DNA from: Corynebacterium glutamicum ATCC 13032
GTDB taxonomy: Bacteria; Actinomycetota; Actinomycetes; Mycobacteriales; Mycobacteriaceae
Assembly (NCBI RefSeq): GCF_000011325.1
Contig: NC_003450.3
Span: 1,530,001-1,562,000 of the forward strand
Direction: 5' to 3'
DNA: 32,000 bases
Below, one piece after another: positions 1 to 32,000 of this stretch (within the stretch, counting starts at the first letter, position 1; the number at the start of each line of letters is the position of its first letter). The notes below the pieces were generated by a model. It did no database searches, was not told the origin of the DNA, and worked only from the letters and a program-made list of their open reading frames with translations. Both the position numbers and the translations under genes were made by a program.

Positions 1-1
1 C

Positions 2-223
2 CAGGGCGAGCACATCACCGCGCAGTGGATTTCCAACGAACAATCCTTCATTGATCACATCGCTGACACGGATTACACCGATTTTTATACCTGGATCGGC
101 GCGGAATCCTCCGAAACCCGTGCGGCCAAGAAGCATCTGCAGACCCACGCCGGCATGCCCAAGACGCACATGAACGCGCAAGGTTATTGGAACAAGGGCA
201 GAGCCATGGGTAAAAGCAATTAA
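2..223 (+). CDS. 3' end of a siderophore-interacting (SIP/ViuB-type FAD-binding reductase) protein; the 5' end lies outside the window
   Basis: The frame-2 ORF is open from the window edge to TAA at 221-223. The tail ...WIGAESSETRAAKKHLQTHAGMPKTHMNAQGYWNKGRAMGKSN fits the C-terminal GE..R..R..L....G....GYW..G pattern I associate with SIP reductases. It is absent from the ORF track because it has no in-window start. Confidence 0.55.
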   Translation, partial: QGEHITAQWISNEQSFIDHIADTDYTDFYTWIGAESSETRAAKKHLQTHAGMPKTHMNAQGYWNKGRAMGKSN

Positions 224-246
224 AAGATTTTTGCTTATCGACGCCC
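221..246 (+). repeat. Copy A of the stop-codon-anchored 26-nt repeat TAAAAGATTTTTGCTTATCGACGCCC
   Basis: It is identical over 26/26 nt to the reverse complement of 16281-16306 and shares a 15-nt core (TTTGCTTATCGACGC) with 23979-23993. Its first 3 nt are the stop codon of the CDS ending at 223. Confidence 0.85.
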
Positions 247-274
247 ACCTCCGGCGAATCCCTGGCAGCACGCG

Positions 275-314
275 AAAAACCCCTCACAATCTAAGGTGAC
301 TGTGAGGGGTTTTG
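275..314. terminator. Bidirectional intrinsic terminator between convergent genes (SIP-like + strand, gnd - strand)
   Basis: A 9-bp stem CCCCTCACA (280-288) / TGTGAGGGG (301-309) is flanked by an A-run (275-279) and a T-run (310-313). This gives a U-tract on either strand. Confidence 0.8.
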
Positions 315-337
315 GCGTTGTGTTAAAAGGAGAGCCT

Positions 338-1816
338 TTAAGCTTCAACCTCGGAGCGGTCGCCGGACCACTCGGTGTGGAAGGAGCCATCCTTGTCGAT
401 GCGCTTGTAGGTGTGCGCACCGAAGAAGTCGCGCTGTCCTTGGATCAGGGCTGCTGGCAGACGCTCTGCACGCAGGCTGTCGTAGTAGGACAGGGAGGAA
501 GCGAACACTGGGATTGGCAGGCCAAGCTGGGTGGCGGTGACAATCACGCGACGCCATGAATCGATGAGGTCGCCGAGCTCGCTCTTGAAGTAAGGATCGA
601 GCAGCAGGGACTCAAGTTCAGCGTTTGCATCGTATGCTTCGACGATGCGGTTGAGGAACTTAGCGCGAATGATGCAGCCGCCGCGCCAGATGGTAGCGAG
701 GTCGCGAGGGTCAACGTCCCAGTTGTTCTCGTCGGAGCCAGCCTTGATCTCGTCGAAGCCCTGTGCGTAAGCAACAAGCTTGGATGCGTACAGTGCACGG
801 CGAACGTCTTCGACGAACTGTGCCTTGTCCACGCCAAGTGCTTCCAGATCGGTGAGGACACCTGCAGGTAGGTTGCCCTGTGCTGCAGCGCGCTGGCTGG
901 TTGCGCCGGAGAGTGCACGTGCGAAAACAGCTTCGCCGATGCCGGTGGTAGCAATACCCAGATCAAGAGCAGCCTTGACGGTCCAACGTCCGGTGCCCTT
1001 CTGACCTGCAGCGTCAACGATGACGTCGATTAGTGGCTTGCCGGTTTCAGCATCCACCTGGGAGAGAACCTCTGCGGTGATTTCGATGAGGTAGGAATCC
1101 AGGTCGCCTGCGTTCCATTCCTTGAAAACCTCAGCGATTTCAGCTGGCTGCATGCCTGCTGCGTAGCGGAGAAGGTGGTATGCCTCGCCGATGACCTGCA
1201 TGTCGGCGTACTCGATGCCGTTGTGGACCATCTTGACGAAGTGGCCGGCGCCGTCTGGGCCGATGTGGGTGACACATGGGGTGCCGTCAACGTTGGCAGC
1301 GATGGACTCAAGCAGTGGTCCGAGGGACTCGTAGGACTTTGCTGGGCCACCAGGCATGATGGATGGGCCGTTGAGTGCGCCTTCTTCGCCGCCGGAGATA
1401 CCAGCACCGACGAAGTGGAGACCGCGTGCGGAGATTTCCTTCTCGCGACGAATGGTGTCGGTGTAGAGGGCGTTGCCGCCGTCGATGATGATGTCGCCTT
1501 CGTCCATGGCATCTGCCAGCTGGTTGATGACTGCGTCGGTGGCGTTACCAGCCTGAACCATGATGATGGCGCGGCGTGGCTTTTCCAGGGATGCTACGAA
1601 CTCTTCGACGGTTGCAGAAGGGATGAAGTTGCCTTCGGAGCCGTGATCGGCGATGAGCTTGTCGGTTTTGTCAGTGCTGCGGTTGTAGACAGCGACAGTG
1701 TTGCCGTTGCGGGCGAAGTTGCGGGCGAGGTTTGAGCCCATTACTGCTAGGCCTACAACGCCGATCTGTGCGAGATTATCTCCATTAGTCATGTTATTGA
1801 TCGTACTTGACGGCAT
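338..1816 (-). CDS. gnd: 6-phosphogluconate dehydrogenase, decarboxylating
   Basis: 492-aa ORF with the NADP-binding fingerprint IGVVGLAVMGSNLARN. Family-typical blocks are GPDGAGHFVKMVHNGIEYADMQ and FFGAHTYKR. An alternative ATG at 1792 (MTNGDN...) would give 484 aa. Confidence 0.95.
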   Translation of the reverse strand: MPSSTINNMTNGDNLAQIGVVGLAVMGSNLARNFARNGNTVAVYNRSTDKTDKLIADHGSEGNFIPSATVEEFVASLEKPRRAIIMVQAGNATDAVINQLADAMDEGDIIIDGGNALYTDTIRREKEISARGLHFVGAGISGGEEGALNGPSIMPGGPAKSYESLGPLLESIAANVDGTPCVTHIGPDGAGHFVKMVHNGIEYADMQVIGEAYHLLRYAAGMQPAEIAEVFKEWNAGDLDSYLIEITAEVLSQVDAETGKPLIDVIVDAAGQKGTGRWTVKAALDLGIATTGIGEAVFARALSGATSQRAAAQGNLPAGVLTDLEALGVDKAQFVEDVRRALYASKLVAYAQGFDEIKAGSDENNWDVDPRDLATIWRGGCIIRAKFLNRIVEAYDANAELESLLLDPYFKSELGDLIDSWRRVIVTATQLGLPIPVFASSLSYYDSLRAERLPAALIQGQRDFFGAHTYKRIDKDGSFHTEWSGDRSEVEA

Positions 1817-1841
1817 AGCCCGGTGTCAGCAAAATCGGCCT

Positions 1842-1858
1842 AAAAGGTGTGACCATTT
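1842..1858. promoter_or_regulatory. Candidate GntR-type operator (GGT-N3-ACC palindrome with A/T flanks) in the gnd / thioesterase divergent region
   Basis: AAAAGGTGTGACCATTT lies 26-42 nt upstream of the gnd ATG at 1816. It has the general tnGT...ACna shape of FadR/GntR-family sites. Function is inferred only. Confidence 0.3.
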
Positions 1859-1932
1859 GGGGGTAGTGGCGATTTTACCAGGTCACAGGAGGTGAAAATC
1901 CAACCATTTTAGGCCGACTAGAGTAATTAATT

Positions 1933-2397
1933 ATGACTTCCCGCGATGATCAACCCCAAGATCTGCTTTCGCTTGCAGAACTTGCCGCCACCAGAGCTTT
2001 AACCACAGACGAACTTGAAGCACTCAACAACGCCAATTATGGCCTCGACCGCAATCTGGGGCTGCGCTACACCACCATCGAGCCCGGCCGGGTGGTCAGC
2101 GAACTTCACGTGGCATCCAAGCACCTGCAAGTGGTGGGCTTGGTCAACGGTGGTGTCTACGCCGCCATCGCCGAATCCACTGGATCAGTCGCCAGCATGA
2201 TTTCCGCCCCTGGAAAAATGGTCGTCGGCATCAACAACAACACCGACTTCATTTCTGCTGTGAGCTCCGGTGTCATCGTGGCCGAAGCAACGCCGATTCA
2301 GCTAGGTGGCCGCACCCATCTGTGGCAGATCGAATGCACCCACCGCGGAGAAGTCGTCGCACGAACCACACTGCGCACCATGGTGCTGAACAAGTAG
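1933..2397 (+). CDS. PaaI/YbdB-type hot-dog fold acyl-CoA thioesterase
   Basis: 154-aa ORF with the hot-dog thioesterase signature GLVNGGVYAAIAESTGS followed by ...GGRTHLWQIE... Confidence 0.75.
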   Translation: MTSRDDQPQDLLSLAELAATRALTTDELEALNNANYGLDRNLGLRYTTIEPGRVVSELHVASKHLQVVGLVNGGVYAAIAESTGSVASMISAPGKMVVGINNNTDFISAVSSGVIVAEATPIQLGGRTHLWQIECTHRGEVVARTTLRTMVLNK

Positions 2398-2414
2398 CCC
2401 TATACTCGGGCACC

Positions 2415-2999
2415 ATGACTACATGGAAAGAGCTCACAGATAACAACCCAGCGCACTCAGAAAACTACGCGCAGCGCTGGCGAAACCTCGCCGCAGCAGG
2501 CAATGATATTTACGGCGAAGCCCGCCTCATTGATGCCATGGCACCCAGGGGAGCGAAAATCTTGGATGCTGGCTGCGGCCAGGGACGCATCGGTGGCTAC
2601 CTGTCCAAGCAAGGCCACGATGTTCTAGGCACAGACCTTGATCCCATCCTGATTGATTACGCCAAGCAGGACTTTCCAGAAGCTCGCTGGGTGGTGGGAG
2701 ATCTCTCTGTTGATCAGATCTCAGAGACTGATTTTGATCTCATTGTCTCCGCCGGCAACGTCATGGGCTTTCTCGCTGAGGATGGTCGCGAACCTGCACT
2801 AGCCAACATTCACCGCGCACTGGGCGCCGATGGCCGCGCTGTCATCGGTTTCGGCGCAGGACGTGGATGGGTCTTTGGAGACTTCCTCGAAGTCGCAGAA
2901 CGCGTGGGCCTCGAGTTGGAAAATGCTTTTGAGTCTTGGGATCTTAAGCCTTTTGTCCAAGGCTCTGAGTTCTTAGTGGCGGTATTTACCAAGAAGTAA
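2415..2999 (+). CDS. Class I SAM-dependent methyltransferase
   Basis: The ORF-track start at 2322 overlaps the thioesterase. The ATG at 2415, 18 nt after that stop, gives 194 aa. Motif I is ILDAGCGQGRIGGYL, followed by an acidic loop (GTDLD) and post-I/II blocks (VVGDL, DLIVSAGNV). Confidence 0.8.
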   Translation: MTTWKELTDNNPAHSENYAQRWRNLAAAGNDIYGEARLIDAMAPRGAKILDAGCGQGRIGGYLSKQGHDVLGTDLDPILIDYAKQDFPEARWVVGDLSVDQISETDFDLIVSAGNVMGFLAEDGREPALANIHRALGADGRAVIGFGAGRGWVFGDFLEVAERVGLELENAFESWDLKPFVQGSEFLVAVFTKK

Positions 3000-3040
3000 C
3001 ACCTCTATCTTGCACCTGATCTGGCGTAGACTCATAAGTT

Positions 3041-3784
3041 ATGAGCACCGTAACGGCAGTGCAGGTCAACGGCCTAAAAGTTTCCATATCGTCCGGTTTT
3101 TCACGCAAGAAAACAAAAACGATCTTGCATGATCTCGATTTCACCGTAGAGACCGGAAAGATCACGGGATTGCTGGGGCCATCGGGCAGCGGCAAGACAA
3201 CTTTGATGCGCGCGATTGTGGGAGTGCAAAACTTCGACGGCACCCTTGAGGTGTTTGATCAGCCCGCAGGTGCTGCCTCTCTGCGCGGGAAAATCGGCTA
3301 TGTCACCCAAAACGCCAGCGTATATCACGATCTGTCGGTGATAGAAAACCTCAAGTATTTCGGGGCTCTGGCTAAAGGAACCTCCACTCCACGCACCCCG
3401 GAAAAGATTCTGGAGGTCTTAGACATCGCAGATCTTGCTCAACGCCAAGTATCAACACTATCTGGTGGGCAGCGCGGCCGAGTCTCCCTTGGATGTGCGC
3501 TTATTGCCTCACCAGAACTCTTGGTGATGGATGAGCCAACCGTGGGTTTGGATCCCATTACCCGGCAAGCACTGTGGGAAGAGTTCACCACCATCGCAAA
3601 AGCAGGTGCTGGAGTGGTTATCTCCAGTCACGTGTTGGAGGAAGCCGCGCGGTGCGACAACCTCATTTTGTTGCGTGATGGTCGGATCATCTGGAGGGGA
3701 ACACCCACACGCCTTCTAGAAGATACAGGCAAAAGCTCATACGAAGATGCTTTCTTGGCTGCCATTGACGGGGTAAGGTCATGA
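3041..3784 (+). CDS. ABC transporter ATP-binding protein (ABC-2/DrrA-like exporter type)
   Basis: Walker A GPSGSGKTT, signature LSGGQRGRVSL, Walker B LLVMDEPTVGLD. A 4-nt ATGA overlap links it to the downstream permease. Confidence 0.9.
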   Translation: MSTVTAVQVNGLKVSISSGFSRKKTKTILHDLDFTVETGKITGLLGPSGSGKTTLMRAIVGVQNFDGTLEVFDQPAGAASLRGKIGYVTQNASVYHDLSVIENLKYFGALAKGTSTPRTPEKILEVLDIADLAQRQVSTLSGGQRGRVSLGCALIASPELLVMDEPTVGLDPITRQALWEEFTTIAKAGAGVVISSHVLEEAARCDNLILLRDGRIIWRGTPTRLLEDTGKSSYEDAFLAAIDGVRS

Positions 3785-4524
3785 ACCCTCACTATCTGCT
3801 TGCCACGGTCAAACGAGTCCTGCTGCAGCTGAAAGCCGATAAACGTTCCATCGCGCTGATTCTTCTAGCACCCGTGGCGTTGATGTCGCTGTTTTATTAC
3901 ATGTATTCCTCCACACCGGCAGGCACCCAGCTGTTTAAGACCATTTCCACGGTCATGATCGCAGTGTTCCCCTTGATGCTCATGTTTTTGATGACGTCGG
4001 TGACGATGCAAAGAGAACGCAACGCTGGAACGCTCGAGCGCTTGTGGACCACGAACATTCACCGCGTTGATTTGATCGGTGGCTACGGGGTGGCCTTCGG
4101 CATCATGGCGGTGGCGCAATCTTTGCTCATGGTGCTCACCCTTCGGTATCTCCTGGGTGTGGAAACCGAATCGGAGTGGTGGATTTCTACGCTCATTGCT
4201 GCGATCACCGGTCTTATCGGAGTGTCTCTTGGCCTGTTGAGCTCTGCGTTTGCCAGCACTGAGTTCCAAGCTATCCAAACGCTGCCGTTGCTTATTTTGC
4301 CCCAGTTCCTATTGTGCGGTTTGCTGATCCCACGGGATGATCTGCCGGATGTGTTGCGCTGGGTTTCTAATGTGTTGCCGCTGTCCTATGCAGTTGATGC
4401 AGCGCTTGAGGCCTCACGGACGGGAATCGGACAGCAAGTAGTGGTCAACATTGCCATCTGCGCCGCGTTTGCCGTGAGCTTCCTGCTGGTGGCGGCGCTA
4501 TCGATGCCGAGAATGACCCGCTAG
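3781..4524 (+). CDS. ABC-2 type transporter permease
   Basis: 247 aa with about six hydrophobic helices. It is translationally coupled to the ATPase, which is the typical ABC-2 exporter layout. Confidence 0.8.
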   Translation: MNPHYLLATVKRVLLQLKADKRSIALILLAPVALMSLFYYMYSSTPAGTQLFKTISTVMIAVFPLMLMFLMTSVTMQRERNAGTLERLWTTNIHRVDLIGGYGVAFGIMAVAQSLLMVLTLRYLLGVETESEWWISTLIAAITGLIGVSLGLLSSAFASTEFQAIQTLPLLILPQFLLCGLLIPRDDLPDVLRWVSNVLPLSYAVDAALEASRTGIGQQVVVNIAICAAFAVSFLLVAALSMPRMTR

Positions 4525-4525
4525 A

Positions 4526-5407
4526 TTACTCTTCCAGCGAGGTGCCAATCATCGACATCGATGTGGCCCTCGCCTGAGCGGCTGCCTGGCCACGGTGAGT
4601 GATGAGCAGCTCGATTAATTGCTCAGAGACCAACATCAGCGCGGCCCGTGACGTTCGGGTGAGCTCATCTTGGAATGAGGCTGTCATCGGGGGAACGATC
4701 AAGGACACATCAGCGGCCACATCGATGGCGGAATGCGCAAAACATGTCATCGCCATAATGGTTGCCCCACCTGCACGTGCTGCTTCGATGGTCGCAAGCG
4801 TTGCTTTGCTGGCACCTGAACCAGAAATCGCGAAGCAGACAGAACCTTCACCTAATTGACGAGCCACAATCTGCTCCGACATGGAATCAGAATGCACTTC
4901 AGCTGAACGACCCATCGAGTTCAAACGCTGCGAAAAATCCAAACCCAACGGCGCGGACAGCCCATGAGAGGCCACGAGTACCCGGCGCGCAGAATCCAGC
5001 CCCTCAATACAGCGCGTGAGATCATCTTCGGTCAACGCAGAGGCCACCGTGCCCAACGACGCTTGAAAATCAGAGATCCCCGCCTGCAAATGACCAAGCA
5101 ACGAGGAGCTTAACGCTCCTTCAACCATGCTTCTCGACGCGCCCTGCGCCAGTGCCAGTTCCTGCGCCAGGGCGACGCGCAGCTGCGGGAATCCGTCGTA
5201 GCCTAAGGACTGGGCGGTGCGGATGACGGTGGCACGCCCAACCCCCACGCGATCTGCAAGGCCCTGAGCGGTCAGTTCGACGATGCTGGGGGCGTCGACA
5301 AGCATGACTTCGGCGACTTTGCGCTGATTAGGCTGCAGCGATGGCGCAAGCGTGGTGATGCGGATGCTTGGTGGAGCGTCAGTTGCTTGGTGCCACGACA
5401 CGGTCAC
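4526..5407 (-). CDS. RpiR/MurR-family transcriptional regulator (N-terminal HTH_6 + SIS sugar-phosphate-binding domain)
   Basis: The HTH region is LQPNQRKVAEVMLVDAPSIVELTAQGLADRVGVGRATVIRTAQSLGYDGFPQLRVALAQ. A SIS-like block follows (VLVASHGLSAPL ... CFAISGSGASKAT). The GTG start overlaps the 3' end of the upstream permease gene by 29 nt. Confidence 0.8.
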   Translation of the reverse strand: MTVSWHQATDAPPSIRITTLAPSLQPNQRKVAEVMLVDAPSIVELTAQGLADRVGVGRATVIRTAQSLGYDGFPQLRVALAQELALAQGASRSMVEGALSSSLLGHLQAGISDFQASLGTVASALTEDDLTRCIEGLDSARRVLVASHGLSAPLGLDFSQRLNSMGRSAEVHSDSMSEQIVARQLGEGSVCFAISGSGASKATLATIEAARAGGATIMAMTCFAHSAIDVAADVSLIVPPMTASFQDELTRTSRAALMLVSEQLIELLITHRGQAAAQARATSMSMIGTSLEE

Positions 5408-6227
5408 TAGCCCCCTTCATGATGCGGCGGCGGATGGTGCCGGAGATGAGATCGACGATCATCGTTGCGACAACCACGACGATGAGCAGCATGCCCACGG
5501 TGTCCCACTGCCTGTAGTTGGTGTAATTGGCAAGCATACTACCGATACCACCTGCACCAACGATGCCCAATACCGCAGAGGTACGGATGTTGATCTCAAA
5601 GCGGTACAGGGCAAAAGATGCAATGGATGGCGCAACCTGTGGCCACAACGCCCACCGCAGAACCTCCGGCGTAGTTCCACCCGCTGCACGCACTGCCTCT
5701 GACGGGCCGGTGGGAGTGGACTCAATGGCTTCATAGGTCCACTTTGCCTGTTGTCCAATACCGGAGATACCCAATGCGAGCGCACCAGTAAAAGGAGTTA
5801 GGCCGGTGACAGTTAGCAAAATAATTGCGATAACCACTTCGGGGAACGCACGAATCACCGCGAACACGAACCGTAAAACGGTACGCAGCCAATAAGGTCC
5901 CACCCCGCGGGCAGCCAACATTCCCAGAGGGACAGAGACCACCACGCATAAAATGGCACCCAACCACGCCATGGCGATGGAACGCCACATTTCCTGGACG
6001 GCGCGGCCAAACTTCGACCAATCGGGATCGCTAAACATCAGCTCTAAGTAATGCCACACCTGCGCGGGCATCTGCGGAAGCTCATTCCACTCGATCTTGA
6101 GCGTGCCGGTAGCTATAAGGACAATCAGCGCAGCGACAATTGCAACGATATTGCGCGCCAGTTTGTTGGGGCGCGCCGGGGGAGAGCTGGGGGCCGGTAC
6201 TGTGCGGTGAGAGGTTAAGGTGCTCAT
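5379..6227 (-). CDS. pctD: PhnE-type phosphonate/phosphite-family ABC importer permease (second permease)
   Basis: 282 aa with PhnE-like blocks (EAIESTPTGPSEAVRAAGGT..., ...[13 protein letters not shown]...). A 4-nt overlap links it to the upstream permease. The pct name comes from my recollection of the C. glutamicum pctABCD locus. Confidence 0.8.
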   Translation of the reverse strand: MSTLTSHRTVPAPSSPPARPNKLARNIVAIVAALIVLIATGTLKIEWNELPQMPAQVWHYLELMFSDPDWSKFGRAVQEMWRSIAMAWLGAILCVVVSVPLGMLAARGVGPYWLRTVLRFVFAVIRAFPEVVIAIILLTVTGLTPFTGALALGISGIGQQAKWTYEAIESTPTGPSEAVRAAGGTTPEVLRWALWPQVAPSIASFALYRFEINIRTSAVLGIVGAGGIGSMLANYTNYRQWDTVGMLLIVVVVATMIVDLISGTIRRRIMKGASDRVVAPSN

Positions 6228-7030
6228 ACCAGCCTCTTTCGAAGTGCGTTGGAGATTACTTCAATGACAATCACCACGATGAGGATTTCCAGAATGATCA
6301 CGGAAACATCCGCGTAGGCATAGAAAGCTCGGCGTTCATCAAGCAGCCTGCCGATGCCACCTGCGCCCACGATGCCAAGGATGGCGGAGATGCGTACATT
6401 CAGCTCTAGGGTGTAGAGCCATTGGTTGGCAAAGAGCGGCATGACTTCAGGAAGCGCGGAGACTCGGTTGATTTGGAACTGTGATCCACCTGCTGCGCGT
6501 CCTGCTTCCATATAGGGATGCTCAGTGGAATCAATGGCCTCAGAGACAAGCTTGACCACGATGCCCAGGTTGAACAGAAACAGCGTCAAAATGCCAGGTA
6601 ATGCGCCGACACCAACCATGGCGACCAAGATGGTGGCATACACCAAGTCGGGGACAGAGCGCACCACGTTAATGATGGTGCGGACAATGCCACGACCAAT
6701 CGCACTGGTGTTGGTTGCCTGCGCTGCCCACAACGTCAAAGGCACCGATACGGCAGCAGACAAGACAGCTCCAACAAGCGCCATCTGCAGGGTTTCCAAC
6801 ATGGGAAGCCACGTACGAGGCAAGAACGCAAAGTTGGGCTGCAGCATTTGCAGGAGTTTGTTGGCACCATTGCGCCAATTCGCAGCAATGGAAGCGAAAT
6901 CAAGCTCAATGCCACCTAGCGCTGGGGTTGCTGTTGCCACGGTGAAGACAACGATGGCGCCGATGATGAGATAGGTCTTTACCCCAGCCCGAGGCTTTTG
7001 TGGGATAAGTGGAGAAGAAGGCGTGGTCAT
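6224..7030 (-). CDS. pctC: PhnE-type ABC importer permease (first permease)
   Basis: 268 aa, paralogous to 5379-6227 ([20 protein letters not shown]..., [14 protein letters not shown]). It has 4-nt overlaps on both sides. Confidence 0.8.
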
Positions 7031-7833
7031 GCGCGATCACCTAGCAGGTCTTTAGCCTGGATGGGGCGACCATAGATAGCTTCAAAGTCTTTATCGGTGG
7101 CCTCAGAGATAGGACCGTCATAGACCAGCTTGCCGGCACGCAAACCCACAAGCCTTGTGGTGTATTGACGAGCCAAATCAATCAAGTGCAAGTTCACCAA
7201 CACGGTGAGGCCTTCCACGTTGTTGATGTTTTCTAGATCGCGCATCACGGAATGCGCGGTTGGCGGATCAAGGCTTGCCACAGGCTCATCTGCCAGCATG
7301 ACAGACGGATCTTGCGATAAGGCGCGCGCAATAGCAACGCGCTGTTTCTGTCCACCCGACAAAGCACCAGCTCGGGTCCACACTTTGTCCAAAATGCCCA
7401 CGGACTCCAACGCGTGAAAAGCAATCTGCTTGTCGTGCTCCGTGGGAAACCCGAGGAGGTTACGCCACCACGCTGTGTGCGCGAAGCGGCCCACCAAAAC
7501 ATTCTGGAACACACTGCTGCGTTCCGACAGGTTGAACCCCTGGAAAATCATGCCGATCTGCCCACGGGCATCACGCAGTGCTTTCCCCTTCAAGGTGTTG
7601 ATCTGATGCGGCCCCACCGTCACGGTGCCTTCCGTAGCGCGGACAAGACCGTTGATCGTGCGAATCAGCGTGGATTTACCCGATCCTGACAGACCCACGA
7701 TGGCAACCATCTCACCGGGATTGATGGTGAGGGAAACATCATCGAGGGCTTTCGTCCCATTGGGATACGTCACCGACACATGGTCGAAGTTGATAGCCCA
7801 GGAGTTGGTGGTAGCCGAAGCATCAGAATTCAT
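7027..7833 (-). CDS. pctB: PhnC-type ABC importer ATP-binding protein
   Basis: Walker [10 protein letters not shown], signature [15 protein letters not shown], Walker [13 protein letters not shown]. The PhnC-like N-terminus is [20 protein letters not shown]. Confidence 0.9.
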
Positions 7834-7866
7834 ATGCGCACACCTTGAGTATTGGAAACAGGGAAA

Positions 7867-8919
7867 TTAGTTGGAGAACTTCTTCAGGATCTCGCCGTAA
7901 CGAGTGATTTCATCCTGTGCGGTATCAGCAGTCCAGTCAGATAGACCAACCATGTCGAACATGACATCCTTGGCTTCCTCGGAGGAATCTGCGTAATCAT
8001 CCATCAACTCGGTGAGCTTTTCCACCAGGTCGGATGGAAGGGACTTGGACGCTGCGACGCCACCGTTAGGGATCATCTCGGTGTAGGCAAACGCTACGAC
8101 ATCCTCAGCTGCGTTAGGAGCCTCAGACAGCACGGTGGAACGCGCATCCCAGAAACCGAAGGACACTTCCGCGTCACCGTTCAGGACAGACAGCACAGCG
8201 TTGTTGTTGCCCTCTACTGGAACCTGAACAAAAGCGGAATCGGTATCCATGCCCAGATCCTGCATAGCGACGATAGGGTACTGGTAACCCGCAGGAGAGG
8301 TTGCAGCCTGCAGCGCTACCTTGTCACCGGACTCGATCTTTTCCAGCGCATCAAGAGCTGCTGGGCCCTCACCGGTAGCAGCCTGGCCCTCAGTTTCAAT
8401 ACCGTTGCAGTAAAGCATGTCTACATCGGACGCAGCATAAGACGCAGCCACTGGGGCATCGTCGCAGTACTTATCAGGATTGTTGGTGTACGCCACAGCA
8501 GAGTACGAGGTGGCACCGAAACGCACATCACGCAGAATCAGCTGCGCATCGTACTGCTCAATCGCGTTATACAGGGAACCCGCATCAGTGATGATCACCT
8601 GAGCCTGATCAGCACCCAAAGCCTCAACGGTTGCAGCGTAATCAGACGCCACCACACCATTGACCTCAATACCAAGGTTCTCAGACAGGTAATCAGTCAA
8701 AGGAGCCAACGCTTCAGCCAAATCCTCACCCTCAGTAGAAGGAACAAGAGACAAAGTAATGGACTCAGGCCACTGGCTTGCAGCATCCGAAGAAGAAGAC
8801 GCAGATGATGAGGAAGAAGACTCATCGGAAGAGGAACAACCAACTAGAGCAAGGGTAGAGATCGCAAGCGTAGAAACAGCAACACGCATGGACTTGGATG
8901 GCTTAGAGAGCTTGAACAT
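7867..8919 (-). CDS. pctA: PhnD-type periplasmic substrate-binding lipoprotein
   Basis: Signal peptide plus lipobox LALVGC, then a Ser-rich linker (SSSDESSSSSSASSSSD). The PhnD-like core is LSLVPSTEGEDLAEALAPLTDYLSENLGIEV..DYAATVEAL. Confidence 0.85.
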   Translation of the reverse strand: MFKLSKPSKSMRVAVSTLAISTLALVGCSSSDESSSSSSASSSSDAASQWPESITLSLVPSTEGEDLAEALAPLTDYLSENLGIEVNGVVASDYAATVEALGADQAQVIITDAGSLYNAIEQYDAQLILRDVRFGATSYSAVAYTNNPDKYCDDAPVAASYAASDVDMLYCNGIETEGQAATGEGPAALDALEKIESGDKVALQAATSPAGYQYPIVAMQDLGMDTDSAFVQVPVEGNNNAVLSVLNGDAEVSFGFWDARSTVLSEAPNAAEDVVAFAYTEMIPNGGVAASKSLPSDLVEKLTELMDDYADSSEEAKDVMFDMVGLSDWTADTAQDEITRYGEILKKFSN

Positions 8920-8959
8920 GAGATCTTTAAAAACCTTTCAGCGACATGAGACAAGAAAG

Positions 8960-9664
8960 TTAAGAAGATGAGACCCGGGAAGAAACCCAGGCAAGGAGAG
9001 GGAGATCAGCGATAGAATCTCCACGCATGGAGACCTTCGCTTCAGAAATGGTTGCTGTAGCTCCAACCAGAGCCGTATCTGCACCTAACTGCGCTGCAGG
9101 ACTCAGATCGAATTCATAAATATCGCCCACCGCAAGCACCGGACCATCAAGCTGCAAATCAGAAATGATCGAAATCAACCCTGCAGGCTTACCCACCACA
9201 AAATGCAACTGATCAAACAAATCAGCAACACCCCACTGACGCAGCAAATCATGCACGCCATTTTCCGGGGCATTGGTAGCTAAAACCAACCGAGCATGAC
9301 CTTTCAACGAGGACAAAATATCCTTAATACCCCGCACATGCTCAACAGGCGCTAAATCCGAACCAAGCAACTTCCGGCTCTCGCCATAAGCGACAGACAT
9401 CGTGCCATCATCAATCCCCAATTCCGACGCCAACTTAGCCACAATGTCATACCCATCACGGTAAATACTCTGACCATCGTCATAGCGCCGAAGCTCCCTG
9501 CGCACACGCTCCAGAAAGTCCTTGGAACCCTCCGGTGCAACACACAATGCATACGCAAGGACAGGGCCATGGCCAATGGCAAGCGTGCCATCGAAATCAA
9601 AAACAATACTGGGTGTCACAAAAAGATCCTTGAATCGGGAAGAAATGGACGATGCGTTCATCAT
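8960..9664 (-). CDS. HAD-superfamily hydrolase (probable phosphatase), immediately upstream of and co-oriented with pctA
   Basis: HAD motif I is FDFDGTL, motif II is LATNA. Motifs III/IV are GKP ... VGDIYEFD. Confidence 0.75.
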   Translation of the reverse strand: MMNASSISSRFKDLFVTPSIVFDFDGTLAIGHGPVLAYALCVAPEGSKDFLERVRRELRRYDDGQSIYRDGYDIVAKLASELGIDDGTMSVAYGESRKLLGSDLAPVEHVRGIKDILSSLKGHARLVLATNAPENGVHDLLRQWGVADLFDQLHFVVGKPAGLISIISDLQLDGPVLAVGDIYEFDLSPAAQLGADTALVGATATISEAKVSMRGDSIADLPLLAWVSSRVSSS

Positions 9665-9755
9665 AAAAGTTATTCATGAACACAACGTCCAACCTTGAGT
9701 GAACGATCAATGACACCTACATGAACACTTGCCCCCAGCCCAACCCCACAGCTGC

Positions 9756-9803
9756 AAAAGCGCGCCGGGCCATCTCCTAATTGACAGAGATGGCCCGGCG
9801 CGC
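9756..9803 (-). terminator. Intrinsic terminator downstream of thiED
   Basis: A perfect 17-bp stem GCGCGCCGGGCCATCTC (9760-9776) / GAGATGGCCCGGCGCGC (9787-9803) is followed on the minus strand by TTTTG. Confidence 0.85.
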
Positions 9804-9816
9804 AGTGAGATCAGGT

Positions 9817-12108
9817 TTAGCTAGATCCAACCATTGTCCAACCATGGCGAGTTGCCTGATCAAAGAACTCGCGTTCATGAACAGAGGCGCTCAAGAATGC
9901 TCGAGCAGCATCGACGCGTTGTTCAGCACCCGCATTTTCTAGAGCCTTTTCTAGACGTGCGATAGCCGCACGGGTTCCAGCGATGAATTCTTCACCGGAG
10001 TAAGTGTTGAGCCAGTCCTTGTAGGGGTGCTCGTCGTGGTTTTGTTCAGCCAGCATCAATCCGATCTCTGCGTAGAGCCAGTAGCACGGCAGTACGGCCG
10101 CCACACCGCAGACGTAGTCCTCAGTGTAGGTGCGTGCGATGAGGAAGTCGGTATAGGCCATCGTGATGTGTGATGGTGCGGAGACTTCTTTCCCTGCCAT
10201 ATAAGAGCGGTGCAGTTCGGCTTCCACGACCAGGCATTCTGCAGCGCTTTGAGCCCATTCGATTTGTGCGTGTGAATCAGGTGCGATCGAAGAGAGTCGT
10301 GCCAATGCTCGGGAATATTGGGCGAGGTATTGGGCGTCTTGGTCGATGTAGAAATCGAACTCTGGGCGCCGGAGGGTGCCGTCGCCAAGCATGGTGATGA
10401 AGTCAGAACTGTTGATGCCCGCGATGATATCGCCACTTGCCTCCCACAGCGCGCGCGTGAAAGGCCCGGCAGGTTCGATGCGTGGAGCTGGGCTTTTTAC
10501 CGTGGAGGGTGTGGTGAAACTTGCCGCGGTGGCGCCGTCTAGGCGCGGAGCCCGAAGGTGTGCCCAGGGAGTGGTTTCCGCCGCGTGGGTCATGCGTCGT
10601 GCCAGGTGACCGTGGTCGACAGGGCCGTTTCCAGTACCTACAGCCAAGTGATCGGCGTGGCGGAGCGCCTCGTTGAGCCAACGCGTGGACCACTCGAGGG
10701 CTTTTTCCACGCTTTCGCCGGCGGCGATCTTGGTGGCAAGTGACGCAGAGAGCGAACAGCCTGTGCCATGGGAGTTGGTGGTGTTGACACGCAGGTTTTC
10801 CACCTGGAACACCGAGCCGTCGGGGCGCACGACAGCGTTATCAGCAAGCGCGCCAGTCAGATGTCCACCCTTGACAATGACGATGGTGTCATGAGTCCGC
10901 GCAAATCCCTGAGCCTGAGCAATGGCCTCATCCATGGTGATGGCAGGAGCACTGTCGCACAACACGGCAAGTTCGGGGATATTCGGGGTGACCACATCGA
11001 CGTGCACGGCCAGGCGGCGCAGCGATTCTTCAGCGCTCGCATCCAGTAGGCGATCACCGCTGGTGGCGATCATGACGGGATCAAGCACCACGGGACCGTG
11101 CTCGTGGGAACCAAGCCATGAAGCCACCAGATCGACGGTGTCGGCAGAGCCCAACATGCCGAGCTTGATGGCATCGACGGTGACATCGGAAAAGACCGCT
11201 TCCAGCTGTTCTTCCAAAAAGGTCAAGGGTGGGGTGTGGATCGTGTTGACGCCGTGGGTGTTTTGCGCGACCAGCGAGGTCACAACGCACATGCCGTAGC
11301 CGCCACCTGCTGCAATGGACTTCAGATCAGCCTGAATACCTGCACCACCTGTGGGATCAGTGCCTGCAATAGACAACACACGTGGGGCAGAAGGCGAATT
11401 CACGAAGGCTCCTTGGAGTTCTGTTTGAGAGAGTTCAGTTTGAGTTTCAGGCGAGAAAGTAGGTTGAAAAGCAGTCCGCAGGCGAGTTGCCGCAGCTGCT
11501 GGATTGGCGGCGGTCATGATTTCAGAGACCACGCACAGACCGTCGATGGGCGTAGCAGCGAGTTCGGCCGCGTTGCGTAGACCAACGCCTCCAATAGCTA
11601 CTGATGCGATGCCGTGGTCTTGAGCTACAGCGGCGATCTCAGCGATGCCCTCCACACCCAATGCGGGTGCCGCATCTGGTTTGGTCGCAGTAGAGGCCAC
11701 CGGACCAATGCCAATCACATCGGGCAATGCCACACCAGTCTCGGCGCACTGCGCGATCACAGCATGCAATTGATCCAGGTTTTCAATGCTCAAACCCAAT
11801 TCAAGATGAGCTGGAAGCAGCTCCCGTGCTTGCGTATAAGGTGTATCGCCTTGACCAATGTGCAGGTGAAGACCCAGCTCAACGGCGATATCTAAGTAAT
11901 CGTTGACAACAAGCGCCACCCCGCGAGCATCGCAGAGTTCTTTCAGCTCCTTTGCTGCCGCACGAACATCTTCCACGCCTGAGTTCTTATCGCGCAGCTG
12001 CACCACAGAAACTCCGCCGGAAATTGCGCTGTCAACAATTCCAGCTACTTTTTCTGGCCCGCCACCCAAAACGGGATCGGTGACCAGATACAAAGAAAAA
12101 TCAGTCAC
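9817..12108 (-). CDS. thiED: Trifunctional thiamine protein: ThiE (thiamine-phosphate synthase) + ThiD (HMP/HMP-P kinase) + C-terminal TenA (thiaminase II/salvage) domain
   Basis: The 826-aa track ORF runs back into thiM. A GTG at 12108, 7 nt after the thiM stop, gives 763 aa starting VTDFSLYLVTDP (ThiE, VQLRDK). The ThiD block is VLSIAGTDPTGGAGIQADLK. The TenA block is FTRALWEASGDII...FYIDQDAQYL...CYWLYAEIG. Confidence 0.9.
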   Translation of the reverse strand: MTDFSLYLVTDPVLGGGPEKVAGIVDSAISGGVSVVQLRDKNSGVEDVRAAAKELKELCDARGVALVVNDYLDIAVELGLHLHIGQGDTPYTQARELLPAHLELGLSIENLDQLHAVIAQCAETGVALPDVIGIGPVASTATKPDAAPALGVEGIAEIAAVAQDHGIASVAIGGVGLRNAAELAATPIDGLCVVSEIMTAANPAAAATRLRTAFQPTFSPETQTELSQTELQGAFVNSPSAPRVLSIAGTDPTGGAGIQADLKSIAAGGGYGMCVVTSLVAQNTHGVNTIHTPPLTFLEEQLEAVFSDVTVDAIKLGMLGSADTVDLVASWLGSHEHGPVVLDPVMIATSGDRLLDASAEESLRRLAVHVDVVTPNIPELAVLCDSAPAITMDEAIAQAQGFARTHDTIVIVKGGHLTGALADNAVVRPDGSVFQVENLRVNTTNSHGTGCSLSASLATKIAAGESVEKALEWSTRWLNEALRHADHLAVGTGNGPVDHGHLARRMTHAAETTPWAHLRAPRLDGATAASFTTPSTVKSPAPRIEPAGPFTRALWEASGDIIAGINSSDFITMLGDGTLRRPEFDFYIDQDAQYLAQYSRALARLSSIAPDSHAQIEWAQSAAECLVVEAELHRSYMAGKEVSAPSHITMAYTDFLIARTYTEDYVCGVAAVLPCYWLYAEIGLMLAEQNHDEHPYKDWLNTYSGEEFIAGTRAAIARLEKALENAGAEQRVDAARAFLSASVHEREFFDQATRHGWTMVGSS

Positions 12109-12115
12109 GTACTTT

Positions 12116-12922
12116 TCAGGCCTCTCGCACATCAACCAACGAGGCCACAGCCTGGGCATCCACGTCATAAAGCGCATCAATAAACGCCACCGCAAAGCTG
12201 CCTGGCGCCGATGCCTTCTGTGCTGCAATCTGGCCAGCAGCACCCACATGGGCATGCGCAGCCAACACAGCATCGTGCGCGGAAATATCTGAGTCAACCG
12301 TGGCGCCTAGATATGCAGCTGTCAGCGCGCCCAAAGAGCATCCAGTGCCAATCACCAGCTGCAACATCGGATCCCCCGAACGCAACCACGTCACCCGATC
12401 CGCAGACACAATCAAGTCCTCCGCACCAGAGACAGCCACGACGCCACCAGTGCGCTTGGCCAACAATTGCGCCGCCTCCAACGCCACTTCCACGGAATCG
12501 GTCGCGTCTACGCCGCGCCCACCGGCACCGAGCCCCGCAAGCGCCACGACCTCTGAGGCGTTTCCACGAATTGCGGCAGGCTGCTTATCGACGATTCCCT
12601 CCGCATACTTGGTCCTCTCCGACAACCCACCCACAGCAACTGGGTCTAACACCCATGGTGTGCCAGCTTTTCGTGCACCCTCAATGGCCTTGGTCATGCC
12701 TTGGTATTGCTCCGCAGAAGGAGTTCCCGCATTGATGAGCACTCCATTGGCCACAGCGGCGAATTCTGCCGATTCAGCTGGAGTATCCACCATCGCAGGG
12801 GTCGCACCCGCGGCAAGCAACACATTGGCCGTGAATTGCATGACCACAGAGTTGGTCAAACACTGAACAAGGGGAGTGTTTTGTCGAACAAGAGTTAAAG
12901 AATCCAAAAACGAGTTAGCCAC
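12116..12922 (-). CDS. thiM: Hydroxyethylthiazole kinase
   Basis: 268 aa with a GTG start. The ThiM pattern is [28 protein letters not shown] ... [15 protein letters not shown]. Confidence 0.92.
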
Positions 12923-12929
12923 GTTAAGG

Positions 12930-13020
12930 CCATCCCTTCGCTAGTACGAGCTAGAGCAGGTTCAACGGGTGTTTTCTCAGCCTCCGGAATTTTTCCATCC
13001 GGTTGGCACCCCGTGCCTAG
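12930..13020 (-). promoter_or_regulatory. TPP (THI-box) riboswitch in the thiM-thiED leader
   Basis: The minus strand reads CTAGGCACGGGGTGCCAACCGGATGGAAAAATTCCGGAGGCTGAGAAAACACCCGTTGAACCTGCTCTAGCTCGTACTAGCGAAGGGATGG. It contains the conserved GGGGUGC, CUGAGA, ACCC..AACCUG and GCGAAGGGA elements and ends about 7 nt before the thiM GTG. Confidence 0.9.
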
Positions 13021-13085
13021 TATTCAGCCTAGCAAAGCGGAATTCACCTGCCGTACATCACACGTCCAAGAATGCGGGCAGAATC

Positions 13086-13128
13086 AAAAAAGCGTGACTC
13101 CCGAGAATGTGGGGAGTCACGCTTTTTA
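13086..13128 (-). terminator. Intrinsic terminator downstream of ndh (symmetric A-run/T-run)
   Basis: A 12-bp stem AGCGTGACTCCC (13091-13102) / GGGAGTCACGCT (13112-13123) is flanked by AAAAA and TTTTT. Confidence 0.9.
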
Positions 13129-13150
13129 ACTACGCAGCGTCGTAAGAAAA

Positions 13151-14554
13151 TTACTTTCCGCTGAAACGCTGGTTGTCGCGCAGCTCGATTGGAAGATCAG
13201 AAGATGCTTCCTCAAGCTCGTGAGCGAACTTGGACAGCGTGGTGCGTGAGTGGAGCTGCTGGCGGGTGGTTGCCAGGTTCCAACGCTTGCGGGACAGTGC
13301 GTTCAGGCCCCAGCTGATTGCGGAGACGAAACGGTTGCGGAAGCCAACCAGGAACATGATGTGAACAGCCAACCACAGAACCCAACCGATGAAGCCGGTG
13401 ACCTCAACCTTGCCCATCTTCACCACTGCGGAGAAGCGGGAAATGGTAGCCATGGAGCCCTTGTCGAAGTAATCGAAAGCTTCGCGCTCGGTGTTGGAGC
13501 GGCCTTCAACCTCAGCTTCGATCTGCTCAGCAACGTACTCACCACTCTGGATTGCTACCTGAGCAACACCAGGGAGGTTGTTGTAGTTCATCATGTCGCC
13601 AACAACGAAGACGTTCTTCTGATCGCCAACAGACAGGTCATCGTTAACCATGACGCGGCCTGCGCGGTCGGTCTCAACACCGGTCTGCTCTGCGACGAGC
13701 TTGCCCAGTGGGGATGCCGCAACACCAGCGGACCAAATCTTGCAGAAAGATTCGATGGTGTGCTCTTCGCCGTCCTTGGTCTTGTAGGTGACCGAGGTAG
13801 CGTCAACGTTGGTGACCATAGCGTTCAGGCGAACGTTGACACCCATCTTTTCCAGGGTGCGCTGTGCGTTGCGGCCTAGGCGCTTACCGAATGGAGGAAG
13901 AACCTGTGGAGCACCATCAAGCAGGATGATCTTTGCGGAGTTGGTGTTGAAGTTCTTGTACTCACCAGCAAGGGTGCGGTGAGCCATCTCAGCCAACTGG
14001 CCAGCAAGCTCAACACCGGTTGGGCCAGCGCCAACAACGACGAAGGTGAGCAGGCGTTCGCGCTCAGCTGGATCCTCGCAGATCTCAGCGCGCTCGAAAG
14101 CACCGATGATGCGTGCACGAATCTCCAGTGCATCGTCGATGGACTTCATGCCAGGTGCGAACTCAGCGAAGTGATCATTGCCGAAGTAGGACTGACCTGC
14201 GCCAGCACCAACGACCAAGGAATCGTACTCAAAAACGCGGGTGAACTCGCCCAGGGAGGCGGTCACAGTCTGGGACTCGACGTTGATGTCGGTGACTTCG
14301 CCCTTGATGACGTTGACGTTTTCCTGGGAGCCCAGGATCTGTCGAGTGGAAGGTGCGATTTCACCGGAGGAGAGGATACCGGTTGCCACTTGGTACAGCA
14401 GTGGCTGGAAGAGGTGGTGGTTGGTGCGGTCAATCAGAGTGACATCGACGTCTGCCTTGGCCAGGTTCTTGGCAGCAAAAAGGCCACCAAAACCAGAACC
14501 GATGACGACGACGTGGTGACGGCCGCCTTCGGGGCGGGTTGGGTTAACTGACAT
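13151..14554 (-). CDS. ndh: Type II NADH dehydrogenase (NDH-2)
   Basis: The track ORF (503 aa) has a 36-aa non-protein-like leader. The ATG at 14554 is preceded by AGGAGA and gives 467 aa starting MSVNPTRPEGGRHHVVVIGSGFGGLFAAK. A second dinucleotide fold is FVVVGAGPTGVELAG. Confidence 0.93.
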   Translation of the reverse strand: MSVNPTRPEGGRHHVVVIGSGFGGLFAAKNLAKADVDVTLIDRTNHHLFQPLLYQVATGILSSGEIAPSTRQILGSQENVNVIKGEVTDINVESQTVTASLGEFTRVFEYDSLVVGAGAGQSYFGNDHFAEFAPGMKSIDDALEIRARIIGAFERAEICEDPAERERLLTFVVVGAGPTGVELAGQLAEMAHRTLAGEYKNFNTNSAKIILLDGAPQVLPPFGKRLGRNAQRTLEKMGVNVRLNAMVTNVDATSVTYKTKDGEEHTIESFCKIWSAGVAASPLGKLVAEQTGVETDRAGRVMVNDDLSVGDQKNVFVVGDMMNYNNLPGVAQVAIQSGEYVAEQIEAEVEGRSNTEREAFDYFDKGSMATISRFSAVVKMGKVEVTGFIGWVLWLAVHIMFLVGFRNRFVSAISWGLNALSRKRWNLATTRQQLHSRTTLSKFAHELEEASSDLPIELRDNQRFSGK

Positions 14555-14975
14555 ATTTGTCAAAGTCTCCTGATCGTGGATCTTAAAGCTTGTGCGGTCT
14601 GCCGTGTTACGCGTGCAGCCGTTTAAGCGTTGTCGTGTTGAGCACGTGTACGCGTTAAACAATAGTACTTCCTACGGAAACAAACAGGATCGGGTCATGC
14701 TTTTCTGTCCGTTCGGAGAAAATCTTGCGAAATTCGCGCCCACTTTGAATAAGTATGCACGTTGGTATGGCATATGTCACGTCAAATGTCAGAACTTTTT
14801 ATCCGTGCTGGATTAAAGGCGAAATATCGCCGGATTAAACCCACTTCGACGCGCCTTCACTCCCGAATCGTCATGCGCACGTACACTACTTTTAGCAGTT
14901 AACCCGCCGAACTTTCTTGATTAAGTATTCATTGAGCGTTCTTGGCATAAATCCCACTGGAGGTGCATCAAACGT

Positions 14976-16292
14976 ATGGCAGAGGCACGTTTGCGCCATC
15001 TTGAACCCATTGATGTGGAAGAGTGGCCTGGGGTGGCGTCAGTGCCCAACCTAGCGTTTGCTGGTGCACGCGCACGGCAAGCAGAATATCGATTTGCCAA
15101 GGCCTGCAGCAACGCAGGTTTAGTTCTGCTAGGAAATGACCCGGATCTCATTATTGATCATGAGGAATTATTCTCACGTTTGGCCGCATCGGGCTGGCTG
15201 GGGCTCGCTGAGAGCTACATGGCAGGCGAGTGGCGCAGCGAGAGGCTTGCCGACGTCTTGACCGCTTTGTTGGGAACTGGGTTTAAACCCCGCGGCAAAC
15301 TATCTGGATCGTTCACCCTGCCAGGGCAAGCTGTGGATGCCGGAGGCGCACTACCCAATGAACTCATTCGTTTAAGTTCAGGTGATGGCATGAGCGCATT
15401 TGGTGGAGTTTTTGCCTCCGGTGTTCCAACCACTTTACGTACCGCAGTGAAAAGCCATGTGCCGGGAGCTGGTCGCAATAGGGAGCCCGCATCTCACTTT
15501 GTGGATATCACCAAGATCTCGGAGCCTGTGGCCGTGGAGCGTGAAGACCTCGGCGAGGCTCAGCGCCGAGCAGCGTCCTTTTTGCTTGACGGCGCCAAAG
15601 TTAAAGCCGGAAGCCATGTGTTGGAGTTTCCCAGCAGTGGTGGAGCTTTAGCTATTTTGGCTGCTCGACGCCAGGGAACTGTTGACGCTTTAACGGCTGA
15701 TCCCGCGCAAGTTTCAAGCCTGGAGGAGACGTTTGTGCTCGCCGGTGTGGAGGAGGATATTCACATCGAGGTCATTCCCCAGGCGATTCCCTCGCCACGC
15801 GAATGGGGTGGCGCCTACGATTCGATAGTCGCCATGGAGAAGCTAGAAGTGGTGGGCAAGCACGGTTCCAAGCGGTTTATTAAAGCTATCGACAGAATGC
15901 TCACCACCGGCGGCAACGTAGCCATGCAATCCTTGGTAGCTACTGACCAATGGAGTCCTGTGTGTTCTGAAGCGATTTCTTTGCTCAAGGCCTATATTTG
16001 GCCTGCGCTGCATTACCCAACTGTTGATGAAGTTCATCAGCTTGTTGATAGGGATTCTTCTCTGCGCGTGGTGAAGGAAACACACTTTGCGGGCCATTAC
16101 CTAAAAAGCGTGCAGTTGCAACGTGAAGTGTTTGAAGGCCAGATACGCGAAGCGGCGGCAGATGGCTTTGATGCCGTCTACCGCCGCATGTGGGTGTATC
16201 ACTACGCGCTTATTGAAGCCCTGTTACGCCTGGGATGTCTCAATGCAGTGCAATTTGCGTTGACGACAAGAAACAGAAGGGGGCGTCGATAA
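14976..16292 (+). CDS. ufaA: Cyclopropane-fatty-acyl-phospholipid synthase (CFA/mycolic acid methyltransferase) family protein with atypical SAM motif I
   Basis: 438 aa with GGAGG upstream of the ATG. The CFA-synthase-like core is YDSIVAMEKLEVVGKHGSKRFIKAIDRMLTTGGNVAMQSL. Motif I reads VLEFPSSGG instead of VLDxGCGWG. The TAA stop lies inside repeat copy B. Confidence 0.75.
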   Translation: MAEARLRHLEPIDVEEWPGVASVPNLAFAGARARQAEYRFAKACSNAGLVLLGNDPDLIIDHEELFSRLAASGWLGLAESYMAGEWRSERLADVLTALLGTGFKPRGKLSGSFTLPGQAVDAGGALPNELIRLSSGDGMSAFGGVFASGVPTTLRTAVKSHVPGAGRNREPASHFVDITKISEPVAVEREDLGEAQRRAASFLLDGAKVKAGSHVLEFPSSGGALAILAARRQGTVDALTADPAQVSSLEETFVLAGVEEDIHIEVIPQAIPSPREWGGAYDSIVAMEKLEVVGKHGSKRFIKAIDRMLTTGGNVAMQSLVATDQWSPVCSEAISLLKAYIWPALHYPTVDEVHQLVDRDSSLRVVKETHFAGHYLKSVQLQREVFEGQIREAAADGFDAVYRRMWVYHYALIEALLRLGCLNAVQFALTTRNRRGRR

Positions 16293-16306
16293 GCAAAAAT
16301 CTTTTA
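16281..16306 (-). repeat. Copy B of the stop-codon-anchored 26-nt repeat (minus orientation)
   Basis: The reverse complement of 16281-16306 is TAAAAGATTTTTGCTTATCGACGCCC, identical to 221-246. Its leading TAA (16306-16304) is the stop of the MFS gene. The internal TTA (plus-strand TAA, 16290-16292) is the stop of ufaA. Confidence 0.85.
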
Positions 16307-17692
16307 GACCTCTCGGAGGTCGTGGTTTTTGTTTTCCTTCATCGTCAGCACCGCAACAAAGGTAATTGCGGTGACGATGATGAGGTAATAGCCGACGTAC
16401 GCCACTGAAAACTCGGACACCAGCCACGTTGCGATGAACGGTGCAATAGCTGCACCGAGGATCGAGGAGACATTGTAGGCGATTCCGGAGCCCGTGTAGC
16501 GGACGTTGGTGGGGAAGAGCTCCGGCAAAATTGCCGACATGGGTCCAAAGATCAGACCCATGATGCTCATGCCCACGAACAAGAAGATGAACACGGTGGT
16601 CTTGGTGGCGGTCTCTGGATCGAGAAGCAGATTAAACGTCAGACCAAAGCCGAGAAGCAGCACAGAAGCCAAGGTCAGGGTGTTTTTACGACCCCACACA
16701 TCAGCCAACCAGCCTGACACAGGGATCATGATGGCGAAGAACACGATGGTGGCCAGCTGCAACTGCAAGAACTCAAAGTACGGAATAGACAGGCCGTTTC
16801 CGGTGCTGCGATTACCGATGCCATACGACAGAATCCACGTGGTAACCAGGTAGAACAAGGTATAAGTGGACAGCATGATCAAAGTAGCCTGCACAACAGG
16901 GCCAGGGGAAGTCTTGAACAGCTCCTTGAGCGGAGACTTCACCTTCTTGCCCTGATCAACAGCCTGCTTGAACACTGGAGTTTCCTCCAGTGAGAAACGC
17001 ACCCACAGGCCAACTGCGATCATGATCGCCGAAGACAGGAATGGCAGACGCCAACCCCAGGTCATGAACGCGCCGTGAAGATCGCCGTCCTGATGGGCAA
17101 GCACACCGACCAGAATGAGCATGAAACCATTGGCCAAGAAGAAACCAAACGGTGCACCCAGCTGTGGCCACATTGCAGCACGAGCGCGGTGAGTGTTTTC
17201 CGCGTTTTCACCAGCCAGCAACGCAGCGCCAGACCATTCACCGCCAAGGCCCAGGCCCTGGCAGAAACGCATGAGCGCCAACAGCGCCGGTGCAATGATT
17301 CCGACCTGACCATAAGTAGGCAGCAGGCCGATCAAGATGGTGGCAATGCCCATGGTCAGCAGTGAACCGATCAAGGTAGCTTTGCGTCCCACACGGTCAC
17401 CGAAGTGCCCGAAAATGATTGAACCGAGTGGACGAGCAACGAACGCAAGACCAAAGGTGGCAAACGATGCCAACAGGTTCACGGTTGGGTTGTCATTGGC
17501 AGGGAAAAACAGACTTGGGAAAACAACGACAGCTGCCGCAGCGTACGCATAAAAATCGTAGAACTCGATGGTTGTGCCGATGGTGGAGGCTGCTGCAACC
17601 CGACGTTTAGTTTTCTTGTCAATCACTAGGGTTGCCGTCTGCCCACCTGGATCAGAAGGATTCAACTCCGTGGAGTGATCAGTTGTGGTCAC
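16304..17692 (-). CDS. MFS transporter, metabolite:H+ symporter (MHS; ProP/KgtP-like) family
   Basis: 462 aa with a GTG start and 12 predicted helices. MHS-typical blocks are TIEFYDFYAYAAAA and GHFGDRVGRK. Confidence 0.85.
   Translation of the reverse strand: MTTTDHSTELNPSDPGGQTATLVIDKKTKRRVAAASTIGTTIEFYDFYAYAAAAVVVFPSLFFPANDNPTVNLLASFATFGLAFVARPLGSIIFGHFGDRVGRKATLIGSLLTMGIATILIGLLPTYGQVGIIAPALLALMRFCQGLGLGGEWSGAALLAGENAENTHRARAAMWPQLGAPFGFFLANGFMLILVGVLAHQDGDLHGAFMTWGWRLPFLSSAIMIAVGLWVRFSLEETPVFKQAVDQGKKVKSPLKELFKTSPGPVVQATLIMLSTYTLFYLVTTWILSYGIGNRSTGNGLSIPYFEFLQLQLATIVFFAIMIPVSGWLADVWGRKNTLTLASVLLLGFGLTFNLLLDPETATKTTVFIFLFVGMSIMGLIFGPMSAILPELFPTNVRYTGSGIAYNVSSILGAAIAPFIATWLVSEFSVAYVGYYLIIVTAITFVAVLTMKENKNHDLREV
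16307..16335 (+). terminator. Possible short terminator for ufaA, embedded in the 3' end of the convergent MFS gene
   Basis: GACCTC-tcg-GAGGTC (16307-16321) is followed by GTGGTTTTTGTTTT. The stem is short (6 bp), so this is tentative. Confidence 0.35.
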
Positions 17693-17911
17693 GAGTTATC
17701 GCCTCACACAATAATAGATTCCAATAATTACCCTTGCGATGTTTCCACAGGAGATTATTAGAGTCAATCCCATACAATGAGATGTTAGGCGCTATGGTTT
17801 CATATATTGAGATTTTGGGAGGGGAGTCTGTGATGGAGCTTGGAACAGTTGTCTTTGTTGGATGATCGCGGGAAAAGTATGGGTAGATCTTTGGAATTTT
17901 TGGTAGAAATT

Positions 17912-17950
17912 GGAAAAAGTGCTGCTCACAGGATTTGCGAGCAGCACTTT
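17912..17950 (-). terminator. Intrinsic terminator downstream of gpt
   Basis: A 12-bp stem AAAGTGCTGCTC (17916-17927) / GAGCAGCACTTT (17939-17950) has a minus-strand U-tract from the plus-strand A-run at 17914-17918. Confidence 0.8.
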
Positions 17951-17963
17951 CACGGGTGAAAAA

Positions 17964-18440
17964 TTACTTAGAAGGCTCCACTGGAGGCAGGGTAGACCAT
18001 GGGAAGTTAATCCACTTATCAGTCTCACGCCACACATACTCCGGCTTAAACACACTGTTTGGCTTGTGATAGATCACTGCAGTGCGCACTTCGACAACTT
18101 GGTCACCCAGGAAGTCCCTGACCAACTCAAGAGTCTTTCCGGTATCCGCGACATCGTCAGCGACGAGCACACGCATTCCCGAGAGATCAACAGCTTTTGG
18201 AGTTGGAGGCAGCATCATTGGCTCCTCCAAGTGCTCTCCAATATCGGTGTAGAACTCCACATTGATCACCGATACATTCTTGATACCCAGCGCATAACCA
18301 AGTGCGCCACCGATTAGAAGACCACCACGCGCAATGGACAGCACGCAATCTGGCTGGTAGTCATCAATAATTTCTTGGGCCAGCTCCCGCATTGCTGTTC
18401 CGAACATCTCATAGGTCAGAATCTCGCGTTCCTCTGTCAT
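17964..18440 (-). CDS. gpt: Purine (xanthine-guanine type) phosphoribosyltransferase
   Basis: 158 aa with the PRPP-binding motif VLVADDVADTGKTL. The N-terminal part resembles small Gpt-like PRTases. Confidence 0.85.
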   Translation of the reverse strand: MTEEREILTYEMFGTAMRELAQEIIDDYQPDCVLSIARGGLLIGGALGYALGIKNVSVINVEFYTDIGEHLEEPMMLPPTPKAVDLSGMRVLVADDVADTGKTLELVRDFLGDQVVEVRTAVIYHKPNSVFKPEYVWRETDKWINFPWSTLPPVEPSK

Positions 18441-18496
18441 GTCTACATATCCTAGTCAATGATGCTTCAACGTTCTGCAATGAGATGAATGCTCAC

Positions 18497-18524
18497 TTGA
18501 TTTCTAGGGAAGTATATATAGAAT
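18497..18524 (+). promoter_or_regulatory. Candidate sigma-A type promoter for the riboswitch-mntP transcript
   Basis: TTGATT (18497-18502), a 16-nt spacer, then TAGAAT (18519-18524). It lies about 45 nt upstream of the riboswitch P1 stem. Sequence match only. Confidence 0.35.
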
Positions 18525-18567
18525 CGTTAACGCCCAAGCAACGAAAAACTTGGCGCAACCACTTCCA

Positions 18568-18724
18568 TTTCGAAGGGGAGTAGTTCCACACAAAGGCGAT
18601 CTGACTCGTTTTTGTTTGAGGTATGTTCGACATACTGGAGCAAGTTCACCTTGCACCCGGCATACCACCTGAACAAGGCCTTAAAAAGGGGCTTTATCGG
18701 TTCAGGCGAGCGAGACCTTCGGCG
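18568..18724 (+). promoter_or_regulatory. yybP-ykoY (Mn2+-sensing) riboswitch
   Basis: The 5' conserved block is CGAAGGGGAGTAG (18571-18583) and the 3' block is GCGAGCGAGACCTTCG (18706-18721). P1 pairs CGAAGG (18571-18576) with CCTTCG (18716-18721). It sits directly upstream of an MntP-family Mn exporter, the classic genomic context. Confidence 0.85.
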
Positions 18725-18752
18725 TTCACACTTCGCCGGGGTCTATTTTTTA
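18714..18752 (+). terminator. Riboswitch expression-platform terminator (competes with P1)
   Basis: GACCTTCGGCG (18714-18724) pairs with CGCCGGGGTC (18734-18743), with one bulge and two G-U pairs, and is followed by TATTTTTT. The 5' arm reuses the P1 3' strand, consistent with an Mn-ON antitermination switch. Confidence 0.75.
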
Positions 18753-18779
18753 TGCCCAGGCACGGCTCATAGGAGAACC

Positions 18780-19352
18780 ATGCCCTTTCTACAAATCTCT
18801 CTGCTTTCCATCGGTGTCGCCGCCGATGCGTTTGCTTGTTCCGTTGTCCGCGGCACCGCCATTCAAGTCAACCTTTTCAAACGCGCACTTGTTCTCGCGG
18901 GCATCTTTGGTGTCTTCCAAGCGGCAATGCCTTTAATCGGCTGGTTCATTGGCCGTTTCTTTGCTGGAATCACCTTCATCGCTGAAATTGATCACTGGAT
19001 CGCTTTTGCACTATTGGGTATTGTCGGCACCAAAATGATCTGGGATGCCTTCCAACCTGAAGATGATGAAACCATTGTCGATGACGGCCGCGTTCAATTT
19101 AGACCAGCAATTATCCTGGGGCTAGCCACCAGCATTGACGCATTAGCCGTAGGCATGGGCCTGGCATTCGTGGAAGTTTCCATCCTCAAAGTGGCACTGT
19201 CCATGGGCAGCATCACCTTCGCACTTTCGCTTGCTGGCGCCTGGATCGGACACCATGGTGGAGGAAAGTTTGGCAAGTGGGCTACGATTCTTGGCGGAAT
19301 AATCTTGATCGGAATCGGCGCAAACATCGTCTACGAACACCTCAGCGCGTAA
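18780..19352 (+). CDS. mntP: MntP-family manganese efflux pump
   Basis: The track ORF (246 aa from 18612) runs through the riboswitch. The ATG at 18780 is preceded by AGGAGA and gives 190 aa starting MPFLQISLLSIGVAADAFACSV, matching the MntP N-terminal ..G.S.DAFA.S motif. A second half-repeat is SIDALAVGM. Confidence 0.88.
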   Translation: MPFLQISLLSIGVAADAFACSVVRGTAIQVNLFKRALVLAGIFGVFQAAMPLIGWFIGRFFAGITFIAEIDHWIAFALLGIVGTKMIWDAFQPEDDETIVDDGRVQFRPAIILGLATSIDALAVGMGLAFVEVSILKVALSMGSITFALSLAGAWIGHHGGGKFGKWATILGGIILIGIGANIVYEHLSA

Positions 19353-19402
19353 CCCTCGGCGCATTATCCTCAGACAGCTTTTAGCGCAAACAAGGAGCAT
19401 CA

Positions 19403-20401
19403 TTGAAACGGGTCGTTGAAGCGTGGGATAGATTTCAAATCCCACTGTATATCACGGCTCTTATCGCCGGAGCACTGGTGGGTTTGCAGTGGCCAGGCTC
19501 TACAGGGGGTTTCGAAAGCGCCATTAACCCAGCGTTAATGGCGCTGCTTTATGCCACTTTTCTCGGTATTCCGATCACTCGGATTGGTGCAGCGCTGAAA
19601 GATCTGAGATTTCTCATAGTGCTCATGTCCGTCAATTTTGTTGCAGTGCCTCTGGTGGCTTTTGCGTTGAGCAGATTCATTGCGGGTGATGAGGCGCTTC
19701 TAATCGGATTTTTACTGGTGATTCTCGCGCCGTGCATTGATTACGTCATTGTCTTTGCTGGTTTGGCCAGGGCCGCCCAAGACAAGCTCCTTGCCGCCAC
19801 GCCAATATTAATGCTTGTCCAAATCCTGCTGATCCCCGTCTTCCTGGCTGTTTTTGTGGGTTCAGATGCCCTTGGCTCAATCTCTTTCGGCCCATTTGTA
19901 GAAGCATTTTTCCTCCTGATTCTCATTCCACTTGTTGCTGCTGCGGGAACTCAGCAAGTGGCAAGAAAGTGGCAGGTAGGACGTACAATTATGGCTGCTG
20001 CAGAAGCAATCATGGTGCCTTTAATGATGCTGACGTTGTTCGCTGTCATCGCATCGCAAGTGGAAGCTGTGAGTGGTCAATTCACCGATATCGCCACAGT
20101 AGTGCCACTATATGTCGCCTTTTTGATGGTGATGATTCCAATTGGTGGCGGGATATCCAAACTCGGTGGCTTAGGTTTCAAAGAGCAACGAGCCATCGTT
20201 TTTAGCGGAGCAACCCGTAACTCTTTGGTCGTTTTACCTTTAGCGTTAGCACTTCCCGCAGGCCTGGAAATAGCGGCCGTCGTAGTTGTCACTCAAACCC
20301 TCGTGGAACTGATTGGCATGGTTGTCTACGTGCGCATCATCCCTTTAATTTTCCATGAAAAGCAGACATACAGGAAACTTTCAGGCATAGGGGAGTCATG
20401 A
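19403..20401 (+). CDS. ACR3/BASS-superfamily (SBF-like) permease; substrate unknown
   Basis: 332 aa with a TTG start 6 nt after AAGGAG and about 9-10 helices. Its overall resemblance is to arsenical-resistance ACR3 / bile-acid:Na+ symporter-fold permeases (e.g. LVILAPCIDYVIVFAGLA). The family call is moderate. Confidence 0.6.
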   Translation: MKRVVEAWDRFQIPLYITALIAGALVGLQWPGSTGGFESAINPALMALLYATFLGIPITRIGAALKDLRFLIVLMSVNFVAVPLVAFALSRFIAGDEALLIGFLLVILAPCIDYVIVFAGLARAAQDKLLAATPILMLVQILLIPVFLAVFVGSDALGSISFGPFVEAFFLLILIPLVAAAGTQQVARKWQVGRTIMAAAEAIMVPLMMLTLFAVIASQVEAVSGQFTDIATVVPLYVAFLMVMIPIGGGISKLGGLGFKEQRAIVFSGATRNSLVVLPLALALPAGLEIAAVVVVTQTLVELIGMVVYVRIIPLIFHEKQTYRKLSGIGES

Positions 20402-20468
20402 AACAGAACGGCAAGCTAAGGTGACATAGTCACTTAAACTAAACAAGAAGGGTGGAGGACCCAAGCAC

Positions 20469-20954
20469 GTGAGTCTTTCAAACAAAGCTAAAGGAATCGT
20501 TGCAGTAATCATCGTCGCCTGGATCGTCGCGATGGCTGGCATGGTCGCATACGCGTCAAGCAATAATGCTGATAAGACATTTCCAACTGCAGGTGCGCTA
20601 GAACAAACCGTCGCAGCATTTGATAGGCAAGGCCTTCAGGTCTCTGCAGTCGCACTGGCAGACATCTACGGCGATGAATACGTCTCCGCGGCGATTCTGT
20701 GCGAAGGAACTCCAACCGCAACACTCGAGCAGTCACTGGGCGTAGACCTGTCTGAGCTGAACCTGGACGAGTCTGGTGTTCCTTCGGGCGTGTCCTACTT
20801 GGCTCTGTCCAATCAGGATGGGGAAGTTGTCTACGACAAGATTGATCGTGCCAACGTTGATCTCTGCGCAACGCCACTCAATGGTGCTTTCAGCGCTTAT
20901 TCATTGATGCCAGTTGCCAAGGTTGGCGAGAACTCCTGGGCGATCGCCGCTTAG
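20469..20954 (+). CDS. Hypothetical membrane-anchored/secreted protein
   Basis: 161 aa with a GTG start after GGTGGAGGA and one N-terminal helix (GIVAVIIVAWIVAMAGMVAYA). The rest is soluble and acidic, with two Cys. I recognise no family. Confidence 0.6.
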   Translation: MSLSNKAKGIVAVIIVAWIVAMAGMVAYASSNNADKTFPTAGALEQTVAAFDRQGLQVSAVALADIYGDEYVSAAILCEGTPTATLEQSLGVDLSELNLDESGVPSGVSYLALSNQDGEVVYDKIDRANVDLCATPLNGAFSAYSLMPVAKVGENSWAIAA

Positions 20955-20983
20955 GGTTTTAAGGGTCAATCCGCCACACATAT

Positions 20984-21024
20984 AGCCCGAGACGATAATG
21001 AACGTTATCCGATCGGGCTTTTTG
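20984..21024 (+). terminator. Intrinsic terminator after the 161-aa gene
   Basis: AGCCCGA (20984-20990) pairs with TCGGGCT (21013-21019), with an inner GATAA/TTATC pairing, and is followed by TTTTT. Confidence 0.65.
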
Positions 21025-21156
21025 CTGCCTATTTACGGGGAGAGTTTTGTCAATGTGACGTTAATGAGGTGAGTATGGATATGGGTTGAAAACAGGGAAA
21101 AACGGCTAAAAGTGCGAGAAATGGGCTATTCGAACAAAAACAGCGGTTTCACCAAG

Positions 21157-21275
21157 GTTTCGTCACATTCGCACATTCGTCACAAGGGCGGTTACGTCAC
21201 GGAGGTCAATTTGTCATAGGACTCGATTCGTCACAGCCGTCTTTACGTCACTGGAGCCATTACGTCACACCGGGA
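21157..21275 (+). repeat. Seven tandem 17-bp units with conserved core WTWCGTCAC and variable 7-nt spacers (iteron-like array)
   Basis: CGTCAC (TGTCAT in unit 4) begins at 21161, 21178, 21195, 21212, 21229, 21246 and 21263, which is exact 17-bp phasing. Confidence 0.9.
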
Positions 21276-21507
21276 CCTCAAATTCGCTCAAACGATATTC
21301 CGCACCCGGCAACTGTCGGTCGGGTGGCGCCACAAGAGTTGCCTCGCGAAGAATCTAAAAAGCTCTGCCACAAAATTTGGAAGCAACGATTCCTGCCGGA
21401 GGAAAATTCTCAAGCGGCGGACAAGGTGCAGAGCGCAATGATGCGTAGAAATTTTCCATGCAGAGGAAAGCCGATAATGGGGCAGAACCCCTTCCCGCCA
21501 AAATGAC

Positions 21508-21521
21508 ATAATGTACATTAT
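21508..21521. promoter_or_regulatory. Perfect 14-bp palindrome ATAATGTACATTAT, a candidate operator/promoter element upstream of the AlkD-like gene
   Basis: The sequence is its own reverse complement and ends 23 nt before the ATG at 21545. Function is inferred only. Confidence 0.3.
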
Positions 21522-21544
21522 CGGACAATTATCCATATCTGGCC

Positions 21545-22240
21545 ATGTCGCAGGCCGCTGGTAAGTTTAAGCCCATGACTTCAACGCTCGCCGAATCAAC
21601 ACTTACATCCCTTAAAGAACTTGAGGATCCAAAGATCCTTTCCGTCAATGAACGCCACGGCGATGATCACGCAGTGAACCTCACCAAGCTTCGCGCCGTT
21701 GCCAAAGAGCTGAAAAAGAACCAGCCGCTGGCTCGTGAGCTTTGGGCAACCGACGATACAGCCGCACGTTTGGTGGCGTTGCTTATTTGCCGACCCAAGG
21801 AATTTGATCAGTCTGAACTCGACTCGATGATCCATGAGGCTCGCACGCCGAAGGTTCTTGATTGGTTGATCAATTATGTGGTCAAGAAGAATCCTCATTG
21901 GAACGATCTCCGTGTGCTCTGGCTTGAAGATCCCGCCGAGAATGTTGCGGCCGCCGGCTGGGCTCTCAACACTCATGCCGTTATCACAAAGCCGGACGCA
22001 TTGGACGATTCCGAAATCCTTGACACCATTGAAGCTCAGATGAAAACTGCCGAGCCTCGCGTACAGTGGTCAATGAATGAATGTTTGGCGCAAATCGGCA
22101 TCCATCGTCCAGAGCTTCGTGATCGTGCCATTGCCATTGGTGAGCGCCTGGAAGTTCTCAAAGATTATCCGACCCCTCCAAATTGCACCTCGCCTTTTGC
22201 TCCGATTTGGATCGAAGAGATGGTTCGCAGGAAAAAATAA
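21545..22240 (+). CDS. DNA alkylation repair protein-like (AlkD/AlkC-type HEAT-like repeat protein)
   Basis: 231 aa, all-helical. Length and pattern (..LRAVAKELKKNQPLARELWATDDTAARLVALLI... VLDWLINYVV...) fit my recollection of the ~230-aa DNA alkylation repair enzyme family. An alternative start is at M11 (21575). Confidence 0.5.
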   Translation: MSQAAGKFKPMTSTLAESTLTSLKELEDPKILSVNERHGDDHAVNLTKLRAVAKELKKNQPLARELWATDDTAARLVALLICRPKEFDQSELDSMIHEARTPKVLDWLINYVVKKNPHWNDLRVLWLEDPAENVAAAGWALNTHAVITKPDALDDSEILDTIEAQMKTAEPRVQWSMNECLAQIGIHRPELRDRAIAIGERLEVLKDYPTPPNCTSPFAPIWIEEMVRRKK

Positions 22241-22397
22241 CCGACCTGTTCCCTATCTTTATTTCGTCACTCTGACATTAAACCTGATAATTTGTGACCC
22301 ACCAAAACACCAGCTACCCTTATGTTTTCCCCCGCCTAAGGACCGCCTTGTTCCAAGTCGCCTGAAAGGCGCCAGCAAAGCTTTCGCGCTTGGTGGC

Positions 22398-22426
22398 TAG
22401 GCGCGTCGACAAGCGCCTAAATTTTT
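22398..22426 (+). terminator. Possible terminator downstream of the AlkD-like gene
   Basis: TAGGCGC (22398-22404) pairs with GCGCCTA (22413-22419), followed by AATTTTT. It lies about 160 nt after the stop codon, so the assignment is tentative. Confidence 0.4.
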
Positions 22427-22457
22427 CTAGACTACCCAGATTAAGTGAGATTCTTTC

Positions 22458-23975
22458 GTGTCTTCGACAACTTCGACAACTTCGGCCACCCGACAAGAGC
22501 CGTTGAGCCCGACGGGTGTGCTTGCCTCGTTTAGGTTCGCGTTTAGTAGCCCGCGGAGGTTTCGCACCGAGGTTTTAGCTGGCCTCGTGGTGGCGCTCGC
22601 GCTGATTCCGGAGTCGATTGCGTTTTCCGTATTAGCTGGCGTGGATCCTAAGATGGGTCTTTTTGCGTCGTGCACCATGGCAATGACCATTGCGCTTACA
22701 GGTGGACGCCCTGCGATGATTTCCGCGGCGACAGGCGCTGTGGCGCTGGTGATTGCACCGGTGGTTCGGGATCATGGCGTGGAATATTTCCTGGCCACGG
22801 TAATTTTGGCGGGCATTATTCAGATTGCGTTGTCGTTGCTGGGTGTAGCCAAGCTGATGCGGTTCATTCCGCGTTCCGTTATGCTCGGATTTGTTAATGC
22901 GCTGGCGTGCTTGGTGTTTTTTGCGCAGCTGCCGCACCTGATCGATGTTCCGTGGATGGTGTATCCGCTGTTCGCGCTGGGTATTGGCATCATGCTGTTT
23001 TGGCCGAAGCTGACCTCGGTGATTCCGGCTCCGCTGATTGTTATCGTGGCCTTGACTGCGATCGTGTGGGTTTTCGGAATCAACATTCCAAACGTCTCTG
23101 ACCAGGGCGAACTCCCCTCTTCCCTACCAGAATTCCTCATTCCCAACGTTCCGCTTACTCTTGAGACTCTAAAAATTATTGGGCCGTATGCGCTTGGAAT
23201 GTCGCTTGTTGGGTTGATGGAATCGCTGCTGACCGCCAAGCTGGTCGATGATATTACGGAGGTTCACTCCAATAAATCCCGCGAAGCTGCAGGTCAGGGC
23301 ATCGCAAACATTATCACCGCGTTTTTGGGCGGCATGGGTGGCTGCGCGATGATCGGCCAGACCATGATCAACGTGAAAAACTCAGGAGCCCGCACTCGCC
23401 TATCCACCTTCTTGGCCGGCGGCTTCCTGCTGCTCCTGGTGGTTTTGCTGGGCGATGTCGTGGGCAAAATCCCCATGGCGGCGCTCGTGGCAGTCATGAT
23501 TATCGTCTCCATCGACACCGCCGACTGGCATTCGCTGAACCCGCGCACCCTCAAATTCATGCCGCTGAGTGAAACGATCGTCATGTTTATAACGATCATC
23601 GCGACCCTCGTCACCGGAAACCTGGCGATCGGCGTCATCCTCGGAGTGCTCACCGCCATGGTCATGTTTGCTCGCCGCGTGGCCCACCTCGTGTCTGTGG
23701 AGCGCACCACCGACAACAACATCAGCACCTATACCGTCAAGGGCCAGCTATTTTGGGCGTCCTCGAACGATATGGTGTACTCCTTCGACTACTCCGACGA
23801 GGCCGAGCAGATCATCATCGATCTCACCGCCGCAGAAATCTGGGACGCCTCCACGGTAGCCACGCTGGACAGCATCATCCACAAATACGCCGCGCGCGGC
23901 AAGAGCGTGGAGATCATCGGGCTCGACGGCCCCAGCCGCGATAGGCTTGAGCGCCTATCAGGCAAGCTGGGCTAA
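22458..23975 (+). CDS. SulP-family anion transporter with C-terminal STAS domain
   Basis: 505 aa with the SulP N-terminal pattern LAGLVVALALIPESIAFSVLAGVDPKMGLFAS and many helices. The STAS-like tail is YTVKGQLFWASSNDMV...IIIDLTAAEIWDASTVATLDSII. The stop codon TAA is the first 3 nt of repeat copy C. Confidence 0.88.
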   Translation: MSSTTSTTSATRQEPLSPTGVLASFRFAFSSPRRFRTEVLAGLVVALALIPESIAFSVLAGVDPKMGLFASCTMAMTIALTGGRPAMISAATGAVALVIAPVVRDHGVEYFLATVILAGIIQIALSLLGVAKLMRFIPRSVMLGFVNALACLVFFAQLPHLIDVPWMVYPLFALGIGIMLFWPKLTSVIPAPLIVIVALTAIVWVFGINIPNVSDQGELPSSLPEFLIPNVPLTLETLKIIGPYALGMSLVGLMESLLTAKLVDDITEVHSNKSREAAGQGIANIITAFLGGMGGCAMIGQTMINVKNSGARTRLSTFLAGGFLLLLVVLLGDVVGKIPMAALVAVMIIVSIDTADWHSLNPRTLKFMPLSETIVMFITIIATLVTGNLAIGVILGVLTAMVMFARRVAHLVSVERTTDNNISTYTVKGQLFWASSNDMVYSFDYSDEAEQIIIDLTAAEIWDASTVATLDSIIHKYAARGKSVEIIGLDGPSRDRLERLSGKLG

Positions 23976-23993
23976 AAATTTGCTTATCGACGC
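23973..23993 (+). repeat. Copy C (diverged) of the stop-codon-anchored repeat
   Basis: TAAAAATTTGCTTATCGACGC is 3 nt shorter than copies A/B in the A/T tract and shares the 15-nt core TTTGCTTATCGACGC. Weaker similarity to copy A continues to about 24020. Confidence 0.75.
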
Positions 23994-24066
23994 GCCCCTC
24001 CACCTGCGCAATCCTTAGTTGCAGGGAAATTTCTCACCTTGCCAAAGGAGGCCAGGTGAGATTCCC

Positions 24067-24684
24067 TTAAGCAGGTTCAACAGAAGCTGCGAACTGTCCT
24101 GATCCATCATCAAGCCAGCTAATTACTCCAGATGTGAACTGTTGAGTCCAACCATTTGTTGTTGCTTCTTCAGGCCCAGTTGGGAGACCCACTGCCGCGG
24201 ATAGTCCGCCTTCGCCGATCCAGGTTTCACCGATCATGCCGACCAGTGCTTGTGCACCACCTTCTGCAGAGTTAACAATGTAGCCTTCAGGGAACGTCAC
24301 CAATGACTCACCATTCGGGCCTTCTTCCACGGATTCCGGGGTACTGAATCCTGCAGCATTTGCAGCGGTGACGACGGCAGTTGGGATGCTGATGGTGGAC
24401 CCATCGGCGCTTTCTACTTCAGTGGTGTCTCCTCCAGCAGAGTCAGACCCGGAGTCGGATCCAGAGGTTCCGGAAGGCTCTGTGGTGGATGCGCTGGAAG
24501 TGCCGGTGGCATCGTTAATTGCAGATCCCGCGGCGGAGGTTGCAGAGTTGGCAGCATCTGTTGCGCTATCCACAGCATCTTCTGCGTTTGAGCAAGACGC
24601 AACACCAAGTGACAGTGCGACGGCAGCGGTGCCTGCGAAAATGCGAGTACGCAGTTTCTTGTTTGGAAGAGTGCTCACGTGCAT
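24067..24684 (-). CDS. Secreted lipoprotein with LGFP-type repeat(s)
   Basis: The signal peptide with lipobox is LSLGVASC, followed by a low-complexity S/T/D/G-rich linker. The C-terminal WIGEGGLSAAVGLPTGPEEATTNGWTQQFTSGVISW matches the LGFP repeat pattern, and a degenerate second copy lies upstream. Confidence 0.75.
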   Translation of the reverse strand: MHVSTLPNKKLRTRIFAGTAAVALSLGVASCSNAEDAVDSATDAANSATSAAGSAINDATGTSSASTTEPSGTSGSDSGSDSAGGDTTEVESADGSTISIPTAVVTAANAAGFSTPESVEEGPNGESLVTFPEGYIVNSAEGGAQALVGMIGETWIGEGGLSAAVGLPTGPEEATTNGWTQQFTSGVISWLDDGSGQFAASVEPA

Positions 24685-24820
24685 TGGCCTTTCTCGAATT
24701 GGGTATCAACAAAGTCCATTGTGGGTAAATCACTTGAGGAAATTCCACCACTCGGTGTGATCTTTAATACATAGAAACAGATCTGTTACCCTTATGAAAT
24801 CTAAGAATCGCGCCACCTGC

Positions 24821-24870
24821 ATAAACAAAAACTCCCCACTACCGCCTGACTAAGGCGATAATGGGGAGTT
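24821..24870 (-). terminator. Intrinsic terminator after the Zn-ribbon/YceI/small-membrane-protein operon
   Basis: A 9-bp stem AACTCCCCA (24830-24838) / TGGGGAGTT (24862-24870) has an inner CGCC/GGCG hairpin. The minus-strand tail is TTTGTTTAT. It starts 17 nt after the small-ORF stop. Confidence 0.65.
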
Positions 24871-24887
24871 TGAAACTCACAGGTGTC

Positions 24888-25079
24888 TTAAGTGTTGCGT
24901 TGTTTTTCTACTTCATCGCGAGTTTTATACGCGGTCCACAGTTGCCAACCACTCACTGCAATGAGCAAGAGCCCAATGAGGACGAAGATCCACATGGATT
25001 CCCACAGTACAAAGCCGGTGAATCCGATGAGCACGATGAGTCTGAACCACAGAGCTGGGATCATCCGTGATGCCATCAT
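24888..25079 (-). CDS. Small (63 aa) two-helix membrane protein, translationally coupled to the YceI-like gene
   Basis: MMASRMIPALWFRLIVLIGFTGFVLWESMWIFVLIGLLLIAVSGWQLW... has two clear hydrophobic helices. The ATG is 3 nt after the YceI stop, with GGAGA 8 nt upstream. Confidence 0.6.
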   Translation of the reverse strand: MMASRMIPALWFRLIVLIGFTGFVLWESMWIFVLIGLLLIAVSGWQLWTAYKTRDEVEKQRNT

Positions 25080-25082
25080 GGT

Positions 25083-25835
25083 TTATTTCTCCAATACGAT
25101 TCGGACGTTGATCTCGCCGGTCTCATTGATCTTTGCGGCGATGAACTCTGGGGTTTCTACACCGAAGTCGAGGCGGTTGATTTCGATATCGGAAGCCACG
25201 ATAACTTGGTCACCAGTACGAAGTACATCAAAGGTAGGCTCCACAGCCTTGGTTTCACCGTGGATGGTCAACTCGCCTGGGATGACAACCTGAGCAATGG
25301 ATCCGGTGTCTGGGAGCGCAGAAAGATCAACGGAATCGGTAACCTCAAAGGTTGCTTCTGGGTACTGATCGGTGTGGAAGAGCTTAGTGCGCACGTTGAT
25401 GTCGCGCTTTTCCTGATCGGTGGTGATGTGAGTCATGTTGACGGTAATCAGACCAGAGATCAGGGAGTTATCCTCGATGACCACTTCGCCAGTGACACCA
25501 GTGGTTGAGCCGGAGGTGATCTTTTCTTCGCCTGGCAGGATCTCAGCGAAGGTGAATCCAGCTGAGGTGGTGTTTGGAATACTCCCTGGGGCAACATCCC
25601 AGGTGCCGTTCATGTCGGTGGACGCAGGTGCTGCGCCATCAGCCTGGATTCCTTCGGTTTTCACACCAGGTCCCATGATGAGCTGGTACACGACAGGTCC
25701 CACTGCAATAGATGCCAAACCAACGATCAAGATGACAAAGATGACGATAATCAATGTCCGGAACTTGATCAGTGGGCTCTCCGCACGACTCGCGCCGCTA
25801 GATTTCTTGGAATCGTTTCCCTGCATGTTGCTCAT
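25083..25835 (-). CDS. YceI-like (polyisoprenoid-binding lipocalin-fold) protein with N-terminal membrane anchor
   Basis: 250 aa with the anchor helix LIIVIFVILIVGLASIAVGPVVY. YceI-domain blocks are WDVAPGS...AGFTF, TGEVVIED, RDINVRTKLFHTDQYPEATFEVT and IHGETK. Confidence 0.8.
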   Translation of the reverse strand: MSNMQGNDSKKSSGASRAESPLIKFRTLIIVIFVILIVGLASIAVGPVVYQLIMGPGVKTEGIQADGAAPASTDMNGTWDVAPGSIPNTTSAGFTFAEILPGEEKITSGSTTGVTGEVVIEDNSLISGLITVNMTHITTDQEKRDINVRTKLFHTDQYPEATFEVTDSVDLSALPDTGSIAQVVIPGELTIHGETKAVEPTFDVLRTGDQVIVASDIEINRLDFGVETPEFIAAKINETGEINVRIVLEK

Positions 25836-26245
25836 TACCTCAACTTCTCAATATTCCGAGCTAATTCCACCATCTCCTGGCACAGCTTCGCGATATCGCG
25901 AGCCTCTTCCTCTTCATTAACAGCGGTTGCGATATCTTCGGCGGCGCACCGGAGCTCAAAGAGCGAATCTTTGAGTTCGCTTGCCCGATCTGGGGACATA
26001 ATCACTGCTTCTGCGGGAATACTTGTGCCAGAGACATTGTTGCGTTGTTCGTAGGCTCGTTGCCTACAAGCTTGGCTGCAGTATTTCCTTGGACGTCCCC
26101 TGCCTGTTGAGGCGACGTCTTTACCGCACCAGGAGCACTTTGTAGTCTGCTGGTTTGGTCTTAATTTCTGCACCTTTAACACCTTAGTCGATTGCCTCCC
26201 ATACAACGATTCGGGGGTTTTGGCTATACTTATAGGTCTGATCAC
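25835..26245 (-). CDS. Conserved-looking hypothetical protein with a 4-Cys zinc-ribbon / Arg-rich motif and an acidic coiled-coil tail
   Basis: CSWCGKDVASTGRGRPRKYCSQACRQRAYEQR has the spacing C-x2-C-x15-C-x3-C. The stop overlaps the YceI ATG (TAATG). The start is uncertain: GTG at 26245, or internal GTGs after GGGAGG. Confidence 0.6.
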   Translation of the reverse strand: MIRPISIAKTPESLYGRQSTKVLKVQKLRPNQQTTKCSWCGKDVASTGRGRPRKYCSQACRQRAYEQRNNVSGTSIPAEAVIMSPDRASELKDSLFELRCAAEDIATAVNEEEEARDIAKLCQEMVELARNIEKLR

Positions 26246-26375
26246 ATTTCAAGGGCAGCTGTTGTGACTGGCAGCGTGTCGTTTTATTTGCACACTAGCA
26301 GGTAAACTGTGTGAGACGAATTCTTTTGCGGCAACTTGGAGGCCGCATTCTAGTAGGCAAAGGACTGATACCTAG

Positions 26376-26774
26376 ATGGCAGATCGCGTTCTTCGTGGCA
26401 GCCGCATGGGCGCCGTGAGCTATGAGACGGATAGGGACCACGATCTGGCTCCTCGCCAGCTCGTGAAGTACAAGACCGCAGACGGGGAAATCTATGAGGT
26501 TCCCTTCGCTGATGATGCGGAAATCCCCGAGGAGTGGATGTGCAAGAACGGTAAGCTAGGCATCCTCATGGAAGGTGAGGGAGTCGAGTCCAAGCCGGTC
26601 AAGCCTCCACGTACTCACTGGGATATGTTGCGTGAGCGTCGCTCAATTGAAGAGCTGGATGTGCTGCTGGAAGAGCGCATCGAGGCACTTCGTAAGCGTC
26701 GTCGCAATGCAGCGAAACTGCTGAAGGCTCAGCAAGAGGCTGAAGAAGCAGAAAAGGCAGCTGAAGAGGTTTAA
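26376..26774 (+). CDS. rbpA: RNA polymerase-binding protein RbpA
   Basis: MADRVLRGSRMGAVSYETDRDHDLAPRQ...EVPFADDAEIPEEWMCKNG...KPPRTHWDMLRERRSIEELD is near-collinear with actinobacterial RbpA as I remember it. Confidence 0.93.
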   Translation: MADRVLRGSRMGAVSYETDRDHDLAPRQLVKYKTADGEIYEVPFADDAEIPEEWMCKNGKLGILMEGEGVESKPVKPPRTHWDMLRERRSIEELDVLLEERIEALRKRRRNAAKLLKAQQEAEEAEKAAEEV

Positions 26775-26797
26775 TCTTCCTGCCTAAGTTAGAAAAA

Positions 26798-26825
26798 CTC
26801 GGTGTGATTTTCACACCGAGTTTTT
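26798..26825 (+). terminator. Intrinsic terminator of rbpA
   Basis: CTCGGTGTGA (26798-26807), a ttt loop, TCACACCGAG (26811-26820), then TTTTT. Confidence 0.9.
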
Positions 26826-26940
26826 CTATTTGCACGTGAGGCATTTATTGCTCGTCTAAGACCTCGAAAACCTCTTAGAAGCGCCTCTGCGGAGGTATGA
26901 CTTTTGATGTGTGGAGCCAAAACCTAAGCCCAATCAAACC

Positions 26941-26993
26941 ACACTGCCCACGGACCTCAACAATCGGTTCCGTGGGCAGTGTGCTTTGGTTTC
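26941..26993 (-). terminator. Long hairpin downstream of ppm1 (possible bidirectional terminator)
   Basis: A perfect 14-bp stem ACACTGCCCACGGA (26941-26954) / TCCGTGGGCAGTGT (26969-26982) has moderately U-rich flanks on both strands. It lies 29 nt after the ppm1 stop. Confidence 0.6.
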
Positions 26994-27010
26994 ACTAACC
27001 GGCAAGCAGT

Positions 27011-27823
27011 TTAGAGCCAGGTGTTGCGCTTTTTGAAGTGCTTCCACTCATAGTTCAGCAGGCCGACCATTTCCTTGGACAGTTCCTTGGCCTGGCCACC
27101 GCGGTGCTTGAGGCCCCACTTGGTTACCTCGAGCAGGGAATCCTTGACAAAGCTGCCGTCCAGCTTGGATTCGCCGATCTCACGCTCGGTGAAAGTGATG
27201 GGAACTTCACGAACATCGAATCCGGCTTCAACTGCACGGTAGGCAATCTCAACTTGGAAAATGTACCCAGCGTTGGAGAGCTCATCAAGCGGCAGTGCTT
27301 CTAGCACTTCACGTCGAAAAGCGCGGTACCCTGCGGTCATATCGGTCAAGCCGGCGCCGAGCGCGACGCTGATGTAGACGTTGCCGCCCTTGGACAAGAG
27401 CCAACGGTTCTTGGGCCAGTTGACTACGCGGCCGCCTGGCACGTAGCGCGAGCCGATGACCAGGTCAGCGCCATTGGTGATCTCAGCGAGCAGCAGGTGC
27501 AGCTGTTCTGGTGCGTGGGAGCCGTCGGCGTCCATTTCGCACAGGACCTGGTAGTCGCGCTCCAGGCCCCACTGGAAGCCAGCCATGTACGCTGCGCACA
27601 GGCCGCCTTTGCCTTCGCGGTGGAGGACAAAAATGTGGTCGTCGTCAGCAGCAAGCTTGTCTGCGCGCTCGCCGGTGCCGTCTGGGCTGTTGTCGTCCAC
27701 GATGAGTACGTGAACGTCAGGGGTTGCGGTGCGCACGCGATCCACGATGAGTGGAAGGTTTTCCAGCTCGTTGTACGTTGGAATAATCACCAGCGTCGTA
27801 GCATCTACTGCCTCACTGCTCAT
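27011..27823 (-). CDS. ppm1: Polyprenol-phosphate mannose synthase (GT2, Dpm1-like)
   Basis: GT2 motifs are [21 protein letters not shown] and the DXD motif MDADGSH. Its position downstream of lnt matches the corynebacterial ppm2(lnt)-ppm1 arrangement. Confidence 0.9.
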
Positions 27824-27855
27824 GGTGTTGTCCTCCTCGTCCCTTCGGGACGTTT

Positions 27856-29493
27856 TTATTTTACTTTTCGACGATTAGTTGCTGCCTTTTTCGCAGGCAC
27901 CTTCTTAACCCGAACTTGTGCGGGCCGAGCGGAACCTTTCGCAGACTTTGAACGGCTATTCATTCGAATGGCGAATAGTCCAGCTAATACACCAATGATA
28001 ACCAACAGTAATTCAACATAGAAACCAACCCGCGCTGCGATGGTGACAGTGTCCTTGAGTGGAATGGATTCCGTCAAGGTGGCGGCCTCAAAAATTCGGG
28101 TGTTTTGGGAAATGCTTCCATCAGGGTTGACGATAGCCGAAACACCCGATGTAGCTGCAACAACCACCGCCCTATCAAATTCGATGGCACGCATCCTGCT
28201 CATTGCTAATTGCTGATACGTCATGTCCGTGAATCCGAAGGTGGCGTTGTTGGTGGGCGTGGTCAAAAATTCAGCCCCATTGGCGATGGCGTCGCGGCCA
28301 GCACGGTCGAAGATGACCTCGTAACACGTCATCACGCCCACTGTCACAGCGCGGCCTAAGTTCGCAGCATTCATCTCCACTACGCCGGTGCCATCACCGG
28401 GCTGGAAGTTTCCAGCGGAATCAACGTAGGGCGAGAAAATTCTCAGGAATTCGCGAAACGGCATGTATTCACCAAACGGCTGCAAGAACTTCTTATTGTG
28501 GTACTCCGCGGCACCTTCAACAGGATCAAATACCTGCATGGTGTTGCGTGGACCAACCTCATCGACGGTGATCGTGCCCACCAAAATAGGTGCCTGAACA
28601 TGTTCCACTGCTCCATCGATAATGGCTCTTGCTTGTGCATCGGAAAATGGGTTGACGTCTGAGGAATTCTCCGGCCAGATCACCAAATCCACTTGTTCAT
28701 CCAGCTTGAGGGTTTCCCGTGCGTGATTCGCCAGCACCGCGCGGCGCTGTGCATTGAAGTCCAATCCCATCCGAGGCACATTGCCCTGAATTGCGGCTAC
28801 TTCGATGCTTTCATCGCTCGTGCCATTGCGGTCAACGTACAGGGATGACACCGCGCCGATAGCAATCACACTCGCGGTGATGATTGCGCCGGCCAGTCGC
28901 TTCTTGGAAATAATCACCATGGCCACACCCACGGCAGCCAGCACCGTGGAAAAAGTGACAAACGCTACCCCACCAAGCGCTGCGAGATTAGCCAACGGAC
29001 CGTTAATTTGACCCCATGCCAGGCGAACCCACGCGAATCCATCAAATGGCCACGAGCTTCTTAGATACTCCACAGCCACATACATCGCCGGAAACAGGAG
29101 AACCTTCCAGTCCCTCCAACGCGCAATGAGCACGCCGAAAGCACCAAGAGCAATGGAATAAAGCGCCTCGACAACTGACAACGCGACATAAGGCAGTGAG
29201 CCAACAAACTCACCGATCCACGGCAACAGCTGCAAATATGTCACCAGGCCATGGACAAAACCTAAAAGCATGCCCTGTACAACAGTTGGGCCCGTGGACA
29301 TCTGTTGCAAAAATGGGACTGGCTCATTCTTCTTCCGCCGCTTTTGGGGAACTCCCAGATCCCACGGCGCAAGGGAGATAAAAAATAATGCAGTGCCAAC
29401 AATTCCCGCGACAAACCAGCCGATCGGTTCATTGGAAGCAAAGACAAAAAGCCCGCCCACAGCAGCAAGGGCGAGCCGAACAAACAGTGTCAC
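27856..29493 (-). CDS. lnt: Apolipoprotein N-acyltransferase (Lnt; Ppm2 in corynebacteria)
   Basis: 545 aa with a multi-helix N-terminal domain and a CN-hydrolase domain. The catalytic-type residues are VIWPENS ... K ... MTCYEVIF. The GTG start directly abuts the fxsA stop, and the tail is basic. Confidence 0.88.
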
Positions 29494-30069
29494 TTATTTC
29501 TCACCGTCGGATTCATCTTTACCTTTGGTGAAATCTTCAGGTTTGAGATCAGAAGTCCAGGCTTGGATCTCGTCTTCATCAATCACGATCGGCTCATTTG
29601 ATGGTTGTTGCGCACCACCATTGAATGCCGCTCCGAAGTTTCCGTAGGATGCCTGGGTGCGGTAACCATTAACGGCTTCAAAACCACGCACACCTAGGTT
29701 CTCGATGGCACTGCGCATGCGCTTGGCCAAAACCTTGCGGAACAGCGCCCTGGTTGGTGCAAAAATGAACAACAAACCGATAATCGAAGACACAAACCCC
29801 GGCATGGCCACCAAAATGGCACCAGCTGCGGTCAGCCCAATGTTTCCGGCGATCGCTCCCGCACTTCCCTGGCCCGAAGCCTGATGAATGGCGGCACTCT
29901 TACTAATGCGACGAAGCTCCACGCCGGCTAGAAGAAGTCCACCGACGAAGAACAATACGAGGAGACCCAAAGCCCAGCCGAAACCGAGCCACATGACGAC
30001 ACCAATGAAGGCGAGGATCTCAATAATGAAATATGGGATTGCTATTGCTGCAGGCACATGCCCCACCAT
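29494..30069 (-). CDS. fxsA: FxsA-family cytoplasmic membrane protein
   Basis: The track ORF (247 aa) has a non-protein-like leader. The ATG at 30069 gives 191 aa starting MVGHVPAAIAIPYFIIEILAFIGVVMWLGFGWALG, matching the FxsA N-terminal ...EI..FI.V... pattern. The C-terminal tail is acidic. Confidence 0.8.
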   Translation of the reverse strand: MVGHVPAAIAIPYFIIEILAFIGVVMWLGFGWALGLLVLFFVGGLLLAGVELRRISKSAAIHQASGQGSAGAIAGNIGLTAAGAILVAMPGFVSSIIGLLFIFAPTRALFRKVLAKRMRSAIENLGVRGFEAVNGYRTQASYGNFGAAFNGGAQQPSNEPIVIDEDEIQAWTSDLKPEDFTKGKDESDGEK

Positions 30070-30433
30070 ACCTTTCGACAAGGACCAAATGGCTAATGGA
30101 TCCCTGTGACCTAGAAAACTGTTGGGTGGAGACTTCCTGGCAGCTGCAGATGTGCAATGTGAGTGGTCTAGTTTCCTCAAACGTGCATTTGAGACCAAAC
30201 GCAATACTCGATGAGAGCTGCTTGGTCTGAAACGCACGTTTCTGGGGTCAGGTCGTGCATTATTAGGCCAAACGGAGCTGCAGTTTTGAGGTTCTTGGTC
30301 TGGAAATCACCTAGCGCCGAAACTTAGCTCCCGGACCTAAAATTCGACCCCCTCTAGAATCGCTTCTCCAGGCTTAAAAGCGCGCACCCCACACCAGTGG
30401 ACATCGAGAGAATCCGAGCCTTTAAAACGGCAC

Positions 30434-31750
30434 TCAGACAAGATGATCTATGAGCCATCCCGAGTACTTTTCCAGGTTTCTAAAATAGGGCCCGAAATGG
30501 TTGAGACCTGTGCGTCCTGGCACACGCGGCGCTTGGGATTCATGCCAGGTCAATGGCGTACCCTTGTCCGCCCAGCTATCACGCAATTCCCTAATGGGAT
30601 CAATGGGAATGACATCATCATTTTTAGAGCCCCACAACAGCACTGGGATTTCTGGCGCCACACGACCCAGCTTTTGCTTCCCAAACTCAGCGACAACAAG
30701 TGGCAGATCGTCCAGAATGTCTGCCAGCGGCGTGCCCTGATGTGTCCACCCGCGGGAAGACGAGTAGCCACTGGCCAACAAGGAACCTCCCGCGCAGCTG
30801 GTGATATTTTTCAGCACATCACTGACTCCGCGTTCATTTAACACCGACATGATTTCCTCAAACATCTCTGAAGAGTTCACTGCAAGTCCCGCGATGGCGT
30901 AGGCAATCACTCCGGTGAGCAATCCGCCGTCGACAGTGTCCAAGACGCGGAAGAGATCCACTGGTGGAGCGCCCACGACCGCTGCCTTTGGGCGGACATC
31001 AGGTGCGTAATCCTGCAATTGTGCAGCCCAGCCAGTGGCGCCGCCTCCTTGGGAGAATCCCCACAGGCCAAGCGGTGCTTCCGGTGAAAGGCCGAGTTGT
31101 CTGGAGGCGAGGACGGCGTCGAGAAGCGATTTAGCTGCAGCGATGGAATCGCAATAGTATTGGACGCCGGTTGCGGGGTCGCGGGGGTAATCGATGAACA
31201 CAACGTCAAGTCCGTGAGCTAGAAACCAGAGGATGACGGGGAGTTCGTAAGCAATGATTGCGTCGAAGGGTTTGTCATAGAATGCGTTGAGTCCGATGGC
31301 GCAGGTGTGGGAGGGATCGCAGTGCTGTGCGACGCCTTGGGTGGATGGAGCCATGGCGATCGCGGGACGCGGGCCGGTTGTCCAGGGGCGTGTGGAAAAG
31401 AGGACAGCGCCGGTCGCAGTGATGGCTCGACCTGCGGAATCACCGGTGATGTATTCAAAACGGTACGAACTCGCGGGGTTGGGCTCGCCCCGTGCGCCCA
31501 AAACTTTCAAGGGTGCAGCATTGACCAACGTGCCGTGTTTTAGACCGGGAACTCGAACAGCTGCGCCGAAATGTGGGACATCGTCAAAGCCAGGTTTCCG
31601 ATCAGGACGCCGCGAGAGACCCATGATGCGCCGAAAGACTGCCTCACTTCCCTGCTGCACTAGCGGAGACATCGTGCGCCACCAGGCATCACATGACCCG
31701 GCGCGCAAGACCCGTGTGTCGTTGAGGTTGGTGTAGCCCATATCGGCCAC
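30434..31750 (-). CDS. Secretory-lipase (LIP) family alpha/beta hydrolase
   Basis: 438 aa with the nucleophile elbow GFSQGGGA. The LIP-like layout includes a C-terminal ...LLWGSKNDDVIP... block. The start is uncertain: alternative Met codons lie at 31672 and 31624, and no obvious signal peptide follows any of them. Confidence 0.7.
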   Translation of the reverse strand: MADMGYTNLNDTRVLRAGSCDAWWRTMSPLVQQGSEAVFRRIMGLSRRPDRKPGFDDVPHFGAAVRVPGLKHGTLVNAAPLKVLGARGEPNPASSYRFEYITGDSAGRAITATGAVLFSTRPWTTGPRPAIAMAPSTQGVAQHCDPSHTCAIGLNAFYDKPFDAIIAYELPVILWFLAHGLDVVFIDYPRDPATGVQYYCDSIAAAKSLLDAVLASRQLGLSPEAPLGLWGFSQGGGATGWAAQLQDYAPDVRPKAAVVGAPPVDLFRVLDTVDGGLLTGVIAYAIAGLAVNSSEMFEEIMSVLNERGVSDVLKNITSCAGGSLLASGYSSSRGWTHQGTPLADILDDLPLVVAEFGKQKLGRVAPEIPVLLWGSKNDDVIPIDPIRELRDSWADKGTPLTWHESQAPRVPGRTGLNHFGPYFRNLEKYSGWLIDHLV

Positions 31751-31779
31751 ATTAGTGTGCGCGGGTTAGGATTACGCGC

Positions 31780-32000
31780 ATGTCGAGCGATGTTGTTTTT
31801 CAGTCTGTTTCTGTTAATTCTGGTGTGTCTGTGGGTACGGTTTCTTTTCCTGCGGGGCGTGTGGGTGCGTCTGAGTGGGAGATGTTGGCGGATGTTGCGG
31901 AGTCGCAGGGGGATGGTGCGATTTATGTGACGTCGTTGGCGCAGTGTCAGGTGCGTGGGGGTTCGTATTCTCATGCGGAGCCGTGTGCGACGGTGGTGGC
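31780..32000 (+). CDS. 5' part of a nitrite/sulfite-reductase ferredoxin-like half-domain protein (CobG / precorrin-3B synthase-like); continues beyond the window
   Basis: The ATG at 31780 opens a frame with no stop to the window end. FPAGRVGASEWEMLADVAESQGDGAIYVTSLAQCQVRG parallels the ..PGG.i.a.ql..la.va...g...i.lTsR.nlQiRG pattern of CobG/NirA N-termini. It is not in the ORF track because it has no in-window stop. Confidence 0.55.
   Translation, partial: MSSDVVFQSVSVNSGVSVGTVSFPAGRVGASEWEMLADVAESQGDGAIYVTSLAQCQVRGGSYSHAEPCATVV

What the first reader, a model, noticed from the sequence alone, without database searches (positions are those of the whole stretch)
221..314. 26-nt element whose first three bases serve as the stop codon of three unrelated genes (copy A, plus overview)
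TAAAAGATTTTTGCTTATCGACGCCC at 221-246 recurs 26/26 identical on the minus strand at 16306-16281. A diverged copy with the same 15-nt core TTTGCTTATCGACGC lies at 23973-23993. In all three cases the element has the same orientation as an upstream CDS, and its leading TAA is that CDS's stop codon. The three genes are a SIP-like reductase, an MFS transporter and a SulP transporter, and their coding sequences upstream of the TAA share no similarity. A regulator site or a random repeat would not be expected to land in this register three times. Possible explanations are a small insertion element that targets or brings a TAA and redefines gene 3' ends, or a selected stop-codon-context/3'-UTR module. 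Copies A and C continue with weaker similarity (..CCTCC..GCGAATCC/GCGCAATCC..) into a terminator-like hairpin, so the full unit may be about 90 nt. I cannot name a described repeat family that matches.
Basis: seen in the sequence. Interest (0 to 1): 0.65.

Follow-up and report, generated by a model that had tools for sequence, protein, structure and literature searches.

The report
Genus-wide repeated word at gene ends
The three look-alike gene tails are copies of an 11-13-base DNA word followed by a C-rich stretch; this word occurs about once per 5-20 kb in most sampled Corynebacterium species, inside genes as well as just after them, and I found no published description of it.

Summary
TAAAAGATTTTTGCTTATCGACGCCC occurs twice and the 15-nt core three times, and each copy starts with the TAA stop of an unrelated gene. 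Chance expectation is about 0.

The copies are not a local insertion element. The window is Corynebacterium glutamicum. The core GCTT(A/G)TCGACG(C)C is a strongly over-represented word in most Corynebacterium species sampled, about one per 5-20 kb, and was absent from the one Mycobacterium locus. It lies in unrelated genes on either strand, always in the frame reading L-I-D or V-D-K, and in intergenic DNA. Synonymous variants are 9-30 times rarer, so the constraint is on nucleotides.

Every class of copy is followed on the same strand by a sharply bounded 30-nt C-rich, G-poor tract. No hairpin is conserved.

Orthologues keep the same stop codons without the word, and the word changes by point substitution. 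About 20% of copies sit 3-9 nt after a TAA or TAG stop, roughly 30-fold enrichment. The internal TTA also supplies the TAA of the convergent cma gene.

Function is unknown. My leading, unproven reading is a transcript-level Rho-entry (rut-like) signal. A DNA-binding site or an uptake-like word remain open. No description was found in the literature available here.

The parts
221..223 (+). TAA stop codon of the SIP-domain ORF; first three bases of copy A
   Evidence: full gene called (L191 11594-12332, PF08021/PF04954)
228..246 (+). Copy A: T-run (228-232) plus core GCTTATCGACG (233-243) plus CCC
243..272 (+). Copy A: C-rich, G-poor tract (C 14, G 8 of 30)
   Evidence: family-wide tract
276..313 (.). 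Strong hairpin between the convergent SIP-like and gnd genes. It is a separate intrinsic-terminator-like structure and not part of the repeat.
   Evidence: -38.2 kcal/mol for 221-320, z = -4.8
5293..5303 (-). G-variant core GCTTGTCGACG inside the RpiR-like gene, sense strand, read as L-V-D-A
   Evidence: gene and Pfam (HTH_6, SIS); codon position
12583..12593 (+). Core copy inside thiM (hydroxyethylthiazole kinase), antisense, read as V-D-K on the gene strand; conserved in C. crudilactis
16304..16306 (-). TAA stop codon of the MFS transporter gene; first three bases of copy B
16281..16299 (-). Copy B: T-run plus core (16294-16284) plus CCC
16290..16292 (+). TAA stop codon of the convergent cma (CMAS) gene, formed by the TTA inside copy B; the protein ends ...RNRRGRR*
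16255..16284 (-). Copy B: C-rich, G-poor tract (C 11, G 5 of 30), embedded antisense in the last codons of cma
22404..22414 (-). G-variant core in the intergenic region upstream of sulP. With copy C it forms an inverted pair sharing AAAAATTT..GCTTrTCGACGCGCC. Absent from C. crudilactis.
23973..23975 (+). TAA stop codon of the SulP/STAS transporter gene; first three bases of copy C
23979..23995 (+). Copy C: TTT plus core (23982-23992) plus CGC
23992..24021 (+). Copy C: C-rich, G-poor tract (C 13, G 6 of 30)
24023..24067 (.). Hairpin between the convergent sulP and LGFP-repeat genes; a separate terminator-like structure
   Evidence: -32.5 kcal/mol for 23973-24072, z = -3.4

Best explanation
What it is (shown). 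The three sites are ordinary members of a family found across the genus Corynebacterium. Each member has a short T-run, the core GCTT(A/G)TCGACG(C)C, and about 30 nt of C-rich, G-poor sequence on the same strand. Selection acts on the nucleotide sequence itself. The element is written into unrelated genes in either orientation, in the one codon phase that gives tolerable peptides (L-I-D or V-D-K) and using synonymous positions. It also occurs in intergenic DNA and is strongly enriched right after TAA/TAG stops. The TAA overlap in the window is a by-product. The stops are ancestral, and the A/T- or purine-rich 5' shoulder of the word simply abuts them. On the other strand the word's own TTA serves as the stop of a convergent gene.

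How it most likely works (inferred, not shown). The strand asymmetry and the lack of structure suggest it is read as a single strand. My leading hypothesis is that it acts on nascent RNA as an entry site for termination factor Rho (rut-like: C>G, A/C-rich, unstructured), anchored by a sequence-specific partner that recognises the core. A copy placed just after a stop codon is uncovered when the ribosome leaves. It would stop read-through into the convergent neighbour, as in copy B, where only 11 nt separate two genes and no hairpin fits. Intragenic sense copies would be latent polarity sites. Antisense copies would curb antisense transcripts.
For: Family membership and nucleotide-level selection:
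- A 17-mer scan found most of its 120 hits in about 40 Corynebacterium species or MAGs.
- After masking those hits, CTTATCGACG is the most frequent 10-mer in 668 kb (89 copies). Single-base variants, including the synonymous CTC/CTG forms (10 and 3 copies), are far rarer.
- There are 84 near-matches with 2-3 mismatches in Corynebacterium loci and none in 237 kb of other bacteria.
- In about 180 kb not ascertained through the motif, with database gene calls, there are 20 independent copies. Pfam-supported hosts include CobN, CorA, Lnt, ThiM, TatC and a CoxM-like protein (my tally).
- In orthologous alignments, 18 of 19 comparisons (about 9 independent sites) show non-ascertained cores fully conserved, against 19% of random 11-mers.

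Strand-specific tract:
- (C-G)/30 is +0.26 downstream, 0.02 upstream and 0.00+/-0.15 at random positions. It is the same in intergenic, sense and antisense copies.
- The tract is bounded at +10 to +39.
- In sense copies C at the third codon position reaches 74%.
- All six window copies have positive skew, 0.10-0.23.

Other support:
- The motif region is unstructured, and flank pairing is no better than with shuffled partners.
- Copies are enriched just after stop codons.
- Rut sites are described as C>G-biased, weakly structured and preferring A and C. Rho terminates most genes in mycobacteria and suppresses antisense transcription (PMC12360218).
Against: - No Rho-dependent terminator is known to need a fixed 11-13-nt sequence.
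- The tract is only 30 nt long. Typical rut regions are longer, about 60-80 nt by my recollection; this was not checked here.
- Copies A and C are followed within about 40 nt by strong intrinsic-terminator hairpins, which leaves little for Rho to do there.
- Conserved copies on both strands of genes and the absence of an orientation rule fit a duplex-DNA recognition site equally well.
- With my own crude gene finder, co-directional intergenic copies were more often antisense (19) than sense (8). With database gene of 7 intergenic copies were sense.
- The absence of TGA stops and the 3-nt register are explained by the shoulder consensus, not by this mechanism.
- No expression data could be examined.
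Confidence: 0.3

Rival explanations
1. Recognition site for a DNA-acting protein, such as a nucleoid-associated protein or a topoisomerase. The core is a specific binding or cleavage site spread over the chromosome. The C-rich tract is the part of the footprint held on one strand. Gene-end copies would help manage supercoiling between convergent genes, as REP elements do for gyrase in E. coli.
For: - The specificity profile of the core is sharp, and both orientations occur with no replication-strand bias: 42 to 41 for non-ascertained copies.
- Copies occur in coding and non-coding DNA and are spread uniformly along genes.
- One corynephage is poor in copies.
- Mycobacterial topoisomerase I is sequence-specific. 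It recognises C(G/T)CTT(C/G), needs at least 20 nt and gives a large footprint (PMC6379724). The core's TGCTT(A/G) matches 4-5 of those 6 bases.
Against: - A duplex binder has no obvious reason to sit 3-9 nt after stop codons.
- It also has no obvious reason to require G-poverty on one strand.
- The resemblance to the topoisomerase site is weak enough to be chance.
- The reported topoisomerase footprint extends upstream of the site, not downstream.
- Topoisomerase I would be expected at divergent promoter regions rather than convergent gene ends.
Confidence: 0.25
2. A self-propagating uptake-signal-like or recombination-signal-like word, analogous to DUS/USS or Chi. A DNA-uptake or recombination machine prefers the word. 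Copies then accumulate by biased fixation of point mutations wherever the encoded peptide is tolerable and in non-coding DNA near terminators.
For: - Over-representation is more than 100-fold, and copies occur in unrelated genes in one tolerated frame.
- The word is shared across the genus, with lineage differences in density and in A/G variants.
- Sites arise by point substitution from proto-sites: the cma C-terminus reads cgt cgt aca TAA gc in C. pseudotuberculosis and cgt cga TAA gc in C. glutamicum.
- Some copies abut terminator hairpins.
- There is no replication-strand bias, which matches uptake sequences.
- Copies are scarce in a phage.
Against: - I found no report of natural transformation in Corynebacterium.
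- Density, about 1 per 5-20 kb, is 5-20 times lower than I recall for DUS/USS.
- There are no inverted-pair terminators.
- Neither the bounded C-rich tract nor the stop-codon adjacency is predicted by this model.
- For a Chi-like role, the lack of strand skew and the 11-13-nt length are atypical.
Confidence: 0.15
3. A stop-codon-context or 3'-UTR module. The element would be selected at the RNA level specifically to act with translation termination or mRNA 3' ends, for example through a stability factor or a fail-safe against read-through.
For: - Enrichment directly after stops is about 30-fold.
- Spacing is mostly 3, 6 or 9 nt: 16 in phase 0, 6 in phase 1 and 0 in phase 2.
- The stops are TAA or TAG, never TGA, among the roughly 20 copies 3-9 nt after a real stop (TGA is 19% of predicted stops in these loci).
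- Gene-end copies lie between the stop and a terminator hairpin in A, C and several other species.
Against: - About 65-70% of copies are inside genes, on both strands, spread uniformly along them, and conserved there.
- Stop trinucleotides that do not end an ORF of at least 100 codons show a weaker lean to the same phase (21 to 15).
- The phase and the TAG preference follow from the purine-box consensus.
- C. glutamicum copies lack that box.
Confidence: 0.08
4. A small mobile insertion element (a MITE-like or site-specific cassette boundary) that targets or carries TAA.
For: - Copies A and B are identical over 26 nt, which goes beyond the family core.
- sulP is flanked by an inverted pair of one sub-variant, and the upstream member is missing in C. 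crudilactis.
Against: - The orthologous MFS, sulP and cma ends show the same stop positions with or without the word, and only substitutions.
- There are no terminal inverted repeats, target duplications or length polymorphism.
- In conserved domains the copies replace ordinary residues rather than add sequence, for example in formate-tetrahydrofolate ligase, an alpha-amylase-like protein and a sigma-factor region 4 (identified by reading the peptides).
- Apart from the 26-nt A/B identity, conservation does not extend beyond the roughly 50-nt element.
Confidence: 0.03

Closest known systems
DNA uptake sequences (Neisseria DUS, Pasteurellaceae USS)
   Same: A 10-13-nt non-palindromic word, far over-represented and shared by a whole clade. 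It occurs in both orientations, in unrelated genes in tolerated reading frames, and is enriched in non-coding DNA near terminators. Sites turn over by point mutation.
   Different: Density is 5-20 times lower. There are no inverted-pair terminators. A bounded 30-nt C-rich tract follows every copy. There is strong adjacency to stop codons. I found no report of natural competence or an uptake receptor in Corynebacterium.
Rho utilisation (rut) sites
   Same: A C>G-skewed, A/C-rich, unstructured tract on the transcribed strand. The positions after stop codons, inside genes and antisense to genes match the known places of Rho action (PMC12360218).
   Different: Rut sites have no fixed consensus and, as I recall, are usually longer. 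Here an almost invariant 11-13-nt core precedes a tract of only 30 nt. Rho dependence is untested.
REP/BIME extragenic palindromes of enterobacteria
   Same: Abundant short elements that sit just after stop codons between convergent genes, upstream of or as part of terminators.
   Different: REPs are imperfect palindromes that form hairpins and are strictly extragenic. This word is not palindromic, shows no conserved pairing, and most copies are inside genes.
Mycobacterial interspersed repetitive units (MIRU)
   Same: Repeats in a related group of bacteria whose ends overlap the stop and start codons of neighbouring genes.
   Different: By recollection, MIRUs are 40-100-bp units, often in tandem, confined to intergenic regions of operons. 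Here there are single 50-nt units with no tandem arrangement and many copies inside genes. Sequence similarity was not tested.
HIP1 (GCGATCGC) of cyanobacteria; Chi and KOPS words
   Same: Clade-specific, over-represented words embedded in coding and non-coding DNA.
   Different: HIP1 is an 8-nt palindrome. Chi and KOPS are 5-8 nt and skewed with replication direction. This word is longer, asymmetric, carries a flanking tract, and shows no skew.
Mycobacterial topoisomerase I strong site C(G/T)CTT(C/G)
   Same: Sequence-specific recognition on one strand, in a related group of bacteria, needing at least 20 nt of context. TGCTT(A/G) in the core matches 4-5 of the 6 bases.
   Different: The similarity covers only a hexamer. 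No over-representation of the site is reported. The flank orientation differs. Nothing was tested for Corynebacterium.

Membership tests
MITE / small insertion element | Presence/absence polymorphism as a block at orthologous sites | tested here: not met
   The MFS, sulP and cma ends in 7 species differ by substitutions only, and the stop positions are conserved.
MITE / small insertion element | Terminal inverted repeats and target-site duplication | tested here: not met
   None are visible in the alignments of copies and flanks. Flank complementarity equals that of shuffled partners.
DNA uptake sequence (DUS/USS) | Clade-wide word, hundreds of copies per genome, far above chance | tested here: met
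   It is the most frequent 10-mer in 668 kb. There are 20 copies in about 180 kb of loci not ascertained through the motif, against 0.17 expected. Density is lower than in DUS/USS.
DNA uptake sequence (DUS/USS) | Both orientations, no replication-strand bias, copies in coding DNA in preferred frames | tested here: met
   The replication direction was only approximated from local GC skew.
DNA uptake sequence (DUS/USS) | Inverted pairs forming terminators | tested here: not met
   Gene-end copies are single, and the adjacent hairpins are unrelated sequences.
DNA uptake sequence (DUS/USS) | Host is naturally competent and takes up DNA carrying the word preferentially | not testable with these tools
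   The literature searches found no report for Corynebacterium.
Rho utilisation (rut) site | C>G-skewed, weakly structured RNA stretch | tested here: met
   The tract at +10 to +39 has C 0.48 and G 0.17. The motif region folds no better than shuffles. The tract is only 30 nt.
Rho utilisation (rut) site | Termination downstream depends on Rho | not testable with these tools
   No transcript 3'-end or Rho-depletion data were available.
Intrinsic terminator | GC-rich hairpin followed by a U-run | tested here: not met
   The motif itself has no hairpin. The hairpins at 276-313 and 24023-24067 are separate, and copy B has none.
REP-like extragenic palindrome | Palindromic and strictly extragenic | tested here: not met
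   There is no conserved pairing, and most copies are inside genes.
Chi / KOPS polar words | Strong orientation bias with replication direction | tested here: not met
   Non-ascertained copies split 42 to 41 against local GC skew. My tally of copies in complete genomes gave 6 on the leading and 4 on the lagging strand (coordinates).
Peptide-driven repeat (conserved protein motif) | Synonymous codon variants as common as codon usage predicts; host proteins related | tested here: not met
   CTT-ATC-GAC-G occurs 89 times against 10 for CTC and 3 for CTG. The host proteins are unrelated.
Known RNA family (Rfam) | Match to a curated covariance model | tested here: not met
   Only a TPP riboswitch and a sub-threshold S4 leader were found in the window.
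Mycobacterial TopoI strong site | Hexamer C(G/T)CTT(C/G) cleaved between the two T residues | tested here: inconclusive
   TGCTT(A/G) matches 4-5 of 6 bases (PMC6379724). Enzyme specificity in Corynebacterium is unknown.

The most novel reading that the evidence does not exclude
Corynebacterium genomes, including C. glutamicum and members of the C. diphtheriae group, carry an undescribed, selection-maintained, strand-asymmetric signal of about 50 nt: a sequence-specific anchor plus a C-rich tract. It is written through coding sequences at synonymous sites. It would be read by a dedicated machinery, either a sequence-anchored Rho/termination system or the first uptake- or self-recognition-type word in Actinobacteria.
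Probability: 0.45. Interest if true: 0.85.

Novelty: new variant of a known kind. Interest (0 to 1): 0.7.

Why it matters
If confirmed, this would be a rare kind of genome-wide sequence signal: a long, almost invariant word with an attached strand-specific tract, kept by selection even inside protein-coding genes, in a genus that includes a major industrial organism and human pathogens.

It offers a direct handle for pull-down, reporter and Rho-depletion experiments on an unknown sequence-reading machinery in Actinobacteria. One candidate is a sequence-anchored way of loading Rho, whose entry sites have resisted definition.

It also matters practically. Recoding or refactoring C. glutamicum genes would destroy or create these sites. 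The word also constrains local protein sequence (L-I-D-A-P or G-V-D-K-Q) and the positions of some stop codons.

Tried and rejected
- Conserved hairpin formed by the 5' purine box and the 3' GCCCC or C-tract. Stem lengths and duplex energies equal those of partner-shuffled controls. That control cannot exclude pairing between two fixed consensus blocks, but C. glutamicum copies lack the box.
- Sigma-70-type promoter or intrinsic terminator at the motif. No hits. By eye, no -10 element lies at the right spacing on either strand.
- Small ORF starting at the TTG of TTTTTGCTT (M-L-I-D-A-P...). The peptides of A, B and C share nothing after six residues.
- Protein-motif origin. Refuted by the rarity of synonymous variants and by the unrelated host proteins.
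- Local duplication including coding sequence. There is no similarity upstream of the TAA.
- Rfam. No family matched.
- Replication-strand polarity. None found.
- Viral contigs. All 59 hits of the 15-mer look like chance; none has the Corynebacterium-type flanks or a second copy.
- ISCg2 target-site idea, recalled from memory. The papers I could read did not give the target sequence, so it remains unverified.
- Literature string searches for the core on both strands. Only unrelated papers turned up, presumably primer sequences.

Limits of the work:
- Gene positions in the 120 scanned loci come from my own crude codon-usage gene finder, which mis-called some genes. Counts that depend on it are approximate.
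- The key statements were re-checked on about 180 kb with database gene calls.
Full report
**1. Observation**

The window contains TAAAAGATTTTTGCTTATCGACGCCC at 221-246 (+) and, identical, at 16306-16281 (-). The 15-nt core TTTGCTTATCGACGC recurs exactly at 23979-23993 (+). Shuffled sequence gives no such matches.

In each case the leading TAA is the stop codon of an ORF on the same strand: a SIP-domain protein, an MFS transporter and a SulP/STAS transporter. The coding sequences upstream of the TAA are unrelated.

I add four points.
- All three sites lie between convergent genes.
- In copy B the two genes are only 11 nt apart. The stop codon of the convergent cma gene (16290-16292, +) is the TTA inside GCTTATCG read on the other strand.
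- The window holds three further copies of the 11-nt core GCTTRTCGACG, two of them inside genes. That is 6 copies against 0.02 expected.
- The hairpins after A and C are real but mutually unrelated, and B has none.

**2. Source**

The window is Corynebacterium glutamicum, about 1.53-1.56 Mb of BX927147.

**3. A genus-wide word, not a local repeat**

Most hits were in about 40 different Corynebacterium species or MAGs, with 10 or more in some, such as C. riegelii. The remainder were scattered single hits in other phyla, as expected by chance.

I masked these ascertained copies and counted again. CTTATCGACG is still the most frequent 10-mer in the 668 kb of Corynebacterium sequence fetched, with 89 copies, ahead of all simple GC repeats. 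Single-base variants are 3- to 100-fold rarer. Positions TCGACG almost never vary, and only the A of GCTTATC is relaxed (G 37, T 23, C 22).

Near matches to the 17-mer with 2-3 mismatches number 84 in Corynebacterium loci and 0 in 237 kb of other bacteria found by the same scan. The 59 viral contigs that contain the 15-mer have no second copy and no family flanks.

Loci reached through the MFS protein, and so not ascertained by the motif, gave these counts of the exact 11-mer per 21 kb:
- C. pseudotuberculosis: 3
- C. occultum: 2
- C. gallinarum: 2
- C. maris: 1
- C. resistens: 0
- C. bovis: 0
- a Mycobacterium: 0

In 51 kb of C. glutamicum there are 10 copies of GCTT(A/G)TCGACG.

**4. Where the copies lie**

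With database gene calls (about 180 kb), my tally gives 20 independent copies:
- 8 are in coding sequence on the sense strand, always with the G as third codon base (xxG CTT ATC GAC Gxx, read L-I-D).
- 5-6 are antisense in the matching phase (GTC GAT AAG, read V-D-K).
- 4 lie 6-9 nt after a same-strand stop.
- 3 lie elsewhere in intergenic DNA.

Host genes with Pfam support include cobN, corA, lnt, thiM, tatC and a coxM-like gene.

The larger but cruder set uses my own codon-usage gene finder. It gives the same picture:
- Non-ascertained cores (n=83): 45 sense, 19 antisense, 19 intergenic.
- Full 17-mers (n=93): 25 sense, 26 antisense, 42 intergenic.

Host proteins in that set are unrelated. 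Reading the peptides, I identified an alpha-amylase-like protein, a sigma-factor region 4, CysN, formate-tetrahydrofolate ligase and ABC ATPases. In these conserved domains the word replaces ordinary residues and does not add sequence.

Because CTC/CTG-ATCGACG are 9-30 times rarer than CTT-ATCGACG, the word is not a consequence of a common peptide. The constraint is on nucleotides. Copies are spread evenly along genes.

**5. Extended anatomy**

Upstream of the core there is a T-run at -1 to -4. In many species there is also a purine box RGGRGC at -11 to -6. The C. glutamicum copies instead have AAAGATTTTT or AAAAATTT.

Downstream there is a C-rich, G-poor tract on the same strand.
- It is sharply bounded at +10 to +39, with C 0.48 and G 0.17 against a baseline of 0.31/0.31 on both sides.
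- (C-G)/30 is +0.25, +0.24 and +0.30 in intergenic, sense and antisense copies. It is +0.02 upstream and 0.00+/-0.15 at random positions.
- 62% of sites exceed 0.2, against 8% of random positions.
- In sense copies the enrichment sits at third codon positions, up to 74% C. In antisense copies it sits at the complements of first and third positions. It is therefore achieved partly through synonymous choices.
- All six window copies show it, at 0.10-0.23.
- Frequent tract words are CCACC, CACC and CCTCC.

**6. No conserved structure**

The motif region folds no better than shuffles (z -0.6 and -0.9). Complementarity between the flanks equals that of partner-shuffled controls. Consensus promoter and terminator scans find nothing at the motif. 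Rfam finds only a TPP riboswitch elsewhere in the window.

**7. Evolution**

The MFS protein ends at the homologous residue, with a stop codon at the same place, in seven species. The word follows it only in the C. glutamicum clade (C. glutamicum, C. crudilactis, C. gallinarum). In C. gallinarum the stop is TAG and the 9-nt spacer is completely different, yet the core is intact.

The other species have an ordinary spacer after that stop, with a visible hairpin in some.

The cma C-terminus is ...RNRRGRR* (cgt cga TAA gc) where the word is present. In C. pseudotuberculosis it is ...RNRRRRT* (cgt cgt aca TAA gc). This is a proto-site a few changes away, not an insertion.

The orthologue of copy C in C. 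crudilactis is a decayed version (GCTTTTCGACGAAC) after a TAG at the same position.

Cores are nevertheless conserved. In orthologous alignments about 90% identical, 18 of 19 comparisons (about 9 independent sites, none ascertained through the motif) show the core fully conserved. Only 19% of random 11-mers are.

**8. The stop-codon link**

Of 176 distinct copies, 22 have a same-strand ORF of at least 100 codons ending no more than 15 nt before the core. The spacing is a multiple of three in 16, in phase 1 in 6, and in phase 2 in none. Among the roughly 20 copies that sit 3-9 nt after a real stop, the stop is TAG or TAA and never TGA, although TGA makes up 19% of predicted stops in these loci.

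With database gene calls, 4 of 20 copies are of this kind. About 0.6% would be expected from the available positions. On the other strand, the internal TTA ends ORFs of at least 100 codons in at least 12 of the roughly 90 17-mer copies, as ...CGT CGA TAA.

The register has a simple cause outside C. glutamicum. The purine box has A/G-G at -11/-10 and -8/-7 and almost never T there. A preceding T therefore makes TAG at spacing 9 or 6, while the third phase is excluded.

The enrichment itself is not explained by relief from coding constraint alone. It points to a link with the end of translation or transcription, or to proto-sites being commoner there.

**9. Other properties**

- Orientation does not follow replication direction. 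Non-ascertained copies split 42 to 41 against local GC skew. For copies in complete genomes my tally was 6 leading and 4 lagging.
- Corynephage BFK20 (43 kb, GC 56%) has one core copy, against about one per 5 kb for the A/G variants in its host.
- In C. glutamicum, sulP is flanked by an inverted pair of one sub-variant (AAAAATTT..GCTTrTCGACGCGCC). The upstream member is absent from C. crudilactis. Copies A and B share 26 nt. Some local homogenisation may therefore occur.

**10. Interpretation**

Shown:
- The three sites belong to a genus-wide, nucleotide-level, strand-asymmetric element of about 50 nt.
- They are not insertions and did not create the stops of the MFS or sulP genes.
- The word's TTA is the present stop of cma.

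Inferred:
- The G-poor, C/A-rich, unstructured tract on one strand, realised even at synonymous sites, argues for reading as a single strand.
- These are the features given for Rho entry sites. Rho terminates most mycobacterial genes and silences antisense RNA (PMC12360218).
- A copy immediately after a stop codon is uncovered exactly when the ribosome leaves.
- Copy B sits where no hairpin terminator can fit.

I therefore rank a Rho-entry (rut-like) signal with a sequence-specific anchor first, at about 0.3.

Against it:
- No rut site with a fixed 11-13-nt core is known.
- The tract is short.
- A and C are followed by strong hairpins.
- Conserved copies on both strands fit a DNA-level reader equally well.

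Rivals:
- A DNA-acting protein site, 0.25. The core's TGCTT(A/G) resembles the mycobacterial topoisomerase I site C(G/T)CTT(C/G) (PMC6379724). This is a lead only.
- An uptake- or recombination-type word spread by biased fixation, 0.15.
- A dedicated stop-context or 3'-UTR module, 0.08.
- A mobile insertion element, 0.03.

**11. Comparison with known classes**

The family shares abundance, clade specificity, frame-restricted coding copies and point-mutational turnover with DUS/USS. It lacks their density and inverted pairs, and no competent host is known. It has a tract and a stop-codon adjacency that they lack.

It shares tract composition with rut sites but has a fixed core. It shares the gene-end niche with REP elements and MIRUs, but it is not palindromic, not tandem and mostly intragenic. 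It lacks the polarity of Chi and KOPS.

I therefore do not file it under any of these.

**12. Novelty and caveats**

String searches for the core on both strands, and topic searches, found no description. The library is incomplete, so an earlier description cannot be excluded.

No whole genome could be examined. Part of the statistics rests on a crude gene finder. No expression or binding data were available. The functional assignment is therefore a hypothesis, while the re-identification of the finding is well supported.

Noticed in passing
window 12916-13023 (-): TPP riboswitch (Rfam RF00059, 56.3 bits) upstream of the thiM/thiD thiamine genes. Ordinary.
   Followed up: no
window 16290-16306: The convergent cma and MFS genes are separated by only 11 nt. 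Both stop codons fall in or at copy B, and no terminator hairpin fits between them.
   Followed up: yes
window 22404-22414 (-) and 23982-23992 (+): sulP is flanked by an inverted pair of the same sub-variant (AAAAATTT..GCTTrTCGACGCGCC). The upstream copy and its surrounding intergenic sequence are not conserved in C. crudilactis.
   Followed up: partly
window 5126-5140 (+) / 5292-5306 (-); L191 16464-16474 (-) / 16610-16620 (+): Two C. glutamicum genes each carry two variant copies on opposite strands, 140-165 nt apart. In L108 two copies lie back to back inside one gene (..VEKQ-MLIDA..). This may be chance, or a sign that paired copies matter.
   Followed up: no
window 26790-26828, 26932-26991, 9760-9803: A perfect 18-nt inverted repeat lies right after the rbpA-like ORF (26376-26774). 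There is also a 23-nt-arm repeat and a 17-nt GC-rich perfect hairpin. They look like ordinary terminators.
   Followed up: no
L094 and L149 (C. riegelii and Corynebacterium sp. HMSC29G08): A sequence resembling a parS site (TGTTTCACGTGAAAC, recognised from memory) lies about 45 nt downstream of a motif copy.
   Followed up: no
L067, L083, L178: MAG contigs labelled 'uncultured Campylobacter sp.' carry Corynebacterium-type copies with family flanks and high GC. They are probably mis-binned Corynebacterium DNA.
   Followed up: no
L193 (corynephage BFK20, AJ278322): There is only one core copy in 43 kb, although GC content is similar to the host's. The host has about one A/G-variant copy per 5 kb.
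   Followed up: partly
L188 (C. resistens), L190 (C. bovis): No core copy in 21 kb each.
   Followed up: no
window 18681-18789 (-): Sub-threshold Rfam match to the S4-Clostridia ribosomal leader (24.8 bits against a gathering score of 37.5, E = 0.064). Probably chance.
   Followed up: no
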